In this document: one piece after another, positions 1-64,000 of the stretch
Layout of the letters: every line of letters begins with the position of its first letter
Numbering within the stretch: position 1 is the stretch's first letter
Assembly (NCBI GenBank): GCA_965218695.1
Contig: OZ244651.1
Span: forward strand, 384,001 to 448,000
Reading direction: 5' to 3'
Length of the DNA stretch: 64,000 bases
Origin: Nitrosopumilus sp.
Lineage (GTDB): Archaea; Thermoproteota; Nitrososphaeria; Nitrososphaerales; Nitrosopumilaceae
Notes under the pieces: model-generated
Database searches by the model: none
The model's input: the letters and a program-made list of their open reading frames with translations, nothing else
What the model was told of the DNA's origin: nothing
Made by a program: the position numbers and the translations under genes

Positions 1-154
1 CCTCTGCCTCCTCCTTCAGCTGCTCGATGTCTTTTCTCAGTGCCATGCTCTCCTCGTCCTTGGATTTGAGCATGTCCAAGACGGATTCGAAGAGGGACTT
101 GGTGTCGGTTACGGAGTTCCAGTCAATCTTTTCCAAGTCGATTACAGGCACCAC
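1..154 (-). CDS. Partial CDS (N-terminal coiled coil) running off the window start, possibly an IS66-like transposase
   Basis: Minus-strand frame from GTG reads MVPVIDLEKIDWNSVTDTKSLFESVLDMLKSKDEESMALRKDIEQLKEEAE. Upstream 301-320 (rc TACGTTTTTGACCATAAATA) resembles the terminal IR of the IS66-like element at 39923. Confidence 0.45.
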   Translation of the reverse strand, partial: MVPVIDLEKIDWNSVTDTKSLFESVLDMLKSKDEESMALRKDIEQLKEEAE

Positions 155-424
155 GCCATAACACGGGAAGGCATGATCCATAAAGCTTTTGGGCACGCAG
201 CGCCTGCCGGAAAATGCGGCGCAAAAGATCCAACCGGAAGAGCCTTGATCCGAAAACCGCCCTGCCTGAGGACCGTGTTGATAACGTGCAATTAATCGGG
301 TATTTATGGTCAAAAACGTAGCTCAGTTGGTAATTAATCGGAACAGATCAGGCACGGAATCGCTTCGCAAAGGCGACCTCTTACGTGGAAAAGCATTTTT
401 AAATTACATTTACTGTCGTGCTTT

Positions 425-1081
425 GTGAACAAGAAGATCATCATCATAGCAGCTGTCGCAGTGGCCATAGCCATAGCGGCAGCCTCGTTCCAGTCATCAC
501 CGTCTGCTAATCCCGATCTGGTGGATCGGACCCATGGGACAGTCTCCACTACCCTGGGATCTCCGATTCTGGGAGACCCGTCTGCCCCTATTACAATTAT
601 TGAATTTGGCGACTACCAGTGCCACTTCTGCCAGAAATGGTTCCATGAAACAAGGCCGGCAATAAGCAGCCAATATATCGATGCCGGAAAGGCAAACCTC
701 GTCTTTGTTGATATGGCATTTCTGGGGCGTGACTCTCCAAAGGCAGCCCAGGCCTCATACTGTGCCGAGGATCAGGGGATGTACTGGGAGTACCATGATA
801 TCCTATACACCTATCAGGAGTCCGAAATTGACGGGGGCTGGGCAAACTCAGAAAGACTAAAGGCGTTTGCCTTTTCCCTGGGCATGGACCTGGATCAGTT
901 TACAGAGTGTCTTGATTCTGGCAAGCATGCCCAGCGCGTCCAGTACAATACAAACCAGGCAAGGGCAAGCGGAATAACATCGACGCCGGGATTCGTTATT
1001 GTGGGCCCCGACCAGCAAATACGGATAAGCGGGGCCCATCCGTTCTCTACATTCCAGCAAACATTGGATTCCATGATCTAA
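425..1081 (+). CDS. DsbA/thioredoxin-fold disulfide oxidoreductase with N-terminal signal/anchor
   Basis: EFGDYQCHFC (CxxC), GITSTPGF cis-Pro motif, hydrophobic N-terminus. Confidence 0.9.
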   Translation: MNKKIIIIAAVAVAIAIAAASFQSSPSANPDLVDRTHGTVSTTLGSPILGDPSAPITIIEFGDYQCHFCQKWFHETRPAISSQYIDAGKANLVFVDMAFLGRDSPKAAQASYCAEDQGMYWEYHDILYTYQESEIDGGWANSERLKAFAFSLGMDLDQFTECLDSGKHAQRVQYNTNQARASGITSTPGFVIVGPDQQIRISGAHPFSTFQQTLDSMI

Positions 1082-1570
1082 ATGGCGCAGGCAGTACGAA
1101 TTGTATTCTCAAACATCCGGTTTGCGGCTCTGGCAGCTACCATTTTTACCCTCATGGCAACAGGGCTGCTGATACTGTCCGAATACATCTTTTTGGAGCC
1201 GTATGTGGTAGCCCACCTGCCGCCAGGAGGCGAACTTGGGTTTGCCCTGATCCTGATCCTTTCTGCACTATCTGCTCTGGTCATCCCCATGAACATCTTT
1301 AGAATAACTGCCCTGAACAACTCGAAACAGAAGATAAGCGGTGGCGCCTTTGGCTCTATAATCGGTGCTGCCGCCGGCGCATGCAGCTGCGGACCAGTGG
1401 GATTTGCCGTCATCTCTACGTTTGGATCCGTTGGTGCCACTGCCACTGCATTTCTTACAAACTACGAGATCCCGATCCGGATTGTGGCCATCCTGGTACT
1501 GGCCGTTACATACGTCACCACGGTAAAATCGCTCAGAACCGAATGCAGGCTTGACTATAGTGAAAAGTGA
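1082..1570 (+). CDS. Multi-pass membrane protein (GACSCG motif) translationally adjacent to DsbA; last 4 codons supplied by IS630
   Basis: Several hydrophobic segments. The C-terminal YSEK* is read from the IS630 left end. Confidence 0.75.
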   Translation: MAQAVRIVFSNIRFAALAATIFTLMATGLLILSEYIFLEPYVVAHLPPGGELGFALILILSALSALVIPMNIFRITALNNSKQKISGGAFGSIIGAAAGACSCGPVGFAVISTFGSVGATATAFLTNYEIPIRIVAILVLAVTYVTTVKSLRTECRLDYSEK

Positions 1571-2659
1571 AAGTTCGTTCCAAGTTCAGCACCTCAGACC
1601 GAAAACTATGTAGATCAGCCGGTCGCCTAACGCGGCATGATCAAAGTAACACGGGAAGAACTCGAAGTAGCATACAAAAAAGAAAAGGACCTCAGGGTGG
1701 GAGCCAGAATGCTTGCAGTACACATGGTACATTTTCGTAAAATGAGCATAGATGATGCGGCCGTCAATCTTCTGCGATGTCCCAGGTGGGTACGCAACTG
1801 GCTGGAACGCTTCGAGAATGGAGGTCTACAAGGCCTCCGGGATCTTCCCAGATCCGGCAGGCCGCCCAAGATTTCACCTGAAGCAATGGACGGCATACTG
1901 GACAAGGTAGACCGGTTCAAGACCACTCCTGCCGAACTGCAACAGGTCATACACAGGGAGACGGGAACAAAGATGCACAGGACGAACATCAGGAAAATCA
2001 TGCAAAAATACGGTCTGTCCCCCAAGGGGTCGCAAAGGATCCACATCAACAGGGCCACCAAGGCAGCCGTAAAAAGCTGGCAATATCGCCTCAAAAAGAG
2101 AATTTCACGCCTAGAAAAAGACGGTTTTGTCCTGGCCGTGCAAGACGAGGCGTTCTTCATACACGACGTAAAATCTGGCCGCAAGTATTGGTCCCCCGTG
2201 GGGGTGCCAATAACCGTGCCATACACTGGAAGCCACAAAAGAATTACCGCGTACGGTTCAATTACAATGGATGGCAGGCAGTTCTTCAGGACTGCCAGCG
2301 GGTTTAACGCGCCCACTTTTGTTGCTTATCTCAAGGCCATGCAGAGGCATTTTGGGAAGGTTGCCGTCCTGGTGGACAGGGCGTCCCCGCACCGCGCAAA
2401 AGCCGTCCGGACGCTGCTGCGCGAGAACAAGAACATCAGGATCATATACCTGCCAAAAGGCTCACCGTATCTCAACGCCGTGGAAGAATGCTGGCACCAG
2501 GGAAAACGGAACCTGCTTGTTTCAGAATACTACAAAACCTTCTTGGACATGCACAGTGCCGTCTCCCAGTACTATCGAACTGCGAGATTCAATCTGGATT
2601 TGATCAAATTCTTTAACAGAAAAGCCGAATTATTTTGCAAGAACTTTTGATCGCCACTA
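1558..2659 (+). mobile_element. IS630-family insertion sequence (type A)
   Basis: Imperfect TIRs TAGTGAAAAGTGAAAGTTC / GAACTTTTGATCGCCACTA. TA duplicated at 1556-1557 and 2660-2661. Empty site GAC-TA-GTC (CTAG target). Confidence 0.9.
1637..2650 (+). CDS. IS630-family transposase
   Basis: HTH followed by RSGRPPK; DDE motifs QDEA, LVDRASPH, SPYLNAVEECW. Confidence 0.95.
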   Translation: MIKVTREELEVAYKKEKDLRVGARMLAVHMVHFRKMSIDDAAVNLLRCPRWVRNWLERFENGGLQGLRDLPRSGRPPKISPEAMDGILDKVDRFKTTPAELQQVIHRETGTKMHRTNIRKIMQKYGLSPKGSQRIHINRATKAAVKSWQYRLKKRISRLEKDGFVLAVQDEAFFIHDVKSGRKYWSPVGVPITVPYTGSHKRITAYGSITMDGRQFFRTASGFNAPTFVAYLKAMQRHFGKVAVLVDRASPHRAKAVRTLLRENKNIRIIYLPKGSPYLNAVEECWHQGKRNLLVSEYYKTFLDMHSAVSQYYRTARFNLDLIKFFNRKAELFCKNF

Positions 2660-2800
2660 TAGTCTGTGCTGCCAATGTCCGTTCCGTCTGCCCTGAGACT
2701 CCCCGGTGCCTGATTTCAGGACTACCCCTGCCTAACTCTGTCCGGCATCCCGGACACGCAAAACTTGATCTATTTATTTGACTCATTTAGGCTTAACGTA

Positions 2801-3721
2801 GTGCAAAACTGGAACCTGATTATAGGAATCGTGATCATCGCTAGCCCCATACTCTTTGCAATGATCGTCTTTCCGGATTCGATAGCATGGAGCTGGAACG
2901 AGGGCAGGGGCGGCTATTTCTTTGCACTCGTATTTGTTGTGGCCGAGATGATCGGGCTAAAGACTGTCATATCCAAAAGACGGCTGCATGTGGTAATTCC
3001 GATGGCGGTCCTAGTCATCGTATATCTGATCTCCCTGGAGCATGGCCTGCGAGACTACATCGTAGAGGCCGCAGATCATTTCGACGTGCAGCTGATCTAC
3101 TCATGGACATGGATGTGGGACTTTGTGGTGATGGCCATATTTTTCGTTGCAGCACTGACTGTCTTCTTTGGACGGCGGTGGATCAGGATTGCCCCGGCAG
3201 GACCGATATTTCTTACCGGAACTGCAGTAATACTCTCCCTTGACGCATTCTTCCCCTACGACACGCTGGGCCCATTGCAGTATATTGTTCCCTACTTTGT
3301 TCAGGCAAACGTCTGGGTGATCACCGTGCTTGATCTTGGCACTGCAATAGCCAGAGACAACGTCATGTTTCTGCGCGGTGACCATGGCTCCATGGCACTC
3401 CAAGTGTTCTGGCCATCTGCAGGCGTTCACAGCATAATCATCTTCTCCCTGGTAATAGGGGCATTCATGCTCAAGATGAACATTGCCAGGCCCAGAAAGA
3501 TCGTCTATTTCATACTGGGAATAGTCGGCACCGTTGTTGTCAACCTGATTAGGATATTTTCCCTCTCCTGGTACGCCCTGAAGGTCACCACGGATCCTGT
3601 TGCCTGGGAGGAGTATCACAAGATTGCAGGCGAGATCATGTTCCTGCCGTGGCTCTTTGCGTTCATACTGGTTGTAATCCTGATAGAGTCCAGGCGTCTC
3701 AAGAAGCTGGAAAAGGTCTGA
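2801..3721 (+). CDS. Thaumarchaeosortase (archaeosortase/exosortase family)
   Basis: Multi-TM protein with WPSAGVHS (Ser at the catalytic Cys position, typical of this subfamily), NLIRI Arg and YHKIAGE His. GTG 2801 is preferred over TTG 2765 as start. Confidence 0.85.
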   Translation: MQNWNLIIGIVIIASPILFAMIVFPDSIAWSWNEGRGGYFFALVFVVAEMIGLKTVISKRRLHVVIPMAVLVIVYLISLEHGLRDYIVEAADHFDVQLIYSWTWMWDFVVMAIFFVAALTVFFGRRWIRIAPAGPIFLTGTAVILSLDAFFPYDTLGPLQYIVPYFVQANVWVITVLDLGTAIARDNVMFLRGDHGSMALQVFWPSAGVHSIIIFSLVIGAFMLKMNIARPRKIVYFILGIVGTVVVNLIRIFSLSWYALKVTTDPVAWEEYHKIAGEIMFLPWLFAFILVVILIESRRLKKLEKV

Positions 3722-3728
3722 AAATACG

Positions 3729-4826
3729 CTAAAAATAATCTGTAATGCCCATCTGGCCCTGCATCTCTGAGAGCTCTGCGACCCTGATGCCAAGCCTCCT
3801 GACATCCAATGTCTGCCCCTCGAGTGCATCTGCCAGCAGCCTTTCTGCATTCCTTTGAAGCTCAGCCAGACTTGACGTCGGATTCTTTAGCATTCTTGAC
3901 TTTGTTCTGCCTGACAGATCCGAATGGATGAACTGAATTCCCACCGACTTGAACATCCTGTTGTTTCCTATGGCCACCTTGTGTACCCCACTGCATAGTT
4001 CAATCAGGTTTTCCAGGAGAAACCTGTAGTCTCTGGAATCCTTGCTCAGTGTTGCAATCTTGCTGTACTGTACGCTTGCCTCCCTCTCCCTGACCGGCGC
4101 ATCGTCGATGCCTCTGGCTGCATTGAATATGTATGCCCCGTGCTTCCTGCCAAACTCCTTGTTCAGGGTAAAGATGTCCAGTTTTTTTAAATCCTGCACC
4201 CCCTCCAGTCCCATTTCACGGAGTCTCTCCTCCGTCTTTTTTCCAATTCCCGGGATCGTCCTGATCTTTAGAGGCTCCAAAAACCCGTGCAGTCCGTCCG
4301 GCTGAACCACCGTCATGCCGTCCGGCTTTTGAAAGTCTGATGCAATCTTTGAGACCATTTTGTTAGGCGAGATTCCGATAGAACAGCTGATTCCTGTCCT
4401 GTGCCTGACTGCATTTTTGATCTGCTGGGCAAGGTGGGCGGCCCTCTTAAAATCGGACTCAACCCTGTCTGTCACATCCAGGTATGCCTCGTCCCTTCCC
4501 ACATACTCAAAGACATCCGCATAGCCCCTCATGACATCCATTGCATTTTCGGAGACCTCAGAGTAATACCCAAAATCCACCGGCAGGAACACTGCGTCCT
4601 CCCTATCCCTGAGCCGCCTTTTTGCAAATACTATTGGCATCCCTGATCTTGCCCCGTACTTCCTTGCCGTATAATTGGCAGTTGCAATGGCGCCACTGTC
4701 CCCGCCCCTGCCTGAAAACACACAGACGCAGACAGGTTTTGACTTGAGTTCCGGCGTCCTGATCTCTTCACACTGAGCATAGAAATAATCAAAATCTATG
4801 TGACAGATTATCCTTCCTTCTGACAT
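3729..4826 (-). CDS. dinB: Y-family DNA polymerase IV (DinB/Dbh)
   Basis: HIDFDYFYAQCEE, ATANYTARKYG, GRDEAYLD, KIASDFQKPDG, IPGIGKKT. Confidence 0.95.
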   Translation of the reverse strand: MSEGRIICHIDFDYFYAQCEEIRTPELKSKPVCVCVFSGRGGDSGAIATANYTARKYGARSGMPIVFAKRRLRDREDAVFLPVDFGYYSEVSENAMDVMRGYADVFEYVGRDEAYLDVTDRVESDFKRAAHLAQQIKNAVRHRTGISCSIGISPNKMVSKIASDFQKPDGMTVVQPDGLHGFLEPLKIRTIPGIGKKTEERLREMGLEGVQDLKKLDIFTLNKEFGRKHGAYIFNAARGIDDAPVREREASVQYSKIATLSKDSRDYRFLLENLIELCSGVHKVAIGNNRMFKSVGIQFIHSDLSGRTKSRMLKNPTSSLAELQRNAERLLADALEGQTLDVRRLGIRVAELSEMQGQMGITDYF

Positions 4827-4901
4827 ACCCCAACTACCCTGGATTGTCACCATCTATCAATTTTGGGTTTCATCTAAATACCCGAGATTCCAATCTTCAT
4901 C

Positions 4902-5144
4902 ATGGAATATCCGATATCTGTCAACGAAAACGGCCTGAACCTCAAGCCTGAAAAAATGGAACGAGAGAAGCTTTATCACTGCATATTCAAGGACAAGGTA
5001 ATGCTTGTCTTCAAAGATTCTCAAGATGTTCTAAACTGCTATGAAGTAGAGGAAGCCGGACTAGTTGACCGGATCCGGAAATGCAATACCACTGACGAGT
5101 TAGAAAAAATATTTGATGAATATCTTAAACATCAGCAAGAATAA
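4902..5144 (+). CDS. Small hypothetical protein (thaumarchaeal type)
   Basis: Clean ATG ORF of 80 aa in intergenic space with normal composition. Confidence 0.7.
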   Translation: MEYPISVNENGLNLKPEKMEREKLYHCIFKDKVMLVFKDSQDVLNCYEVEEAGLVDRIRKCNTTDELEKIFDEYLKHQQE

Positions 5145-5183
5145 TTATATACAAGCAATGTGGGTATCTAATTATAGTGATGT

Positions 5184-6872
5184 ATGGACTTGAGTGACTC
5201 CAATAATTCCAAAGACGCAGAAGAAATTTTATCGGAATTTGATTCCCGAGATTCAATCCCAGAATCAACTACTGAAAAAAAGACAGAACCAACACCGGCC
5301 CCAACAGCCGAACCCGCTCCAGAACCAACAGCCGAACCCGCTCCAGAACCAACAGCCGAACCCGCTCCAGAACCAACAGCCGAACCCGCTCCAGAACCAA
5401 CAGCCGAACCCGCTCCAGAACCAACAGCCGAACCCGCTCCAGAACCAACAGCCGAACCCGCTCCAGAACCAACAGCCGAACCCGCTCCAGAACCAACAGC
5501 CGAACCCGCTCCAGAACCAACAGCCGAACCCGCTCCAGAACCAACAGCCGAACCCGCTCCAGAACCAACAGCCGAACCCGCTCCAGAACCAACAGCCGAA
5601 CCCGCTCCAGAACCAACAGCCGAACCCGCTCCAGAACCAACACCGGCAGTAGCAGCTGAGTCAACTCCCGAACCAGCCGCCGAACCCGCTCCAGAACCAA
5701 CACCGGCAGTAGCAGCTGAGTCAACTCCCGAACCAGCCGCCGAACCCGCTCCAGAACCAACACCGGCAGTAGCAGCTGAGTCAACTCCCGAACCAGCCGC
5801 CGAACCCGCTCCAGAACCAACACCGGCAGTAGCAGCTGAGTCAACTCCCGAACCAGCCGCCGAACCCGCTCCAGAACCAACACCGGCAGTAGCAGCTGAG
5901 TCAACTCCCGAACCAGCCGCCGAACCCGCTCCAGAACCAACACCGGCAGTAGCAGCTGAGTCAACTCCCGAACCAGCCGCCGAACCCGCTCCAGAACCAA
6001 CACCGGCCCCAACAGCCGAACCCGCTCCAGAACCAACACCGGCAGTAGCAGCTGAGTCAACTCCCGAACCAGCCGCCGAACCCGCTCCAGAACCAACACC
6101 GGCAGTAGCAGCTGAGTCAACTCCCGAACCAGCCGCCGAACCCGCTCCAGAACCAACACCGGCCCCAACAGCCGAACCCGCTCCAGAACCAACACCGGCA
6201 GTAGCAGCTGAGTCAACTCCCGAACCAGCCGCCGAACCCGCTCCAGAACCAACACCGGCCCCAACAGCCGAACCCGCTCCAGAACCAACACCGGCAGTAG
6301 CAGCTGAGTCAACTCCCGAACCAGCCGCCGAACCCGCTCCAGAACCAACACCGGCAGTAGCAGCTGAGTCAACTCCCGAACCAGCCGCCGAACCCGCTCC
6401 AGAACCAACACCGGCCCCAACAGCCGAACCCGCTCCAGAACCAACACCGGCAGTAGCAGCTGAGTCAACTCCCGAACCAGCCGCCGAACCCGCTCCAGAA
6501 CCAACACCGGCCCCAACAGCCGAGCCAGCAGTTCCGCCCACCGCAGAATCACAATCCGATTCAACTACGAGTGAAACTTCGGATTCATCTAAAACATCTG
6601 AAAGGCGTGATGTGATTTTTGTGGGCGCAAAACCAATAATGACTTATGTGTCTGCAACCTTGACACAACTTTCCACCAGATCTATGGTAACCATCAAGGC
6701 TCGAGGCAAAAAAATTACACATGCAGTTGATGTGTCCCAAATGATCGTCAAGAGAATGAATTCAGTTGGATACATCATCAAAGATGTGCGAATCGCATCC
6801 GACTCTCTTAAATCCCAAGATGGAAAACTGCGTAACGTATCCACCATGGAAATTGACATATCAAAAGGGTAA
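5184..6872 (+). CDS. Alba-domain nucleic-acid-binding protein with very long Pro/Glu/Ala/Thr repeat N-terminus
   Basis: C-terminal IFVGAKPIMTYV...IKARGKKITHAVDV...RNVSTMEI is the Alba fold. Confidence 0.85.
   Translation: MDLSDSNNSKDAEEILSEFDSRDSIPESTTEKKTEPTPAPTAEPAPEPTAEPAPEPTAEPAPEPTAEPAPEPTAEPAPEPTAEPAPEPTAEPAPEPTAEPAPEPTAEPAPEPTAEPAPEPTAEPAPEPTAEPAPEPTAEPAPEPTAEPAPEPTPAVAAESTPEPAAEPAPEPTPAVAAESTPEPAAEPAPEPTPAVAAESTPEPAAEPAPEPTPAVAAESTPEPAAEPAPEPTPAVAAESTPEPAAEPAPEPTPAVAAESTPEPAAEPAPEPTPAPTAEPAPEPTPAVAAESTPEPAAEPAPEPTPAVAAESTPEPAAEPAPEPTPAPTAEPAPEPTPAVAAESTPEPAAEPAPEPTPAPTAEPAPEPTPAVAAESTPEPAAEPAPEPTPAVAAESTPEPAAEPAPEPTPAPTAEPAPEPTPAVAAESTPEPAAEPAPEPTPAPTAEPAVPPTAESQSDSTTSETSDSSKTSERRDVIFVGAKPIMTYVSATLTQLSTRSMVTIKARGKKITHAVDVSQMIVKRMNSVGYIIKDVRIASDSLKSQDGKLRNVSTMEIDISKG
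5286..6523 (+). repeat. Coding tandem repeat array: 14 x 24 bp (5301-5636), 6 x 60 bp (5637-5996), then mixed 36/60-bp units
   Basis: Units such as CCAACAGCCGAACCCGCTCCAGAA appear nucleotide-identical. Confidence 0.95.
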
Positions 6873-6873
6873 A

Positions 6874-7092
6874 TTAAAAAAATTAATTCTAGCAGCAATT
6901 GGAATTTTAACGGTTATAATCATACTTGCACTATCTGAAAATTCGTGTGGATTGCAGCATATCCAAATTTTAAATGATATATCCACATATGAAGAAACAC
7001 TGGATCCCGAGTTTTGTGAGGCCGTGGTAAGCAGGATCGACCTGTTTAACAATCAATGCATGCCAATGTTTGAAACCCTAGACTGTGGTTAA
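6874..7092 (+). CDS. Small membrane-anchored/secreted Cys-containing protein (start uncertain)
   Basis: LKKLILAAIGILTVIIILAL signal-like segment and 4 Cys ending LDCG. No canonical start at the expected place (TTA). Confidence 0.5.
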   Translation, partial: LKKLILAAIGILTVIIILALSENSCGLQHIQILNDISTYEETLDPEFCEAVVSRIDLFNNQCMPMFETLDCG

Positions 7093-7405
7093 TACAGGAC
7101 ATATGTCAAAAACGTTATTCCAAGGAGAGCGGCATATTCTCAAGTAGTTAATTGACAAATTTTCAGATAAAATATGGTAGGAAAGGCTCCGGTGGATTTC
7201 GGTGATCAAGCCATTAGATCATATGAGTAATCGACCACTTTCAACATAACAAAAATACGCCGCAATAGATCCTATGATTAACCCCCCATCACATCGATAA
7301 ATTTAGATCAGGCACGATCGCGTTTCACATCAAATGCCAGACTCACCTGATCAGATCATACGCAAGTTAGAACAGGAAAACAAAAAGCTAAAAAAGATTC
7401 TAAAT

Positions 7406-7498
7406 CAGAAAGACAAAAAGCTGGAGCAGAAAGACAAAAAGCTGGAGCAGAAAGACAAAAAGCTGGAGCAGAAAGACAAAAAGCTGGAGCAGAAAGAC
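7406..7498 (+). repeat. 21-bp tandem repeat x4.4 (QKDKKLE heptad) in the transposase N-terminus
   Basis: CAGAAAGACAAAAAGCTGGAG repeated. Confidence 0.95.
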
Positions 7499-8376
7499 GA
7501 GGAGCTGAGCCTTGAGCGCAGCCTGTGGAAGCGCAGGGACGGCGCGTTGAGCAAGGATGCCGGCAAGAGTGAAATGCTGCACCGGATCGAGGTTTTTGAC
7601 GAAATAATCGGCAGCAAGACCAAGATTTACCGGGCCACGCTAAAAGACAAGGAAAAGTTCCAGTTCATGCTGGCGTATGCCAAGGAATACATGAAGCATT
7701 CTGGCCGGATGCCGCTGTTTCGCGACGACGACTCCAGAAGGTCCGATCCCGGAAACCGGTGCAAGCTGCACCTGAGGCACGCCCTGCTCATGGCGCTGAT
7801 GCACAAAAAGGACAACATCACCCAGGGCGTGCTTGGCGCAGTCTTCGGGATAGACCAGGCCGCCGTGTCGCGGTACCTCAAGGTGATCGACGCGATGCTG
7901 GAAGGGACGCTTCCCACGGCAGACAGCGTGTCAGGGGAGATATCTGCAGCCCCCACCAAGGAAGAGTTCAAGAAGATCGTGCCCGGGCCCGACGGGGGCG
8001 AGATATTCGCAGACGGCACGCACTGCCCCGTGCAGCGCCCGTCCGAAAGGACGGTCAGGCGCATGAAATACTCTGGCAAGAAAAAAAAGTTCACCATCTA
8101 TGTTAACCCTCCCCCGGACTTATCCAGTTTTTGCAACCAGCTTGTCACTTTGGGTATGTTTTTTGCCTTCTTAAGCATTACCTGCAAGCAGAATCCTGCC
8201 CGACCGGCAGAAAATACGGCTTTTTGCCCCGCGGTGTGACACGCATAATCCCTTCCGGGGGGTCTGGGGGGCTGGCCCCCCAGCATTCATGTAGAAACAT
8301 CCCATAGTTCCCATAATTTGTGCACAGCATCCGCTAGACTCGGCATTGCCTACTGGCACCACCACCGGTTCCACAC

Positions 8377-9495
8377 CTACTCGTCCTTCATGACTTGTCT
8401 GATCTTGGAGCGATACAGCTTTTCGTTTCTGTCCTCGTACAGGGTGTCTTCTGTCAGCATGTGCCAGATGATAGTCAGCATCTTGTTTGCCACGTGCGTT
8501 ATGGCGACGTGGTGCTTGTGCCTCTTCATGATGCGCGTGTAGTATTCCTTCACCCTTGCGTCATGGAGCACTGCAGCAAGCGCGCACTGGACCATGATCC
8601 AGTTGACCTTCCTGTTTGAGTCCTTTTTCATCCTGCCGTGGTATGACGTGTCGCCTGACTGGTGAAGCGTCGGGCACATGCCGGCCCAGGACACGAACTT
8701 TTTTGGGTTCCCAAACCGTTTGATGTCGTCGATCTCTGCTGCCAGCAACGCTGCAGAAAATACGTTCATCCCAGTCATGCTCAGCAGCAGCTTCGGGTAG
8801 TGGGTGTCGCGGACGTATCCCTTGATCTCGACTTCGGTCTTTTTTATCTCGTCGTTGCAGTGCCGTATCTGCGATATGCAGCCGTCCAGCACGAACCTGT
8901 CCCGAGAATTCTTCATGTCTGCCTCTTCAAGATACTTTAGGGCCTTTCCCCTCCAGATGTGGCGTCCTCCATCCTTTGGATTTATGTCGCATTTGTCTGT
9001 CAGCGTGTGCACAAAGTTGATCACTTTTGTCCGGTCCTGCACCAGGGTTATCTGGTACCTGAGGATCTGCTTCATTCCCCTGGATTCGGCCGAGCCTATG
9101 TGGCAGCTCGAAATCAAGTCGGCTCGCAGCAGGTGGGCAAGCATCCTTGCGTCTATGGTGTCGTTTTTTATGCTGGCCGACGAGATTGCCTTGATCTTGA
9201 ACGGATTGGCAAGCATCAGCGGGATTCCGGCAGATTCAAATGCATCAGCAGTCTTTATCCAGTGGTTTCCTGTGGATTCGCAGACTGCCCTGCACTGACC
9301 GTATGTGGCCTTTGCGTATGCGGCAAACTCTGATGAATCCCGGGACGTGTTGCTGTACGATGACTCTTCCAGGATTGTCCCTTCATGGCTCATCACGCAC
9401 GTCACGCATTTTCTCTTTCCTATGTCGATTCCAATACTCTTTTCTATTTCTTTCACCTCCTTTTTTTTGTGTGGCAGGCCGGAAGCTGCATCCAT
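8377..9495 (-). CDS. IS110-family DEDD recombinase; true start possibly ATA at 9447
   Basis: IGIDIGK, ESTGNHW, KNDTIDA, LHQSG, ANKMLTIIWHML; SD GGAGGTGA at 9460-9453. Confidence 0.95.
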   Translation of the reverse strand: MDAASGLPHKKKEVKEIEKSIGIDIGKRKCVTCVMSHEGTILEESSYSNTSRDSSEFAAYAKATYGQCRAVCESTGNHWIKTADAFESAGIPLMLANPFKIKAISSASIKNDTIDARMLAHLLRADLISSCHIGSAESRGMKQILRYQITLVQDRTKVINFVHTLTDKCDINPKDGGRHIWRGKALKYLEEADMKNSRDRFVLDGCISQIRHCNDEIKKTEVEIKGYVRDTHYPKLLLSMTGMNVFSAALLAAEIDDIKRFGNPKKFVSWAGMCPTLHQSGDTSYHGRMKKDSNRKVNWIMVQCALAAVLHDARVKEYYTRIMKRHKHHVAITHVANKMLTIIWHMLTEDTLYEDRNEKLYRSKIRQVMKDE

Positions 9496-9595
9496 CTATC
9501 AGGGCTCGAAGCCCAGTAACACAGCAGCTCGGATCGCCCCATTCAACAACTAGGTCTTTGTGACCAGGTGAATTTAGGGGTCAGCCCGCCACAGG
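9470..9595 (-). ncRNA. Predicted bridge RNA (target- and donor-binding loops) of IS110 #1
   Basis: Closing stem 9470-9479/9584-9593. Loop 1 holds plus-strand CAACAAC (9544-9550) and GGTGAA (9567-9572), matching target TTCAC-CA-ACAAC. Loop 2 holds CATCTAT (9493-9499) and AACACA (9518-9523), matching donor junction TGTATT-CA-TCTAT. Confidence 0.85.
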
Positions 9596-9597
9596 TA

Positions 9598-10851
9598 TAC
9601 CAAAAGTGAAAAGTTGATGCGATTGTCACATATTTTACCACATCTAAAGTTATACCAATTTCACGTCCCACAGTCAATGAAGATCAAGACGATGTTGAAA
9701 AGATACGCCGCTGAGACAGACTGCGATACCAAGGACCGCATGATGCTGATCATCAGAGTCAAACGTGATGGAATAACCATGAGGGATTCTGCAAAATCCC
9801 TGGGAAAGTCAGCCTCGTGGGGCTACAAGTGGCACGAGCGCTACCTGGAAGTCGGATTTGACAGGCTGGGAAACATGCCGCGCTCCGGCAGGCCGACCAA
9901 GGCGAGCAAGGCAGACATGAAGAAGATCAGAAAGGCCGCATGCAGGAAACCTGTCTGGACTGGCATGGAGATGCAGCAATACATCCAACAGAAGACCGGA
10001 GTGAAGTACGAACTCGGATATGTGCGCCAGATACTGCGCGGGTGGGGCTATTCCCAAAAGGTTCCCGTAGGAAAACATGCAAGAAGGGCGCCTGACGAGG
10101 AGATCAGGAAATTCCAAAAAGAGATGCCAGAGCTTATAAAAAAAAGAACAGTGAAGGAACAGTCGTAGCGATACAGGACGAGTCCATAGTAATCTCCGAT
10201 GCGCGGCCGCGAAGACGCGGCTACACCAGGAAGGGAATACGGGCGTTTTTCACGTACACCGGCTCACACTCCAAGACGATAATCCATGGACTAATCACCA
10301 CGGACGGCAGGGGCATGTTCCGGCAGTACGATGCGTTTACCAAGGACACCTTTGAGGACTTTCTAAGGCAGGCGATGTACAGGTTCAAGAAGATCTGCCT
10401 GATCATGGACAAGGCCTCCCAGCACAGGGCATCAAACATACGCAAACTGCTTGATGGCACAGACGGCCTGGAGATAATCTTCCTGCCAACTGCGACCCCG
10501 GACCTGAGCGCCATAGAGACGTACTGGAGGGATCTCAAACGGGCAGTGCTTGACGTGCCGTACACCAGCCTGAGCATGCTCCGCGAGGCGATCACCAGGT
10601 ACGCGAGGTACAAAAAACCAAATCTGGTAGTCGAGAATTTTCTGTACAGGGCCATCTAGAACGACATCAAACCACACCGGATCCACGCCGCCTAGCGTGT
10701 GCCATGCACGGCGCATCAGAGCATGCAATGTCTAATGTTCGGGGCGTCTTTTCTCGTCATTTGGGAATTCAACGCACCTCGTAATTTCCAGAGATGGATG
10801 TCGCATCAAAAATTTATGAGCGATTTTGATATGAATTTTTCATTGCTGGTA
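9598..10851 (+). mobile_element. IS630-family element (type C, 1254 bp) inserted in the IS110 left end
   Basis: TIRs TACCAAAAGTGAAAAGTT / AATTTTTCATTGCTGGTA; TA TSD 9596-9597 and 10852-10853; apparently identical copy at 61586-62839. Confidence 0.95.
9677..10659 (+). CDS. IS630 transposase in two frames joined by a probable programmed -1 frameshift
   Basis: orfA (HTH, RSGRP) and -1 frame (IQDES, MDKASQH, PDLSAIETYW) overlap at A8G 10138-10146; same in the second copy. Confidence 0.85.
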
Positions 10852-11771
10852 TAGTGGGTGGGTGGGGTTATCATGTATTCAACAACACCAACGTGTACGC
10901 CAACAAAAACGGGGTGATAATCGGCATATCCAAGAGCACCGTCGGGTCAGTCGGCGACATCACGCTTCTCAAGGAACGCCCCATGCCGTTTGGAAGATGG
11001 GAGGAGGCGATGCACGACCCGGATCTGCCCGAGGCACAACGGTGCCACGTCTTTGTCGACCGCGGCTACCAGGGGATCGAAAAACACCTGCCCGGCACGA
11101 CCCCGGAGATCCCGTACAAGAAGAGCAAGAAGGCGCCCCTGACGCCGGAGCAAAGGGAGCACAACCACAGGATCCACTCCGAGCGCGTGCTAGTCGAGCA
11201 CACCATAGGCAGGCTCAAGCGCTACGCGCGTCTTTCCGACCCGTACGACGGAACCGCGGCGCAGTTCAACCGGGAGTTCAACGTGATCACAGGGCTGGTG
11301 AACCTGGACCTTTTGTGGGACTACGTGCAAAAGGGCCCGCCGCCACCGGGCCGGTGGAGGATGCAGGTAGACTGGGACAAAGCCTGCTCCCGGGAACCTG
11401 TCAAGTAGAATTCAGGGCACATCGAGGTGCTACAGGACTGCGCACGCCATCTTGGATTTTGTAATAAATTAATTCGCCACGCACTCGGCATAGTTGGCAT
11501 TTAGTCGTATTTTTCTGATTTTATGGCCCAAACCGGCAAGATGGGAGGGATTACTCATGAGTTCTATTAGAATTTACCAGAATCGAAGCCATCCGGGCGC
11601 GCGTCGGCCTCTCGCTCCATGGCACGATGCACGGGCGCTGGTTATTAATTGACATTTAATCAGATTTAAAATACCGATCAGCTACTTTTGTAGATTAAAT
11701 CATTCGGAAAGATCATCGGACCGCATAATGACGGATTGTCTGTTCTATTCGAGAGTATTTTGTATCAGACT

Positions 11772-13063
11772 CAGTCTTCCCAGAAGTAGCTCAGGGTAGC
11801 ACCGGCGGCGGGGGCTCCGGCGGCTCTTTGTAGCCAAATACGATCAGCAACAGCAGCATGTCCCTGAGATCCTGTTGGGTGATCGGGGGATCCGTGGGAT
11901 AAATCCCGGTAACGTGCATCAGCGTTGCGTTTGCCATTACCCAAGCGTTAAAGACGGCTACAGAGTACACAAAGCACAAAAGTCGCGCCATCGGGTTCTT
12001 GCTGTGCGTCTTGGCCCTTGTGTTTTCTATCATCCGGTATCCAGTCTCTATGCCCCACCTGTTCCCGTACGAGTCCGGATCCACGTCGGGGACGTTGGTG
12101 GCAAACCCGATGTATTTCTCGTGCGGCAGCAGCTCGTCGTCGTCCTTTCTTTTCTTCCTCTTCTTCCTTTCTGTGATGGTCATCGTATACGACACCTCCC
12201 TGCCATCTCCCCCGACGATGACGGATTTGGAGACGCGGCCGCGCCTGCCTGTAGCAAACTCTGCGATGGCATCCACCACAGTATCCGTATTCTTGCATGG
12301 TATCAGATATTTGATGCCCATGTCCCCAAGCGTCCCCATTACGTCTGCCGTAAAGAACTCCCTGTCCAGCATCGCCATTCCGATGCAGGCCCCCACGTCC
12401 CGTGCAGAGCCGATGATTTTACGCACGAAATCGGCAGTATCCTCAAGTGACGGCATGTTCAGGACGCCTAACACGAGGCGAAGGTTCTGAACCGTGGACT
12501 GTATCGTGATGTACCTCTCAAAGACGTGTGTCCCGTCCTTGGCCTTTGAGCGCACCAGTTCTGCCCCGTAGCTCTTGTCGTATCTGGGTATCAGGTGCAT
12601 GTCGATTGCCAAGTCAATCTCCTGGTCTTTCTTGAGCAGTCTCATCTTGCGCATCTGGTCAAGCTGCAGGACGACTGTCTTGGCAAAGCATTTGTAGACG
12701 TCGCTGCCACGCGTCCGGGATGCCGCATCGCGCATCCACTCATCACTTGGGCGTGAGTCCCCGTCTGCACCGCCGATTCTCTTGGAGGACCTGGTGCATC
12801 CGGCCACCTGCCTGCCGTGCGCACATGCGCCTGCCATGCTTCTGTGAAAATCCTCGGTGCCGTAGATGGCATTGTGCCTGTGTGAGACCATGATGCACGG
12901 GGACATGCCTGCCCCTACCGTGTCCAGAACATCTTGATATATGCGTGGGTTGTTAAGCAAGTCGCGTCTCAGTTGGTTCATTGGTAGTTCGATGACCTTC
13001 TGAGATTGCCCTAATTGATCTGTTTTGATTTTGGGCTGTTTTCAGGTACTTCTGGGAAGACTG
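11772..13063 (-). mobile_element. ISH3-like (IS4-related) insertion sequence
   Basis: Perfect 17-bp TIR CAGTCTTCCCAGAAGTA; 5-bp TSD AGACT (11767-11771, 13064-13068). Confidence 0.9.
11791..12981 (-). CDS. ISH3-like DDE transposase
   Basis: AIDMHLIPRY, MLDREFF, YGNRWGIETGYR (YREK-like). Confidence 0.9.
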   Translation of the reverse strand: MNQLRRDLLNNPRIYQDVLDTVGAGMSPCIMVSHRHNAIYGTEDFHRSMAGACAHGRQVAGCTRSSKRIGGADGDSRPSDEWMRDAASRTRGSDVYKCFAKTVVLQLDQMRKMRLLKKDQEIDLAIDMHLIPRYDKSYGAELVRSKAKDGTHVFERYITIQSTVQNLRLVLGVLNMPSLEDTADFVRKIIGSARDVGACIGMAMLDREFFTADVMGTLGDMGIKYLIPCKNTDTVVDAIAEFATGRRGRVSKSVIVGGDGREVSYTMTITERKKRKKRKDDDELLPHEKYIGFATNVPDVDPDSYGNRWGIETGYRMIENTRAKTHSKNPMARLLCFVYSVAVFNAWVMANATLMHVTGIYPTDPPITQQDLRDMLLLLIVFGYKEPPEPPPPVLP

Positions 13064-13122
13064 AGACTTGGCAAGGCACTTAATCTCATCCCAGTTGATT
13101 TTTGGCCCACAACGCATTGCTA

Positions 13123-14210
13123 TAGTGTCAATCAAAAGTCTTCTACGTCAGTCTGAGCGTAACATTTTTTGATCACTCCGCACTACCGCCCACATGGATG
13201 AAAAAAGCAAAAAGCTGTTAATCCAGGCCTACAAGAGAGAGAAGAGGGGAACCATAAAGGGTAGGATCCACGCCGTCTGCATGGTCAAGATCAGGGGGCT
13301 GGGCGTATCCGAGGTGGCATCACTGTGCTTTTGCGACCCGCACACTGTCACAAGCTGGGTCCGGCACTTTGAAAGCGAGGGTCTTGCAGGCCTGGAAGAC
13401 AGGCCCCGCCCGGGCAGGCCGCCCAAGGTCGGGCTTGAGAAGATTGCGGGGCTTGCAGCAAGGACTGGCAGCATCACAACTCCAAAGCAGCTCAAAGAAA
13501 ACATACGCAAAGAATTCAAGGTGACATACCACATTTCAAACGTCACAAAGATAATGCACAGGCTTGGCCTGTCTGCCAAGACGGTCCAGCGCATCCACGT
13601 CAACAGGCCAGGGATCAAAAAGATCAGGCAGTGGCAGCGCAACGCCAAAAGGCGGATTTCACGCCTGCAAGAGAAGGGTTTTCTCCCAGTCGTCTTTGAC
13701 GAGGCCATATTTGTAGACGATCCGGCATCGGGCGTAAAGTATTGGTCGCCAGAAGGCGAGCCGATTGTCACGACATACAAGGGACGGCACGGAAAGGTGG
13801 TGGCATACGGTTCCATTGTAACAGACGGCAGGCAGTTCTTCAGGACGCATGAAAAATTTGACAAGGAGACGGTCCTGCAGTATCTCAAGGATCTGGTCAG
13901 GCATTTTGGAAAGGTGGTCGTAATCATGGATAATGCGCCACAACACAAGTCAAGGATCGTGATGAAATTTCTAAAGGAAAATCCCGACATCAAGGTCATG
14001 TGGCTTCCAGCTGCAACGCCCGAGCTTAGCGGCGTGGAGGAGTACTGGCACCAGGCAAAACGTAACGTGCTGGTGTCCGAGTACTATGCCACGATAGTGC
14101 AGATGCGCAACGCGATGTCGGAGTATTTCAGGACCGCGCGTCCAAGGATTGACGTAATGGAGTTCATCTGTAGAAAGTCCCTAAATGTAAAAAACTTTTG
14201 ATCGACACTA
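13123..14210 (+). mobile_element. IS630-family insertion sequence (type B)
   Basis: TIRs TAGTGTCAATCAAAAGT / ACTTTTGATCGACACTA; TA TSD 13121-13122 and 14211-14212; CTAG target. Confidence 0.95.
13194..14201 (+). CDS. IS630-family transposase
   Basis: RPGRPPK, FDEA, MDNAPQH, PELSGVEEYW; clear paralog of 1637-2650. Confidence 0.95.
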   Translation: MDEKSKKLLIQAYKREKRGTIKGRIHAVCMVKIRGLGVSEVASLCFCDPHTVTSWVRHFESEGLAGLEDRPRPGRPPKVGLEKIAGLAARTGSITTPKQLKENIRKEFKVTYHISNVTKIMHRLGLSAKTVQRIHVNRPGIKKIRQWQRNAKRRISRLQEKGFLPVVFDEAIFVDDPASGVKYWSPEGEPIVTTYKGRHGKVVAYGSIVTDGRQFFRTHEKFDKETVLQYLKDLVRHFGKVVVIMDNAPQHKSRIVMKFLKENPDIKVMWLPAATPELSGVEEYWHQAKRNVLVSEYYATIVQMRNAMSEYFRTARPRIDVMEFICRKSLNVKNF

Positions 14211-14595
14211 TAGTCTTTGCAGGTCTTCAATGCCTTGGTCACGTCCCGCCCTAAACTTTGCAACAACCAATCCTTCCAAAGAGATGGCATTAACGGTAGT
14301 CCCCTTTTTGTCTACCGGAATTACCGCTGCCGTCTTTATAATGTGCTTCAGCGGAATGCCATTCAAGTCTCGCCTATCATATACATCAATCTTTTATCCC
14401 CCTGTGTGATTTTTTATCTTTTCGCTGGTCGATTGTGTATCCCTTGTCCAAAAACTCGGCGTTTGTTATTTGTTCGGCAACGACAAAATTCCGATCCAGG
14501 GATTGCCGCTGCTCACCGGCATGCAGCATGACTGCAACTGTCCCGACAAACGTGGCAGTTCCAAAATCTTGGTAAATGTATATGGTTTCTTTAAT

Positions 14596-16079
14596 AGAAG
14601 ATATGCGTAATCCGGAACTTTTTCAAACTCCGCGCTGACATGTTAGCCCTGCTGTCAAAAATTTATGATCCATCCAATTAAAACCAGAATATGCCGGTTC
14701 ATACTGTTGTCGAATCAGGAAACAAGTGACCTGCAAAAAGAGAACAAGACTCTCAGAGACATGATCAAGCGCCAGGACGCAGCTGCCAGGCACGAGCAAA
14801 GCCTGTGGGGTACGCGAGACGGCTCCGAGTCTGGAGCCGCAGGGGAGCCCGCCCTGCTGCATCGCGTGGAGGTCTTTGATGAGATCATCAGAGTCGAGAA
14901 AAATCTTCATGACGCGACGCTGAAGTGCAGGGAACAGTTCCAATACATGCTTGACAGGGCCGAGGCATGGATAAGGCAAAGCGGCAAATCCCCGCTCTTC
15001 AGGAACGACGAGACGAGGGCGTCGGATCCCGGGAACCGCTGCAAGCTGTACCCAAGGCACGCGCTGCTCATGGCGCTGATGTACAAAAAGGGCAACCCCA
15101 CGCAGGGCGCGCTTGCGGCATTCTTTGGAATAGACCAGGCAACCGTGTCCCGGTATATCGATGTGCTAGACGGGGTGCTTGAGGCGGCGCTGCCCACTGC
15201 TGCCAACATATCAAAGGAGATAGCAGGCACGGAGACAAAAGAGGATCTCAAAAAAATAATTTCCGGGCCGGACGGGGGCATCATGATGATCGACGGCACG
15301 CACTGCCCCATACAGAGGCCGGACGAAAAACAGATGAGGAGCATGATGTATTCTGGCAAGAAGAAGAAATTCACGCTCAACACCACCGTGTGCATAAACG
15401 AAAACGGGGTGATAGTCGCCATATCCGGCAGCACCGTGGGATCCGTCCACGACATCACGCTGCTCAGGGAGAGCCCGCTGCCATTTGGAAAATGGTGGGA
15501 CCGCATGTGCGACGAGAACACCCCCGAAGAGGACAGGATCCACACCCTTACTGACCGCGGCTACAAGGGAATCGCAAAGGATCTGCCCGGAACAAACACC
15601 CTGCAGCCGCACAAGAAGACCAAAAACCACAAGCGCTTTACAAAGGAGGAAAAGGAGCACAACCACGCCATCAACTCGGCCAGGGTAAAGGTAGAGCACT
15701 CCATCGGCAGGCTGAAGCGGTACGGCCGGCTTACCGCGCCATACAAGGGAAAGATTGGCGACTTTAACAGGGAATTTAACATAATAACCGGACTCGTAAA
15801 CCTGGACCTCCTGTGGAACCAGATGAAGAAAGGACCTCCTTCAGGTAGCACGCTGGGGCCGGTAATAAACTGGGAAGAGGCAAACGTCCCCGGCAGCGCC
15901 GTTTCAAACAATTAATTCCGTGCACATCGTGGTGCTGCAAGGTTGCGCACGTTATTTTGTATTTCTGGCAGGACAGGATCCCCACATGGCTAACATGGCG
16001 ATAATTAAATTAGAATTTTTAATATTTTCTGGTTTTTCTGGTTTAACCCAACGAAATGGAGGGATTACGCATGGCTTCT
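14596..16079 (+). mobile_element. IS5-family (ISL2/Harbinger-like) element, intact
   Basis: TIRs AGAAGATATGCGTAATCC / GGATTACGCATGGCTTCT; 3-bp TSD AAT (14593-14595, 16080-16082). Confidence 0.9.
14665..15915 (+). CDS. ISL2-like DDE transposase
   Basis: HTH (FFGIDQATVSRY), IDGTHCPIQRP, YSGKKK, GSVHD, TDRGYKG, RVKVEHSIGRLK. Confidence 0.92.
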   Translation: MIHPIKTRICRFILLSNQETSDLQKENKTLRDMIKRQDAAARHEQSLWGTRDGSESGAAGEPALLHRVEVFDEIIRVEKNLHDATLKCREQFQYMLDRAEAWIRQSGKSPLFRNDETRASDPGNRCKLYPRHALLMALMYKKGNPTQGALAAFFGIDQATVSRYIDVLDGVLEAALPTAANISKEIAGTETKEDLKKIISGPDGGIMMIDGTHCPIQRPDEKQMRSMMYSGKKKKFTLNTTVCINENGVIVAISGSTVGSVHDITLLRESPLPFGKWWDRMCDENTPEEDRIHTLTDRGYKGIAKDLPGTNTLQPHKKTKNHKRFTKEEKEHNHAINSARVKVEHSIGRLKRYGRLTAPYKGKIGDFNREFNIITGLVNLDLLWNQMKKGPPSGSTLGPVINWEEANVPGSAVSNN

Positions 16080-16204
16080 AATGAATGGATTCATTTGGCA
16101 GCATGGCAGCAGCGTCATTGTATCCAGTCTAGTCCTGTCTAAGAACCCCGATCCCATGACCCATCTAATGGACCAGGTAATTCCAAGCGTGCCGCCTGTT
16201 TTTG

Positions 16205-16825
16205 TCATTGGTTTAAGGAAAATAACATGTCCACTCCAAAATAAACCAGCGTCAGGCTCAGCCCGAACACAATCATCTTCAAGCTTCGGCTTGAAAGTAT
16301 CTTTGCCCCTCTCGATGCAAGATGTGCGACAATACCCAGCCAGGCAAAATCCATCCAAATGTGTAGCGCAAACAAAACCAGCATGCCGCCAAATGCCCAG
16401 ATTAATAATGCATCCGAAATTAGCTTAAACCCGATAGTAATCCACCAGATTATAAAAAATGGGTTTAGTCCGCTAAGGGCCATTCCTGTAATCAGGGGGC
16501 TCCTCCTTGACTCCGTGACGAAATTTCCGCCGTTCCCAAACAATGCCCTGATCTGCATGCCTGCAAACACAAAAAGGAAGACTGCCCCCAGAATCGAAAT
16601 TACTACCCTGTACTCTGAAAATGACTCAAGCGAGACTGCCCCGATACCCAGTATTATGACTATGGGAAATTCAACAATCGCATGTCCGACTGCCATCTTG
16701 AGGCCTGCCCTCGTGCCTCCCTTTAGTCCGTATGAGATGTTTGCCACAAAGAGTGGTCCAGGTGCCATCACGCCTGATGCTGAAACCACCACTACCAGCA
16801 CTACAAACTCTAGAACCTGGGTCAT
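16205..16825 (-). CDS. LysE-family transporter
   Basis: SGVMAPGPLF, VGHAIVE, LNPFFIIWW; multi-TM. Confidence 0.9.
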   Translation of the reverse strand: MTQVLEFVVLVVVVSASGVMAPGPLFVANISYGLKGGTRAGLKMAVGHAIVEFPIVIILGIGAVSLESFSEYRVVISILGAVFLFVFAGMQIRALFGNGGNFVTESRRSPLITGMALSGLNPFFIIWWITIGFKLISDALLIWAFGGMLVLFALHIWMDFAWLGIVAHLASRGAKILSSRSLKMIVFGLSLTLVYFGVDMLFSLNQ

Positions 16826-16876
16826 TATTCCCTGAAATAAGTAATCAAGAGAAATTCCGCCTTGGCCAAACCGTAT

Positions 16877-17821
16877 CTACTTCAGCCTTGCAGCCAGTGC
16901 AGCATAGATGAACGGTAGTATCGTTGTTGCCTCTGCGTGGAGCGTAGTCTGTTTTGCTTCCTGCGTCACTTTTCCCCAGGATATTGCCTCCTTGACGAGT
17001 GCCCCGCTGAGGCTTCCGTCAAACTCCTGTGCCGTTGTTATGTAGAATGCATAATCAAGTCCGTCCCTGTACTGATTCCACCACATCGTATGGTGTTTTG
17101 ATAGTCCCCCTCCAATCATGAACGCCCCCGATTTTTCCGCCTTAAAGACCAGTCCTGAAAGAAGATTCGCATCCCCTATCATGTCTATCTTGAAGTCGTT
17201 ATGCTTCTGTGTGAACAGCCATATCTGGCTCCCGACTGCCCCGTCCATAATTCCGGGCACTACCACGCTGACATTGTTTTTGTATGCCCAATAAAGAAAA
17301 GAGTCCTCTGCCATATGACTTCCAATCATTTTGCATATCTGTGCCGTAGTCATCTCCCTTGTCCCGTTTTGATACTCCTCCTCCAGAAATGCCTGCATCC
17401 TCTCTTCTATGATCGGGCCGTAGCTGCTCATGGGCACCAGTATGTTTCCCAACCTGTGAATCTCCTGCTCTGCCAGTTCCCCGTCGTCCATTGTAAACGA
17501 GCCTTCCTTGTAGTGTGAAAAATGCCTTGCAATGTCATGATCCAGTGCCCCGCAGGTTGTCACCACCACGTCAAACCATCCGTTTTTTATCATGTCCCTG
17601 ATGATTCCCCTCAGGCCAGTCGATACCACTGCCCCAATAAACGAGAGAAACTTGAGACAGTTCTCCTGCGGGATCATCTCTCCGAGAATCTCCAGCCCGT
17701 CTGACAGATTTACCGATTCAAATCCCCCGGACTGGGAGAGCTCCTCAAATATTTTTAATATCGGAGTATCTGAATTAATCTCAATATCCTTGACTGGTCG
17801 GCCTGGCTCTATCATGCCCAT
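16877..17821 (-). CDS. dys: Deoxyhypusine synthase
   Basis: STGLRG, IGGGLSKHH, FDGSLSGA, EAISWGK (catalytic Lys). Confidence 0.95.
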   Translation of the reverse strand: MGMIEPGRPVKDIEINSDTPILKIFEELSQSGGFESVNLSDGLEILGEMIPQENCLKFLSFIGAVVSTGLRGIIRDMIKNGWFDVVVTTCGALDHDIARHFSHYKEGSFTMDDGELAEQEIHRLGNILVPMSSYGPIIEERMQAFLEEEYQNGTREMTTAQICKMIGSHMAEDSFLYWAYKNNVSVVVPGIMDGAVGSQIWLFTQKHNDFKIDMIGDANLLSGLVFKAEKSGAFMIGGGLSKHHTMWWNQYRDGLDYAFYITTAQEFDGSLSGALVKEAISWGKVTQEAKQTTLHAEATTILPFIYAALAARLK

Positions 17822-18020
17822 ATTCGTTGGCGCCGTGTATAAAACTCTGCCTTGACTGCTAGAGACGGGACTCCAAGCCTGTGTTCGATTACACAACTCG
17901 GGGGGGGGGGGAAGGGATCGCAGGCACGACACATCTTATTCTTCGATGCGCCTGGACACAATGAACAGTCAGCCACCCGAGTCAAAAGCTTTAAACCCGT
18001 CTGTCAGCACATCCATTCGA

Positions 18021-19124
18021 ATGGCAGACAGAATAAAGGTCGGACTGGTCGGTATCGGAAACTGCTTTTCAGGACTGATTCAAGGAATCGAGTACTACAG
18101 AAAGGACCCCTCCCAGGAGGTGATTGGAATTATTCATGATAAACTGGCAGGATATGGAATCTATGACATCGACTTTGTATGCGGGTTTGATGTGGGTGAA
18201 AACAAGATTGGAAAGACCATCAACAGCGCCATATACGAGTACCCGAACATGGTTGACTGGATTCCCAAAGACGAGATGCCTGCAACAGACGCACTGGTCT
18301 ATGAGAGCCCGGTGCTGGACGGGGTTGGACTGTGGGTTGAAAACCGGATCAAGCCAATCGTCAGTAGCAAGACGACTGATCAGATAGCCGAAGAGGTCAA
18401 GCAGATAATTGCCAAGACCGGCGCTGAGATCATCGTATCCTATCTGCCTGTAGGCTCTGACAGGGTGACTGAGTTTTGGGCCCAAATCTGTCTTGATACC
18501 GGCACTGCATTTGTCAACTGCATCCCGTCATTTATTGCCTCAGACGCGGCGTGGGCCAAAAAATTCGAAGAAAAGAACATTCCCTGCATCGGCGATGACA
18601 TCAAGGGACAGGTTGGGGCGACCATCGTCCACCGAACCCTTGCCAAACTCTGCAATGACAGGGGAACCAAGATCGAAAAGACATACCAGATTAATGTCGG
18701 GGGCAACACCGACTTTCTAAACATGAAGGAGCAGGAGAGGCTGATATCAAAAAAGATCTCCAAGACCGAAAGCGTACAGAGCCAGCTTGATAAACGGCTT
18801 GACGACGATCAGATCTATGTGGGGCCCTCTGACTTTATCCCATTCCTGAGGAATACCAAGCTCATGTTTATGAGAATCGAGGGACGCCAGTGGGCAAACA
18901 TCCCCTACAACATGGAGGTCCGCCTGGAGGTAGACGACAAGGCAAACTCTGCAGGAATCGTAATTGACGCCATCAGGCTGGCAAAGATAGCGCTTGACAG
19001 GGGCATTGGCGGGCCAATCAAGTCGGCAAGCGCGTACCTTATGAAACACCCGATAGAGCAGACATCTGATGTTGCAGCAAAGGCAGAATGCGAAAGATTC
19101 GTTGCCAACGAACCCGCTCCGTGA
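18021..19124 (+). CDS. ino1: myo-inositol-1-phosphate synthase
   Basis: VGIGNC, SYLPVGS, GDDIKGQVGATIVHR, NVGGNTDFLNM, DDKANSAG. Confidence 0.95.
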   Translation: MADRIKVGLVGIGNCFSGLIQGIEYYRKDPSQEVIGIIHDKLAGYGIYDIDFVCGFDVGENKIGKTINSAIYEYPNMVDWIPKDEMPATDALVYESPVLDGVGLWVENRIKPIVSSKTTDQIAEEVKQIIAKTGAEIIVSYLPVGSDRVTEFWAQICLDTGTAFVNCIPSFIASDAAWAKKFEEKNIPCIGDDIKGQVGATIVHRTLAKLCNDRGTKIEKTYQINVGGNTDFLNMKEQERLISKKISKTESVQSQLDKRLDDDQIYVGPSDFIPFLRNTKLMFMRIEGRQWANIPYNMEVRLEVDDKANSAGIVIDAIRLAKIALDRGIGGPIKSASAYLMKHPIEQTSDVAAKAECERFVANEPAP

Positions 19125-19271
19125 CGGCATGCCTGAGGCCACGCGCCTCTACTGGTAGACGCCTGTGTACTGCAGACCGGATCACATCCCCCTCCGGCCG
19201 CGACTCCCGCCGGGAAACGCCTAGGCATGGCTGTGTTTGAAACTTAAGTACCGTCTCTGCCAAGCGATCCA

Positions 19272-21074
19272 GTGAGAAAGGTTGCGATATTGGTGCTGGC
19301 AGCGGCGATATCTGTGCTGTCTGCAGTGGGGTTTGAGGCATACGCCGAACAGGTTCCAACGCCCCTCCAGCAGGCGCGTGATGGCGTGCCCTTCGAGGCG
19401 ATGCAGTGCCGCGACGGCAAGGTGCTGATGGAGTCATCTGGCGGGACGCCTGCATGCGTCAGCGAGTCATCCTCTGCCAAACTTGCAGCAAGGGGCTGGA
19501 AGGCAGCCGCAGAGTTGCAGACCACTCCAGAAATAGCCTACAACGGACACGCCTGCAAGGGCCAACAGGAGATGGTCAATATTGCAAAGTTCGATTCCGG
19601 ACTATTCGACAGGATCGGCGAGATGTTGGAGGCCAACGTCACGGGCAGTTACTCCGTGCTACTCATAGTCTCCGATGTCGACAAGCGGGCAGTGGAGCAG
19701 ATACTGACTGACTGTCACGGCGCCAAGGATGTGGGGGCAGGCGAAACGCTGTCGTTTGTGACTGCCAGCGTGCCGCTTGGGGAAATTCCGACTCTGTCCG
19801 CGTACGATGAGGTGCAACGTATAGGCGCCGGTGAGCTGTTTGTGATTCCGGTAGTCCTAGATGACACGGAAGGAACAACGTGGGTCCAAATTGACCCCGT
19901 ACAGTGTGGCGGCAATCCGTGGGGAGGTGCGTACAGCAGTCCGGACGTGATCAAGGAGTATTATGCAGGTCTGGGCGTGGGCGTAGTCGATCTCAAGACG
20001 GCACACACCCGTCAAGTGGTATGTGCTGCTTGTTCGTGTCCCGCCGGAATAACGCTGTACCTGCAGGTATCTCATGACGATGTCAGGACGATGCTAAGCT
20101 TGGGATTCGCGCCTCCTGACAAACAACCAGACACTCCCAGAAAACCAATGGTCAGCAGTACAGACACAGAAAACACCGGCGACAGGCCGTTTGTCACCAC
20201 ATGGAGGACCATCTCATCAGACGAGTCCATAACCATTTCTGTGGGCAACGCGACTGGCACCTACACGGTAGACTGGGGCGACGGTAGCACCTCGGCCAAC
20301 GCCACTGGAGACCAGAGTCACGCATATTCGGATGCCGGAGAATACACTGTCCGCATATCCGGAGACTTTACGAGGATATTGCTTGGCGAAGATTATGACA
20401 ATGCCTACAAACTCGTATCAATTGAACAGTGGGGCGACATCCAATGGGAGTCTATGGCCTCTGCGTTCAGGGGAGTGGTGTTCACGTCTCATGCTGCCGA
20501 CACTCCGGATCTCTCCAAGGTAGCAGACATGAGCGGCATGCTACAAGATTCTGATTTCAATGGCGACCTCTCAGGCTGGGACGTCTCGAGTACAGAAAGC
20601 ATGCACGGGATGTTCAACCGCGCCTCGTCCTTCAACGGCGACCTCTCAGGCTGGGACGTCTCGAGTACAGAAAGCATGCACGGGATGTTCAACCGCGCCT
20701 CGTCCTTCAACGGCGACCTCTCAGGCTGGGACGTCTCGAACGTGGAACACATGGCCGGTATGTTCAACCGCGCCTCGTCCTTTGTTCAGAACTTGGGCAA
20801 TTGGTACATCGTGTTTGACCGCACCACAATCGGTGATCCCACCGGAATTATCGGGAGGATGTCTGCACAAAACAGTCATCTGGATAGTCAAGGTCCAATA
20901 TATGACATCGGTTCAGGCGGCGATTCTGACTACTTTGAGATCGTCGACGGCGACATGCTCAGGATGAAGGATGCTGCAGACGTCTCAAAAGAGCCATCGT
21001 ACACGGTCAACATCACATCTGCTGGAGGGTATGGCACTGGGAACTTTCGTGTGTTTGAAATAACCGTACGCTGA
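19272..21074 (+). CDS. Secreted mosaic surface protein: PL(K/Q)Q-Cys module, PKD-like domain, DUF285/BspA-type repeats, cadherin-like C-terminus
   Basis: Signal peptide; PTPLQQ...QC...PACV; YTVDWGDG...HAY; FNGDLSGWDVS repeats; GGDSDYFEI. Confidence 0.8.
   Translation: MRKVAILVLAAAISVLSAVGFEAYAEQVPTPLQQARDGVPFEAMQCRDGKVLMESSGGTPACVSESSSAKLAARGWKAAAELQTTPEIAYNGHACKGQQEMVNIAKFDSGLFDRIGEMLEANVTGSYSVLLIVSDVDKRAVEQILTDCHGAKDVGAGETLSFVTASVPLGEIPTLSAYDEVQRIGAGELFVIPVVLDDTEGTTWVQIDPVQCGGNPWGGAYSSPDVIKEYYAGLGVGVVDLKTAHTRQVVCAACSCPAGITLYLQVSHDDVRTMLSLGFAPPDKQPDTPRKPMVSSTDTENTGDRPFVTTWRTISSDESITISVGNATGTYTVDWGDGSTSANATGDQSHAYSDAGEYTVRISGDFTRILLGEDYDNAYKLVSIEQWGDIQWESMASAFRGVVFTSHAADTPDLSKVADMSGMLQDSDFNGDLSGWDVSSTESMHGMFNRASSFNGDLSGWDVSSTESMHGMFNRASSFNGDLSGWDVSNVEHMAGMFNRASSFVQNLGNWYIVFDRTTIGDPTGIIGRMSAQNSHLDSQGPIYDIGSGGDSDYFEIVDGDMLRMKDAADVSKEPSYTVNITSAGGYGTGNFRVFEITVR
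20556..20782 (+). repeat. 75-bp tandem repeat x3 (DUF285-type 25-aa repeat)
   Basis: GGCGACCTCTCAGGCTGGGACGTCTCGA repeated at 75-bp spacing. Confidence 0.9.
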
Positions 21075-21305
21075 CGTGCACGAGTTGCAATCTTTCCAGG
21101 CGCCTGACGTCAAGCGTGTTTGACTTTTGGGTTATGGGAACCCATCCATCATCGTTTAAGAACAGCATGGTATAATTACATCCAATGCGGCCACAAAACC
21201 ATATGGATAATGACACGTTCCAATATTCGCCGAAACATATTCTGTCATCTAGTCAATTAAACTTGTCAGTCACTAATTATTCCATATTATGTGGGTGTAT
21301 CCTTA

Positions 21306-24300
21306 TTGGTTCATATTAAAAAAGTAGAGATCTTCGGATTCAAGTCGTTTGGATTTCGAAACACCACCGTCCAGTTTGAACCCGGACTCGTCTCCATCTC
21401 GGGCCCAAACGGCTCCGGCAAGAGCAACATTCTGGATGCCATAATCTTTGCCATGGGCGAGAACAAGCCCAGAATTATGAGGGTTGACCGGCTGCGATCG
21501 CTGATCCATGATATCGACGGAAACCGGCGCGGCCCCAAGATGGCACGATCCAGCGTTCACTTTGACAACTCTGACCGAAAGATCCCTGTGGACTCTGATG
21601 CAGTCGAGATAACAAGGGAGATGGACATAAACGGCGAGAACACGTACTATCTCAACAGAAAAAAGACAAACAGAAGCCATATCCTTGACCTTTTGGACAT
21701 GGCAGATGCGGGACTGGGACAGCTTAACGCCATCCAGCAGGGGACGGTGACTCGAATCTCGGAGTTTACCTCTGATGAGAAGAGAAAGGCGATCGAGGAT
21801 CTGATAGGCCTGTCGTACTTTGATGAGAAGAAGAAGGAGGCAGTAGATCAGCTTGACACGGCTGACCGGAGGCTTCAGATTGCCCTGGCCAAGATGGATG
21901 AGGTCAAAAAGAGGATAGACGAGCTGGACGAGGAGCGAAACCAGATGCTTCGTCACGACCTGCTGGCAAGGGAGATCGACCGGTACAGGGCCGTGTCTGC
22001 TGCCAACAGAATCAGGACAATCTCAGACCAAAAGTCTGCCAAGGCCGAATCCCTCGGCCAAACCGCAGAGAGGATATCGTTCCTACGTGACAGGCAGAAT
22101 ACCCTGCGCGCCGAGATGGACTCACTTGAGGCCCAGAAGGCAGAGATGATGACTGCAGCAGACGACTACAGCAGGGCAAAGTCATCCCTTGACACGAAGA
22201 TAAGCACTGCCCGGGAACGGTACGAGGCTGACAGCGGCGCTGTGGGTACTGCCAAAAGGAGGATTGCGCAGATAAACTCCCGGACCCCTGAAATCAAGAC
22301 CGAGCTTGAAGAGATCAGCCGCGCCAAGGCCGGCCTTGAGGCCAAGATCCAAGATGCCCGCGGATCCATCGACGAGATCACCGCCCAGACCCGCAAAGCC
22401 GACGAGGCCCTCAAGGCGATAGACCCGCAGAGGAACATGATTCTTGGCCGCCAGTCCGCAGCTGCTGCCAAAAAATCCAAGACCGATGAGAAGATCAAGG
22501 GCCTGACGGCGCAACTAAACCAGGAGAGACTGCGCCTCTCCAAGATCACCTACGAGTGCGACGAATCCGACAAAAGAGTCACCGCAAATCTTGCCAAACT
22601 GGACAGCATGGGGAAGGCAATCTCTGAGCTGACTGCCAGCAAGCTCCAACTGGAATCCATGATGAGGAGCCATAACGGGACGATCCAGGGGCACAAATCC
22701 CGCATTGAAGAGTTGGGCAGTACAAGGTCAAGGGTGAGCCGGGACATGGAGGATCTGGGAATGATACTGGAGAAATCCAACAAGGCTGCAATCCAGTACG
22801 AGTCAAAGATCAAGATGATCCGGAGGCTGATGCATGAGGACTATACCGTTGCGCAACTCAAGGCCGACGCATCCAGGCTGGGCATCGAGGGCCTGGTCTA
22901 TGAGATGATCACCTGGGACAAAAAGTACGAACGCCCGGTCCTTGCAGTCGGCTCTGACTGGATCAAGGCCATCGTGGTAAACGATTTTGCAACCCTGCTT
23001 GGAATTGCCGAGGTCGCAAAGAGCAGAAAGCTTCCAAAACTCAAGATCATCCCGCTGGATGCTATCCCAAAACTTGATTTTGAGCCTCCCAAAAGACCCG
23101 GGGTCCTGGGAGTCCTTGCCGACCATGTCAGGTGCGATGATGCGCATTCCGCACTCAAGACCCTCCTCTTTGGGAACGTGGTTCTGACCGACGGCAGGGA
23201 TTCTGCCTTTGCCCTCTCGCAGGAGGGATACAAGGCAGTGACCCTGGACGGGGAATACTTTGAGGCAGACAACGGGGCAGTAGTAATCGAGATAAACTCC
23301 AAGATCTCAAAACTGACCAAGCTGATATCCATGAGCAGCGACATAGACGGCCTCTTCGAGTCCATCGGGCTGATCAAGAGGTACCTGGACAGAAAGAGGC
23401 GCCATCTGAAGAGGCTTGAAGGATCCACCCAGTCAAGCACGGAGAACCTCTCGACGTCTGAGGCCTCCCTTGCCGCCATCCGCGAGAACCACTCCCACCT
23501 CCGGTCCGGCATCCCCTCCAAGATCGAGGCAAAAAAGACGCTCGAGGAGCAGACCTCCAAGATGCGATCCCGGATATCTGCTGCCGCATCCGAGATGTCT
23601 GCCTGCAAGTCACGCATCGACTCCCTGCAAAAGGGAGTCTCCCTGGCAGAAGAGGATTATGCAGGAGGCCAGCAGGCACTGATTGCCACCGAGCTTGCCG
23701 AGATCAACAAAAAGAAGATGGCCGCAGAGCAGATCCGCACCCAGATATCCGGACTACACCGCGAAGAGTCCTCCCGGCTGGCAGCGCTTCAGGACCAGGC
23801 AGGCCGAGAAACATCAAAGTCCGGCGTTCTGGAATCTGAGGCAGAATCCCTGGCATCGGAACTGCAGGATCTGCATGAGAAGGTCCAAAAACTGGAGGCC
23901 GGCATGGCCTCAGAGAACGAGGTCCTCGTAGGACTCAGGGAACAGGAGCAGAACCTCATCGCCACGTCCGGCTCGTCAATAGGCAGGCTAAAAGAGTATG
24001 ACGACCAGATCAAGGCGCTCCTGGCAGACGAGCAGGGCGTGTCCCGGGAGGCTGCCACGCTGGAGCGCCGCTCAGACTCCCTGGAGCGTGATCTGCAGGA
24101 GCTGACCGAGGCAGAGGCCGACCTGCAAAAGATCCTTGATGCGTTCGGGCTAGACCGAAACGCAGAAGTCTTTGATGTCGGCCCGGTCCTTGAGGGGCTT
24201 GAGGCAGAGATCGGCTCCCTTACGGCACTGAACGCAAAGGCCCCCGAGACGTACCTTGCAGTCACAGACGGATACCGCTCCATGTCGGCAAGAAAGAACT

Positions 24301-24827
24301 CCCTCGAGGAGGAGCGAAACTCGATAGTCGCCTTCATCGAGAACGTCGAGAGGGACAAGCGCCAGACGTTCCTTGACGCCTTTGACCTGGTGGACAGGGA
24401 GATCCGCCTGATCTTCAACAAGATGACCGGCGGAAACGCGTGGATGGAGCTGCAAAACGAGGACGACATATTCAGCTCCGGCATCTCGTACCTAATCCAG
24501 TTCCCGAACAAGCCAAAGAGGGAGTCCACCTCGATCAGCGGCGGCGAGAAGACGCTTGCCGCCATCGTCTTTGTGCTGGCGCTTCAAAAACTCAAGCCGT
24601 CGCCGTTCTACCTGCTGGACGAAGTCGATGCGCACCTTGATGCGCCAAACTCCGAGAGGCTCTCAAAGATACTCGAGGAGAGATCCCGCAAGAGCCAGTT
24701 CATCATGGTCTCCCTCAAGGACTCCGTTGTCCAGAAGGCGGGGCTGATCTACGGCGTCTTCCCAAAGAACGGCGTCTCCCACGTGGTCGTCTACAAGGAC
24801 AAGCGCGCGCCGTCTGTCCGGGCCTAA
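21306..24827 (+). CDS. smc: Chromosome segregation protein SMC
   Basis: FGFKSF, GPNGSGKSN Walker A, coiled coils and hinge, SGGEK signature, LLDEVDAHLD. Confidence 0.97.
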   Translation: MVHIKKVEIFGFKSFGFRNTTVQFEPGLVSISGPNGSGKSNILDAIIFAMGENKPRIMRVDRLRSLIHDIDGNRRGPKMARSSVHFDNSDRKIPVDSDAVEITREMDINGENTYYLNRKKTNRSHILDLLDMADAGLGQLNAIQQGTVTRISEFTSDEKRKAIEDLIGLSYFDEKKKEAVDQLDTADRRLQIALAKMDEVKKRIDELDEERNQMLRHDLLAREIDRYRAVSAANRIRTISDQKSAKAESLGQTAERISFLRDRQNTLRAEMDSLEAQKAEMMTAADDYSRAKSSLDTKISTARERYEADSGAVGTAKRRIAQINSRTPEIKTELEEISRAKAGLEAKIQDARGSIDEITAQTRKADEALKAIDPQRNMILGRQSAAAAKKSKTDEKIKGLTAQLNQERLRLSKITYECDESDKRVTANLAKLDSMGKAISELTASKLQLESMMRSHNGTIQGHKSRIEELGSTRSRVSRDMEDLGMILEKSNKAAIQYESKIKMIRRLMHEDYTVAQLKADASRLGIEGLVYEMITWDKKYERPVLAVGSDWIKAIVVNDFATLLGIAEVAKSRKLPKLKIIPLDAIPKLDFEPPKRPGVLGVLADHVRCDDAHSALKTLLFGNVVLTDGRDSAFALSQEGYKAVTLDGEYFEADNGAVVIEINSKISKLTKLISMSSDIDGLFESIGLIKRYLDRKRRHLKRLEGSTQSSTENLSTSEASLAAIRENHSHLRSGIPSKIEAKKTLEEQTSKMRSRISAAASEMSACKSRIDSLQKGVSLAEEDYAGGQQALIATELAEINKKKMAAEQIRTQISGLHREESSRLAALQDQAGRETSKSGVLESEAESLASELQDLHEKVQKLEAGMASENEVLVGLREQEQNLIATSGSSIGRLKEYDDQIKALLADEQGVSREAATLERRSDSLERDLQELTEAEADLQKILDAFGLDRNAEVFDVGPVLEGLEAEIGSLTALNAKAPETYLAVTDGYRSMSARKNSLEEERNSIVAFIENVERDKRQTFLDAFDLVDREIRLIFNKMTGGNAWMELQNEDDIFSSGISYLIQFPNKPKRESTSISGGEKTLAAIVFVLALQKLKPSPFYLLDEVDAHLDAPNSERLSKILEERSRKSQFIMVSLKDSVVQKAGLIYGVFPKNGVSHVVVYKDKRAPSVRA

Positions 24828-25807
24828 TCCAGATCCACGTAGCATGCAGCAAGGTGGCCGCCTTCTGTCCTCTCCAGGTCAGGCTCCTTGACGCACTTTT
24901 CCATCGCATATGGACACCTTGACCTGAACCTGCATCCTCCAGACACGCCTGCCTCCGGGGGCTCCGTGATCCTGATCCTCTTCTCCCGGTGCCGGTTCTC
25001 GGGATCGGGATCCGATATTGCGTCGATCAGGGCCTGCGTGTACGGGTGCCTGGGACTTAGCAGCACCCTGTCTATGGGCCCCATCTCCACGATCCTGCCC
25101 CTGTACAGGATGCCGATGTCCTGCCCGAAATACCTGGCAGTCGCAAGGTCGTGCGTAATGTATATGAACGATATCTTGTGCTCCTCCTGTAGCTGGCGCA
25201 TCAGCTCGAGCATCTCTATCCTGATGGAGACATCCAGCATCGAGACCGGCTCGTCTGCAATGATCACCTTGGGCTTTAGCGCCAGCGCCCTTGCCAGCAC
25301 GACCCTCTGCCTCTGCCCGCCTGAGAGCATGTGGGGGTACTTTGCCATGACATCCTCCACCGGCGCCAATCTCACCTCCCGGAGCACCTGGACCACCCTC
25401 CGGTGCCGCTCCTTGCTGTCCCCAATCTTGTGGATCTCAAGCGGCTCTGCCACTATGCTGCCCACCTTCATCCTGGGATTGATGGAGTCGTACGGGTCCT
25501 GGTGGACCATCTGGCAGCCCATCCTGATCTCCTCCAGGCCCTTATGGGTGTGCCGGACTGCATTGCCGTCAAAGAAGACATCCCCCGAGTCAGGCTGCAG
25601 CGATCCCAGTATCAGGCGCGCTATGGTGGACTTTCCCGAACCGGACTCGCCTGCCAGCACCAGCACCTTTCCGTCCTCGAGCGTAAACGATACGTCATCG
25701 ACTGCCCTGATCTCAGGAGTGGCAGAGCCAAATATTCCCCGCTTGACAAAATACTTCTTTAGATGCTCAACCTTTAGAATCTCGCCCAACACCACTAATC
25801 CTGACAT
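24824..25807 (-). CDS. Oligopeptide/dipeptide ABC transporter ATP-binding subunit
   Basis: GESGSGKST, LSGGQRQR, IADEP, HPYTQAL, GCRFRSRC. Confidence 0.93.
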   Translation of the reverse strand: MSGLVVLGEILKVEHLKKYFVKRGIFGSATPEIRAVDDVSFTLEDGKVLVLAGESGSGKSTIARLILGSLQPDSGDVFFDGNAVRHTHKGLEEIRMGCQMVHQDPYDSINPRMKVGSIVAEPLEIHKIGDSKERHRRVVQVLREVRLAPVEDVMAKYPHMLSGGQRQRVVLARALALKPKVIIADEPVSMLDVSIRIEMLELMRQLQEEHKISFIYITHDLATARYFGQDIGILYRGRIVEMGPIDRVLLSPRHPYTQALIDAISDPDPENRHREKRIRITEPPEAGVSGGCRFRSRCPYAMEKCVKEPDLERTEGGHLAACYVDLD

Positions 25808-25838
25808 TCCCGTATATCAAGAGAATGGTCAGATGACG

Positions 25839-25913
<75 letters not shown>

Positions 25914-25966
25914 CCCGGCCATTCCCGTAACAAGGAATTTATGTAAAGCAGAAAGCGCCCTAGTAC

Positions 25967-27010
25967 TTGAATGTGACAACCCAGAAGAAAAGGTACAAAA
26001 AATACGTCGTGGACTCGCGACTCCGTTACTTCAAGCCGCACTCGACTAAGATAACACGGACGTTTGCCCAGGAGGCCTCGTCGGGACTAAAGGACGCACC
26101 AAGGTCAATCCCGCCGATGTTCTTTTACGACCTAAAGGGCTCGGATATCTTCGAGGAGATATGCGCCCTGCCAGAATACTACGTCACCCGGACCGAGATC
26201 GGCATACTGGCCGGACTCCAAAAGGACCTGCAGTCGTACATCGACGGCCAGGTCAGGGTCGTGGAGCTTGGCAGCGGCATGTCCGTCAAGACCCGGACGA
26301 TCCTTGATGCCGTCGCCGGCATGCAAGACGTCGTGGAGTACATTCCAATCGACGTCTCTGACATCCTTGCAGAAAGTTCCGAGCAGCTGCTGCGTGACTA
26401 TGACTGCCTGAGCATCACCGGAATCATCGACACCTACGAGGGGGGGCTGGAGTTTCTCAGGGACTATGGTGGCAAGAGGAACCTCATACTGTTTCTCGGC
26501 TCCAGCTTTGGAAACTTTTCACCCGAGGACGGGGAAAGATTCCTGCGCTACGTAGGCCGCATGATGCGGCCCGGGGATCTCTTCATGATCGGGCTGGACC
26601 TTGTAAAGGACAAAAGTGTGCTAGAGTCTGCGTACGACGACTCCCAGGGGGTGACTGCCCGGTTCAACCTCAACATGCTCTCCCGAATAAACGACGAGCT
26701 TGACGCCGACTTTGACCTGCAAAACTTTGCCCACCACTCAGTCTACAACGAAAAAGAGCAGAGAATCGAGATGTACCTCAAGTCGCTCCTCAACCAGTCC
26801 GTGGTCATCTCAGAGTGCGGCCTGAAGACTAATCTCAAAAAGGGCGAACTAATCCACACCGAATACTCCCACAAGTTCACGCTACCGCAGATCAGGCGGC
26901 TCCTCGAGGGTGCCGGATTTCAGGTTAGGCGCGTATGGCTTGACGACAACCGGTACTTTTCAGTCACCCTGGCATCCAAGCTGCCACTACCCGGCGCACC
27001 TGAACCCTGA
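25967..27010 (+). CDS. egtD: L-histidine N-alpha-methyltransferase (ergothioneine biosynthesis)
   Basis: FYDLKGSDIFEEICALPEYYVTRTE, ELGSG, FLGSSFGN, AYDDSQGVTARFNLN, IHTEYSHKF. Confidence 0.95.
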   Translation: MNVTTQKKRYKKYVVDSRLRYFKPHSTKITRTFAQEASSGLKDAPRSIPPMFFYDLKGSDIFEEICALPEYYVTRTEIGILAGLQKDLQSYIDGQVRVVELGSGMSVKTRTILDAVAGMQDVVEYIPIDVSDILAESSEQLLRDYDCLSITGIIDTYEGGLEFLRDYGGKRNLILFLGSSFGNFSPEDGERFLRYVGRMMRPGDLFMIGLDLVKDKSVLESAYDDSQGVTARFNLNMLSRINDELDADFDLQNFAHHSVYNEKEQRIEMYLKSLLNQSVVISECGLKTNLKKGELIHTEYSHKFTLPQIRRLLEGAGFQVRRVWLDDNRYFSVTLASKLPLPGAPEP

Positions 27011-28294
27011 CATCAGCCACCGCTCGTCCAGCCTGAAAAAGTTCCTGTAGCTTGCCCTGATGGAGTCGCTGGGGGTGCCAAACGAGCCCCCCCTCAGAAC
27101 CTTCTGGTTTGTAAACCACTTGTCGTTGTACTCGTCAAACCCCGACTTGAATCCAGGATACCCAGTAAACTCAGACGAGGTCCACTCCCACACGTCCCCA
27201 ATCATCTGCTGGCATCCGTAGTGGCTGGCGCCGCTCCTCCCGTACGCGCCTGCCTCTGCGCATCCCCATATGTACGACTCCAGCAGGTTGCACCGCTCTG
27301 GGGTGGGCGCCTGGTTCCCCCACGGGTATGCAGTCTTTGCCTGCGCCTTCTCGCTCCAGCATGCAGCCTTCTCCCACTCGGCCTCGGTGGGCAGCCTTCT
27401 CCCTGCCCACTTGCAGTACGCGCCTGCCTCGTAAAAACTGACATGGCACACCGGCTCGTCCGGGTTGATACTCCTGATTCCGCGAAAATCCCTCACGCTC
27501 CACTGGCCGCCGATCTTCTCCCAGTACATCGGGGCGCCCCATCCATTCCCCTTGACCTTCTCCCATCCGTCTGAGAGCCAGTACTTGTACGTCTCGTATC
27601 CGCCGTCCTCTACAAACTCCAGAAACTGCCTGTTTGTCACCGGAAGGACATCAATGGCGTACTCCTCCAGGTATACCTTGTGCTCGGGCAGCTCTATGTC
27701 ATAGCAGTAGCCGTCCCCCCCGTACCCCATGGTGTAGATGCCTCCGCCGATCCGCACCGAGCCTGCCTGCACGCTGCCTGCCTTGGGGGCGCTGCCTCTT
27801 CTTGCCGGCCTGTACTGCTCTGCCAGGAGGTGCTGCAGGTCGTAGACTAGCAGCTCCTGGTGCTGGCATTCGTGGTGGAATCCCATGGTGATCAGCCTGG
27901 CCCCGTCCTCGTCCATGTCGTGCGTCCGGATGAAATCCTCGACCCTCTTGGTAACCATCCCAAAGTATTCAAAGATCTGCTCTGTCGTGGGCCTTGAGAT
28001 GACGCCGCGCAGCCCCTTGTCGTGCGGAACCCCGAACTGCTGATAGTACGAATTAAGGTACTCTGAAAACTCCTCTGAATAAAACTCATAGCCTGAATCC
28101 AGCTTGCTCATGATGGCCTCGTAGATCCAGCTGACGTGGCCCACGTGCCACTTTGGGGGGCTCATAAATACGGCAGTCTGCACCACAAAGTCGTCCTTTT
28201 CCAGCGTCTTTACAAGTTCCAGCGTCCTCTGCCTTGTCCTCATGAACATGTCCAGGAGGGATCTCCTGTCCTGTAGCATGGTGCTGCCTGCCAA
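26987..28294 (-). CDS. egtB: Ergothioneine biosynthesis sulfoxide synthase
   Basis: SPPKWHVGH, HHECQHQEL, RLPTEAEWE, GDVWEW, YRNFF...SGFRCA. Confidence 0.95.
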   Translation of the reverse strand: MAGSTMLQDRRSLLDMFMRTRQRTLELVKTLEKDDFVVQTAVFMSPPKWHVGHVSWIYEAIMSKLDSGYEFYSEEFSEYLNSYYQQFGVPHDKGLRGVISRPTTEQIFEYFGMVTKRVEDFIRTHDMDEDGARLITMGFHHECQHQELLVYDLQHLLAEQYRPARRGSAPKAGSVQAGSVRIGGGIYTMGYGGDGYCYDIELPEHKVYLEEYAIDVLPVTNRQFLEFVEDGGYETYKYWLSDGWEKVKGNGWGAPMYWEKIGGQWSVRDFRGIRSINPDEPVCHVSFYEAGAYCKWAGRRLPTEAEWEKAACWSEKAQAKTAYPWGNQAPTPERCNLLESYIWGCAEAGAYGRSGASHYGCQQMIGDVWEWTSSEFTGYPGFKSGFDEYNDKWFTNQKVLRGGSFGTPSDSIRASYRNFFRLDERWLMSGFRCAG

Positions 28295-28357
28295 CGTTCT
28301 TCCCCCAAGCAGATCCCTTATTATATCTGATCTCGGGCCCCGTCGGCTGCCGAATAC

Positions 28358-29818
28358 TCAGTATCCCCTTGCAAGGATCGGCCGTGATGCTGCTGCCTGC
28401 CTGTGGCAGCACATGCATGTCATGTCAGAGTCTGTGCCGTCTGACGACGGCGGAATGACCCTGATCTCGGCGCCCGTGTCATCCTTGATCCGCTTTTCAC
28501 ACTCTGCCCCGCCGCACCACGGAACGGCAAAGAACCCGCCGCTTTTCATCCTCTCCTTGAACTCTGCATAGTCTGTAACCCCAAAGGTGTTTGCCTCTGC
28601 CTGCTCCTGCGCCCTTTTGAACATGTCCTTCTGGATCTCCTCGAGGATTCCTGGAATCCTTTCGGTCTCTGCAATGCCGATGCTGCACTTTTCATGGTTG
28701 TGCCTTCTTACCACCTGCATGTTCTGTTCCTGGATGTCCCGCGGGCCTATCTCGATGCGTATGGGGACCCCCCTCATCTCCCAGTCGTTAAACTTGTATC
28801 CTGGCGAGAATCCGTCCCTGTCATCCAGATGCACCCTGACGCCCCTTGATGCCAGGTCCACCATGATCTCTCCGGCCTTCTCCATCACCGCCTTTTTTGT
28901 GGCGTCGTTCCTGTAGATTGGCACTATTACTGCCTGTATCGGGGCGACCATGGGGGGCAGCACCAGTCCCTGGTCGTCCCCGTGCACCATGATCATCGCG
29001 CCAATCAGCCTCCACGAGACGCCCCATGACGTCTGCCATGCAAAATGCTCCACGTTGTCCTTGTCTGCAAACTTTACCTCAAATGGTATGGAAAAGTTCT
29101 GTCCCAGAAAGTGGGACGTTCCCATCTGCAGCGCCTTTCCGTCGGGCATTATCGACTCTATGGTGTCCGTATACATGGAGCCTACGAACTTTTCGTTCTC
29201 GCTCTTCCTTCCTGCAATGACCGGGATTGCCAGCTGCTCCTGGACGGTGTCCCTGTAGATCTCCAGTATCCTTGAGACCTCCTCTTCTGCCTCCTCCCGT
29301 GTTGCATGCACCGTGTGCCCCTCCTGCCACAGAAACTCTGAGGTCCTGAGGAACGGCTTTGTTGCCTTGATCTCCGCCCTCAGGGCGGTGTTCCAAAAGT
29401 TGATCTTCAGAGGCAGGTCCCTCCAGCTCTGGATCCACTTTGAGTACATGGTGTACGCCAGCGTCTCTGAAGTCGGCCTTAGCGCAAGCCTGTCCCCTAT
29501 GACATCACTCCCTGAGTGGGTTACCCAGAACACCTCCGGATTGAACCCTGCAAAATGCTTCTTCTCCCTTCCAAGGAGCGATTCGGGAATCAGTATGGGC
29601 AGGAATCCGTTCCTGACACCCTCCGCTGCAAACCTCTCATCAAGCCTGACCCTTAGCGACTCCCAGATGGAGTACCCGTCGGGCCTCAAAACGATAAGCC
29701 CCTTGACGGGCGCATAGTCTGCAAGCTTGGCCTTTTGAACCACCTGGGTGTACCACTCGCTAAAGTCTTCTTTCTTTGAGACCGTGATGCCTATGTCCTC
29801 CTTGTTCAATACAACCAC
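28358..29818 (-). CDS. proS: Proline--tRNA ligase (archaeal/eukaryotic type)
   Basis: LRPTSET, FLRTSEFLWQEGHT, QTSWGVSWR, C-terminal ARGY. Confidence 0.97.
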   Translation of the reverse strand: MVVLNKEDIGITVSKKEDFSEWYTQVVQKAKLADYAPVKGLIVLRPDGYSIWESLRVRLDERFAAEGVRNGFLPILIPESLLGREKKHFAGFNPEVFWVTHSGSDVIGDRLALRPTSETLAYTMYSKWIQSWRDLPLKINFWNTALRAEIKATKPFLRTSEFLWQEGHTVHATREEAEEEVSRILEIYRDTVQEQLAIPVIAGRKSENEKFVGSMYTDTIESIMPDGKALQMGTSHFLGQNFSIPFEVKFADKDNVEHFAWQTSWGVSWRLIGAMIMVHGDDQGLVLPPMVAPIQAVIVPIYRNDATKKAVMEKAGEIMVDLASRGVRVHLDDRDGFSPGYKFNDWEMRGVPIRIEIGPRDIQEQNMQVVRRHNHEKCSIGIAETERIPGILEEIQKDMFKRAQEQAEANTFGVTDYAEFKERMKSGGFFAVPWCGGAECEKRIKDDTGAEIRVIPPSSDGTDSDMTCMCCHRQAAASRPILARGY

Positions 29819-29854
29819 CCACAGAGCAATTTAACTAATGAGCCTTTCGTAGAT

Positions 29855-30139
29855 TTACAGTGGGTCGCCCTTGCACAGAACCATGCCCTTGACCCTGCTC
29901 TGGAAGTTTGGACACACAAAGCACTTGATAAAATGCGTCTCCTCCTTGAGGACCGGACAGTCCACAAACTCCATCTTCATCTTTTTGAGCATCTTTGGAC
30001 TGACACCCTTTAGCTTCAGCTTGCCCTTCTCGTCCATTATTCCTGACGCCTTGAGTTCGGCCTTCAGGTTGTTATCCATCTTCTGCCTCTTCTCGGTATT
30101 CTCAACCTTTACTTCAAACTTGTGTTCTAACTCGCCCAT
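29855..30139 (-). CDS. Hypothetical protein with Cys cluster (possible Zn site)
   Basis: DCPV...KCFVCPNF...LCKG; intergenic ATG ORF. Confidence 0.7.
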   Translation of the reverse strand: MGELEHKFEVKVENTEKRQKMDNNLKAELKASGIMDEKGKLKLKGVSPKMLKKMKMEFVDCPVLKEETHFIKCFVCPNFQSRVKGMVLCKGDPL

Positions 30140-30288
30140 ATCGGTTGTTCTGGTGCCTGTGATTTATTGTTAACTATCTATGGCAATATATCAGGACACG
30201 CAGTTCCGTTTGGGATGCGGCCTGCCCGAACTGCAGGCGCAGATTCAAGCTCATGTATTTAATTATCACAAAATCTAGGGCAAGACTG

Positions 30289-30966
30289 ATGGATTCCAGC
30301 GAACATGTCTCCAAGGGAATCTCGCTTGCCAAACTGGGCAGACACGAGGACGCCATCCTGTGTTTCGATGAGGCAATACGAATGGAACCAAACAATGCTG
30401 CTGGTGCCTACAACAACAAGGCGCTCTCGCTTATTAAACTGGGCAGACACGAGGACGCCCTCCTGTGTTTCAATGAGGCAAAACGAATGGATTCAAATGA
30501 TGGTCGTATTAATTATGTCAAGGCATTCACGCTTGCCAGGCAGAACAGACACGAGGAGGCCATCCTGGGTTACGATGACGTACTGCGGATAGATCCAAAC
30601 CTTGTTGTTGCGCATATCAGCAAGGGAATCTCGCTTGCCAAACTGGGCAGACACGAGGACGCCCTCCTGTGCTACGACGAGGCAACAAGGATGGAACCAA
30701 ATCGCGCCAGCGCCCATTACAACAGAGCACTCTCGCTTGCCAAACTGGACAGACACGAGGACGCCCTCCTGTGCTACGACGAGGCAACACGGCTGGGACC
30801 AAATTATGTTCGTGCTTACCTTGGCAAGGCACTCTCGCTTGCCAAACTGGGCAGACACGGGGACGCCCTCCTGTGCTACGACGAGGCAATACGAATCGAT
30901 CCAAACGATGCTGATGATGCCTACAACGGCAGGGCACTCTTGCTTGCAGAATTGGACAGCCAGTAG
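30289..30966 (+). CDS. Tetratricopeptide repeat protein (about 6 TPRs)
   Basis: 34-aa repeats KGISLAKLGRHEDALLCYDEA; near-identical DNA repeats of about 102 bp. Confidence 0.9.
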   Translation: MDSSEHVSKGISLAKLGRHEDAILCFDEAIRMEPNNAAGAYNNKALSLIKLGRHEDALLCFNEAKRMDSNDGRINYVKAFTLARQNRHEEAILGYDDVLRIDPNLVVAHISKGISLAKLGRHEDALLCYDEATRMEPNRASAHYNRALSLAKLDRHEDALLCYDEATRLGPNYVRAYLGKALSLAKLGRHGDALLCYDEAIRIDPNDADDAYNGRALLLAELDSQ

Positions 30967-31170
30967 TCCAGAATATGCCCTCTCACCACTCCTCCAATCC
31001 TCCATTATCCGTCCCAAAGCACTCTGCCCCGGCAAGATCCCGGCGCCCCATTCCCCCCTGTCGGGATCATCTCCGTTCCCGCTCAGGATGATGCGGGAAA
31101 CCACGATGGGAGCCGGCGCGGGCATCCACTAAACAGAGACAAGTATTTCTGGCAGGCCTTCCTGTATACT

Positions 31171-31374
31171 GTGTTGTCTCCGGGTAACTTGATAGCAATA
31201 GTAGCAGTATTTTGCGGTGGATTTATGCTTGTGCGTGGCATGCTTCCGACTCTTTCGGGCGAAGTGTTCAATTTGGAATTTGTCGGGGTGGGGGCCATCG
31301 TAACGGTGCTGGGTATTGTTGTGTTGAAAAAGAGGAGTCTTGCAAAGCAAAAAAGTCTTGGAAAGAAAAAATAG
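31171..31374 (+). CDS. Small two-TM membrane protein
   Basis: Two hydrophobic segments and a basic tail. Confidence 0.55.
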   Translation: MLSPGNLIAIVAVFCGGFMLVRGMLPTLSGEVFNLEFVGVGAIVTVLGIVVLKKRSLAKQKSLGKKK

Positions 31375-31600
31375 TCCTGACCACGTCTTTGCTGCGAGGC
31401 CAGCATCGTCTCTGTTGCACTGCAATCTGTCTTGACGCCGGGTGCGGCATCTGCCACACGGCATCCGTTCTCCCGCCGCTCCTTAAACCGACCCCCCACA
31501 CGCACCATGGCGATAGCGCCGTCATGCTGTTCCTGCACGAACGCCATTCCATGACTCCATGCCGTGATGATTTTTTACAACAAACCAAAGAATCCCTGAA

Positions 31601-32956
31601 AACTTTGTTTCCTAATTACTCTCGACACAGATACCAGTCTGTGCAATTCTGTCTATGTCATCGTCTTGCCCCCTCATCCCTTGCAGTTTTTGGATCGGGC
31701 TTGTAGACTTGCACGATCCTTGGCGTGCCGTACCCGCCGTCGATCGCAGTATCGATCATCTGGTTGTACAGCTGCGCTTTTCCGTATATCTCGGCCTTGA
31801 CGTTCTCCCACTTGCGCGCGCTTATGCACTCGCCCAACACCCGCTTGAACGTGGAAAATGCAATCTCGACTGACCACCGGTCGTTGTACCCGGACTCCCT
31901 GCGCCACGCCTTCTGGAATTCCCTCTTTTGTTCGCGCGTGAGGCCTGCAAACTTGAGTCCTGCCGTCTTGTCCATGCAGTCCATGCCACCCAGCTGCCTG
32001 AATCCTGCCTCCTTGCGGGGCATGCACCCGTTCGCCTTTCCGGCAAAGTCGATGCGGACGGGAATCAGCGGCTCGATTCCCTGTTCGTCGCAGTACCTGC
32101 GGATCTTCTTGGTGTCGTACGCGCCGTCGGCTGCCGTCTTGGTGCTTGCAGAAGTCTCTACGTTTGGGGATTTTTTTGCATTTGCAAGGGCCTGCCCCAC
32201 CAGTTCCTCAAACTGCGGAGAGTCCCCGCACTTGTCGTCGGTTATGGCCACGGCGTAGATCTTTTTGGTTTTGGCATCCACCCCGACGTGCAGCTTTATG
32301 AAGCCCCGCCTGGTCCCCCACTTTTTTGTCATCCAGTCGCCGCGGTTTGTGGGCTTGAGTCCAGTGGAGTCGAAGGCAAACAGCTTGATCTCTGCTCTGG
32401 TGTTGCCGTCTGAGAACCACGCAGAAGCCGTGCCGCTGCCATCATCATTATCTGCAACAGTGCAGCCCAACCTGGTCATCCTCTTCTGGAACACCGAATA
32501 CGTGGGCGCGTCTTCCCTGCCGACTATCGTCTCTGCCACGCCCTGGAGCTGCCTGTACCTTATGCCGGTGGCGTTTCTGAACAGGGATGCTGCTGCAAAG
32601 CACGCGTTTGAAAATACGTACGGGCGGCCGACCTTCCCGCAGTTTAGCTTCTCGACTCCCTGAGTCAGGATCTCCGGGCTTATCTGGAGCGTCCACAGCT
32701 GGCCGCGGTCTATGTACCTGCGGTCATCGTATTGGAACCGGCGTTTTCCGGATTTGAAAGATTTTTTAGCCTCATGCGTGCCCGTTTTGTCTGGAGAGGA
32801 TGTGTTTTCAGTCATGGCTGTAACCTGACTGTCTGCACACCTCTCTGATCAATGCAGTTTTCTATTGAAAATGTTTGATATTATGTTCAAATTCAGCTGA
32901 TCTGGCCTAATTCTGGACATGTTGGGCGTGGTTGGGAATAATTAGGAAACAAAGTT
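31601..32956 (-). mobile_element. IS5-family (ISH1-like) element copy 1, 1356 bp
   Basis: TIR AACTTTGTTTCCTAATTA; 8-bp TSD TCCCTGAA (31593-31600, 32957-32964). Confidence 0.93.
31658..32815 (-). CDS. IS5-family transposase
   Basis: GRPYVFSN, FDSTGLK, FIKLHVGVD, ADGAYDT, YNDRWSVEIAFSTFK. Confidence 0.95.
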   Translation of the reverse strand: MTENTSSPDKTGTHEAKKSFKSGKRRFQYDDRRYIDRGQLWTLQISPEILTQGVEKLNCGKVGRPYVFSNACFAAASLFRNATGIRYRQLQGVAETIVGREDAPTYSVFQKRMTRLGCTVADNDDGSGTASAWFSDGNTRAEIKLFAFDSTGLKPTNRGDWMTKKWGTRRGFIKLHVGVDAKTKKIYAVAITDDKCGDSPQFEELVGQALANAKKSPNVETSASTKTAADGAYDTKKIRRYCDEQGIEPLIPVRIDFAGKANGCMPRKEAGFRQLGGMDCMDKTAGLKFAGLTREQKREFQKAWRRESGYNDRWSVEIAFSTFKRVLGECISARKWENVKAEIYGKAQLYNQMIDTAIDGGYGTPRIVQVYKPDPKTARDEGARR

Positions 32957-32992
32957 TCCCTGAAGATAAACTTTAATATTCTTAGAAATTTT

Positions 32993-33661
32993 TTGCAGAC
33001 CAGAGATCAGTTGCTTATAATTTTTGACGTTGAGGGTGTTTTGTACGACGAGGAGTATCTTCCCATCCTTGCCGAGAAGATGAACAAGGAGGATGAGATC
33101 TGGAAGATCACAAAGGAGGGAATCCAGGGAAAGATTAACTGGGAGGATGGCCTGCGGACGCGCGTTGCAGCACTGAGGGGGCTGGATGAGAAGATATGCC
33201 GGGAGGCGTCTGACTCGCTGCCAATAATGACAGGTGCCAAGAAGGCATGCCAGGTTCTCAAGGCTGCCGGGTGGAAGATCATGGCAATCTCGGGCGGCTT
33301 TACGATAATGATGGAGCGGCTTCAAAGGGAGCTGGGAATCGACTACATATTTTCAAACGAGCTCGTATTCAAGGACGGGAAGCTTGACGGCGTCCAAATC
33401 AGCGTAGACTCTGACAAGTCAAAATCTGCGCTAGTAAAGATAGCCGAATGGCAGGAGAAGAAAGAAGACATCGTGTGCGTGGTGGACGGCGCCAACGACG
33501 TAAAGCTCTTCGAGATCTGCGGCCTGGGCATCGCGTACAGAGCGCAGGACCTCGTCAAGGATCTGGCAACTTTCACGCTTGAGGAGAAAGACCTGTCCGG
33601 AATTCTGGGAATAATCAACCGGCACTACGGACTGAACCTGGGTTCCGGGACTGCCGCATAA
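32993..33661 (+). CDS. serB: Phosphoserine phosphatase (HAD family)
   Basis: FDVEGVL, ISGGF, VDGAND. Confidence 0.85.
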   Translation: MQTRDQLLIIFDVEGVLYDEEYLPILAEKMNKEDEIWKITKEGIQGKINWEDGLRTRVAALRGLDEKICREASDSLPIMTGAKKACQVLKAAGWKIMAISGGFTIMMERLQRELGIDYIFSNELVFKDGKLDGVQISVDSDKSKSALVKIAEWQEKKEDIVCVVDGANDVKLFEICGLGIAYRAQDLVKDLATFTLEEKDLSGILGIINRHYGLNLGSGTAA

Positions 33662-33690
33662 ACAATTTTTACCCGGCCACCTCAGATGGT

Positions 33691-34418
33691 ATGATGCAGG
33701 TAATTCCGGTTCATATTCCAAGGGAGATTGAACCGTCCGATGACCTGCCTGGAATAATATCTGAACATGCTGCCATGCGTGACGGGGATGTGATAGTCGT
33801 TGCACAGAAGATCGTCTCAAAGCAGGAGGGAAGAATGGTTCGCCTCTCGTCTGTAACCACGACGCTGCTCTCTGAGGGATAGCCTCCCAGTACCAAAAGG
33901 ATCCCCGCATAATAGAACTGATCCTCTCCGAGTCCAGGCGCATTGTACGGATGAGCGACGGCATCATAATAGTCCAGACAAACTCCGGATTTGTCTGCGC
34001 AAACGCAGGAATTGACCAGAGCAATGTAAAGTGCGGCTATGTGACGCTTCTTCCGGCCGACCCTGATGAATCTGCAAGAAGAATCCGCAGGGGCATAAAA
34101 GAGAGAACAGGCATGAATGTCGCAGTGATCATCTCCGATACGTTTGGACGTCCGCATCGAATGGGGCAGACCAACTGCGCCATCGGGATATCCGGGATGA
34201 ACCCCATCCTGGACTATGCAGGAACCCTGGACTCTTTTGGAAACGTCCTGCGCGTCACTGCCATTGCAGCGTCTGACGAGATCGCCTCCGCTGCAGAGCT
34301 GGTCATGGCAAAGGCCTCAGGATGCCCGGTTGCAGTCATTCGCGGGTACGGGTTTGAGACGGGGAGCCGTCCGGCCGGCGACCTGATACGACCCAAGGCA
34401 GACGACCTGTTTGGATGA
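33691..34418 (+). pseudogene. cofE: Coenzyme F420-0:L-glutamate ligase, frameshifted (1-bp loss at G-run 33876-33878; real or sequencing error)
   Basis: VVAQKIVSKQEGR in one frame; ANAGIDQSN, ISDTFGRP, DEIASAA in another. Adding one G restores EGIASQYQKDPRIIELIL. Confidence 0.85.
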
Positions 34419-34566
34419 TGATTCCCCCTTGGGACAGCCTGCAATACACTGCATGCCGTGCAGGGATGATCCGTCTGACATGGAATCCCATGAACAAGCC
34501 GGCAGCATGAACAGGCAGCAGCTGGAGACTGCCTCTTTTCTTGCCGGCATCTGCGCCTCTTGGCGC

Positions 34567-35409
34567 CTATACCCGCGCCTTCTCCAGAAACTCGTACAGA
34601 TCCCTTGAGGGATCTGGAAACTGCGGATTCATGTCCCTTAGTGTGCTGGCCAAGATCTTCCCTACGGCCCAGTTGCGGTACCACTTGTTGTCTGACGGTA
34701 TCACGTACCACGGGGCCCACGGGGTACTGCACCTTTCCAGCACCTTCTCGTACGCCTCCATGTGCCTGTCCCAGTGCTTTCGCTCCTCAAAGTCTGCCTT
34801 GCTGAACTTCCAGTGCTTCAGGGGATTGTTGACCCTCTTGTCCAGCTTTCTCTTCTGCTCGTCCTTGCTTATGTGCAGGTAAAACTTGATGGTTCTGATC
34901 CCGTCGTCCCTGAGCATCTTCTCAAAGTTGTTGATGTGCTCGTACCTCTTTTTCCATCTGTCCTCGGGCAGGAGGCCGTGCACGCCGACTGCCAGGATGT
35001 CACCGTAGTGCGACCTGTTGAATATCGTGATCTCTCCATGCGCCGGCACCACCCTGTGAATGCGCCACAAAAAGTCGTGCCTTATCTCCACGGAGTTTGG
35101 GACACGGAACGGGACCACCCTGCACCCTTGGGGGTTGAACCCCTGCATGGCATCCCGTATGGTGCCGTCCTTGCCCCCTGCGTCCATTGCCTGTAAAACG
35201 ATCAGCAGCGCCTGCTTGTTCTCTGCAAAGAGTCGGGTCTGGAGGTCAAACAACTCCAGGCGTATGCCATCGAGTTGCTTTTTTGTCTGCTTCTTTGTCA
35301 GATCCCCGCCGTATCCTGCGTTTATCTTGCTCAGGTTAACCTTGGTGCCCGGCTCCACGCGAAAATCTGACTCGTTAAAGATCAACCTGATCTGCCTGTT
35401 GTGTGGCAT
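34567..35409 (-). CDS. ppk2: Polyphosphate kinase 2 family (PPK2)
   Basis: QAMDAGGKDG, HDFLWR, FNRSHY, APWYVIPSDNKWYRN. Confidence 0.93.
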   Translation of the reverse strand: MPHNRQIRLIFNESDFRVEPGTKVNLSKINAGYGGDLTKKQTKKQLDGIRLELFDLQTRLFAENKQALLIVLQAMDAGGKDGTIRDAMQGFNPQGCRVVPFRVPNSVEIRHDFLWRIHRVVPAHGEITIFNRSHYGDILAVGVHGLLPEDRWKKRYEHINNFEKMLRDDGIRTIKFYLHISKDEQKRKLDKRVNNPLKHWKFSKADFEERKHWDRHMEAYEKVLERCSTPWAPWYVIPSDNKWYRNWAVGKILASTLRDMNPQFPDPSRDLYEFLEKARV

Positions 35410-35553
35410 ATGTTATAAGCATGTCTTCAGCAGTTCATACCCGCCGTTGCAACTGACAGGATACTGCAACCCATACGGGCGGAAAGTCAGCGGCAAGCAG
35501 CAACCCCCCCCCCCAATAAGATTATTATCTTATGCCGGGGGAATTTACTTGGA

Positions 35554-36468
35554 ATGCCTGTCCGCACCGAACTGCATTGTCACAACTCATACTCAAACTT
35601 TCACCTCGGTATCGATGATCCGCCGTATGACTGCGACATATCCGTAAGGGATCAGCTGGAACGCTCCTGCAGCCTGGGCCTTGATGCAATCTTTGTCACA
35701 AACCACAACACGCTTGACGGATACTCGCAGATCCTGGAGTACAGAAACGACCATGAAAAGTTCAAAGGCATCCGCGTCTTTCCGGCAGAAGAGGTTACGA
35801 CCGATTCCGGGGCACATGTCATTGCATACGGGATACGCGAGGCCATCCCTGCAGGACTCGGCATTGAGGAGATAATCGATCGTGTGCGGCAGCAGGGCGG
35901 AGTCTCGTCTGCGCCCCATCCGTTCAGCCTGCTCGATGCCCTGCGCGAGGATGCAGGAAGATGCGACATGGTTGAGGTCTTTAACAGCAACAACGTGGAC
36001 GTGATCTCAAATGCGCGTGCCACGCAGTTTGCACTGGACAGGGGCATGACACAGGTGGCCGGCAGCGACTCGCACATACTCTCGACTTTGGGGCGGTGCG
36101 TAAACGTCATAGATTCCGAGGACTCCCTTGATGACGTCCTGCACGCCATGCGGCACGGCAGGATAAGGATCGAGCAGACCGGATACGCCATGCAGAAGGA
36201 GGTCCTTGATCACCTCCGGTACAAGGTCAACAGCTCGCGCGAGTATATGACAAAGTACATCTCTGAGCACTACCCAAACTCAAAATGGCTGCTGAACCTG
36301 ATGCTGAGAATCTACGATGCTGATCCGGACAGCCACCTGTGGGGCATGTTCTACAGGATCGCACTTTACATCATGCGGAGGATATCAAAGAAGGTCAACT
36401 ACCAGGACATGGATCCGGGATTCATGAAGGAGAGAGACCTGGCCACCATGTTTCGGATGGCGCTTTAG
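35554..36468 (+). CDS. PHP-domain metal-dependent phosphoesterase
   Basis: LHCH, VTNHN, APHPF, AGSDSH. Confidence 0.88.
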   Translation: MPVRTELHCHNSYSNFHLGIDDPPYDCDISVRDQLERSCSLGLDAIFVTNHNTLDGYSQILEYRNDHEKFKGIRVFPAEEVTTDSGAHVIAYGIREAIPAGLGIEEIIDRVRQQGGVSSAPHPFSLLDALREDAGRCDMVEVFNSNNVDVISNARATQFALDRGMTQVAGSDSHILSTLGRCVNVIDSEDSLDDVLHAMRHGRIRIEQTGYAMQKEVLDHLRYKVNSSREYMTKYISEHYPNSKWLLNLMLRIYDADPDSHLWGMFYRIALYIMRRISKKVNYQDMDPGFMKERDLATMFRMAL

Positions 36469-36525
36469 GACAGGCCCATCTTCCGTAGATTTTAATATGA
36501 CAAAACACCTTCGGTGGGTGATATC

Positions 36526-36759
36526 ATGTCTGAGACTACCAAAAAACTGGATGCGACAGGACTTTTCTGCCCGGAACCGGTCTTTAGAACCAAGATAGAG
36601 ATTGAACGGATGCAGGTGGGCCATACCCTTACCGTCTCTGCCGATGACCCCGCTGCAGAGGACGACATCAGCCGCTGGGTCACAAGAAACGGCCACGAGC
36701 TCCTTGACATGTCAAAGGACGGCGACGTCATAACGTTCCAGATTAAAAAGGTGAAATAG
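36526..36759 (+). CDS. TusA-family sulfur carrier protein
   Basis: LDATGLFCPEP, ADDPAAEDDI. Confidence 0.92.
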   Translation: MSETTKKLDATGLFCPEPVFRTKIEIERMQVGHTLTVSADDPAAEDDISRWVTRNGHELLDMSKDGDVITFQIKKVK

Positions 36760-36766
36760 CCGCACC

Positions 36767-37756
36767 ATGACCCTCGTCGATACCTCTGTCCTGAACCGTG
36801 TGGGAAACACGCCGCTTGTTCCACTTGACTCCCTGTCTGAGGGCTCCACAACATACCATGCAAAGCTGGAGGGACACAACCCATTTGGCTCCGTAAAGGA
36901 CAGGGCCGCCCTCTGGATGATACGGGACGGCGAGGAGAGGGGGATCCTGACCCCCGGCAAGAGCGTCATAGTCGAGCCCACATCCGGCAACACGGGAATC
37001 GCGCTGACCGGAATAGCAAGCCTTCTGGGATACAGGACAGAAGTCGTGGTGCCGGAGAAGGTAAGCAACGAGACCAAGGAGATCATAAGGGCCCTTGGCG
37101 CCAAGGTCTTTGAGACAAGCGACGATCTGTGTCCCAAGGTCGGGCCGGGCACAGACCAGAGCATCGCCCTTGCCACGTCCATTGCATCCTCGAGGCCTGA
37201 CACGTACTACTCCCCCAACCAGTATGCAAACGAGGCCAACTTCAGAGGCCACTACATGGGAACGGGCCCCGAGATATGGAGGCAGACTGACGGCAGGGTA
37301 ACCCATTTCTTTACGGGCGTGGGGACCGGCGGCACGATCACCGGGATCGGCGCATTTCTCAAGGAACAGAACCCCGACGTAAAGATAATCGGCTGCCAGC
37401 CGCAAAAGGACCACCTGATTCAGGGATGGCGGAACTTTGAAGAGTCGGCAAAGCCTGATCTGTTCTTGAAGCGCGAGGGCGTAGTTGATGACTGGGTAAG
37501 CGTGGATAACGAGGAGGCCTTTTCGGTGGTGCGCGAAGTCTTTGAGAGGGACCGCCTCTTAATCAGCCCCTCGTCTGCAGCAGTATACGCATGCATGAAA
37601 AAGTATCCCGTGCAGGGCGATGCCTGCGTGGTCGGAATCTTTGCAGACGACGGAAGAAAGTTCAAAAGCGTCTATTCGTCCCTTGGCGTCATGACTCCTG
37701 ACGAGTTTGACGGTGCGCTAAAGGGCGCACGACACATGTCGGAACTGGCATACTAG
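36767..37756 (+). CDS. PLP-dependent cysteine synthase family protein
   Basis: VGNTPL, KLEGHNPFGSVKDR, PTSGNTG, GVGTGGT. Confidence 0.93.
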   Translation: MTLVDTSVLNRVGNTPLVPLDSLSEGSTTYHAKLEGHNPFGSVKDRAALWMIRDGEERGILTPGKSVIVEPTSGNTGIALTGIASLLGYRTEVVVPEKVSNETKEIIRALGAKVFETSDDLCPKVGPGTDQSIALATSIASSRPDTYYSPNQYANEANFRGHYMGTGPEIWRQTDGRVTHFFTGVGTGGTITGIGAFLKEQNPDVKIIGCQPQKDHLIQGWRNFEESAKPDLFLKREGVVDDWVSVDNEEAFSVVREVFERDRLLISPSSAAVYACMKKYPVQGDACVVGIFADDGRKFKSVYSSLGVMTPDEFDGALKGARHMSELAY

Positions 37757-38226
37757 CCTGCAGCCATCATCTTGCTCAGGTTCTTCTCGTAAAACTCCCT
37801 AAACATCCCGTTCATGTCCCTTTCATGGCGGAGGCATTCCTGGCTCTGCTGGAACAGCCTGTCCCTTACCTCCCTGCTCCACTTGCTCTGCTGCCTGTCC
37901 TTGGAATCCACCATGGACGGGTTTGCCATGACCTCCCCCATCGTCTTGGCAAGCGATGAGGCCAGCTGGCGCATCCGGCTCGTCCTCAGCAGAAACCTCT
38001 GCGACTGTTCCCTGTTTACAAGTCCCATGATACAGTATGCCTGGGAGTAGTACGCCATGCTGGCCTTGATGTATCCCTCAAAGCCTGCTATTCTCTTCTC
38101 CCAGTATCTTCTGGATGGCTTCTCCTCCACCTTGTAGCTGAACCCGATCTCCTGCAGTTCCCTTGAGAGTTCTGCAAGTATCTGGCTGTGCTTTGTGACG
38201 GCACTCCTTAGCTCCGAATCATCCAC
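37753..38226 (-). CDS. Hypothetical helical protein
   Basis: 157-aa ORF convergent with cysteine synthase (4-bp overlap). Confidence 0.65.
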   Translation of the reverse strand: MDDSELRSAVTKHSQILAELSRELQEIGFSYKVEEKPSRRYWEKRIAGFEGYIKASMAYYSQAYCIMGLVNREQSQRFLLRTSRMRQLASSLAKTMGEVMANPSMVDSKDRQQSKWSREVRDRLFQQSQECLRHERDMNGMFREFYEKNLSKMMAAG

Positions 38227-38342
38227 GGGTCTAATACGGATTTTTCCTAATAAAGCGTTTAGCGCATTTTGAATCGTTATCTTGGCACGCAGAACCGGAC
38301 TGATCTGGTGCAGGATATCATGGTTATATTAGACATCGCAAC

Positions 38343-39762
38343 ATGTACCGCGGATTGAATTATTTGGCTGTGTTTTTGATTATAGTAGCAGCATCACTTG
38401 CAGCGTCGCAGTCATACGCTGCATTTGATTCCCCCCTAAAACAGATGCAGGCAGGCGGTACCATCAGATGAGATACGGTGCAACGACGTCCGGGTTCTGG
38501 TAATACTCCAAAGCGGCAATCCCGCATGCATATTCGAGTCGACTGCACAGAGACTGGGATTGGATCCAATAGAACCCAACACCGATAACTTCCTTGCCAA
38601 TGTCACTGTCATACATGCAACTGATGCAGACCCGATAATCCCGCCTGGGATTGCAACTGCGAACAACAATTTTGCAGTGGATTTTTACAATCAACTCTCG
38701 GATGGTGACGGGAACATATTCTTCTCACCTGTCAGCATGTATGTGGCATTTTCAATGCTGTACGAGGGTGCCCAAGATAACACCGCAGAGGAGATGCAGC
38801 AGACCTTTGGCTTTGAGCCTGACCATACCCCACGTCACAACTCCACTGCCCAACTCATCTCCTCAATAAACCGCGACGACCCCGATGCCGCACTCGAGAT
38901 GGCAAACTCGTTGTGGCTTGCCGACTGGTTTGTTCCCTACTGGGTATACACTGATGTTATACGCAACACGTATCTTGCAGAAATGGAGACTGTTGACTTT
39001 TTAGATGCTAGTGATGCAGGCGGGGTGCCGCGAATAAACGCATGGGCCAATGAAAAGACACACGGCAAGATATCCAAGGTTCTGGATTTTAAGGATGTAA
39101 ACGAGCTCACCTCGACTGCACTTCTAAACACCATATACTTCAAGGGTACCTGGAGGACCCAGTTCTTTGAAGGAAGCACACATGAATCGGACTTTTGGAC
39201 GACTCCCACACAGAGCGTCAAGGCGGATTTCATGCACATACAAGAAAACTTTGAGACAACACAATTAGACGATCTCCAAATCCTGAAACTTCCATATCTG
39301 GGCGACAGGCTGTCTATGTTGATAATGCTGCCATCTGACAGGGATGGCATACAAAAGATGGAAGAGGCACTCTCATATGAACAGGTAGGGCAATGGAAAC
39401 AGAATCTGAGGTTTGAGAAGGGCGAAATATTAATACCAAAATTTGAAATTGGCACACACTATGACCTCATACCGCATCTGAGGAACCTCGGTATGGTGGA
39501 CGCCTTTGATGTGGATGATGCGGATTTCTCAGGAATACAGAACTCATCTTCTTGGAACCTGTTTGTGGCAATAGCACTTCAGGATGCATATGTGAATGTA
39601 AATGAGAGCGGGACAGAGGCAGCTGCTGTAACTACCTTGTCTACTGTTGAGACGAGTGGGCCGACATTTGACTTTGTTGCAGATCACCCATTCCTGTTTG
39701 TAATACAGGATGACAAGAGCGGGATGATTCTATTCATTGGAAGGGTCTCTGATCCATCATAA
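38343..39762 (+). pseudogene. Secreted serpin with N-terminal SPLKQ module; +1 frameshift at about 38457 separates the signal peptide from the serpin domain
   Basis: NIFFSPVS, NTIYFKGTW, VNESGTEAAA hinge, FVADHPFLF. Upstream frame MYRGLNYLAVFLIIVAASLAASQSYAAFDSPLKQMQAG joins VPSDEIRC if one G is removed. Confidence 0.85.
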
Positions 39763-39922
39763 GGCCACGTAGAAGCCATGCACGGTTCAAGCCGATTCTG
39801 GCATGTCGCGTGTGTTTGTCATTAAGATGCATAGTACGCCAGAGGTGACTGCCATACGGGAGATGCCATTCCGCCAGAATCTTTCTGGTACCTGGTACCA
39901 ATGATCTTTAATCGTATCTGTG

Positions 39923-41545
39923 TAGTTTTTTGATCAAATGTTGAACTCCATATCTACAATCAGAAAATCCGCGTCTGTCTAATTTTTTAAAACTATTTTT
40001 GATCACTTGATCGAGTTTTTCTCTCCGTCCTAATTTTTAGATCATTGTTGCCCACGGTTTGCATATGTCTGATGATAATTCCGAGTCAAAGATTGCAGAA
40101 CTGGAGGAAAAAGTGGGTGTGATGGCAGAGCAGATGGCCGAAAAAGACCGGCAGATGGCCGAAAAAGACCGGCAGATGGCCAAACTCGCTGATCTTTACG
40201 CTGCCGCCCTCAAACAGATCCAGGATCTCACGGCAGAGTTGCAGGAGGCAAAGGGCATCATATCGGCTGCCGTTGCAAGGAGCATCGGCGCAAAACCGGA
40301 CAAAAAGACCGGCAGTACCCGGCGCCGCGCAAAGGGCAAGGGCAAGGCCAAGGGCAAGCCAAGTGACCACAAACGCACGGGCCTTGCGCGTCCTGAAAGA
40401 ATAGACGCAGAGGAGACGGCAGATCCCCACACGTGCGACAACTGCGGCAGCTCCGACCTCTCCGAGTGCGTATCCACGTACACAAAGGTGGTAAGGGAGG
40501 CTGCCAAGACGGAACTAAAGCACATCAAGGTGACAGTAAAGAGAAGGCGTTGCAGGAACTGCAAGAGGACCGTGTCCGGCAGGACCCCGCTGGCACTGCC
40601 AAACTCCAGGTACGGGATCAACTTTATGATAATGATGGTCATCCTCAGGCTGCACGGCATGTCAGACCTCAGAATATGCAATATTGTCATGATGATGTAC
40701 TCGGCAAGAATCACGGAATCTGCGATAAACCGCATGGTGTGCAGGATGGCCCGGGAGCTCGGGCCGCTGTACGAGAAGATCAAGGAGGAGGTAAGAAACT
40801 CGCCTGCGATAAACGGGGACGAGACAATCTGGCGCGTCGACGGCACGAACTACTGGCTGTGGGTGGCTGTAGCCAGGTACGCCGTAATCTACGAGGTGCA
40901 CCGCCACAGGAACTCGAAGGTTCCAAAAAAGATGCTCGGCAAGGACTACCCGGGATGCGTCACGTCTGACTCGTGGGCCGCGTGGAACGTCATCGGATCC
41001 GAACACCAAAAGTGCCACCTTCATTACGCCCGGGACATCAAGGACACCCTGAAATACAAGAATCCCGGCTACGACTACAAGCGTCACGCAAGGACGCTGC
41101 GCGCGATACTGTGGGACTCGCACATCGACGGCGCCGTTCCGGGAGGGGCAGACGCGCTTGCCGCAAAGAAGAGGCTGGATCGTCGTATTGCGTCACTTAT
41201 CGGCAGGCTCGAAAAGGACCGCGACTGCAAGCACTGCAACAGGATGCGCAAGAGGCTGGTGCGGGAAAAAGGCCACCTGTTTGCGTTTCTGGAGACAGAC
41301 GGCGTCGAATACCACAACAACCGGGCAGAGCGGGCCATCAGGCCGTGCGTCATCCTGCGCAAGAACAGCAACGGGAGCAGGTCAAAGAAGGGTGCAGATG
41401 CCATTGCCACGCTGATGAGCATCAAGCAGACATGCAAGGCAAGGGGAGATGATCTTGGCACGATCCTGCGCGAGGGCCTGGCTCCACGTCAAAAAACTGC
41501 ATAGACGCGCGTAGGCATGGAGTTCAACATTTGATCAAAAAACTA
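39923..41545 (+). mobile_element. IS66-family (single-ORF, ISBst12-like) element
   Basis: Perfect 29-bp TIR TAGTTTTTTGATCAAATGTTGAACTCCAT; flanked by TG on both sides, no 8-bp TSD. Confidence 0.9.
40059..41504 (+). CDS. IS66-family transposase
   Basis: Coiled coil, CxxC...CxxC Zn finger, GDETIW, SDSWAAW, QKCHLHYAR, NNRAERAIRP. Confidence 0.93.
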   Translation: MHMSDDNSESKIAELEEKVGVMAEQMAEKDRQMAEKDRQMAKLADLYAAALKQIQDLTAELQEAKGIISAAVARSIGAKPDKKTGSTRRRAKGKGKAKGKPSDHKRTGLARPERIDAEETADPHTCDNCGSSDLSECVSTYTKVVREAAKTELKHIKVTVKRRRCRNCKRTVSGRTPLALPNSRYGINFMIMMVILRLHGMSDLRICNIVMMMYSARITESAINRMVCRMARELGPLYEKIKEEVRNSPAINGDETIWRVDGTNYWLWVAVARYAVIYEVHRHRNSKVPKKMLGKDYPGCVTSDSWAAWNVIGSEHQKCHLHYARDIKDTLKYKNPGYDYKRHARTLRAILWDSHIDGAVPGGADALAAKKRLDRRIASLIGRLEKDRDCKHCNRMRKRLVREKGHLFAFLETDGVEYHNNRAERAIRPCVILRKNSNGSRSKKGADAIATLMSIKQTCKARGDDLGTILREGLAPRQKTA

Positions 41546-41643
41546 TGCAGTTACCTTTAATCTTATTGACACTTTTGTGCCGAAGGTGCGGACAACACCT
41601 GTGTTTTGGGAAACTATTAATTAATCGCAGCCAAATGCTTTTC

Positions 41644-42462
41644 ATGCAAAAGGCCACCATAGCCGAACAATCAACCAAAATATTTGCCGACGTCCGCGAA
41701 GTCGAGATTACCCGCGCGATTGCAAACGAGTTTCACAGCGTTCTTGTCGACAGGGCCGATTCTGACGTAATCATTATTGGTGCGGGGCCGGCAGGCCTGA
41801 CTGCAAGCAGGGATCTCTCAAACATCGGATTCAAGGTGCTGGTAATCGAGCAGAACAACTATCTCGGGGGCGGCTACTGGCTTGGGGGCTACATGATGAA
41901 CCCTGTGACCGTCAGGGAACCCGCACAGAAGATCTGGGACGAGCTGGGGGTGCCATACAAGAAGGTCTCAGAGGGACTCTACATAACCCCCGGACCGCAC
42001 GCAGTCTCAAAACTGATAGCAGGAGCCTGTGATGCAGGCGTCAAGTTTCTCAATCTTACAAAGTTTGACGACCTCGTAATGAAGAACAGCCGCGTTGCCG
42101 GAGTCGTCGTAAACTGGATGCCCGTCTCCGCGCTGCCGCGAAACATCACCTGCGTTGATCCGATAGCCCTTGAGGCAAAGATGGTCATCGACGCCTCCGG
42201 ACACGACTCCGTGGCCGTAAAGAGGCTCGTAGACAGGGGGCTGGCAAACTGGAAGGGGATGAATCCAATGTACGTCAACGAGGGCGAAGAGCACGTAGTC
42301 CACAAGACCGGCGAGGTATACCCCGGACTGGTGGCAGCCGGCATGTCAGTTACAGAGACCCACGGACTCTCAAGGATGGGCCCGACGTTCGGTTCCATGC
42401 TGTTCTCGGGAAAGCGGGCAGCCGAGATTACGGCAGAAAAGATCCGGGAACTGGAAAGATAG
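41644..42462 (+). CDS. thi4: Thiazole synthase THI4
   Basis: IGAGPAGL, GGGYWLGG, TCVDP, IDASGHD, RMGPTFGSMLFSG. Confidence 0.95.
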   Translation: MQKATIAEQSTKIFADVREVEITRAIANEFHSVLVDRADSDVIIIGAGPAGLTASRDLSNIGFKVLVIEQNNYLGGGYWLGGYMMNPVTVREPAQKIWDELGVPYKKVSEGLYITPGPHAVSKLIAGACDAGVKFLNLTKFDDLVMKNSRVAGVVVNWMPVSALPRNITCVDPIALEAKMVIDASGHDSVAVKRLVDRGLANWKGMNPMYVNEGEEHVVHKTGEVYPGLVAAGMSVTETHGLSRMGPTFGSMLFSGKRAAEITAEKIRELER

Positions 42463-42468
42463 CACCCG

Positions 42469-43194
42469 TTGAAGATCTCCAAGATCATCCTCTGTAAAGA
42501 ACACGCATCCCTGGCAATCGATACCGACCCGCTGAAGCAATTTCTTTCAGAGACCTTCGGGGTTGCCGTGGAGGCAGGCGAGGATCTGTCCGGGGATATA
42601 TCCGGGGACGTGGCGCGGACTAGGGTTCTTGATCTGAAGAGGCCGTTTCAGAAGCACCCTGCCGGGGCAGGCATGACTCCATCTGATGCGGAGTTTAGGG
42701 CGTACGACGGATTTGAGCTTCAAAGGGTTCTGCGGGAGGAGTGCATCAGGGACCACACGGCAGACACGCTTTACATAGTAATTACGGACAGGCTGACCTG
42801 CACGTTTGATGAAGGCGACTTTAGGTATCATGCAAGGGCAATAGTCTGCGCCAATCCCGCAATAGTCTCCACCACCGGCATGGTGGAGGCACCGGCAAAG
42901 CCAAGGCAGTACTATCTGGATGTGCTATCCAGCCCCTCAAAGGATGACGCAGACGGCATCCGTCAAAGGTATAGGGGCCGGTTTCTGGAGCACTGCGACC
43001 CCCGCATACCGGAGGTCATGAAGGGGTACCTCCTCCAGGCTGTAATGTACTATGAGACCGGGGATGCGTTTTGCAGTGATGCCCAATGCAGGCTATACAA
43101 CTCGCACTGGCAGGAGGATCTGCTGCGCCTGCAGCTGAAGACCAGAACGCTCTGCCCAAGGCACCAACGGATTATCCGGCAACTGCGCTGCTGA
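42469..43194 (+). CDS. Conserved archaeal putative metallopeptidase-like protein (DUF6775-like)
   Basis: CTFDEGDFRYHAR, VEAPAKP, FC...CRLYNSHWQ. Confidence 0.7.
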   Translation: MKISKIILCKEHASLAIDTDPLKQFLSETFGVAVEAGEDLSGDISGDVARTRVLDLKRPFQKHPAGAGMTPSDAEFRAYDGFELQRVLREECIRDHTADTLYIVITDRLTCTFDEGDFRYHARAIVCANPAIVSTTGMVEAPAKPRQYYLDVLSSPSKDDADGIRQRYRGRFLEHCDPRIPEVMKGYLLQAVMYYETGDAFCSDAQCRLYNSHWQEDLLRLQLKTRTLCPRHQRIIRQLRC

Positions 43195-44699
43195 CAGCAT
43201 CTGCGGCAGGATCCTGGATGGGGGCGAGGTCATACTCGAATACGTGGACTGGGGGCCTACTGCAGCCGACTATGTGGGCCAGAGGAGCGAGGCGGCAAGC
43301 ACCACCGTGCAGGTAAATGCCAATCAACCGCCACCACCACCACCGGACGCGCAGAATGTGGGCCTCGTGACTCTGACCAGTACGACTATTGGAACCATAC
43401 ATGCCTCTTGGGAAGCACCCGCAGAGGAGCCTGCCACCTATGAGGTGTCATGGCAAAGGACAGAGGGGACATACCCTGCAATGAGCACATTCTCCACCCT
43501 GCTGTCTTACAGCCTCTCCGGGCTGGAGATCGACACCGAATACGGGGTAATGGTGCGCGCCCAATACGACGACACGGTAGGAGAATGGAGCGACGAGTCT
43601 TTCGTGACGGTTTCAAGTTCCTTCACAACCGTGCCAGAAGTGAATCTGGACAGGCGCACATATTCTTGGACCGACAGGGTCTACATAACTGTCATATCGC
43701 CTGACAACAACTTTGATGACACGCAGATAGACGAGATAGGCGACACCGATGACTATCAGATAAGTGTCGCCACTAGGAACTACGAGATAGAGCAGTACAA
43801 TCTGGTCGAGACCGATACGTCCACCGGCATATTCACAGGCGAGATCACCCTGACCGGTTTTGACCACGACCTCGACGGCGACGGAATTTTTGACACCACC
43901 AGCCGTGGAAAGTCCGGCAGCGGACCCACTGATGGCCTCTTGGAGTCGTTTGATGATGACGGGATCGCAGTCACTTTTTGGTATCCTGATGACGGGGTCG
44001 TGATTAGCTCGTCGACGATCCGCTGGAATATAGGCGAGATCCAATGGCTCGAGGCAAGTCATCCTGGCACCGGCACCGGCGTTATCCGTGTCATCGACCA
44101 AGACATGAACCTCGATCCGGATGCCGCAGACGATTTTGAGGTCAGCGTGTGGTCAGACACCCACACCGGCGGAATCGACCTGACAGTCACAGAGACCGAC
44201 CTGACAACCGGAATCTTCGAGGGCACCGTCTCATTCTCACTTGACGATGAAACAGGCAGGAGTAACCTCGCCGTATCTGGGGGTGATACTGTCACCGCAG
44301 AATACACCGACTACACGCTGCCCAGCCCATACTACAGGACTGAATCCCTGAATCTGTCTGCCACCGCGCTCATAGACATGTCCGTTCCGCCTCCAGATGT
44401 ACCGGTGCCAGAACCGGTGCCAGAGCCAGAACCAGAACCGGTGCCAGAGCCAGAACCAGAACCGGTGCCAGAGCCGAACCGGTGCCAGAGCCGGAACCTA
44501 GACTAGACCCAGAGCCGGAACCTAGACTAGACCCAGAACCTGGACTAGACCCTGAGCCGATATCAAAACCCACATGTGGAGCCGGAACTGAACGAGTCAA
44601 TGGAATTTGTCAGGTCATACAGTCGGATGGACGATCAGAAGATCAGCAGGAAGATTTTAACTTCATAACGTGGCTGTTTTCTCTGTTTGGTTGGTCATG
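43193..44699 (+). pseudogene. 5'-truncated S-layer-protein paralog with inserted Fn3 domain, Pro/Glu linker and frameshift at about 44476
   Basis: LEYVDWGP..ADYVG, LDRRTYSWTDRVYITV, GSGPTDGLL, IRWNIGEIQWLEAS, DTVTAEYTD resemble the Nitrosopumilus SLP as I recall it. No start or signal peptide. The C-terminal anchor lies in another frame. Confidence 0.75.
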
Positions 44700-44860
44700 A
44701 CAGCCTCGGAACACATTCATTGATCACGGTCATTCTTGTACGGTAATTCCTGATCTGGTGCCTGTCTCATTATGTCCATCCTGTCCGACAGTCCTAATTG
44801 ATCTGTTTCGGTTGATCCATTTTCTGCTTTTTGAACACATCTGCAAAGACCGTCTGCCTA

Positions 44861-46216
44861 AACTTTGTTTCCTAATTACTCTCGACACAGATACCAGTCT
44901 GTGCAATTCTGTCTATGTCATCGTCTTGCCCCCTCATCCCTTGCAGTTTTTGGACCGGGCTTGTAGACTTGCACGATCCTTGGCGTGCCGTACCCGCCGT
45001 CGATTGCAGTATCGATCATCTGGTTGTACAGCTGCGCTTTTCCGTATATCTCGGCCTTGACGTTCTCCCACTTGCGCGCGCTTATGCACTCGCCCAACAC
45101 CCGCTTGAACGTGGAAAATACAATCTCGACTGACCACCGGTCGTTGTACCCGGACTCCCTGCGCCACGCCTTCTGGAATTCCCTCTTTTGTTCGCGCGTG
45201 AGGTCTGCAAACTTGCGTTCTGCCGTCTTGTCCATGCAGTCCATGCCACCCAGCTGCCTGAATCCTGCCTCCTTGCGGGGCATGCACCCGTTCGCCTTTC
45301 CGGCAAAGTCGATGCGGACGGGAATCAGCGGCTCGATTCCCTGTTCGTCGCAGTACCTGCGGATCTTCTTGGTGTCGTACGCGCCGTCGGCTGCCGTCTT
45401 GGTGCTTGCAGAAGTCTCTACGTTTGGGGATTTTTTTGCATTTGCAAGGGCCTGCCCCACCAGTTCCTCAAACTGCGGAGAGTCCCCGCACTTGTCGTCG
45501 GTTATGGCCACGGCGTAGATCTTTTTGGTTTTGGCATCCACCCCGACGTGCAGCTTTATGAAGCCCCGCCTGGTCCCCCACTTTTTTGTCATCCAGTCGC
45601 CGCGGTTTGTGGGCTTGAGTCCAGTGGAGTCGAAGGCAAACAGCTTGATCTCTGCTCTGGTGTTGCCGTCTGAGAACCACGCAGAAGCCGTGCCGCTGCC
45701 ATCATCATTATCTGCAACAGTGCAGCCCAACCTGGTCATCCTCTTCTGGAACACCGAATACGTGGGCGCGTCTTCCCTGCCGACTATCGTCTCTGCCACG
45801 CCCTGGAGCTGCCTGTACCTTATGCCGGTGGCGTTTCTGAACAGGGATGCTGCTGCAAAGCACGCGTTTGAAAATACGTACGGGCGGCCGACCTTCCCGC
45901 AGTTTAGCTTCTCGACTCCCTGAGTCAGGATCTCCGGGCTTATCTGGAGCGTCCACAGCTGGCCGCGGTCTATGTACCTGCGGTCATCGTATTGGAACCG
46001 GCGTTCTTTGGATTTGAAAGATTTTTTAGCCTCATGCGTGCCCGTTTTGTCTGGAGAGGATGTGTTTTCAGTCATGGCTGTAACCTGACTGTCTGCACAC
46101 CTCTCTGATCAATGCAGTTTTCTATTGAAAATGTTTGATATTATGTTCAAATTCAGCTGATCTGGCCTAATTCTGGACATGTTGGGCGTGGTTGGGGATA
46201 ATTAGGAAACAAAGTT
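44861..46216 (-). mobile_element. IS5-family (ISH1-like) element copy 2, 1356 bp
   Basis: Same TIR as copy 1; 8-bp TSD TCTGCCTA (44853-44860, 46217-46224). Confidence 0.93.
44918..46075 (-). CDS. IS5-family transposase
   Basis: Near-identical to 31658-32815. Confidence 0.95.
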   Translation of the reverse strand: MTENTSSPDKTGTHEAKKSFKSKERRFQYDDRRYIDRGQLWTLQISPEILTQGVEKLNCGKVGRPYVFSNACFAAASLFRNATGIRYRQLQGVAETIVGREDAPTYSVFQKRMTRLGCTVADNDDGSGTASAWFSDGNTRAEIKLFAFDSTGLKPTNRGDWMTKKWGTRRGFIKLHVGVDAKTKKIYAVAITDDKCGDSPQFEELVGQALANAKKSPNVETSASTKTAADGAYDTKKIRRYCDEQGIEPLIPVRIDFAGKANGCMPRKEAGFRQLGGMDCMDKTAERKFADLTREQKREFQKAWRRESGYNDRWSVEIVFSTFKRVLGECISARKWENVKAEIYGKAQLYNQMIDTAIDGGYGTPRIVQVYKPGPKTARDEGARR

Positions 46217-46260
46217 TCTGCCTATAATGACTTAAATTATTGGGACAATGAGCCACTCTC

Positions 46261-47265
46261 ATGATGGCCGCAGATACAAGCGCTACCCTTCTGGAGGGCA
46301 GGGACGACGGTCCCAAAATGCCGGACAAGAAGAAGACAAAGTTTGACGTGATTGTAATAGGCGCAGGCCCGGCAGGATACACTGCGGGAATCTACTGCTC
46401 GAGGGCAGGGCATGACACGCTTATTCTGTCCGGAATTCTTCCAGGCGGGCAGCTGGTCAACACCACCGACGTGGAGAACTATCCGGGATTTGAAAAGGGC
46501 ATAATGGGCCCTGATCTCATGATCGAGATGAGAAAGCAGTGCCAGCGAATGGGAACCACCATCGTAGACGACCAGGTGACAGATGTTGATTTCAGGCACA
46601 AGCCACTCAAGGCTCTGACTGCCTCCGAAGAGTACGAGGGGCGGGCAGTCATAATCGCAACGGGTGCAAACCCACGAAAGCTCGGACTGGACGGCGAGAC
46701 GACATTTGCCGGAAAGGGGGTATCATACTGTGCCACATGCGACGGACCGTTCTTTAAAAACCAGGACATCATCGTGGCAGGCGGCGGGGATTCTGCAATA
46801 GAGGAGGCCACGTTTCTGACCAAGTTTGCCACCACCGTCCACCTGGTACACCGAAGGGACGTGCTGCGCGCAAGCAAGGTAATGCAGCAGAGGGCCTTTG
46901 ACAACAAAAAGATAAGATTCCATTGGAACTCGTCAGTAGCCGACGTCATCGGCGATCAGAGGGTACGGCAGGTGGTCCTGAGGGACACAAAGACCGGCCA
47001 GGAGAGCACGCTTGATGCAGGAGCCCTCTTTGTTGCCATAGGACACGAACCCAACACCAGCATGTTCAAGAGCCAGATTGATCTGGACGAGAACGGGTAC
47101 ATCTTACTTGGAAAGGGAACCCACACGAACATGGACGGCGTGTTTGCAGCAGGCGACGTGCACGACAGGCGATACAGGCAGGCAATAACTGCGGCAGGTT
47201 TTGGGTGCATGGCTGCCATCGACGTCGACAAATATTTTGAAGAGTCAGACGCCTCCAAGCAGTAG
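46261..47265 (+). CDS. trxB: Thioredoxin reductase
   Basis: IGAGPAG, VENYPGF, YCATCDG, GGGDSAIEEA, AAGDV. Confidence 0.97.
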   Translation: MMAADTSATLLEGRDDGPKMPDKKKTKFDVIVIGAGPAGYTAGIYCSRAGHDTLILSGILPGGQLVNTTDVENYPGFEKGIMGPDLMIEMRKQCQRMGTTIVDDQVTDVDFRHKPLKALTASEEYEGRAVIIATGANPRKLGLDGETTFAGKGVSYCATCDGPFFKNQDIIVAGGGDSAIEEATFLTKFATTVHLVHRRDVLRASKVMQQRAFDNKKIRFHWNSSVADVIGDQRVRQVVLRDTKTGQESTLDAGALFVAIGHEPNTSMFKSQIDLDENGYILLGKGTHTNMDGVFAAGDVHDRRYRQAITAAGFGCMAAIDVDKYFEESDASKQ

Positions 47266-47304
47266 TAATTGCCGCACAATATCAAAAATTTATAACCGTA
47301 GTGA

Positions 47305-49122
47305 ATGGATGGTACTCTGTTGATTGAATCCCACACCCAACAGGTCATGCCTGATTCTGCCGGAATTGACTGGTCCAGAACCGAGGAGGCAGACAACTTT
47401 GCAAAGACCGTAAAGATGTTCCGCCAGGGGCGGTATGACGCAAACAGCTTTAGGCGGTTTCGGCTCCAGCACGGCGCATACGGCACCAGGATGACCAGCG
47501 ACTATGCCATGGTGAGAATCAAGATTCCGGCAGGCGAGGTCTATCCCAGACAGCTTGAAAAGATATCCCAGCTAAGCGAGCAGTACTCGATCGGCAGCGC
47601 GCACCTGTCCACCCGGGAGAACGTACAGCTTCACTGGGTGGTTCTCGAGGACGTCTCTGAGATATTCCGGGAGCTTGCACAGGTGGGCCTGACATCGAGG
47701 GAGGCATGCGGAAACACCATAAGAAACGTCATGTGCAGCCCGCTCTCCGGCGTGTGTCCTGCCGAGGCCTTTGATGCAACACCATACTCCCTTGCGACTG
47801 CAAGATTCTTTCTAAGGAACCCCATGGCACAGAACCTTCCCCGCAAGTTCAAATTCAACTTTACCTGCTGTGAGGAGCACGGCATGGCCCGCATGGTCGA
47901 TGTGGGGCTGATTCCCCAGGTACGGCAGAATGACGGCCAGACCCAGAAGGGGTTCAAGGTATTTTTGGGCGGGGGGCTTGGAAACAAGTCGTACGTGGGC
48001 CACCAGCTGGAGGATTTCACTCCGGAGGAGGATCTCCTGCACACCTCGATTGCGGTGGTCAGACTCTTTGACAGGATTGGAGACAGAAAGAACCTTGCAA
48101 GGAACAGGATGCGCTATCTTGTACATGAGATGGGATGGGACAAGTTCCAGAACCTGGTCCTCAAGGAGAGAGCCATCGTCAGGGCGACCCAGTCGGTGGT
48201 TACGCAGCTTCAAGTCGACGACACGCCTGCTGCAATCAGGCGCCCAATCAGGGTGTCTGACGAAGGCGGTGCGCCCATACCTGACGGCTATGCAAGGTGG
48301 CTCAAGACAAACACCCTGTCCCAGCGGCAGCCAGGATACAGTTCCGTGTTTGTCACGCTTGAGGCAGGCGACATAACTGCCAGCCAGCTTGATGCCATGG
48401 CCCAGATAATACGCGACTATTCTGCAGAAGGCAAGGCAAGGTGCGGGTTCATCCAAAACCTGGCACTGCGATACGTGCACAAGGATGATCTGCCGATGCT
48501 CTACTCTCGGCTTTTGGATGCCGGGCTTGCAAAATCCGGCGCCCTCACAATGGCCGCCCCGATAGGATGCTCAGGCACCACCTCGTGCAACCTTGCCCTG
48601 ACAAACTCACACCGGCTTGCCAAGGAGATCCAAAGAAAGTTCCTTGAACTGAACCTGGATACAGACGATGATCTCTGCGACTCGTCAATCAAGATAAGCG
48701 GCTGCCCCAACTCCTGTGGGCAGCACGGCATAGGAACCATTGGATTCTTTGGGGGAGGCGCACGTGTCGGCAGGGACATGTATCCAAACTACCAGATGTC
48801 CCTTGGGGGCCGCTCAGACGGGGACACGATGCTTGGAATGACGTGCATCAGGGTTCCTGCAAAGAGGGTGATTCCGGTAATTCTCAAGATCATTGATCTG
48901 TTCAGGGAGCACAAGAAACCTGACGACACCCTCAAGTCGTGGATTCACCGGGTCGTCAACGGCGGCGGGGATTCTGGGATCAACTCAATCAAGGACATCC
49001 AAGGCGTGCTTGCGCCGCTGGTCGCGCCTCCTGCAAAGGACGATGATCCTGACTTTTATCTGGACTATGGCAACGACACCAGCTATCACACAAAGACCGG
49101 AAAGGGTGAGTGTGCTGCTTGA
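47305..49122 (+). CDS. Ferredoxin-dependent nitrite/sulfite reductase (siroheme)
   Basis: LPRKFK, CSGTTSC, KISGCPNSC; context with rhodanese suggests sulfite reductase. Confidence 0.92.
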   Translation: MDGTLLIESHTQQVMPDSAGIDWSRTEEADNFAKTVKMFRQGRYDANSFRRFRLQHGAYGTRMTSDYAMVRIKIPAGEVYPRQLEKISQLSEQYSIGSAHLSTRENVQLHWVVLEDVSEIFRELAQVGLTSREACGNTIRNVMCSPLSGVCPAEAFDATPYSLATARFFLRNPMAQNLPRKFKFNFTCCEEHGMARMVDVGLIPQVRQNDGQTQKGFKVFLGGGLGNKSYVGHQLEDFTPEEDLLHTSIAVVRLFDRIGDRKNLARNRMRYLVHEMGWDKFQNLVLKERAIVRATQSVVTQLQVDDTPAAIRRPIRVSDEGGAPIPDGYARWLKTNTLSQRQPGYSSVFVTLEAGDITASQLDAMAQIIRDYSAEGKARCGFIQNLALRYVHKDDLPMLYSRLLDAGLAKSGALTMAAPIGCSGTTSCNLALTNSHRLAKEIQRKFLELNLDTDDDLCDSSIKISGCPNSCGQHGIGTIGFFGGGARVGRDMYPNYQMSLGGRSDGDTMLGMTCIRVPAKRVIPVILKIIDLFREHKKPDDTLKSWIHRVVNGGGDSGINSIKDIQGVLAPLVAPPAKDDDPDFYLDYGNDTSYHTKTGKGECAA

Positions 49123-49913
49123 GATCCGAGGACCCAACTCTGGATGCGGACTCGCTACGCTCTGAGATAGCAGACCGAAGCATCAGGGTAATCGATGTCA
49201 GGCGAAAGAACGACTATGCACAGGATCACATCCCGGGTTCTGTAAATCTGCCTCTGGCGGATCTGCTCTCCGATGACAGTCCCGAGCGCGTCATGAAGCT
49301 TGCAGGCTCCCTGGGGATAGACGACGAGACCCGGGTGGCAGTATACGATGACACCTTTGGCGCCCTGGCCTCAAGGGTGGCGTGGACGCTGGAGTACCTG
49401 GGACACTCCGACGTCGTGCTGCTGGACACGACATATGCCAAATGGAAGTCGCTTGGCCTGGAGACTGACTCTGAGACCCCGCAGGTGCAATCCAAGACAC
49501 ACTCTATGAACCTGCAGCCTGACATACTGGCAACCTCTGATTATCTGGAAGGCGCGCAGGGCCGGGACGACGTGATCCTGATTGACAACCGGGAGAGGCT
49601 GAACTTTCTTGAGCAGCACATCCCCGGGGCCATGAACCTGCCATACCGCATGCTTGCCACGCGGGATCACATACTGCGGCCGCAAGATGACATGAGGCGG
49701 CTGCTTGGGAATCGAGGGATTACAGGCAATTCTGAGGTTATCACCTACTGCGGAAGCGTGGGAACCCTGTCAGGCCTGGCGTATTATGCCCTGAAATCCG
49801 CAGGACTCCCCAATGCGCGGCTGTACGTCCGCTCCTTCAAGGAGTGGAAGCATCTTCAAAAGCCTACAGAAAAGCAAGAGGATGCAAACTATTGGGATCT
49901 GTCTGCCGAGTAG
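49119..49913 (+). CDS. Rhodanese-family sulfurtransferase
   Basis: Two HIPG(S/A) motifs, ITYCGS; TTGA overlap with the upstream stop. Confidence 0.9.
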   Translation: MRSEDPTLDADSLRSEIADRSIRVIDVRRKNDYAQDHIPGSVNLPLADLLSDDSPERVMKLAGSLGIDDETRVAVYDDTFGALASRVAWTLEYLGHSDVVLLDTTYAKWKSLGLETDSETPQVQSKTHSMNLQPDILATSDYLEGAQGRDDVILIDNRERLNFLEQHIPGAMNLPYRMLATRDHILRPQDDMRRLLGNRGITGNSEVITYCGSVGTLSGLAYYALKSAGLPNARLYVRSFKEWKHLQKPTEKQEDANYWDLSAE

Positions 49914-50003
49914 TCCCTGAAATTTTCCGTAACTGCCTTTGGCATCCGTTGCATGGTGGTGTTGCCGGTGTTGCTGTTGCTGCCGCCGCCGTCGCCGGCA
50001 CGG

Positions 50004-51158
50004 TCAGGAGATCTCGTTTCTGAGCTTCTTTGTAATTGTAACTTCCACGTTGTCAAAGAGTACCATCATCTTGTCCTTGTTCTCTGTGATGTAGTCCTCT
50101 CCCCTGTCCTTTAGCCTGATCTTCCACAGCCTGATCTCCCTGTGCTCGTCAAAGAAGTTCTCAATCATGTGCACGCCTGACTTTTCAGGGTCGACAAACT
50201 CGTCAAATACGTCGATGGTCTTTTGTACGTTCCCTTCCTCTATTGACTCCCTTGCTGCCTGGATGGCCTGGCTCAGCTTCTTCAGGTTCTTGACAGGCCT
50301 TGGCAGGGTCTTTCGTGTGAGGCCAAACAGCCCCTTCTTCTCCTTGCCCATCTTGTCTGCAACGTTGGGGGCCAGATCATAAATTGGAATCCTGCTCAGC
50401 CCCTCCCGTTTTTCATTCTGCACTATCAGGCCCTTCTCAAGCAGCTTCCTTAGGGCCTTTTCGGCATCTATCTTGTCAAGAAACGTAGTCCACACAATGG
50501 CGCCGATCGTGTGGTATCCCTGCCTGACGGACTCTAGAACCACCACCTCCTGGATCCTCTTGAACCCCTCCTCAATCCTTACGTTGATAAAATCCGTGTC
50601 CCTGATGGATTTTCTCGCATTCTTGACATCGATCTCAATGGAGCGCTTGAGGGCCTCAAGGGACTCTGGGATCTGGTTCAACAGGGACAGAAAGCAGGCC
50701 TTGTTGTACCATGCCATTCCAAAGGTAGGATCCGTCTCGATGGCCTTTTCAACCGAGTTAAGCGCCTTGGAGTAGTTCTTTTGCTCGTAATGGACCAGCC
50801 CCTTCAGGTTCCACGCATCCGGATTTGTAACATCTATGTCCAAAACCCTGTCATAGACTCTTAGCGACTCGTCATGCTCGTCCAGGTGAAACCTTGCATA
50901 TCCAAGCTTTAGCAGCGTCTCTATGCTGTTCGGGTCGATGCGAAGCGCCATCTCAAAGACGGCCACCGCATCCTCCAGTTTCTCGTCGGCCATCAGATTG
51001 ATGCCTTTTTTAAACAATTTTTTGCGATTATAATCCGGATCAACCAGGCTGGTCTCCTCTTTTGCCGTGACCTCCTCCGGCTTTTCCCCCGGCTTTTCCC
51101 CCGGCTTGGAACCATCTGATTTACTGTCCTTTGATCTCCTTCCGAATGGCTTCTTCAC
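50004..51158 (-). CDS. Conserved TPR protein with a possible winged-helix C-terminal region
   Basis: DAWNLKG, AWYNKAC TPR motifs. Confidence 0.85.
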   Translation of the reverse strand: MKKPFGRRSKDSKSDGSKPGEKPGEKPEEVTAKEETSLVDPDYNRKKLFKKGINLMADEKLEDAVAVFEMALRIDPNSIETLLKLGYARFHLDEHDESLRVYDRVLDIDVTNPDAWNLKGLVHYEQKNYSKALNSVEKAIETDPTFGMAWYNKACFLSLLNQIPESLEALKRSIEIDVKNARKSIRDTDFINVRIEEGFKRIQEVVVLESVRQGYHTIGAIVWTTFLDKIDAEKALRKLLEKGLIVQNEKREGLSRIPIYDLAPNVADKMGKEKKGLFGLTRKTLPRPVKNLKKLSQAIQAARESIEEGNVQKTIDVFDEFVDPEKSGVHMIENFFDEHREIRLWKIRLKDRGEDYITENKDKMMVLFDNVEVTITKKLRNEIS

Positions 51159-51461
51159 TAGCTCAAAATAAAGACTTGTCCAGATAAATACTCTACTTAA
51201 TCTATTCCACGCGTGTCCAAAATATCGGGTACGTGGGGAGGTCCCAAAACCTGCAACCCTGTTCTGGTGTAATTGAATTGTGCACCGGGACAGATGTCTG
51301 TACGCCCTGCCGTATGGGACTCATCAGGATATGTCCTGTGGATATGTCCGGGTTTTGTGCCTGGATTTTATAAAATACTATATTGGAATTCATATCATGG
51401 AATAAACCGGCACATCGAAACAATCTAAATATAAAAATACATGGAACAACCACAGTCGATC

Positions 51462-53522
<2,061 letters not shown>

Positions 53523-53717
53523 AACCCTGCCCAATTCTCGTGTGTGCGCCTTTCTGGTTGGCCAATGCGTGTCAGCCCTGCATGTGGCAGGCCAACCGCA
53601 GATAGCCTGCGGAACCATGCCTGCAGATGGGACCGGAATAAAAACACCTGTAATCGTTGACGGCCTGTACTGGCCGATTCCTGCACCATCCAGCCATCCA
53701 GCCATCCCATGAATACG

Positions 53718-54827
53718 TTATGCCCCGCGCACCTTGATTATTGTCAGGACGTCCTCATCCTGCAGTATGTGGCCCAGCCCCACCTTCTGCGCGTCAAACT
53801 TTGCACTCTTTCCCCACACCAGCCCATACCTGAACTCCCTTCGCATCCTGCGATGAATCTTGTTGCAGATGTCCTCGACTGTGTCGCCCTCCCTTGCGAT
53901 TAGCGGTTCCTTGAAATCAGTCTCCCTACCCTTTGGCCTCATGTATATTCTGATGAACTTTAACTTCTCGTATATCCTCTCCTTTAGAACGTCTATGTTG
54001 ATGCCCGAGTTTGCAGATACCTCGATGACATCCGATTCTATCTTTCCCTTCAGATCGTCAAGAAACTCCCTGTCCACCAGATCAATCTTGTTTAGCACCG
54101 TCAGCGCCTTGGAATAGCTGATGTTTCCGGCAATGTGGTCTGCCAGCTGCTCTGATGTTACGTCCTCGCGCGTAACCACGCGCGCACTGATAACCCCATA
54201 CAGGTGAAGAATATCCTTGAGGTGCTTTTCTGTAATCTTTGTCAGCCTTACCTGCTGCGCCACGGCAATGCCCCCGATCGAGGCCTTTTCGACCGTGATG
54301 TTTGGCGGCAGCTGGTTGAGCCTTATCCCGATGTTCTTCAGCTCGTTTACCAGCACGTTTTCATGGTACGGCTGGAACACGTCCAGTATCAGCAGCACGA
54401 GATCCGCCGATCTTGCCACCGCCAGGATTCTCTTTCCAAGGCCCTTGCCGGTGGAGGCGCCCTTGATGATTCCGGGAAGATCCAATATCTGAATCTTCGC
54501 ACCCTTATACTCCATCATTCCGGGAACCACTGTCAGCGTGGTGAACTGGAACGCCCCCACAGCAGATTTTGCCCCCGTCATCATGTTTAGCAGCGTGGAC
54601 TTTCCGACGCTTGGCAGCCCTATGAGCACCACCGTCGCATCGCCTGTCCTTCTGACATCAAACCCGTCTGACTTCATGCCGGATTTTTTGATGGCGTTCT
54701 CTTCCTGCTCCCTCTTTAGTTTCGCAATCTTGGCCTTCAGCAGCCCTATGTGGTGCTCGGTCGCCTTGTTGATCTGCGTCCGTGCCATCTCGTCTTGTAT
54801 GGATTTGATCTTTTCAGGAATTCCCAA
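53718..54827 (-). CDS. DRG/OBG-family GTPase with TGS domain
   Basis: NKATEHHIG, GLPSVGKS, FTTLT, DLPGII, NKID, WGKSAKF. Confidence 0.95.
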   Translation of the reverse strand: MGIPEKIKSIQDEMARTQINKATEHHIGLLKAKIAKLKREQEENAIKKSGMKSDGFDVRRTGDATVVLIGLPSVGKSTLLNMMTGAKSAVGAFQFTTLTVVPGMMEYKGAKIQILDLPGIIKGASTGKGLGKRILAVARSADLVLLILDVFQPYHENVLVNELKNIGIRLNQLPPNITVEKASIGGIAVAQQVRLTKITEKHLKDILHLYGVISARVVTREDVTSEQLADHIAGNISYSKALTVLNKIDLVDREFLDDLKGKIESDVIEVSANSGINIDVLKERIYEKLKFIRIYMRPKGRETDFKEPLIAREGDTVEDICNKIHRRMRREFRYGLVWGKSAKFDAQKVGLGHILQDEDVLTIIKVRGA

Positions 54828-54890
54828 AACTACTCGTCTGTTGGTGCATTTCAATCAAATAAAATCGTACATCTGCGCCCCGGACCTCGA

Positions 54891-55034
54891 TGCCTGTCTG
54901 CCTGCCTGCCTGTCTGCCTGCCTGTCTGCCTGCCTGCCTGTCTGCCTGCCTGTCTGCCTGTCTGCCTGTCTGCCTGCCTGTCTGCCTGTCTGCCTGCCTG
55001 CCTGTCTGCCTGCCTGTCTGCCTGCCTGCCTGCC
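54891..55034. repeat. Intergenic tetranucleotide microsatellite (TGCC/TGTC) x36
   Basis: 144 bp of TGYC units between divergent genes. Confidence 0.97.
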
Positions 55035-55124
55035 GCACCCGGCGGTGCAGCGCATGCCTGGGGCACGCACCCGGCTACATGCTGCATGCGTAGCAAATAT
55101 TATTCGGTCTGTCATACCGATACC

Positions 55125-55817
55125 GTGAAGAAGACCTTTGCAGTTGATATTGACGGCACCATTACTGAAAACGGCGGCGGCCGAATCCATCTGGACGCGC
55201 TCGGGGCGCTGCGGCGTCTGAGGGTGACCGGCCATGACGTAATATTTGTCAGCGGGCGCTCGTCCGTCGAGGGGTTCCTGCTTTCGGTGTTTGGCGGCAC
55301 CACCAACGTCGCAGTAGGCGAGAACGGCGGGTGCATCACGCTTGGCCCCGACAAGCACATTCTCCTGGGAGACATTGCACAGTGCCAAAAGGCACTAGAC
55401 ATGATCAAATCATGCATCGACGGCGTGCAAGAAAAGCCCGTGTTTCCCAGGCTGACCGAGGTCGTTCTGGAGAGGACCTTTGATTTGGATGATGCGCGGG
55501 GAATCCTCTCAGAGAACGGCCTTGACGTACAACTCTCTGACAGCCAGTATGCGTACCATCTCAACTCCCCGGGAATCGACAAGGGATCCGGCTTTAAGAG
55601 AGTAATGGCCATGAAGTCCATTGCGCGCGACGACGTGGTTGCAATAGGGGACAGCGCCACTGACATTCCGCTTTTTGAGGTTGCAGGTACAAGCATCGCC
55701 CTTGGAAACGCATCTGACCCCGTACGGTCTAGGGCCAGCATGACAGTCTCGGGCAGATCAGGCGACGGCGTAATAGAGGCACTGGACATACTGGCGCCAG
55801 GCCTATCCGGTGTGTAG
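55125..55817 (+). CDS. Phosphoglycolate phosphatase (SPP-like HAD)
   Basis: VDIDGTIT, SGRS, GENGG, IGDSATD. Confidence 0.9.
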   Translation: MKKTFAVDIDGTITENGGGRIHLDALGALRRLRVTGHDVIFVSGRSSVEGFLLSVFGGTTNVAVGENGGCITLGPDKHILLGDIAQCQKALDMIKSCIDGVQEKPVFPRLTEVVLERTFDLDDARGILSENGLDVQLSDSQYAYHLNSPGIDKGSGFKRVMAMKSIARDDVVAIGDSATDIPLFEVAGTSIALGNASDPVRSRASMTVSGRSGDGVIEALDILAPGLSGV

Positions 55818-55819
55818 CG

Positions 55820-57838
<2,019 letters not shown>

Positions 57839-57868
57839 TGGGATTCTGCCTGCGGCGACCCCGTATGG

Positions 57869-57908
57869 GATGTATGTATGTATGAATGAATGAATGAATG
57901 ACTGACTG
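57869..57908. repeat. Graded tetranucleotide microsatellite (TATG)3(AATG)4(ACTG)2
   Basis: Directly visible downstream of argS. Confidence 0.9.
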
Positions 57909-58488
57909 TTGTGCCGTTCCAACCTAGCCAAACGCGTATGGCCGGCAGGAGCCGTAGATTCATACCCCAATCCACATTTTTGAGCCCCTTATTAGGAAAT
58001 TAAGGTTCGTGGGGAGATGACAAAGAACGTGGAAAAGCCCCCGCCCGAACCAAGGTCAAGAGAGCAGGAAAGCCTTCGACCCGAACCAAGGCCAAGAACA
58101 CGAAAAAGCCGCCTGCCAAGCCCAAGACCGGCAAGGCGAAAAGGACTCCGGCCCCCGTGTGGCATGCACGACCCCAAACAGTGTGAATGCGAACAGAAAC
58201 AGGCCAAGTGCCACCGTCTTTTGCATTACATTCAGTGCCGGTGACTGCACTCAAGAATTCTATCATGGAGTCGTGCAGGCAGTTCGCGTCCCAACGCTTC
58301 CTTGGGGGGACCATGCCCGACAACTTTCCAGCATCCACTAGTCTGAATCGGGCGGTCTCCGGCAAGGCGACCACAGTGGTTCGCATTTTCCACGCCTGCC
58401 TCCGCCGACACGGACCTGCGGCAATCCTGAACAGATTTTGCAGGGATTGCACAAAACAATGATTAGCGGCAAACCCGACTGCATGCCA

Positions 58489-58950
58489 ATGGAAATAATC
58501 CTCATGGTAGGCATTCCTGGAAGCGGCAAGTCCACGTTAGCCAGAAAGATCTTTCCGCGCCACGTCTACGTGTCCTTGGATGCAATCAAGCAGTGGAGCC
58601 GTGCCCGCCGTCAAAAAATGCTTGACAGGTATTCCGGATCCCCCGGTGACACTCTCAGCAAAGGAAGGAAGATCGAGCACGCCCTGATGACCGAAGCGTT
58701 GGACGGGGACAAGAACATAGTCGTGGACGACACCAACCTGACTTGCGAAATACGTCGCCGTCATGTGGAACTGGGCCGAGAGTACGGCGCCACGATGAAT
58801 GTCGTGTTCTTTCAGAACATCCCCCGTGCGTACGAGCGAAACAGACGCAGACCGGAGCCACTAGAGGACTATGTTCTTGACGGCAAGCGCAAGGAATTTG
58901 AACCGCCACACAAAGACGAAGGATTCGGTTACATCCAGATCATGAAGTGA
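58489..58950 (+). CDS. P-loop kinase (AAA_33 / polynucleotide-kinase-like)
   Basis: VGIPGSGKST, VVDDTN, RNRRR, FEPP..DEGF. Confidence 0.85.
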   Translation: MEIILMVGIPGSGKSTLARKIFPRHVYVSLDAIKQWSRARRQKMLDRYSGSPGDTLSKGRKIEHALMTEALDGDKNIVVDDTNLTCEIRRRHVELGREYGATMNVVFFQNIPRAYERNRRRPEPLEDYVLDGKRKEFEPPHKDEGFGYIQIMK

Positions 58951-59011
58951 ACCTGAGGGAAAAGGAATGTTTCGGACGCCCCCGCGTGTCCATGCGTGCT
59001 AACAATCCAAA

Positions 59012-59140
59012 TCATCGCGTCTTGTCCTGCGCATCCATGATATCTCTTGTCGTCTCGTAGGAATAACGGAACGCCATAAGCAACACCATCGTGTCAATCA
59101 CGGCGTATTTTTTGGTCGGATCCAAATCGTCCCATGCCAT
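59012..59140 (-). pseudogene. Possible truncated PIN-domain protein fragment
   Basis: KYAVIDTMVLL resembles the PIN first-strand motif; stops after 42 aa. Confidence 0.35.
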
Positions 59141-59951
59141 CCCTCCTGCGATCCCATGTCGCTTTCTACTGCATCGCGAGCAGTTTAAGGGCATTCTGAA
59201 TCACATGGTATGGCTTGCGGCTTTCAGTTTTTTCAGGTATCCTGCCGTGTCGATGTCACTTCTGCACTCCAGATCTCCACGGAAATAATTGCGTATCGCC
59301 CTGTCCATCAGTTCCGACGCCCCCTCTATGGACTCGTGCGTGGCGCAGAACACCACGGCTCCATTTGGTGATGATGCTGTTTGGACTGCAAAGTGGAAGA
59401 ACATAAAACAGGAAATCCGGATCAAGATTTGCCTGTACAACCGCATGATGCGCGCATCACAGGAGCCAATCGCAATGACGTGAGGCAAAGATGCATCTTG
59501 CCATACTGTCTTGATCATGAAGGTGGAACTGTAGGGAGGTTGTGCAACTCCCATGTGTTACGGGTATCCAAACCCGTTGATGTCATGTGTTGGCAATACG
59601 TCTGATCCAGTCCGATTTGGGTTGGTCGGGCTGTTTTTTAAAGATTTGTGGGCAGGTTCGACGTAAATCGGATATTTTGATCATTATTGCCCCCGATCCT
59701 GCAGAATCCGATGCAAATGTCATGGCTCGTGTGCAGGTACAGGCAGGCGTTGCGCGCGGATTTGGATGAATGGCACACAGCTACCGCTAGGAATCTCTCC
59801 GTATCCGGAGGAAAAGCAGGCCAAACTCCTACAGTCAATATCGTTTTCGGCAAGCCGGAGGGGGACAAGAGGGGGCGTTGAGCCGCCCCTCATCTGTGCA
59901 GGGGCGGCAAAACGCACCCGGGGTTGTTTAATCTCCCCATGGCGCCCAGAC

Positions 59952-61070
59952 TCAGGATTCGGCGATGCGCTTTATTCTCTGGAATTTTCGTCTGACAAAA
60001 TCCCTGTCCTGGGTCCTGTACTCGGCGTCGTGTTCAAGCATCTCCCAGACCCATTCGAGCATCTGCCTGGCCACGGCAACCCTTGCCTTCATGGGCCCTA
60101 TGCGGGCTGCCAGTCTCTGGTAGCGTGCCCCTATCCGGGCATCGTGCCGGACTGCGACGAAGGCGGCCTCGACCATGGCGCGGCGCAGCCAGACAGAACC
60201 GCGCTTTGTGATGCCACCGGTCCTGACTGTCTCCCCGCTGTTGCGGTGTTTTGGCGCCAGGCCTGCATACGAGACCAGCTTTTCGGCGTTGGCGAACCTC
60301 TTGTGGTCGACTATTTCGGCAAGTATGGTTACTGCCGTGACGTATCCTATTCCGGGTATGGTCATGATCAGTCGTGCCCGCCTGTCGCTCATCGCAATCC
60401 CGGCTATCTTTTTTTCAAATTTTGACACCTGCTTTAGTATGGTGTCGATGATGGCTAGGTGCGACTGCACCGCCATGCAGTCAACCTCCCTCAGGGGCAC
60501 GTCCTGCAGCCACTCGATGCCCTGCTCCGTAAACAGCCCCCCTTTGGGCTGCTCGTGCGGGTATTTGGCCAGGATCGCGTGGATGCGGTTCTTGGGGCCT
60601 GAGGCGGACATCTTCATGTCCAGGCGGGTGCGGGTCAGTTCGCGCAGATCCCGCGCGGGCTTGTCGGCCACGAACGATTCGGGGATCATGTCCAGCCTGC
60701 ACAGGTCTGCCAGCTTTTCCGAGTCGGCCTTGTCGTTTTTGTACACGGTTTCGGTTATTATCTTCGTGTTGTGCGGGTGGGCCAGCAGGGTGTCGATGCC
60801 CGCATCCTCGAGCATGTCGTGCACGACTATCCAGTAGTTGGCCGTGGATTCGCAGACGGCCGTGGCCGGCACGTACCCTTCCTTGTGGATCATCTTGATG
60901 AATCCGGTTATTCCCCGAACGTTGTTGTCAAATTCAGTCTGCTTTAGTATGTCCTTGGTACTTCCCTTGATCGTTGTAACGCATTTCTTTTTGTGAACGT
61001 CTATTCCAACGTAATACGTGTTATCACCTCCTTTGCAGTGTATCGGACCCGACCAGCGGAAAACTCCCAT
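59952..61070 (-). CDS. IS110-family DEDD recombinase; true start possibly ACG at 61019
   Basis: VGIDVHK, ESTANYW, KNDKADS, IPGIG, RNSG, VAVARQML; SD GGAGGTGA at 61031-61024. Confidence 0.95.
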   Translation of the reverse strand: MGVFRWSGPIHCKGGDNTYYVGIDVHKKKCVTTIKGSTKDILKQTEFDNNVRGITGFIKMIHKEGYVPATAVCESTANYWIVVHDMLEDAGIDTLLAHPHNTKIITETVYKNDKADSEKLADLCRLDMIPESFVADKPARDLRELTRTRLDMKMSASGPKNRIHAILAKYPHEQPKGGLFTEQGIEWLQDVPLREVDCMAVQSHLAIIDTILKQVSKFEKKIAGIAMSDRRARLIMTIPGIGYVTAVTILAEIVDHKRFANAEKLVSYAGLAPKHRNSGETVRTGGITKRGSVWLRRAMVEAAFVAVRHDARIGARYQRLAARIGPMKARVAVARQMLEWVWEMLEHDAEYRTQDRDFVRRKFQRIKRIAES

Positions 61071-61210
61071 TCACCGTCAAAGCGGTATTTGACCATCCGC
61101 ATACCTTGAGTCACTCTAACTAACGCCCTCATACGTGGCAAGTTGCACTCGACTCTCAGGTCCAACAGGGTAAATGCCATGATCGCCGCTATAACGGCAA
61201 CACATGGCGT
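61045..61210 (-). ncRNA. Predicted bridge RNA of IS110 #2
   Basis: Closing stem GGACC/GGTCC (61045/61163). Target loop with CTAACTA (61116-61122) and AGTTGCAC (61141-61148) matches site GTGCAA-CT-AACTA. Donor loop with CTCCCAT (61064-61070) matches core plus right end. Confidence 0.8.
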
Positions 61211-61585
61211 CTAACTACGTTCGCCACTACACGCTATGAAACAAATGATGCCCGAACCGGCCATGAGTTTCCTACAAGACAGTCCAAAAATGAGGGCTAA
61301 GATTCATAGCTAAAACCACATTTTTGGACAAGTTTTTAGGAAAGTCGCGTTTTGTTTTGGCGTCGTCGGATTCATTGCATGTAGTGCAACATGGCAGGAC
61401 TTAAACCCCTATGGGCAACAACGTGCCGCCTACCTGTCAAACATGGCTAACGTATACCAAAAGTGAAAAGTTGATGCGATTGTCACATATTTTACCACAT
61501 CTAAAGTTATACCAATTTCACGTCCCACAGTCAATGAAGATCAAGACGATGTTGAAAAGATACGCCGCTGAGACAGACTGCGATA

Positions 61586-62839
61586 TACCAAAAGTGAAAA
61601 GTTGATGCGATTGTCACATATTTTACCACATCTAAAGTTATACCAATTTCACGTCCCACAGTCAATGAAGATCAAGACGATGTTGAAAAGATACGCCGCT
61701 GAGACAGACTGCGATACCAAGGACCGCATGATGCTGATCATCAGAGTCAAACGTGATGGAATAACCATGAGGGATTCTGCAAAATCCCTGGGAAAGTCAG
61801 CCTCGTGGGGCTACAAGTGGCACGAGCGCTACCTGGAAGTCGGATTTGACAGGCTGGGAAACATGCCGCGCTCCGGCAGGCCGACCAAGGCGAGCAAGGC
61901 AGACATGAAGAAGATCAGAAAGGCCGCATGCAGGAAACCTGTCTGGACTGGCATGGAGATGCAGCAATACATCCAACAGAAGACCGGAGTGAAGTACGAA
62001 CTCGGATATGTGCGCCAGATACTGCGCGGGTGGGGCTATTCCCAAAAGGTTCCCGTAGGAAAACATGCAAGAAGGGCGCCTGACGAGGAGATCAGGAAAT
62101 TCCAAAAAGAGATGCCAGAGCTTATAAAAAAAAGAACAGTGAAGGAACAGTCGTAGCGATACAGGACGAGTCCATAGTAATCTCCGATGCGCGGCCGCGA
62201 AGACGCGGCTACACCAGGAAGGGAATACGGGCGTTTTTCACGTACACCGGCTCACACTCCAAGACGATAATCCATGGACTAATCACCACGGACGGCAGGG
62301 GCATGTTCCGGCAGTACGATGCGTTTACCAAGGACACCTTTGAGGACTTTCTAAGGCAGGCGATGTACAGGTTCAAGAAGATCTGCCTGATCATGGACAA
62401 GGCCTCCCAGCACAGGGCATCAAACATACGCAAACTGCTTGATGGCACAGACGGCCTGGAGATAATCTTCCTGCCAACTGCGACCCCGGACCTGAGCGCC
62501 ATAGAGACGTACTGGAGGGATCTCAAACGGGCAGTGCTTGACGTGCCGTACACCAGCCTGAGCATGCTCCGCGAGGCGATCACCAGGTACGCGAGGTACA
62601 AAAAACCAAATCTGGTAGTCGAGAATTTTCTGTACAGGGCCATCTAGAACGACATCAAACCACACCGGATCCACGCCGCCTAGCGTGTGCCATGCACGGC
62701 GCATCAGAGCATGCAATGTCTAATGTTCGGGGCGTCTTTTCTCGTCATTTGGGAATTCAACGCACCTCGTAATTTCCAGAGATGGATGTCGCATCAAAAA
62801 TTTATGAGCGATTTTGATATGAATTTTTCATTGCTGGTA
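61586..62839 (+). mobile_element. IS630 type C full copy (1254 bp)
   Basis: Apparently identical to 9598-10851; TA TSD 61584-61585 and 62840-62841. Confidence 0.95.
61665..62647 (+). CDS. IS630 transposase, -1 frameshift at A8G 62126-62134
   Basis: Same two ORFs as 9677-10659. Confidence 0.85.
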
Positions 62840-62853
62840 TACCAAGGACCGCA

Positions 62854-64000
62854 CCTATGTTAACCACCCCGGAGCATTTACCACGATAATCCCGCTATAT
62901 TTCCGGTCTGTGCCTGAGTTGCACGGTACATCATTTATAGCTGACGCTGGGCAGCATGATCAGGATGCAGGATCCGCCAGGTTCACTTCTGGCGCGCCCT
63001 TTTCATCTTGGCCAGCTTGCGTCTGTACAGTCTTTCGTTGTGTGACGAGTATATCGTCCTGGTATTGAGCATGTGCCATGCTATGGTGAGCATCTTGTTT
63101 GCCACCACCACTACGGCAGGCCCGTGCTTGTCTGCATGTCTCCTGCGTGCAGACTCGTATACTGCCGCCATCCTGTCATCATGCCGCACCGCGGTGTTTG
63201 CAGCCTCCATCATGGCCCAGTTGACAATTTTGTTGCGGTCAATCTTTTTTATCCTTCCAGTATACAGCTGGTTGCCGGACTGGTAGACTACGGGACACAT
63301 GCCTGCCCACGAGACCAGGTTTTTCGGGCTCTCAAACCTGGAGATATCCCCTATCTCTGCTGCAAGCAGCAGTGCGGTGTATGTTCCCAGACCGGTCAGG
63401 CTTGCAAGAATCTCTGCGTCCTCGTTTTGTGCCGCCTCCCTGTCAAGGCATTCGTCCATGACTGCTATCTCCTCGGTCAGGTTTCTCATCTGCCGGACGC
63501 ATTGCTGGAGCACCATCTCGTCATGTGCAGAGCCGAGGCCTGCGGATTCCAGCTGTTCTGTTGCCTTTGCAGAATACATATCAGTGGCCTCCACTGCCAC
63601 GTCATACCTGTCAAGCAGGGCGTGGACGCGGTTTATCACGCGCGTCCTGTCTTGGACGATCCTTATCCTCTGCCTGACCATCTGCCTTATCCCCCTGATG
63701 TTGGCAGGCGGCACGTAGCACTCGGGTATCATGTCCATCCTCAACACCTGTGCAATCTTCTCTGCATCCACCCTGTCTGTCTTTTTTCCTGTCTTTGTAA
63801 TTATGGCCATCTTGAACGTGTTGGCAAGCTTGATCTCTATTCCTGCACCCTCAAATGCGGCATATGTGATGTTCCACATGTTGCCCGTAGTCTCGCATGC
63901 CGCGCGGCATCCCCTGCGGGCGTACCTGCGTGCGGCCTTTTCTGCAAACTCCTTTGCGCTTGCTGCCGTGTTTGGGTACTGCCCTCGTTGGAGGACCTTC
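62854..64000 (-). mobile_element. IS110/IS1111-family element #3 (partial; left end outside the window)
   Basis: Right end CA-CCT-ATGTTAACC mirrors CA-TCT-ATGTTAACC of element #1. Confidence 0.88.
62983..64000 (-). CDS. IS110-family recombinase (N-terminus outside the window)
   Basis: ETTGNMW, KKTDRVDA, SWAGMCPVVYQSG, VANKMLTIAWHML. Confidence 0.93.
   Translation of the reverse strand, partial: KVLQRGQYPNTAASAKEFAEKAARRYARRGCRAACETTGNMWNITYAAFEGAGIEIKLANTFKMAIITKTGKKTDRVDAEKIAQVLRMDMIPECYVPPANIRGIRQMVRQRIRIVQDRTRVINRVHALLDRYDVAVEATDMYSAKATEQLESAGLGSAHDEMVLQQCVRQMRNLTEEIAVMDECLDREAAQNEDAEILASLTGLGTYTALLLAAEIGDISRFESPKNLVSWAGMCPVVYQSGNQLYTGRIKKIDRNKIVNWAMMEAANTAVRHDDRMAAVYESARRRHADKHGPAVVVVANKMLTIAWHMLNTRTIYSSHNERLYRRKLAKMKRARQK

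Follow-up and report, generated by a model that had tools for sequence, protein, structure and literature searches.

Bridge-RNA elements of the IS621/IS110 group were described by Durrant et al. (2024) and Hiraizumi et al. (2024), and in these the recombinase gene is preceded by the RNA. The IS1111 group (ISEc11, ISKpn4, ISPa11), as described by Siddiquee et al. 2024 (PMC11187229), has subterminal repeats of 7-17 bp and a transposase of 330-350 aa, and in its seekRNAs the top-strand match lies 5' of the bottom-strand match. IS1111 bridge RNAs were assigned to the right end in the account of Durrant et al. (2024). Exceptions are also on record. Siddiquee et al. (PMC11187229) name ISMtsp17, which has an upstream non-coding region (NCR), and ISAcp5 and ISHvo10, which have long NCRs on both sides; ISHvo10 is listed there as a diverged IS1111-type element. 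The window, which is the whole 64-kb stretch of Nitrosopumilus sp. DNA analysed, contains three elements (E1, E2, and E3) that very probably are IS110-family insertion sequences guided by RNA, belonging to a mainly archaeal branch in which ISHvo10 is the closest named member.

The protein domains and the ends of the three elements indicate that they are members of the IS110 family. Both Pfam domains (PF01548 and PF02371) score above the curated cut-offs in all three recombinases, which are 360-372 aa long and contain the G-[LM]-x-P-x4-S-G motif. On the plus strand the ends are CA-TCT-ATG (8095-8102) and CAT-GTATT-CA (10872-10881) for E1, CT-CCC-ATG (59548-59555) and CAT-GGCGT-CT (61203-61212) for E2, and CA-CCT-ATG (62852-62859) for the right end of E3, whose other end is outside the window. 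Thus the core-NNN-ATG right ends of all three, the CAT-N5-core left ends of the two complete elements, and the subterminal inverted repeats reported in an earlier sequence-only reading can be read directly from the DNA. The repeats are 10-13 bp long across the elements (at least 11 bp in E3). E1 and E2 have a duplicated 2-bp core at both junctions and no long target duplication.

E1 spans 8097-10881 on the minus strand, and with both core copies it occupies 8095-10881 inside a disrupted IS5-like gene. Its limits follow from two paralogous target sites in this genome that carry no insertion and whose halves overlap by 2 bp (C1:1020778-1020814/1020813-1020853 and C1:2369336-2369372/2369371-2369411). 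These empty sites and the sequence itself place the core dinucleotide of the right-end junction at 8095-8096, to which no strand is assigned; it reads CA on the plus strand and TG in the orientation of the recombinase. The recombinase gene (8377-9459, minus strand) encodes 360 aa from a GTG at 9459 and matches PF01548 (3.4e-24) and PF02371 (1.4e-22). The reading frame is open back to an ATG at 9495, which is out of frame in sister copies, and the recombinases of relatives are mostly 352-360 aa. The 28-bp left-end terminus (10854-10881, minus strand) consists of the core TG, AATA, and then the subterminal repeat CATGATAACCCC (10864-10875). The right repeat (8100-8109, minus strand) is GGGTTAACAT in recombinase orientation and lies 3 nt from the core; GGGGTTATCATG (10864-10875) and ATGTTAACCC (8100-8109) match over 10 bp with one mismatch.

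Within these limits lies an IS630-like element of 1256 bp (9598-10853, plus strand) with HTH_32, HTH_33, and DDE_3 domains, which breaks the left end of E1 7 nt upstream of the closing stem of the RNA. Since the duplicated core bounds the whole interval within the disrupted gene, 8095-10881 could be read as a single composite or novel element of 2.8 kb, but this is extremely improbable. The insert has its own TA duplication (9596-9597 and 10852-10853) and 11 full-length copies in the genome at 98% identity or more, and a 100% identical copy of E1 at C1:2048000-2050750 lacks it at that position, C1:2050721. The reading as one large element was rejected because this uninterrupted copy exists. 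The IS630-like element is therefore not part of E1, and E1 proper is about 1.53 kb.

E2 and E3 are also on the minus strand. E2 with both core copies covers 59548-61212 (core CT on the plus strand), the element proper is 59550-61210 as read from the sequence, and there are two further copies in the genome. Its recombinase gene, recognized by the Pfam domains, is at 59952-61070, and reading of the guides places a bridge RNA in the upstream NCR at 61071-61210. The subterminal repeats CGGCAACACATG (61195-61206) and ATGTGTTACGGG (59553-59564) match over 12 bp with two mismatches. Its upstream end is at 61210/61212 and not beside the IS630 copy at 61452. E3 (62852-64000) has its core CA at 62852-62853 and its right end at 62854; its recombinase gene, which has the Pfam domains, runs out of the window. 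The full element was taken from the genome, where it ends at C1:448255 (equivalent to window position 64255) and sits within an IS630 copy.

The earlier claim that the guides lie upstream of the recombinase gene is confirmed by their covariation with the flanks, and the fold of this region is strongly covarying as well. In E1 the predicted bridge RNA is at 9473-9590 (minus strand) and consists of a closing stem, a target-binding loop, and a donor-binding loop. The consensus fold of 19 sequences comprises 25 pairs, and compensatory changes occur in 16 of these. Paired bases make up 98.1% of the cells in this fold compared to 86.3% in shuffled alignments, with none of 500 shuffles as high, and slid controls are 27-47% paired. 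All four E1 guides are on the minus strand. The right-target guide AAATTCACC (9567-9575) is on the 5' side of the target loop and is antisense to the core and right flank. On the 3' side of the same loop, the left-target guide AGTTGTTGAAT (9541-9551) has the sense of the left flank, the core TG, and the 3 nt with which the left end begins. The left-donor guide ATAGATG (9493-9499) is on the 3' side of the donor loop, in the sense of the right-end terminus and core, and it covaries with the end: ATAGATG goes with CATAGA|TG in E1 and ATAGGTG with CATAGG|TG in E3 and relatives. The putative right-donor guide TGTGTTACT (9515-9523), on the 5' side of the donor loop, contains TGTGTT, which can pair with AATACA of the left end with one G-T wobble; it is the weakest of the four, with 5-6 pairs and none to the core. 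In E2, the guides GTGCAACT, TAGTTAGA, and ATGGGAG were compared with its own flanks and ends: the right-target guide (61141-61148) and left-target guide (61115-61122) covary with the flank, and the left-donor guide ATGGGAG (61064-61070) was compared with the right end (all minus strand). These elements thus appear to encode an RNA with loops that match both target and donor.

The guides change together with the flanking DNA. Nine two-ended copies of the E1 family occur in four target types, and both target guides change with the flanks; in sister copies, the right-target guides AATTACGCA, AATTATGCA, and CAGATCA face the flanks TGCGTAATT, TGCATAATT, and TGATCTG. E2, E3, and relatives from other genomes have the same guide plan as E1. 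Cognate flanks were also compared with swapped flanks in an anchored test of 35 elements, in which upstream and downstream regions were scored. Repeats were sought at 62 loci: no call was obtained for 24, and a further 10 were set aside (five judged spurious and five with unequal cores). For the upstream region, the left guide had a mean rank fraction of 0.11, with 19/35 elements in the top 5% and 34/35 above the median, and the right guide had 0.29 with 12/35 in the top 5%, counts that overstate independence because kin were used, several of them copies within one genome. The downstream region behaved as random in these 35 elements (rank fractions 0.46/0.54, with 1/35 and 3/35 in the top 5%). 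The right guide of the E1 copy in the window fits its own flank less well than those of its sister copies, with CC for the expected CA and one further mismatch, and in the E2 copy at C1:1720105-1721763 the right flank mismatches its own right guide.

These features suggest how the elements may move. Each encodes a DEDD recombinase and would produce, from directly upstream of this gene, a bridge (seek) RNA about 120 nt long in which a closing stem is joined to two internal loops. In the target loop, the 5' side would recognize core and right flank as their antisense, while the 3' side repeats the left flank, the core, and the first element bases. The donor loop repeats the right-end terminus and core on its 3' side, and its 5' side could pair with the bases that open the left end. 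Such an RNA would then join the abutted ends of an excised circle with a matching target, where strand exchange by the recombinase would take place at the 2-bp core, which in recombinase orientation is TG in E1 and E3 and AG in E2. The ends, the duplicated core, the RNA fold, the covariation of guides with flanks, and the kinship are shown here, and circle formation, catalysis, and expression are what we infer from the sequence.

E1-E3 resemble IS621 and the IS110 group in the position and architecture of the RNA. The RNA is upstream of the gene, it has two internal loops, target then donor, with a hairpin between the guides of each, and the core lies within the guides; the left guide continues past the core with additional bases that look like handshake guides. 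The proteins are distant homologs (IS621 chain 8wt6_A, E 8.8e-13). In contrast to IS621, the guide order inside each loop is opposite in recombinase orientation, and the core reads CA/CT on the antisense strand only. IS110 sensu stricto has no subterminal repeats or repeats of 2-3 bp, compared to 10-13 bp here, and it has a long left and a short right end, while the right ends of the window elements are 129-402 nt.

Other features are those of the IS1111 group. The repeats of E1-E3 fall within its 7-17 bp range, the DEDD recombinase has the same G-[LM]-x-P-x4-S-G motif, and insertion is site-specific and often into other mobile elements. In recombinase orientation, the right-target guide precedes the left-target guide and the core is on the antisense strand; the guide that would pair with the top strand is thus 5' of the one for the bottom strand, assuming the same strand convention. 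This appears to be the IS1111 order, when the top strand of the published description is taken as the recombinase-sense strand. The sequence-only reading had counted the guide order as part of a hybrid layout and had also noted the antisense core. Both are real, but the order is the norm for IS1111 as published (PMC11187229) and so is not a hybrid trait. Seen on the opposite DNA strand, it matches the plan of IS621 exactly, CA/CT core included; the reversed order and the antisense core thus express a single fact, the inversion of the genes for RNA and recombinase with respect to crossover polarity. E1-E3 differ from IS1111 in that their guide RNA is upstream, while IS1111 has its longer NCR and seekRNA downstream, and in their recombinases of 360-372 aa rather than the stated 330-350 aa.

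The recombinases belong to a lineage that is mainly archaeal. In the tree, which contains no IS1111, IS110, or IS621 sequence, E1 and E3 lie within a thaumarchaeal clade with support of 99/99, while the placement of E2, ISHvo10, and a bacterial element relative to this clade has support of just 37/67. A Neorhizobium element stands beside the archaeal lineage, in an order that is unsupported, and the lineage is not cleanly archaeal. A clade with the canonical short-left/long-right layout is far from E1-E3, and E1 is 21% identical over its full length to a Klebsiella plasmid element of that layout, which is not IS1111 itself. The best plasmid-borne matches to the recombinases are haloarchaeal.

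Among named elements the closest relative is ISHvo10, on plasmid pHV4 of Haloferax volcanii DS2, which is annotated as "IS110-like element ISHvo10 family transposase" (full-length identity 29% to E1, E 2e-45, and 32% to E2, E 5e-50). The one copy examined has subterminal inverted repeats of 14 bp that, as in E1-E3, start with ATG and end with CAT; like E1 and E3 it has the core TG, and like E3 it has a right end finishing in CATAGG|TG. Left-target and left-donor guides are upstream of the gene (GTGCTGACT and CATAGGTGA), with a hairpin between the two target guides, and the gene has long non-coding regions before it (about 228 nt) and after it (about 225 nt). It differs in its protein, with about 30% identity and a length of 332 aa compared to 360-372 aa. 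Two other haloarchaeal relatives have the same plan as ISHvo10. By subterminal repeats, an upstream guide NCR, a substantial downstream NCR, and the nearest named recombinase, E1-E3 appear to fit an informal ISHvo10-like subgroup. The layout is real but already on record. The caution in the sequence-only reading that IS1111-type elements with an upstream NCR might have been described was justified by ISMtsp17, ISHvo10, and ISAcp5 (as listed in PMC11187229). Its proposal of a distinct archaeal subgroup stands as far as the mainly archaeal lineage and the E1/E3 clade go, but not for the layout, nor for strictly archaeal membership. It had named a described clade with this layout and an unconserved, untranscribed downstream NCR as findings that would count against it; ISHvo10 is a described element with the layout, but the downstream NCR of E1 is conserved.

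The downstream NCRs with G-rich hairpins noted before were found again, 280 nt in E1 (8097-8376) and 402 nt in E2 (59550-59951), with hairpins at 8264-8283 and 59869-59891; that of E3 is 129 nt (62854-62982; all minus strand). The E1 hairpin is CTGGGGGG-CNNG-CCCCCCAG, and behind it in the RNA sense comes another C6 run (plus-strand G-run 8257-8262). Alignment, conservation, and shuffle tests divide the E1 region, the right end, in two. The last 105 nt or so (8097-8201) are homologous to the entire right end of relatives, with 7/500 shuffles or fewer as good in five of eight comparisons, while the first 175 nt or so past the stop codon (8202-8376) occur in the E1 family alone. Identity is 78-98%, and in divergent E1-family pairs it is 78-88% compared to 62-77% at third codon positions; the region is under purifying selection. 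Most relatives have just 47-135 nt downstream. The 175 nt of E1 and most of the 402 nt of E2 are lineage-specific additions.

Because the repeats and the long downstream regions of E1 and E2 resemble IS1111, whose bridge RNA was placed in the right end by Durrant et al. (2024), one could suppose that these are canonical IS1111-type elements with a downstream seekRNA and chance matches upstream. This is very unlikely, and the random downstream result of the cognate test and the upstream fold with its 16 compensatory pairs largely refute it; in addition, the short tails of most relatives leave little downstream sequence, and the E1 region hardly varies among copies using four different targets. 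The downstream regions of E1 and E2 are not where the guides are carried. The extra sequence could instead be a passenger module, like ssr9 behind the transposase gene of ISPpu9, an IS110-family element in which an extra conserved non-coding segment is dispensable for target choice, as described in PMC12288879. The E1 addition is likewise conserved, the additions are lineage-specific (the E2 relative L083 has 55 nt, and the nearest E1 outgroups about 127-131 nt), and the E1 and E2 regions are unrelated (58/200 shuffles score as high). Yet ssr9 has solo copies and its own circles according to the same paper, while solo copies of either region were not found in this genome outside the elements. 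No internal second right end was detected in E1, its extra segment showing no similarity to the right ends of relatives (51-477/500 shuffles as good) or to its own terminal part (411/500), and the downstream regions match no Rfam family. A passenger module is quite unlikely.

A role in transcription could account for parts of the tail. The G/C-rich hairpins and the T-run behind them could form the 3' end or a terminator/insulator of the recombinase message with no part in recombination, a reading that is somewhat unlikely. Both hairpins lie 75-95 nt past the stop codon in the sense orientation, the conserved TTTTCTGC comes after that of E1, and the genome has 64 G5/C5 hairpins, most in other repeated elements (families of about 25 and 15 copies), so they appear to be a general feature of the insertion sequences of this host. 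Against this, a terminator accounts for about 40 nt and not for a conserved sequence of 175-400 nt, hairpins of this kind are missing from E3 and most relatives, and the E1 stem is invariant in the five sequences compared, so that covariation is silent on it. The right-end module of relatives, tentatively, may be an archaeal promoter aimed at the element end, from which transcription would cross the circle junction and enter the genes for the RNA and the recombinase. The motif AGCT[AT]TAAA, which we take to be BRE/TATA-like by the archaeal consensus, is found 88-90 nt before the right end in 13/13 elements with tails of 127-135 nt and in 13/37 of all examined. It is absent from all eight E1-family copies, E2, and the tails of 47-68 nt, so the promoter idea leaves the extra sequence of E1 and E2 unexplained. 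A fuller version is rather doubtful: the right end would be a complete outward promoter driving bridge RNA and recombinase only after circularization, and the additions would be structured leaders or small RNAs tuning the junction transcript. For the additions, a 3' hairpin/terminator of the recombinase message or a leader of the junction transcript seems likeliest. Bacterial IS110 and IS1111 elements have a split -35/-10 promoter at the circle junction, and a promoter in the right-end module, if true, would be its archaeal counterpart.

Overall, E1-E3 reveal no new mechanism and are further members beside ISHvo10, but they provide a well-resolved case of a bridge RNA, with several hundred relatives and a strongly covarying two-loop structure. 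At least four target types within one genome represent natural retargeting. Whether the RNA is upstream or downstream can be separated, as a trait, from the order of its guides. That order and the strand of the core track the kinship of the recombinase, which is IS1111-like, and the crossover point can be on either side of the RNA gene; the layout supports the published idea that the RNA was "translocated" between ends. These compact archaeal bridge RNAs of about 120 nt, with their natural guide variants, are usable for testing such systems.

The three IS110-family elements E1, E2, and E3 are elements whose crossover point is shifted so that the predicted bridge RNA comes upstream of the recombinase gene, and this layout is a catalogued variant, represented by ISHvo10 of the Haloferax volcanii plasmid pHV4. 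The stretch 8095-10881, which holds E1, splits an IS5-like transposase gene into 7334-8095 and 10882-11408, and an intact paralogue of this gene (14665-15915) aligns on either side of the break (repeats D13 and D14). The left and right flanks of the insertion match two unbroken paralogous sites elsewhere in the genome. These empty sites overlap by 2 bp, showing that the insertion spans 8097-10881 with CA at both junctions. The E1 recombinase ORF is at 8377-9495 on the minus strand and belongs to the IS110 family (PF01548, 3.4e-24; PF02371, 1.4e-22). An IS630-like element of 1256 bp (9598-10853) with HTH_32, HTH_33, and DDE_3 domains and a TA duplication is nested inside E1. It is missing from a 100% identical E1 copy at C1:2048000-2050750 (genome coordinates), and therefore E1 proper is about 1.53 kb long and the left end of the window copy is broken 28 bp from its terminus. 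Contigs from four sequencing runs were compared with 7600-11400 and contain the joints 8094>10880 (two runs) and 9595>10852 (three runs). These were rejected as evidence of excision because both forms are already present as paralogous genome copies.

E2 is found at 59550-61210, with its CT core at 59548-49 and 61211-12. E3 extends from 62854, next to a CA core at 62852-53, to C1:448255 and sits inside an IS630 copy. The E1 recombinase is 45% identical to that of E3 and 30% identical to that of E2. The end motifs given by the sequence-only reading are right on the plus strand: CA-TCT-ATG and CAT-GTATT-CA for E1, CT-CCC-ATG and CAT-GGCGT-CT for E2, and CA-CCT-ATG for the right end of E3. In recombinase orientation every element starts with core-N5-CATG and finishes with CAT-N3-core, and the inverted repeats of E1-E3 are subterminal and 10-13 bp long.

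The upstream regions contain guides that change with the target. The E1 family has nine two-ended copies in the genome (78-100% identity) in addition to truncated ones, and its targets are of four kinds: GGTGTTGT-TG-GTGAACT, GAGGTTGG-TG-CGTAATT, TAGCC(T/C)GT-TG-CATAATT, and ATTTTTGG-TG-ATCTGGC. In the upstream region, two short stretches vary with the target among these copies. At element position ~51-59 they are AAATTCACC, AATTACGCA, (G/A)ATTATGCA, and ATCAGATCA, the reverse complements of the core and right flank. At position ~75-85 they are AGTTGT-TG-AAT, GGTTGT-TG-AAT, T(T/C)CTGT-TG-AAT, and GTTTAG-TG-AAT, which, read in sense, give the left flank and core followed by the element's first three bases. 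Fragments of E1 with only a left end provide further exact cases (AGTTCG-TG-AAT with flank AAAGTTCG, and TCTGT-TG-AA with TAGTCTGT). The guide plan also holds for E2 and E3, whose sequences differ: the E2 segment GTGCAACT is AGTTGCAC in reverse complement, and its segment TAGTTAGA agrees with the left flank and the core AG. Another E2 copy, copy c (C1:1720105-1721763), has a left flank that fits its own left-target guide (GCATAAGAC), while its right flank AGGATCTTGTT mismatches the right-target guide (predicted AGTTCGTGT), which suggests a later rearrangement beside the right end.

The guides were compared with cognate and swapped flanks in 35 elements. The starting set was 62 loci, comprising 55 relatives in other genomes and 7 copies in the genome itself. 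Subterminal repeats were called in 38, from which 5 spurious calls and 5 with unequal cores were dropped. Seven E1-family copies (B, C, E, F, G, I, and J), the relative L021, and E2 were added by hand, and two elements with duplicate flanks were taken out. An unanchored 8-mer test was too noisy, and an anchored test was used instead, with the rank of the cognate flank among swapped flanks as the statistic. For the upstream left guide the mean rank fraction was 0.11, with the cognate flank in the top 5% for 19 of the 35 elements and above the median for 34; for the upstream right guide the values were 0.29, 12, and 28. In the downstream region cognate flanks of the 35 elements ranked at chance level (left guide, 0.46, 1, and 20; right guide, 0.54, 3, and 13). 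The tested elements are kin and some are copies from the same genome, so that these counts overstate independence, but the contrast between upstream and downstream is plain despite the kinship.

The upstream regions share a predicted bridge RNA fold that is supported by covariation. Nineteen of them, from the part of the clade that resembles E1 and E3, gave one consensus with a closing stem, a CCCC/GGGG stem opening into the target loop, and a GCUGC/GCAGC stem opening into a second loop. The two sides of the target loop flank a small hairpin, and the second loop also has its own hairpin. Compensatory changes are found in 16 of the 25 pairs of this consensus. In total 98.1% of cells are paired; shuffles give 86.3%, and none of 500 reaches the observed value. 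When partners are shifted by 1-3 columns only 27-47% of cells pair. The 3' side of the second loop is ATAGATG in E1; in E3 and several relatives it is ATAGGTG. These match the right ends CATAGA-TG and CATAGG-TG, respectively, and identify the second loop as the donor loop. The 5' side of this loop, which is TGTGTTACT in E1 and TGTATAATT in E3, has 5-6 possible pairs with AATACA of the left end and none with the core, and its putative use as a guide is the least secure assignment. The predicted RNA of the window copy (9473-9590, minus strand) is intact, with the IS630 insertion 7 nt upstream of the closing stem.

The guide order in recombinase orientation is reversed relative to IS621, as had been claimed, but it is not a hybrid trait, since this order is the norm for IS1111. 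Siddiquee et al. (PMC11187229) found that in seekRNAs of the IS1111 family the match to the top strand comes 5' of that to the bottom strand, and that the IS110-type ISEc21 has the opposite order. As judged from the guide sequences, the order here is that of IS1111, assuming that "top" means the recombinase-sense strand. When the other strand is read, the 5' guide equals, in sense, the left flank and core CA/CT, and the 3' guide is antisense to the core and right flank; the arrangement of E1-E3 is then exactly that of IS621. Reversed order and antisense core thus reduce to a single property. We infer that the genes for the RNA and the recombinase are turned around with respect to the polarity of the crossover.

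The relatives of these elements include haloarchaeal insertion sequences with the same layout. The E1 recombinase has its best plasmid-borne matches by E-value (1e-47 to 9e-49) in haloarchaea, and a search with one of these reached a pHV4 gene annotated as "IS110-like element ISHvo10 family transposase." The pHV4 copy of ISHvo10 has a perfect 14-bp repeat (ATGGAAATTCTGCT/AGCAGAATTTCCAT), the right end CCATAGG-TG, and non-coding regions of about 228 nt on the upstream side and 225 nt on the downstream side. Upstream of its gene are GTGCTGACT, equal to the left flank, and CATAGGTGA, equal to the right end and core; 5' of these are a hairpin and a 7/9 match to the reverse complement of the right flank. 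Two further haloarchaeal relatives look like ISHvo10. In full-length alignments E1 and E2 are 29% and 32% identical to ISHvo10, and E1 is 21% identical to a plasmid-borne Klebsiella element whose layout is canonical for IS1111 (repeats of 12 bp, with ~75 nt on the left and ~270 nt on the right). In a tree of 21 proteins a thaumarchaeal clade with 99/99 support includes E1 and E3. Beside it is an unresolved comb of E2, three haloarchaeal proteins, and a Neorhizobium protein, and the long branches are the canonical-layout clade (the Klebsiella element, IS884, and ISShdy1) and the ISEc45/ISSso6 pair. Because IS1111, IS110, and IS621 themselves are absent from its six-locus reference set, the tree shows kinship with ISHvo10 and not formal group membership.

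Similar layouts have been catalogued. Durrant et al. describe long left ends holding the RNA in the IS110 group, and long right ends and long repeats in IS1111 elements. Among more than 350 ISfinder entries reported in PMC11187229, the non-coding region is downstream in 186 and upstream in 123, while 26 have two long regions and 17 have none. A few true IS1111 members are said there to have an upstream region or large regions on both sides; ISMtsp17 has the former, and the "more diverged" ISHvo10 and ISAcp5 have the latter. A search of main texts found these three names only in PMC11187229 and its preprint; the supplementary RNA-location tables of the two 2024 papers possibly include ISHvo10 and may already place its RNA. 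Nothing more specific was found in the literature on upstream bridge RNAs of archaeal IS110/IS1111 elements.

The downstream regions of E1 (280 nt) and E2 (402 nt) are exceptions in length. Across the clade this region is usually short, at 47-135 nt in the 28 relatives with a trusted repeat call, and the upstream region is 166-298 nt; the E2 relative L083, with the same CATGGG-AG end, has 55 nt downstream. Judging by its conservation, the E1 downstream region is under constraint: it is 78-88% identical between subfamilies that share 62-77% of their third codon positions, near or above the coding average, and variability is confined to the first ~45 nt behind the stop codon. The last ~105 nt of E1 have their homologue in the whole right end of relatives; in five of eight comparisons no more than 7 of 500 shuffles did as well. 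The extra 175 nt are neither a duplicated right end (51-477 of 500 shuffles as high in all eight comparisons with relatives) nor a copy of E1's own terminal part (411 of 500). A degenerate second bridge RNA was rejected as well, with 10-244 of 300 shuffles as high when left and right regions were compared on either strand; the best case (10 of 300) is a gappy alignment to the antisense strand of copy E. A TAGCGG..GCTGTG motif hinted at a downstream module common to E1 and E2, but 58 of 200 shuffles scored as high. The small ORF at 8098-8286 has its frame broken by indels between copies.

Other searches of these regions gave little. An Rfam scan of 8000-11000 (E<=1) returned only a chance RsmY match (16.5 bits, gathering score 57), and no solo copies of the E1 or E2 downstream regions were found in the genome. 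The consensus fold of the E1 region, from five hardly varying sequences, has 61 pairs, 5 with compensatory changes, and a covariation term of +0.08. In metagenomes a pattern search for the E1 hairpin region had 0 matches, and a protein scan yielded 44 loci (best identity 41-43%) without further E1-type downstream regions. G5/C5 hairpins like those pointed out in the sequence-only reading occur 64 times in the genome, mostly inside other repeated elements, suggesting a general function, for example in 3'-end formation or insulation. Most are in two families of repeats, one with about 25 copies (GGGGGCGCGACGCCCCC context) and the other with about 15 (CCCCCACGGGGG context), presumably parts of other insertion sequences.

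Some relatives have a candidate promoter near the right end. AGCT[AT]TAAA is located 88-90 nt before the right end, after TAGCG, in 13 of 13 elements with tails of 127-135 nt, including E3. It resembles the archaeal TATA box consensus and would be a TATA box directed at the element end. If a circle forms, the box would read over the junction into the RNA and recombinase genes. A promoter assembled at the junction in bacterial relatives (PMC11187229, section 12) is a parallel for the proposed archaeal one. The motif is missing from the E1-family copies (0 of 8), E2, and elements with short tails, and therefore leaves the downstream sequence that had been called unexplained unaccounted for.

The E1-family members, E2, and E3 are all in repeated or mobile DNA, and thus appear to target other mobile elements. 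The host IS5-like gene of E1 has a 21-nt tandem repeat encoding KDKKLEQ (7406-7510), and its intact paralogue 7 kb away is 72% identical. The region 61452-64000 is a nested pile-up of mobile elements. In it an outer IS630-like copy (61452-61585, continuing at 62841-62851) is broken at TA by an identical second copy (61584-62840) and a few bases later by E3 (62854 onward), resuming at C1:448256. The IS630-like transposase is in two ORFs (9614-10168 and 10315-10659) split at a run of eight A (10140-10148; also 62128-62136). This run could be a programmed frameshift site or a tract of variable length, and contigs of three public runs have one base less at 10138. Copies B and C of E1 contain a 1.2-kb insertion (C1:2048094-2049306 and C1:194236-195448) that was rejected as part of E1, being an unrelated high-copy element (about 30 copies in all) that has the ends GGGTGTGTCCTAG, an ORF of 332 aa, and a duplication of 11 bp. 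It hit the same palindromic site CTGC(T/A)TGCAGG of the downstream region in copies that are only 88% identical. At C1:2266392-2266644 two inverted right-end-only fragments of the E1 family (~100-150 nt each, ~50 nt apart) both adjoin TG-TGGATCT and may represent a remnant of a rearrangement or a derivative resembling a MITE. Elsewhere in the window, 5140-6540, 51977-53294, and 54863-55068 hold long in-frame tandem repeats with Pro/Glu/Ala-rich and collagen-like (GPP-type) segments, and a TGCCTG(C/T)C microsatellite of about 200 nt.

Overall the layout described by the sequence-only reading is accurate and well above chance. Its reading as a hybrid is half right: repeats, guide polarity, and kinship are IS1111-like and the RNA is upstream, but the combination is already known from ISHvo10. 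The new findings are modest: three additional families of such elements in an ammonia-oxidizing archaeon, explicit guides and a covariation-supported fold for the ISHvo10-like branch, long downstream regions shown to carry no guides, and natural retargeting inside one genome.

Follow-up and report, generated by a model that had tools for sequence, protein, structure and literature searches.

The 124 nucleotides at 9470..9593, read on the minus strand, very probably make up the RNA that guides a DEDD recombinase in Nitrosopumilus, a member of the IS110 superfamily with an IS1111-like geometry. They lie in the window, by which we mean the whole stretch of 64,000 nucleotides that was analysed, and the archaeal host that the original prediction had read from the letters is borne out, the genome being that of a Nitrosopumilus. 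The evidence consists of the fold and its covariation, the covariation of guides with insertion flanks and with element ends, a simple insertion, the catalytic residues of the enzyme, and the fidelity of copies to their site. The locus is laid out as follows.

7334..8094, plus strand: 5' part of the host gene, an IS5-like DDE_Tnp_4 transposase (Pfam HTH_Tnp_4 in the ORF 7334..8239)
8095..8096, no strand: right-end junction copy of the core dinucleotide: plus-strand CA, or TG as read along the element
8097..8376, minus strand: right end of the IS110-family element, non-coding, 280 nt, terminus GGGTTAACATAGA, conserved in six copies
8377..9456, minus strand: recombinase gene, DEDD_Tnp_IS110 and Transposase_20 (Pfam, NF033542)
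9470..9593, minus strand: predicted bridge RNA core, 124 nt (fold; covariance model R1, 147 bits)
9483..9530, minus strand: arm 2, predicted donor-binding loop (guide/element-end matches)
9537..9580, minus strand: arm 1, predicted target-binding loop (guide/flank matches)
9598..10851, plus strand: nested IS630-family element, 1254 bp (Pfam HTH_32/33, DDE_3)
10854..10879, minus strand: left-end tip of the IS110-family element, 26 nt, displaced by the nested IS630; reads AATACATGATAACCCCACCCACCCAC in element orientation
10880..10881, no strand: left-end junction copy of the core dinucleotide: plus-strand CA
10882..11408, plus strand: 3' part of the host gene, IS5-like transposase (Pfam DDE_Tnp_4, profile 32-158 of 158)

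The 5' part of the host gene ends in AAGTTCAC, and its reading frame resumes at 10882 with ACAACACC; in element orientation these are the right and the left target flank, respectively. On the plus strand the junctions read TTCAC-CA-TCTATG at 8090-8102 and TGTATT-CA-ACAAC at 10874-10886, exactly where they had been placed beforehand. Uninterrupted paralogues of the gene were found, and those at C1:1638632 and C1:1806009 carry the empty site with a single core, AAGTTCACC joined to AACAATACC, in agreement with the TTCAC-CA-ACAAC that had been reconstructed from the occupied site. A single-core empty site is also found for the L003/L011 type, e.g. GAGGTTGG-TG-CGTAATTC at C1:879141. Insertion is simple, with the core on both sides and nothing else duplicated. 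This core had been described as CA rather than CT, which holds for the plus strand, and in element orientation it is TG. Contigs from four of four sequencing runs (two studies) skip 8095..10879 with two ambiguous letters, and at the joint 8094->10880 these two letters fit either side; because the contigs were matched at 90% likeness, they possibly originate in paralogous genes or other copies, and they are evidence of neither excision nor a circle junction.

Other copies of the element might have been expected at unrelated sites if the loops were not guides, as the original prediction had pointed out. Instead, all three copies with identical RNA are inserted in IS5-like genes at one and the same position, in one case in a diverged paralogue, and copies with different guides have insertion sites that match those guides. 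The L012 type inserts in an IS630 gene. Both ends of the element carry subterminal inverted repeats, at 8100-8115 in the right end and 10864-10874 in the left end, offset 3 nt from the right tip and 5 nt from the left tip, with 13/18 identities between the ends in the window copy and 16/18 in L012. The 280-nt right-end non-coding region is predicted to be structured, and covariance model R1 found no second RNA in it.

The insertion point of the IS630-family element is 3 nt upstream of the RNA's closing stem, and the element is bounded by a TA duplication at 9596-9597 and 10852-10853; read contigs contain the joint 9595->10852, which skips 1256 positions with two ambiguous letters, TA, and the copy L002 is without this insertion. 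Since the IS630 parts the RNA from the left tip, a promoter in that tip, if any, now stands 1.26 kb off, and the insertion may have silenced the window copy. It is quite possible, though we would put it a little below an even chance, that the family is RNA-guided and that the window copy is a fossil, its RNA and recombinase severed from their promoter. The guide would then no longer be made, and the copy would move, if at all, only with RNA and protein coming from another copy. The position of the IS630 (9598-10851), between left-end tip and RNA, speaks for this, as does damage to the other two copies of the subtype: the right-end non-coding region of L002 is interrupted by a 1.2-kb DDE_Tnp_1 IS, and in the copy at C1:630374 arm 1 is cut by another IS630-like insertion. 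However, the RNA, the stop-free 372-aa ORF and both termini of the window copy are intact and 100% identical to L002, which suggests recent activity, and a promoter facing outward from the IS630 end, or else read-through, could possibly serve in place of the lost one. A fossil copy would bear on the activity of this locus, not on the mechanism, and is compatible with a guide RNA at 9470..9593.

The recombinase matches Pfam DEDD_Tnp_IS110 (3.4e-24, 85.8 bits) and Transposase_20 (1.4e-22, 80.3 bits), and with NCBIfam NF033542, named 'IS110 family RNA-guided transposase', it reaches 226.9 bits where the cut-off is 140. In phmmer it aligns with the IS621 chain 8wt6_A (E = 9.3e-13), and its D24, E73, D112, D115 and S280 align with IS621 D11, E60, D102, D105 and S241, which are the catalytic residues named for IS621 in PMC11208158. 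Judged from its sequence, the protein is an IS110-family recombinase, as had been proposed, and a DEDD enzyme in which none of the five catalytic residues is missing. Its start is likely the GTG at 9456-9454, preceded by GGAGG. The longest ORF begins with an ATG at 9495, within the RNA, and this upstream ATG frame runs into a stop in relatives such as L004.

For the RNA itself, the sequence of 9593..9470 and its minimum-free-energy fold agree on the architecture originally drawn, a closing stem around two arms, each made of a stem, an internal loop and a hairpin. The 12-bp closing stem joins 9593-9582 with 9481-9470 (UGUGGCGGGCUG / CGGCCUGCCACA). On the minus strand arm 1 reads CCCC-UAAAUUCACCU-[GGUC ACAAA GACC]-UAGUUGUUGAAU-GGGG, with its 5' strand (UAAAUUCACCU) at 9576-9566, hairpin at 9565-9553 and 3' strand (UAGUUGUUGAAU) at 9552-9541; arm 2 reads GAGCUGC-UGUGUUACU-[GGGCU UCG AGCCC]-UGAUAGAUGGAU-GCAGCUU, with the corresponding parts at 9523-9515 (UGUGUUACU), 9514-9502 and 9501-9490 (UGAUAGAUGGAU). 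In the arm sequences as first written down, only one U and one UA were missing, both at loop edges. The minimum free energy is -55.1 kcal/mol (z = -3.87), and none of 200 shuffles folds equally well. A compact RNA of about 125-155 nt had been expected; compactness holds, and the core here measures 124 nt.

The fold is conserved, as a guide RNA family would have it. Of 1154 cells in 41 homologues, 39 of them distinct, 91.2% are paired, and 27 of 31 pairs show compensatory changes; none of 500 shuffles reaches the observed pairing, and slid controls are 34-45% paired. The opposite strand was considered as the RNA and rejected, being 85.6% paired against 91.2% on the recombinase strand, with 103 G.U cells. 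Of the 41, 26 have a recombinase homologue on their own strand with its start at -26 to +102 nt past the RNA, and in every one of these 26 linked cases the RNA lies upstream of the recombinase. Fifteen RNAs have no downstream recombinase. That such an orphan could be a recombinase-less mini-element was discarded for L020, one of the fifteen, which is a truncated remnant keeping about 12 recombinase codons beside an unrelated gene. An Rfam search of 8000-11000 gave no match for the RNA, its sole match being a chance RsmY (E = 0.53) inside the IS630. Among RNA sequencing runs, none was listed as containing 8098-9597, a result that tells neither for nor against expression. For finding relatives, a genome-wide scan with loose motifs for ends and arms returned hundreds of chance matches and was dropped for blastn with a covariance model.

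Mapping the loops of arm 1 onto the insertion flanks, we found that the 3' strand equals the left flank GTTGT followed by TG and AAT, and that the 5' strand pairs with the core G and the right flank on their top strand. Both strands had been predicted to match the flanks of the empty site: the left one does so as described, and the right one does so 1 nt outside the family register, with 1/6 matches for the window copy in that register and 5/6 when shifted by 1 nt. The 5'-loop match at this site is UUCACC, 6 nt, and with a paralogous target it comes to 9 nt (GGTGAATTT). Over the family (34 elements, giving 28 distinct guide/flank pairs), the left guide is identical to flank and core at 110/140 positions (shuffled mean 51, max 75; 0/20,000 reach the observed value), or at 90/115 against a shuffled mean of 39 when one pair is taken per guide, and over eleven distinct pairs the right guide agrees with core and right flank at 44/66 (shuffled mean 20, max 41; 0/20,000). 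On both sides the guides agree far better with their own flanks than with those of other elements; the shuffle counts overstate significance because related elements are not independent. The same agreement is seen in eight later-fetched elements from four genomes outside the rule-setting elements, with 27/30 for the left guide (6 elements) and 21/30 for the right guide (5 elements, L091 having only 2/6).

Exceptions can be named. The left flank is matched poorly by L015, L036, L052 and L049 (2/5 each) and by L054 (0/5), mostly decayed copies, and the right flank by L031 (1/6) and L035 (0/6). The left-flank test used RNAs with the anchor ATG-N-[ATC]-A-[AC], which left aside seven of the 41 (L028, L033, L051, L037, L039, L047 and L049a); by eye, L033, L039, L047 and L051 fit their flanks. 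Right ends were not located within stretches of up to 3.5 kb for L027/L055, L042/L056, L043/L057, L032/L058, L036/L059, L046/L060 and L047/L061, and the contig ends before the right end in L030, L034, L044, L045 and L051, so these elements fall outside the right-flank test. The core covaries as well: an element of G046 has AG, not TG, in both flank and target loop, and L051, by eye, has AG in flank, target loop and donor loop. The last three nucleotides of the arm 1 3' strand (AAU) equal the first three of the left end in the main clade, and three divergent elements outside the anchor rule also agree there (ACU/ACT twice, AUU/ATT). As a handshake-like guide this tail was not borne out by covariation, with 16/27 matches against a shuffled mean of 14.9 and 5093/20,000 shuffles as high.

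These flank matches also bear on whether a guide exists at all. It is extremely improbable, in our view, that the fold is instead a structured 5' leader by which translation of the recombinase is controlled, or else a series of repeats bound by protein at the DNA level, and that the flank matches are leftovers of element formation. A leader would suit the position of the RNA, whose end lies 14 nt before the GGAGG/GTG start region with no terminator seen after it. Yet the loop strands change with each element's flanks while the stems stay paired, and neither a leader nor repeats would give the loops a reason to track sequence outside the element. Moreover, the protein family is the one for which RNA guidance is experimentally established.

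Arm 2 relates to the ends of the element in the way that arm 1 relates to its flanks. Its 5' strand pairs with left-end nucleotides 1-6 (AATACA) with one G.T wobble and does not pair with the core (reverse complement AGT vs A-TG), and its 3' strand equals the right-end tip ATAGA plus TG. The original prediction that arm 2 reads the circle junction with one G-T wobble is strengthened by covariation of both strands with the ends. For nineteen distinct pairs the donor 5' strand fits left-end nucleotides 1-6 at 85/114 positions (shuffled mean 65, max 82; 0/20,000, significance again being overstated by relatedness), following changes in AATGCA/AACGCA, GAGACA/GAGACT, AAAGCA/AAAGCT and ATAGTA/ATCGTA. 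The right-end tip has one variable base (seven A, three G), and the loop agrees with it in 10/10 elements whose right ends were found by the inverted-repeat motif alone; beyond these first ten the right ends were found with the donor-loop key, making their 3'-strand agreement partly circular. As these comparisons stand, the arm 2 signal is thinner than the target-loop signal.

A thinner signal invites a seekRNA-like reading, in which arm 1 would be the sole guide, the protein would read the ends by way of their subterminal inverted repeats, and arm 2 would serve as a scaffold for protein binding, resembling the ends by inheritance and not by function. We consider this very improbable. Clear inverted repeats (13-16 of 18 identities), compensatory changes in 3/6 pairs of the arm 2 basal stem and a 5' strand that leaves the core unpaired would all be in keeping with it, and strong conservation of both arm 2 and the ends leaves little covariation to be seen there. 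However, the donor 5' strand exceeds the shuffled maximum in following left-end changes (85/114 vs 82), and the donor 3' strand follows the A/G change of the tip in all ten elements and ATGAG in L040.

With two guide loops, the element would work as follows, where transcription, RNA-protein binding, the circle intermediate and catalysis are steps that we infer from the analysis. The left end would be transcribed in the direction of the recombinase, giving an RNA of about 124-128 nt that would form a three-way junction, in which the 12-bp closing stem meets one arm for binding the target and another for binding the donor. In the target arm, the 5' loop strand would pair with core and right flank on the top strand, over 6-8 nt, and the 3' loop strand, equal to left flank and core, with the bottom strand. 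Within the donor arm, AUAGA-UG as the 3' loop strand would form pairs with the bottom strand at right-end tip and core, and the 5' loop strand UGUGUU with the top strand at left-end nucleotides 1-6, the two jointly reading the RE-TG-LE circle junction. A recombinase tetramer (D24/E73/D112/D115 + S280) would then exchange strands at the core, inserting the element with only the core duplicated.

Beyond this, we tentatively raise a bolder and rather doubtful scenario, that of an active bridge-recombinase lineage in ammonia-oxidising archaea in which an IS1111-type guide module has been shifted to the left end, away from the right. Its compact 124-nt three-way-junction RNA would be co-transcribed with the recombinase, and its right-flank guide would work in two registers, x-TG-RT6 in most elements and x-G-RT8 in the window type and the bacterial contig L078. 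If true, the lineage would supply the first archaeal, mesophilic and programmable recombinase, as well as a natural experiment in varying the guide register and the position of the module.

Descriptions of bridge/seek RNA recombinases begin in 2024, so the class is young, and to our knowledge bench work on them has so far dealt with bacterial elements only. Our literature search found no paper combining bridge RNA with Nitrosopumilus; bridge RNA with Thaumarchaeota/Nitrososphaerota gave no bridge RNA among the matches listed, and bridge RNA with IS110 and archaea gave no archaeal bridge RNA as far as titles and abstracts tell. The accessible part of a large survey (bioRxiv 10.64898/2026.10.21.760802) describes 86 covariance models, 32,190 bridge RNAs and many structural variants, and the Nitrosopumilus RNA family may already be inside its sets or those of Durrant et al. 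The locus and its roughly 40 relatives form a well-supported archaeal set with natural guide-to-target pairs, whose layout mixes described groups: strand order and inverted repeats as in IS1111, RNA position as in IS110. The known mechanism is unchanged by this family. The set can help to annotate the insertion sequences of Nitrosopumilaceae genomes along with their targets, which here are transposase genes of other IS, so that elements nest in each other. It also bears on the debate over the archaeal history of IS110 recombinases and Nop5, and the short RNA makes this a candidate compact system for engineering, archaea included.

The original prediction took the RNA for an IS110 bridge RNA as in IS621; the two-loop guide system stands, and the IS621 geometry gives way to an IS1111-like strand order. 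As in IS621 (PMC11208160, PMC11208158), there are two internal loops, target first and donor second, each reading both DNA strands around a 2-nt core, and the RNA lies in the left end, upstream of the recombinase. DEDD and Ser catalytic residues are, by alignment, likewise present in the Nitrosopumilus enzyme, and the base beside the core in the 5' target strand equals the right-end tip (A), resembling a handshake guide. In contrast, the order of loop strands is reversed, the 5' side of IS621 pairing with the bottom strand (PMC11208160); the core is TG here and CT in IS621; the RNA here has 124 nt with a closing stem around both arms; and the protein match is distant (E = 9e-13), with no Rfam match for the Nitrosopumilus RNA. 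Targeting of other insertion sequences is shared with ISEc21, an IS110-family element that, in the accessible text of PMC11187229, inserts in conserved codons of the transposase gene of another IS family: here an IS5-like transposase gene receives the window type and an IS630 gene the L012 type. ISEc21 differs in its IS110 guide order and bacterial host.

Elements that are IS1111-like with an upstream non-coding region offer another likeness, one of description only. One of them, ISHvo10, presumably comes from a haloarchaeon, to judge by its name. In the accessible text of Siddiquee et al. (PMC11187229), ISMtsp17 is an IS1111 relative with an upstream non-coding region, and ISHvo10 and ISAcp5 have long non-coding regions on both sides; unlike here, what that text reports for these three is the position of the non-coding region, without RNA, fold or guides.

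For the IS1111 group proper, bridge/seek RNAs are known from ISEc11, ISPa11 and ISKpn4, and the group is marked by inverted repeats of 7-17 bp that are subterminal, with extensions at the termini (Siddiquee et al. 2024, PMC11187229, in its accessible text; Durrant et al. 2024, PMC11208160). The Nitrosopumilus RNA, too, has its top-strand-complementary guide 5' of the bottom-strand-complementary guide, and the element has subterminal inverted repeats with short terminal extensions. It differs in that the RNA is upstream of the recombinase (26/26 linked cases), whereas the RNA and long non-coding region of IS1111 are downstream, in that the hosts are ammonia-oxidising archaea, and in the long (280 nt) conserved right-end non-coding region of the window subtype. 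The model of the archaeal RNA also matches two bacterial MAG contigs, L078 (E = 2e-4) and L077 (E = 7e-3), whose RNAs lie directly downstream of recombinases with 30% identity. L078 has its top-strand guide 5' of its bottom-strand guide, and in both contigs the guide-to-flank layout is that of the archaeal elements.

The window carries an IS110-type element that was inserted, as a simple insertion, into an IS5-like transposase gene and was itself entered by an IS630-family element. The parts are as follows.

8097-10879, minus strand: IS110-type element, running on the plus-strand reading from TCTATGTTAACCC... to ...ATCATGTATT, with CA on either side
8095-8096 and 10880-10881, plus-strand reading: the core copies CA that flank the element
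7334-8094 and 10882-11408, plus strand: N-terminal and C-terminal parts of the interrupted IS5-like DDE_Tnp_4 transposase gene, from the domain search
8377..9495, minus strand: IS110-family recombinase ORF of 372 codons, with DEDD_Tnp_IS110 and Transposase_20 domains
9593..9470, minus strand: candidate bridge RNA, directly 5' of the recombinase
9598-10851: nested IS630-family element with HTH_32/33 and DDE_3 domains and a TA duplication, 3 nt 5' of the RNA closing stem

Uninterrupted paralogues of the host gene read ...AAGTTCACC / AACAATACC... (C1:1638632 and 1806009, genome coordinates) or ...AAATTCACC / AATAACACC... (C1:1020813 and 2369371), each with a single CA. The empty-site joint, 8094 to 10880 (2 ambiguous letters), is found in contigs from 4/4 sequencing runs (2 studies), which may derive from the uninterrupted paralogues. 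The IS630-free joint, 9595 to 10852, is also present in contigs (2 ambiguous letters), and the identical copy L002 is without IS630; subtracting the IS630 leaves about 1.53 kb of IS110-type element. The IS630 transposase is spread over two ORFs, 9614-10168 (HTH domains) and 10315-10659 (DDE_3), which may reflect either a frameshift mutation or programmed frameshifting. In the host gene, a 21-nt unit (AGAAAGACAAAAAGCTGGAGC) recurs in tandem about five times near the 5' end (7390-7500) and translates into successive KDKKLEQ-like stretches. A comparison of 6 copies shows strong conservation of the 280-nt non-coding region at the right end, 8097-8376 (-), and its predicted structure includes a UGGGGGGCCAGCCCCCCAG hairpin. 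Two elements of different subtypes, L002 and L003, carry a ~1.2-kb IS with a DDE_Tnp_1 transposase at the same right-end position (after ...CTGCTTGCAGG).

The recombinase scores 226.9 bits against NCBIfam NF033542, 'IS110 family RNA-guided transposase' (cut-off 140), and phmmer aligns it with IS621 (8wt6_A, E = 9.3e-13) and ISCro4 (9t56_A, E = 1.2e-10). It has the catalytic residues D24, E73, D112, D115, and S280, aligned by phmmer on D11, E60, D102, D105, and S241, which are named as catalytic in IS621 (PMC11208158). Translation probably starts at the GTG at 9456-9454, 3' of GGAGG; in L004 and other relatives, the upstream-ATG reading frame ends in a stop. The source genome has 18 protein matches and, by blastn, 18 left-end and 13 right-end HSPs.

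The original prediction of an upstream RNA with a closing stem around two stem/internal-loop/hairpin arms is borne out by folding (12-bp stem, -55.1 kcal/mol, z = -3.87; 0/200 shuffles fold as well), and the sequence at 9593..9470 (-) differs from the one first given only in U and UA omitted there at loop edges. RNAalifold on 11 RNAs, all from the source genome, gives 34 pairs with compensatory changes in 8, and the covariance model R1 was built from the same 11 RNAs. In an alignment of 41 RNAs (39 distinct) fitted to R1, and thereby biased towards pairing, standard pairs fill 91.2% of 1154 cells, changes on both sides occur at 27 of 31 pairs, and 0/500 shuffles reach any of the five pairing/covariation measures, while a control with partners slid by 1-3 columns pairs in only 34-45%. 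Read on the opposite strand, pairing drops to 85.6%, which together with 103 G.U cells points to an RNA made in the recombinase direction. A same-strand recombinase homologue starts -26 to +102 nt past the RNA end in 26 of the 41; the other 15, including the truncated remnant L020, have none in the sequence available. Rfam holds no family matching the candidate. About 20-27 nt 5' of the closing stem, the left repeat contains a conserved ATG-N-TAA that, speculatively, could double as a TATA-like box.

Four relations connect the RNA loops with DNA at the element boundaries, two in the target-binding arm 1 and two in the donor-binding arm 2. Left-end tips were set without the guides, 5 nt upstream of a conserved ATG in the subterminal repeat; this anchor is missing in 7/41 RNAs, so 34 elements entered the left-flank test. 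In arm 1, the 3' loop strand is composed of the left flank (5 nt), the core (2 nt), and AAU, and its identity with the flank is 110/140 (28 distinct guide/flank pairs), against a shuffled mean of 51 and maximum of 75 (0/20,000 as high); taking one pair per distinct guide, it is 90/115 versus a shuffled mean of 39. Elements with a poor left match are mostly decayed copies (L015, L036, L052, and L049b at 2/5 each, L054 at 0/5). The reverse complement of the arm-1 5' strand is composed of A, the core, and the right flank (6 nt), and is identical to the flank at 44/66 positions (11 distinct pairs; shuffled mean 20, maximum 41, 0/20,000 as high), with misses in L031 (1/6), L035 (0/6), and the window type (1/6 in register). 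Covariation between guide and target, proposed as a check in the original prediction, is seen at both flanks. In arm 2, the 5' strand, when reverse-complemented, agrees with left-end nucleotides 1-6 at 85/114 (19 distinct pairs; shuffled mean 65, maximum 82, 0/20,000 as high), following informative left-end changes that include GAGACA, AAAGCA, ATAGTA, and AATGCA. Its 3' strand is composed of the right-end tip (5 nt) and the core, and the one tip position that varies (A in 7, G in 3) agrees with the donor loop in 10/10 elements whose right ends were located via the repeat motif alone; in later-found elements this agreement is circular, because the donor loop served as search key. The core also varies in concert: AG replaces TG in flank and target loop alike in L044 (genome G046); in L051, inspection by eye shows AG in these two places and in the donor loop as well. 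In a test set of eight elements from genomes G120, G167, G207, and G204, fetched after the rule was fixed, agreement is 27/30 on the left (6 anchored elements) and 21/30 on the right (5 elements with a repeat-backed right end, L091 having just 2/6).

For the window element, the left guide matches perfectly (GUUGU-UG versus GTTGT-TG), and the right guide UUCACC pairs with G+GTGAA, one base off the family register. This shift is not noise, because the same 10-nt loop segment matches the paralogous target type AAATTCACC over 9 consecutive bases (GGTGAATTT), the third copy, with an identical left end, sits in a host paralogue with the left flank (AATAAC) of that type, and the shifted register (x|G|RT8) recurs in the bacterial contig L078. 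Copies with this RNA are at the same position of IS5-like genes in 3/3 cases, and those with different guides are at other sites matching their own guides. Unoccupied single-TG sites for three other types have 3, 10, and 20 exact matches in the genome. The L008-type motif TTTGGTGATCTG accounts for 10 unoccupied occurrences (C1:1765722, 2268453, 619454, and 7 more), often within a longer repeated motif (tggtaaatTTTGGTGATCTGatcacc), which suggests that this type targets a dispersed repeat. Beyond what the analysis establishes (the fold, the four loop-DNA relations, the core, simple insertion, the catalytic residues, and site fidelity), the proposed mechanism would proceed through transcription of the guide RNA, RNA-protein binding, a circle intermediate, and strand exchange.

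R1 matches occur in 16/101 genomes of a draw of relatives, source genome included (same genus 10/60; five other families of the order, one genome each), and in 6/151 genomes of an even draw across the phylum, again with the source genome (same family 4/19; one other family 1/3). L012, whose recombinase (63004-64000, past the window edge; C1:447004-448065) is 45% identical to the window's, has an R1-type RNA at C1:448101-448228 and lies in an IS630 transposase gene, at a site (ATCA-TG-CGGT) that matches its own guides and has 20 unoccupied copies in the genome. As the window's IS110-type element in turn harbors an IS630, both lineages insert into each other. A contig from a bin assigned to Candidatus Kaiserbacteria carries a 48%-identical recombinase (L076, JAPPJI010000023.1) and begins within its gene, i.e., without the upstream region; its bin series (RHO2) is that of a Thaumarchaeota MAG also matched (L087), and its placement could reflect mis-binning or transfer.

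A second IS110-family lineage, 30% identical, is present at 59973-61010 (-) (L013), C1:2318815-2319852 (L014), and C1:1720523-1721561 (L017/L018). L013 and L014 have only ~25 nt in common upstream, and the 420 nt compared downstream are near-identical (two differences by eye). Their arrangement is the canonical IS1111 layout, with a bridge RNA probably located downstream; the R1 search gave no match to this predicted RNA.

The core of the window family is TG (CA on the plus strand); that of IS621 is given as CT in the consulted part of PMC11208160. According to the corresponding part of Siddiquee et al. (PMC11187229), IS1111 members have the top-strand match 5' of the bottom-strand match, the opposite order to IS621; their inverted repeats are subterminal, and their non-coding region is downstream. 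A few exceptions are named there, solely by where the non-coding region lies (upstream in ISMtsp17, on both sides in ISHvo10 and ISAcp5). The window family shares this guide strand order and has subterminal repeats (identities 13/18 in the window copy and 16/18 in L012; offset of 5 nt at the left tip and 3 nt at the right), whereas the RNA of the Nitrosopumilus clade lies upstream of the recombinase gene. R1-like RNAs lie 51 and 90 nt 3' of 30%-identical recombinases on two bacterial contigs (E-values with filters off, 2e-4 and 7e-3, respectively).

JAFGSC010000112.1 (L078, Atribacteria MAG), 1716-1859: R1-like RNA
CAYVIU010000163.1 (L077, Planctomycetia MAG), 1483-1579: R1-like RNA

By eye, the loops of each RNA agree with the junctions at the left and right of its own element, e.g., GTATT-TG versus GTAAT-TG, and right end AGGAA-TG-TTT. 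By strand order, subterminal repeats, and these downstream RNAs, the window RNA is of IS1111 type, with a position upstream of the gene in the Nitrosopumilus clade. In our literature search, supplements aside, no bridge RNA turned up that is named for Nitrosopumilus or Thaumarchaeota. Archaeal IS110 recombinases are already known, with 662 in one survey (bioRxiv 10.1101/2024.06.21.599552), as are many bridge-RNA shapes, reported by large surveys (bioRxiv 10.64898/2026.10.21.760802). Therefore, we conclude that the Nitrosopumilus system is a well-supported addition to the known class of RNA-guided recombinases, with a notable layout, and not a new class.

Follow-up and report, generated by a model that had tools for sequence, protein, structure and literature searches.

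What kind of element is the minus-strand insertion sequence at positions 59550-61210 of the window (the whole stretch of 64,000 nucleotides of Nitrosopumilus DNA analyzed here), and how might it select its insertion site? We describe this 1,661-bp sequence, termed copy A, as very probably a recently active insertion sequence in a Nitrososphaeria chromosome. This high confidence covers the reading as a whole, that is, an IS110-family element with IS1111-like features, a DEDD/serine recombinase, and an upstream bridge RNA. The core of the reading, an upstream RNA with target and donor loops that match the element's own site and ends around a CT core, is supported by domain hits, the alignment of catalytic residues, covariation in relatives, and an uninterrupted paralogous target.

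Copy A is bordered by CT at each flank (59548-59549 and 61211-61212). Two further copies end at exactly the same bases: copy B, 100% identical to copy A over all 1,661 bp and itself interrupted, and copy C, 86% identical. Comparison of the three copies revealed CT on both sides of each, the pattern of site-specific insertion at a short shared core without conventional target duplication that characterizes the IS110 family. Copies A and B share CTAACTA downstream and diverge beyond it, and their left flanks are only 94% identical, whereas the elements themselves are 100% identical. The downstream flank of copy C has a 97% identical paralog at C1:538444-538549, which diverges a few bases short of the junction. 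Contigs of four sequencing runs cover the right junction of copy A. Over 59300-61500 they contained neither a joint skipping the element, as expected of an empty allele at this locus, nor an end-to-end joint indicative of a circle, a hint only, as the samples were mixed; loose contig ends before 59544 derive from other flanks likewise ending in GCAACT.

The insertion site lies within another mobile element. On the plus strand, 59367-59549 comprise the last 183 bp of an IS5-family remnant, with the 3' end of its transposase gene and its inner right terminal inverted repeat; two other genomic loci share 94% and 88% identity with this segment, whose final bases, GTGCAA-CT, are the core preceded by the target's left half. 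Across copy A, the core CT and AACTA (61211-61217, plus strand) provide the right half and at the same time the final 7 bp of the terminal inverted repeat of the IS5-family element. A full copy of the host element is present at C1:2317065-2318391, and its encoded protein matches the IS5-family model NF033579 with 167.8 bits (cut-off, 140 bits). At copy B, the terminal inverted repeat of the host element and an 8-bp duplication, AGATGTCT, are visible. The host IS5 element has a second inverted repeat, at C1:2317065, and there the 13-mer is unoccupied, with a single CT (one exact match against about 0.08 expected by chance). Because this repeat holds the uninterrupted 13-mer, the element boundaries are confirmed. 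An earlier sequence-only reading had proposed a CT-flanked element at 59550-61212 and predicted the target GTGCAACTAACTA. The uninterrupted paralog agrees with its boundary claim in substance, but the proposed span takes in one CT, since the element between the CTs is 59550-61210; likewise, the predicted target matches the site but is not free-standing, being part of the IS5-family terminal inverted repeat. A fixed position within the terminal inverted repeat of another transposon is also reported, in the title of Partridge and Hall (2003), for IS4321 and IS5075 of the IS1111 family, although their hosts are bacterial Tn21-family transposons, in contrast to the archaeal IS5-family element here.

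The transposase gene occupies 59952-61019 on the minus strand, counted from an ACG codon at the position where relatives have an aligned ATG; upstream, the frame stays open as far as an ATG at 61070, giving 372 amino acids. The product contains the Pfam domains PF01548 (E = 3.6e-19) and PF02371 (E = 1.8e-28) and matches the NCBIfam model NF033542, "IS110 family RNA-guided transposase," with 241.7 bits (cut-off, 140 bits), in line with a DEDD transposase of the IS110 family in the ISfinder sense. It aligns with IS621 (8wt6; E = 1.9e-18, about 70 bits), and the catalytic set is conserved relative to 8wt6_A, namely, GIDxxK (GIDVHK/GIDTAK), the CES/EAT glutamate (CEST/IEAT), DxxD (DKADSEKLA/DTVDARMLA), and the SG serine (NSGET/ESGSS), which together represent the conserved D, E, D, and D residues and the SG-motif serine of the family. 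A GL-P----SG motif was found as well. In a tblastn search against plasmids, the matches carried generic "IS110 family transposase" names or names not assignable to a group. A G+C-rich hairpin directly following the transposase stop codon (59882-59908, minus strand) is conserved between copies A and C.

Transposases of relatives begin with MYYIGIDVHK, but ACG replaces their ATG in copies A, B, and C and in the copies from the related genome G129, i.e., in the whole sub-lineage. Translation would therefore start either at a non-canonical codon or at the in-frame ATG 51 nt upstream, inside the donor guide. This raises the possibility that the element is structurally complete but immobile, with the loss of the ATG having silenced the transposase and copies A and B being relics. 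The shared ACG fits such a view, as do the frame break in copy C and the interruption of copy B by another insertion sequence. However, ACG is common to copies 86-92% identical and to database proteins at 89% identity, and it thus predates the continued spread of the element. Moreover, copies A and B are identical although the flanks of the two loci have diverged by 6%, and ACG is preceded not only by the upstream ATG but also by a strong ribosome-binding-like site, the Shine-Dalgarno-like GGAGGUGAU (61023-61031, minus strand), which is conserved in the alignment of relatives and ends 3 nt before the codon. We therefore regard immobility as improbable and favor the interpretation of copy A as a recently active element. 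Its earlier description as intact holds for its structure, with the qualification that the ATG starting the protein in relatives is ACG here.

Copy A has non-coding ends of 191 bp upstream and 402 bp downstream (59550-59951) of the gene. Folding and a consensus structure delineate a putative bridge RNA or seekRNA region of about 166 nt at 61045-61210 (nt 1 being window position 61210), directly upstream of the transposase gene and on the same strand; all RNA features below are on this minus strand. A 5' hairpin (61176-61209), in which CGCCAUG (nt 2-8) pairs with CAUGGC (nt 30-35), is followed by a closing stem (61156-61163 with 61045-61052; 4/3,000 permutations) enclosing two arms. The first, predicted to bind the target, spans 61108-61155 with the stem GAGUCG/UGACUC (61150-61155/61108-61113), and the second, predicted to bind the donor, spans 61056-61100 with the stem GCGG/CCGC (61097-61100/61056-61059). 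The leader folds with -65.9 kcal/mol (z = -2.87; 1 of 200 shuffles as stable). A homologous leader occurs in 26 of 401 class-level genomes, the source genome counted, and homologous RNAs from 25 related archaeal genomes (28 sequences) revealed compensatory changes in 10 of 19 consensus pairs. Two internal loops, each enclosed by a stem, in a structured RNA at a non-coding end are expected of a bridge RNA. Rfam yielded no match at gathering score in the window and none at E values up to 5 in 59500-61300.

Two segments of the first arm match the flanks of the element. The 5'-side target guide GUGCAACU (61141-61148) is complementary to the gene-sense strand of the core plus downstream flank and matches the flank GTGCAACT at 59542-59549 in 8 of 8 positions. 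The 3'-side target guide UUAGUUAG (61116-61123) is identical to the upstream flank plus core, with 7/8 overall and 7/7 for UAGUUAG versus CTAACTA at 61211-61217. These two guides, both in the leader, are the only core-containing flank matches of at least 7 nt in the whole 1,661-bp element. Among relatives, the 3'-side guide agreed with the upstream flank in a mean of 6.46 of 8 positions for cognate versus 3.78 for non-cognate combinations (28 unique pairs), and the 5'-side guide agreed with the downstream flank in 5.70 versus 3.73 (20 unique pairs). In both tests, 0 of 20,000 permutations reached the observed match, counts that overstate independence because the related elements are kin, and four guide or flank strings were hand-corrected beforehand. 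In several relatives, the match comprises 4-5 of 8 positions, and the downstream flank of copy C does not fit its 5'-side guide, with 3 of 8 positions matching in fixed register or 5 if an offset is permitted. Nearly all differences that separate copy C and two G129 copies from copy A lie in the guide segments, and the altered guides (GCAUAAG; GCGAAAG with CACGAACU) match their own flanks; on this evidence, the changes are natural reprogramming on one scaffold. Two loop segments that address opposite target strands, overlap at the core, and covary with the target are further properties of bridge RNAs.

The second arm relates to the ends of the element itself. Its 3'-side donor guide AAUGGGAG (61064-61071) has the same sequence as the far end plus core, AUGGGAG matching CTCCCAT at 59548-59554 in 7 of 7 positions, and it is nearly invariant in relatives, as is the far end ATGGG. 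The 5'-side donor segment AUGGUC (61091-61096) faces near-end positions 2-7 and pairs with just 4 near-end letters in copy A, or 5 counting a G-U pair. Across relatives, it agreed with the near end in 4.53 versus 2.98 of 7 positions (19 pairs; 0 of 20,000 permutations, again among kin), with two misparsed rows left in this test. Of the elements collected, L047, L048, and L067 were dropped since their near end was not recognizable, and L065 reaches a contig end. Complementarity of a second loop to the joined element ends, partial on the 5' side in copy A, completes the resemblance to a bridge RNA. The ends also carry 9-bp subterminal inverted repeats, CCATGTGTT (near end, 61199-61207) and AACACATGG (far end, 59551-59559; both on the gene strand), inset 3 nt and 1 nt, respectively, and an extra copy of the AACACATGG motif lies about 32 nt deeper inside the far end.

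Much of this RNA had been recognized in the sequence-only reading. The 5' hairpin, the GAGTC/GACTC and GCGGA/TCCGC arms, the target-guide matches of 8/8 and 7/7, and CTCCCAT (core plus right end) in the second arm were all found where it had placed them, and the guide-flank relation survives permutation in relatives. The check it had proposed, collecting copies in this and related genomes, yielded guides that covary with their cognate flanks. The second donor guide, which it had called weak, is indeed so, because the segment covaries with near-end positions 2-7 and never pairs with the core. It had further ascribed the same architecture to another element, element #1; a brief look at intact copies of that family revealed the same guide order, which fits this.

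To which group of the IS110 family does copy A belong? The absence or extreme shortness of subterminal repeats, a bottom-strand match 5' of the top-strand match, and a guide RNA upstream of the transposase gene are attributes of the IS110 group (IS621/ISEc21). According to Siddiquee et al. (2024; PMC11187229), the IS1111 group has as its hallmark subterminal inverted repeats that are 7-17 bp long, and IS1111-type seekRNAs have the top-strand match 5' of the bottom-strand match, with ISEc21 reversed; the guide order of IS621 is likewise the reverse of that in IS1111-type seekRNAs (Durrant et al. 2024; PMC11208160). Assignment of copy A to the IS110 group, as a standard element of the IS621/ISEc21 type, would account for the upstream position of the RNA, the usual place in that group, and for the succession of 5' hairpin, target loop, and donor loop. 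However, the 5' guide is directed to the top and the 3' guide to the bottom strand, the 9-bp repeats are of IS1111 type, and the downstream non-coding end (402 bp) exceeds the upstream one, so that this assignment appears quite unlikely. By its sequence features, copy A is instead IS1111-type in guide order and subterminal repeats, with its RNA in the IS110-type position.

Comparison with individual elements leads to the same mosaic. Like IS621 (PMC11208160; 8wt6-8wt9), copy A encodes a DEDD and serine recombinase in which both Pfam domains recur and the catalytic residues align, and its RNA lies upstream with the same order of hairpin and loops, the guides of each loop being predicted to pair with opposite strands, to overlap at the CT core, and to include one imperfectly pairing donor guide. 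Unlike in IS621, the guide order per loop is reversed relative to element orientation, the subterminal repeats measure 9 bp versus the 2-3 bp reported for IS621-type ends, and the closing stem joins both arms in a three-way junction; the host is archaeal, and protein similarity is low. The IS1111 elements ISEc11, ISPa11, and ISKpn4 (PMC11187229) share with copy A subterminal inverted repeats with short terminal extensions, an RNA in which the top-strand match precedes the bottom-strand match and the two overlap in the target, and the GL-P----SG motif, but their RNA lies downstream of the transposase gene, and the likeness is one of features. In the same paper, the IS1111 relatives ISMtsp17, ISHvo10, and ISAcp5 are listed as exceptions, reported to have a long non-coding region upstream or on both sides, and copy A resembles them in its long non-coding regions on both sides.

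The downstream end deserves separate consideration, since a working guide RNA located there, in canonical IS1111 style, would reduce the upstream leader to a 5' untranslated region. Its length, the conservation of its terminal 110 nt or so, and a TATA-like box, CTTTAAAAAAC (59633-59643, minus strand), about 87 nt inside the far end, might be taken to point in this direction. In contrast, the downstream end contains no flank match of at least 7 nt, conservation is low in its middle part, where copies A and C differ by indels, the upstream RNA is retained in relatives whose downstream end is as short as about 60-130 nt, and all guide-DNA covariation maps to the leader, making a downstream guide RNA very unlikely. 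The box itself may be an archaeal promoter for transcription that runs out through the far end: of 20 distinct related ends, 18 have a TATA-like heptamer that stops 85-88 nt short of the end, though the motif pattern was chosen after looking, and downstream ends were found for 22 of 31 elements. That the flank-like leader segments are chance matches or captured target DNA without function has next to no probability, for although the individual matches are short (7-8 nt), they sit within loops of covarying stems, change along with the flanks across 28 distinct relatives, and have no counterpart elsewhere in the element.

With the upstream leader retained as the putative bridge RNA, a mechanism can be proposed on the model of IS621, ISEc11, and ISEc21. 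Excision would yield a circle in which the joined ends of the element make up the donor site. In the 13-bp target GTGCAA-CT-AACTA, the two first-arm guides would each pair with a different strand, overlapping at CT, and the second-arm segments would recognize the element's own joined ends. A recombinase-RNA complex would then pair donor with target and exchange strands at CT, which would leave CT on both sides of the inserted copy. Production of the RNA and its binding by the recombinase, the circle intermediate, and current activity are inferred in this proposal. A sigma-70 junction promoter cannot apply, as the host is an archaeon.

Judged by these features, copy A is an ordinary, though well-documented, member of the IS110 family with a bridge RNA, ordinary because the bridge-RNA mechanism has been known since 2024; some of its traits are unusual, but the element leaves that mechanism unchanged. 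It is tempting to speculate that ammonia-oxidizing archaea carry a distinct hybrid sub-lineage, with IS1111-type guide order and repeats, an upstream three-way-junction RNA, a TATA promoter about 87 nt inside the far end, and perhaps an ACG or in-donor-guide start, but we consider this tentative and rather less likely than its opposite. If it were true, the primary transcript of the circle would begin in the far end and cross the joined ends, and would therefore include the donor site before any processing. Folding of such a hypothetical transcript gave no clear alternative structure.

Copy A adds a well-delimited archaeal example to a class of recombinases under development for genome writing. 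The natural reprogramming series formed by copies A and C and those of related genomes are useful for deducing how guides in the IS1111-type order pair, an arrangement less studied than that of IS621. The combination found here shows that the position of the RNA, upstream or downstream, can vary independently of guide order, a point relevant to how the two groups diverged. Finally, it documents that, in an ammonia oxidizer unusually rich in IS elements, insertion sequences home into the ends of others.

The IS110-family element at 59550-61210 on the minus strand carries a transposase open frame (59952-61070, minus strand, 372 amino acids) in which both IS110-family domains, PF01548 (3.6e-19) and PF02371 (1.8e-28), were detected and which scores 241.7 bits against the NCBIfam model NF033542, "IS110 family RNA-guided transposase" (cut-off 140). 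The transposase aligns to the structurally solved recombinases IS621 (E 1.9e-18) and ISCro4 (E 2.7e-18) over a stretch spanning the GIDxxK aspartate, the glutamate, the DxxD pair and the SG serine, and its closest named relatives are from Nitrosotenuis, Nitrosotalea and Nitrosopumilaceae, which places the host among the ammonia-oxidising Nitrososphaeria. Three copies of the element were found in the archaeal source genome G000 (2.63 Mb, 52.8% G+C), which carries an archaeal SSU rRNA and in which the window corresponds to C1:384001-448000. Copy B is 100% identical to copy A, the one in the window, but is split by a 1.43-kb insertion; copy C (G000:C1:1720107-1721761) is 86% identical and its gene has a frame break. 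That A and B are identical in sequence, with 6% divergence between their host flanks, points to recent movement. Start and end bases are the same in all three copies and CT flanks each on both sides, which places the element at 59550-61210, with the CT core at 59548-59549 and 61211-61212. The extent proposed in a sequence-only reading, 59550-61212, takes in one CT. Subterminal inverted repeats of 9 bp lie 3 nt inside the near, RNA-bearing end (CCATGTGTT, 61199-61207, gene strand) and 1 nt inside the far end (AACACATGG, 59551-59559).

The leader upstream of the gene, read in gene sense from 61210 as nt 1, folds into a 5' hairpin (nt 2-8 with nt 30-35), a closing stem (GGACCUGA with UCGGGUCC) and two arms. 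The first arm is formed by GAGUCG/UGACUC with the inner stem UGCC/GGCG, and its loop carries GUGCAACU on the 5' side and UUAGUUAG on the 3' side; the second is formed by GCGG/CCGC with the inner stem UACCG/CGGUG, and its loop carries AUGGUC and AAUGGGAG, respectively. The two-arm layout was recovered in the minimum-energy fold (-65.9 kcal/mol, z = -2.87). A two-loop guide RNA matching its own flanks had been proposed from the sequence, and its parts could be located in the leader, whose segments provide the only flank matches of at least 7 nt including the core in the whole element. In an alignment of 28 distinct leaders, 10 of the 19 consensus pairs over the four arm stems show compensatory double changes. 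Since MAFFT had misaligned the closing stem, it was tested separately via duplex energies: cognate strands averaged -11.68 kcal/mol versus -9.54 kcal/mol for non-cognate ones, the observed sum was reached in 4 of 3000 permutations, and clear swaps include CUGA/UCAG, CCAA/UUGG, UUGA/UCAA and CCGA/UCGG. Rfam holds no matching model for the leader RNA.

Across relatives, the guides covary with their cognate DNA. Matches to the 212-nt leader used as query were present in 26 of 401 genomes of the class, G000 included, and in 24 of 223 genomes of the same family; loci were oriented and their ends located before comparison, and downstream ends were found in 22 of 31 elements. The 3'-side target guide matched the flank next to the RNA-bearing end at 6.46 of 8 positions in cognate versus 3.78 in non-cognate combinations (28 unique pairs), and the 5'-side target guide matched the reverse complement of the other flank at 5.70 versus 3.73 of 8 (20 unique pairs), four misparsed strings having been corrected by hand beforehand. 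The donor 5'-side segment matched the near-end positions at 4.53 versus 2.98 of 7 (19 unique pairs, two misparsed rows left in). In each of the three tests, 0 of 20,000 permutations reached the observed sum, with the elements being kin rather than independent draws and a one-base offset permitted equally for cognate and control pairs. The donor 5'-side segment stops short of the core in every case, and an A-rich run occupies that place; this accounts for the weak match of the second donor guide remarked on earlier, a segment that covaries with the near end yet stays out of the core. Both the donor 3'-side segment and the far end, ...ATGGG, are nearly invariant.

Among these data, the comparison of the closest copies is the most telling. 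Apart from the two target guides and one arm of the 5' hairpin, the leaders of A and C are almost the same, and the 3'-side guide of copy C, GCAUAAG, fits its own flank at 7 of 7 positions. Likewise, in two copies from the related genome G129, the guides GCGAAAG (7/7) and CACGAACU (8/8) fit their own flanks. The 5'-side guide of copy C misfits the other flank, and a fitting AACGAAC lies 7 nt farther out, which may reflect an off-register insertion, a half-matched insertion or a later change. Other variants among the relatives include an internally deleted copy retaining both ends and the RNA (L039, G129:C1:827160-829800; 1290 versus 1611 bp) and one with GG in place of AG as far-side core (L052, G250:C2:1650420-1653060).

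The element resides within another insertion sequence. Over 183 bp, the left flank of A shares 94% identity with that of B and 88% with a third paralog, E; this repeat represents the 3' end of an element of the IS5 family (NF033579, 167.8 bits, cut-off 140). At copy B this host element is complete, with 16-bp terminal inverted repeats, and is bracketed on both sides by the 8-bp direct duplication AGATGTCT. Insertion took place within the host's right inverted repeat, 5 bp from its outer end (7 bp including the core), and this accounts for the right flanks of A and B agreeing over CTAACTA and differing beyond it. In its left inverted repeat, this host element contains the 13-mer GTGCAACTAACTA uninterrupted, with a single CT (C1:2317065); it is the sole exact unoccupied occurrence in the genome, with about 0.08 expected by chance. 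Empty sites with different boundaries would speak against those proposed from the sequence; the comparison was run on a paralog, and the empty 13-mer agrees with them. In paralog E, the far end matches the 13-mer target at 12 of 13 positions, and the near end, GTGCAACTACGCA, is empty, matches at 10 of 13 and adjoins a tRNA-Leu gene. In mixed-sample contigs (runs X1 and X4; window 59544), the far end is joined to other flanks also ending in GCAACT, which suggests that related populations carry more insertions at similar sites.

Insertion sequences are very abundant in the genome, which has over 20 nearly identical IS630-family copies, around a dozen more IS110-family loci (~30% protein identity) and IS5- and IS481-like elements, several nested in each other's ends. 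To the right of copy A, the IS630-family element has its first ~133 bp duplicated in tandem (61453-61585 and 61584-61716, 100% identical). The insert in copy B (G000:C1:2319884-2321314; positions 2993-4423 of locus L002), just upstream of the start codon, has imperfect terminal inverted repeats of ~28 bp and a 386-amino-acid open reading frame nearest to IS481-family transposases (180.7 bits, short of the 224-bit cut-off), and is bracketed by an unusually long, 16-bp direct duplication of host sequence. A related element in another archaeal genome (L063, G236:C1:1014350-1017000) adjoins sequence resembling the terminal repeat of this insert and is a further case of insertion beside another insertion sequence's end.

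The sequence-only reading regarded the window copy as intact; its open frame and catalytic residues are indeed kept, whereas the ATG start of its relatives is ACG. Transposases of relatives begin with MYYIGIDVHK, and the equivalent codon (61017-61019), preceded by GGAGGUGAU, is ACG in A, B, C and the G129 copies and likewise in two database proteins that are 89% identical. Upstream, the sole in-frame ATG (61068-61070) lies within the donor guide AAUGGGAG; the frame from it meets a stop in more distant relatives, so its use is not a family feature. Of 20 distinct related far ends, 18 have a TATA-like heptamer, a pattern picked after inspection, that stops 85-88 nt from the end (box at 59633-59643 in the window copy; related loci L038-L063). 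This spacing holds for long and short downstream non-coding ends alike, the box falling within the final transposase codons in short elements. Were it to act as an archaeal promoter, transcription would begin ~60 nt before the far end and would run across the junction in the circular form alone, which would parallel the junction promoters of bacterial elements.

According to Siddiquee et al. (PMC11187229), IS1111-type seekRNAs carry the top-strand match on the 5' side of the bottom-strand match, the order is reversed in ISEc21, of the IS110 type, and the IS1111 type is recognised by its subterminal inverted repeats. In the same source, the usual position of the RNA is downstream for IS1111 elements and upstream for IS110 elements, with long non-coding regions upstream in ISMtsp17 and on both sides in ISHvo10 and ISAcp5 as exceptions. 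In the element studied here, complementarity to the gene-sense strand lies in the 5'-side guide and complementarity to the opposite strand in the 3'-side guide. By this guide order and its 9-bp subterminal repeats, the element is IS1111-like; its RNA, in contrast, is upstream, which gives it a hybrid layout. Architecture shared with the other IS110-family element of the window (8181-9597) was remarked on earlier; in line with this, members of that family that are intact in the genome, inspected briefly, have the same guide order. The window copy of that family has a leader cut by an IS630-family element starting at 9596, other copies reach at least 40 nt farther upstream, and intact members have the palindromic target GTTGAAT ... 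ATTCAAC.

Archaeal IS110-family recombinases were already known, with 662 counted (10.1101/2024.06.21.599552), and our literature search found no description of such RNAs in ammonia-oxidising archaea. The mechanism, parts and logic of this element are those of the bridge RNA/seekRNA systems described in 2024.
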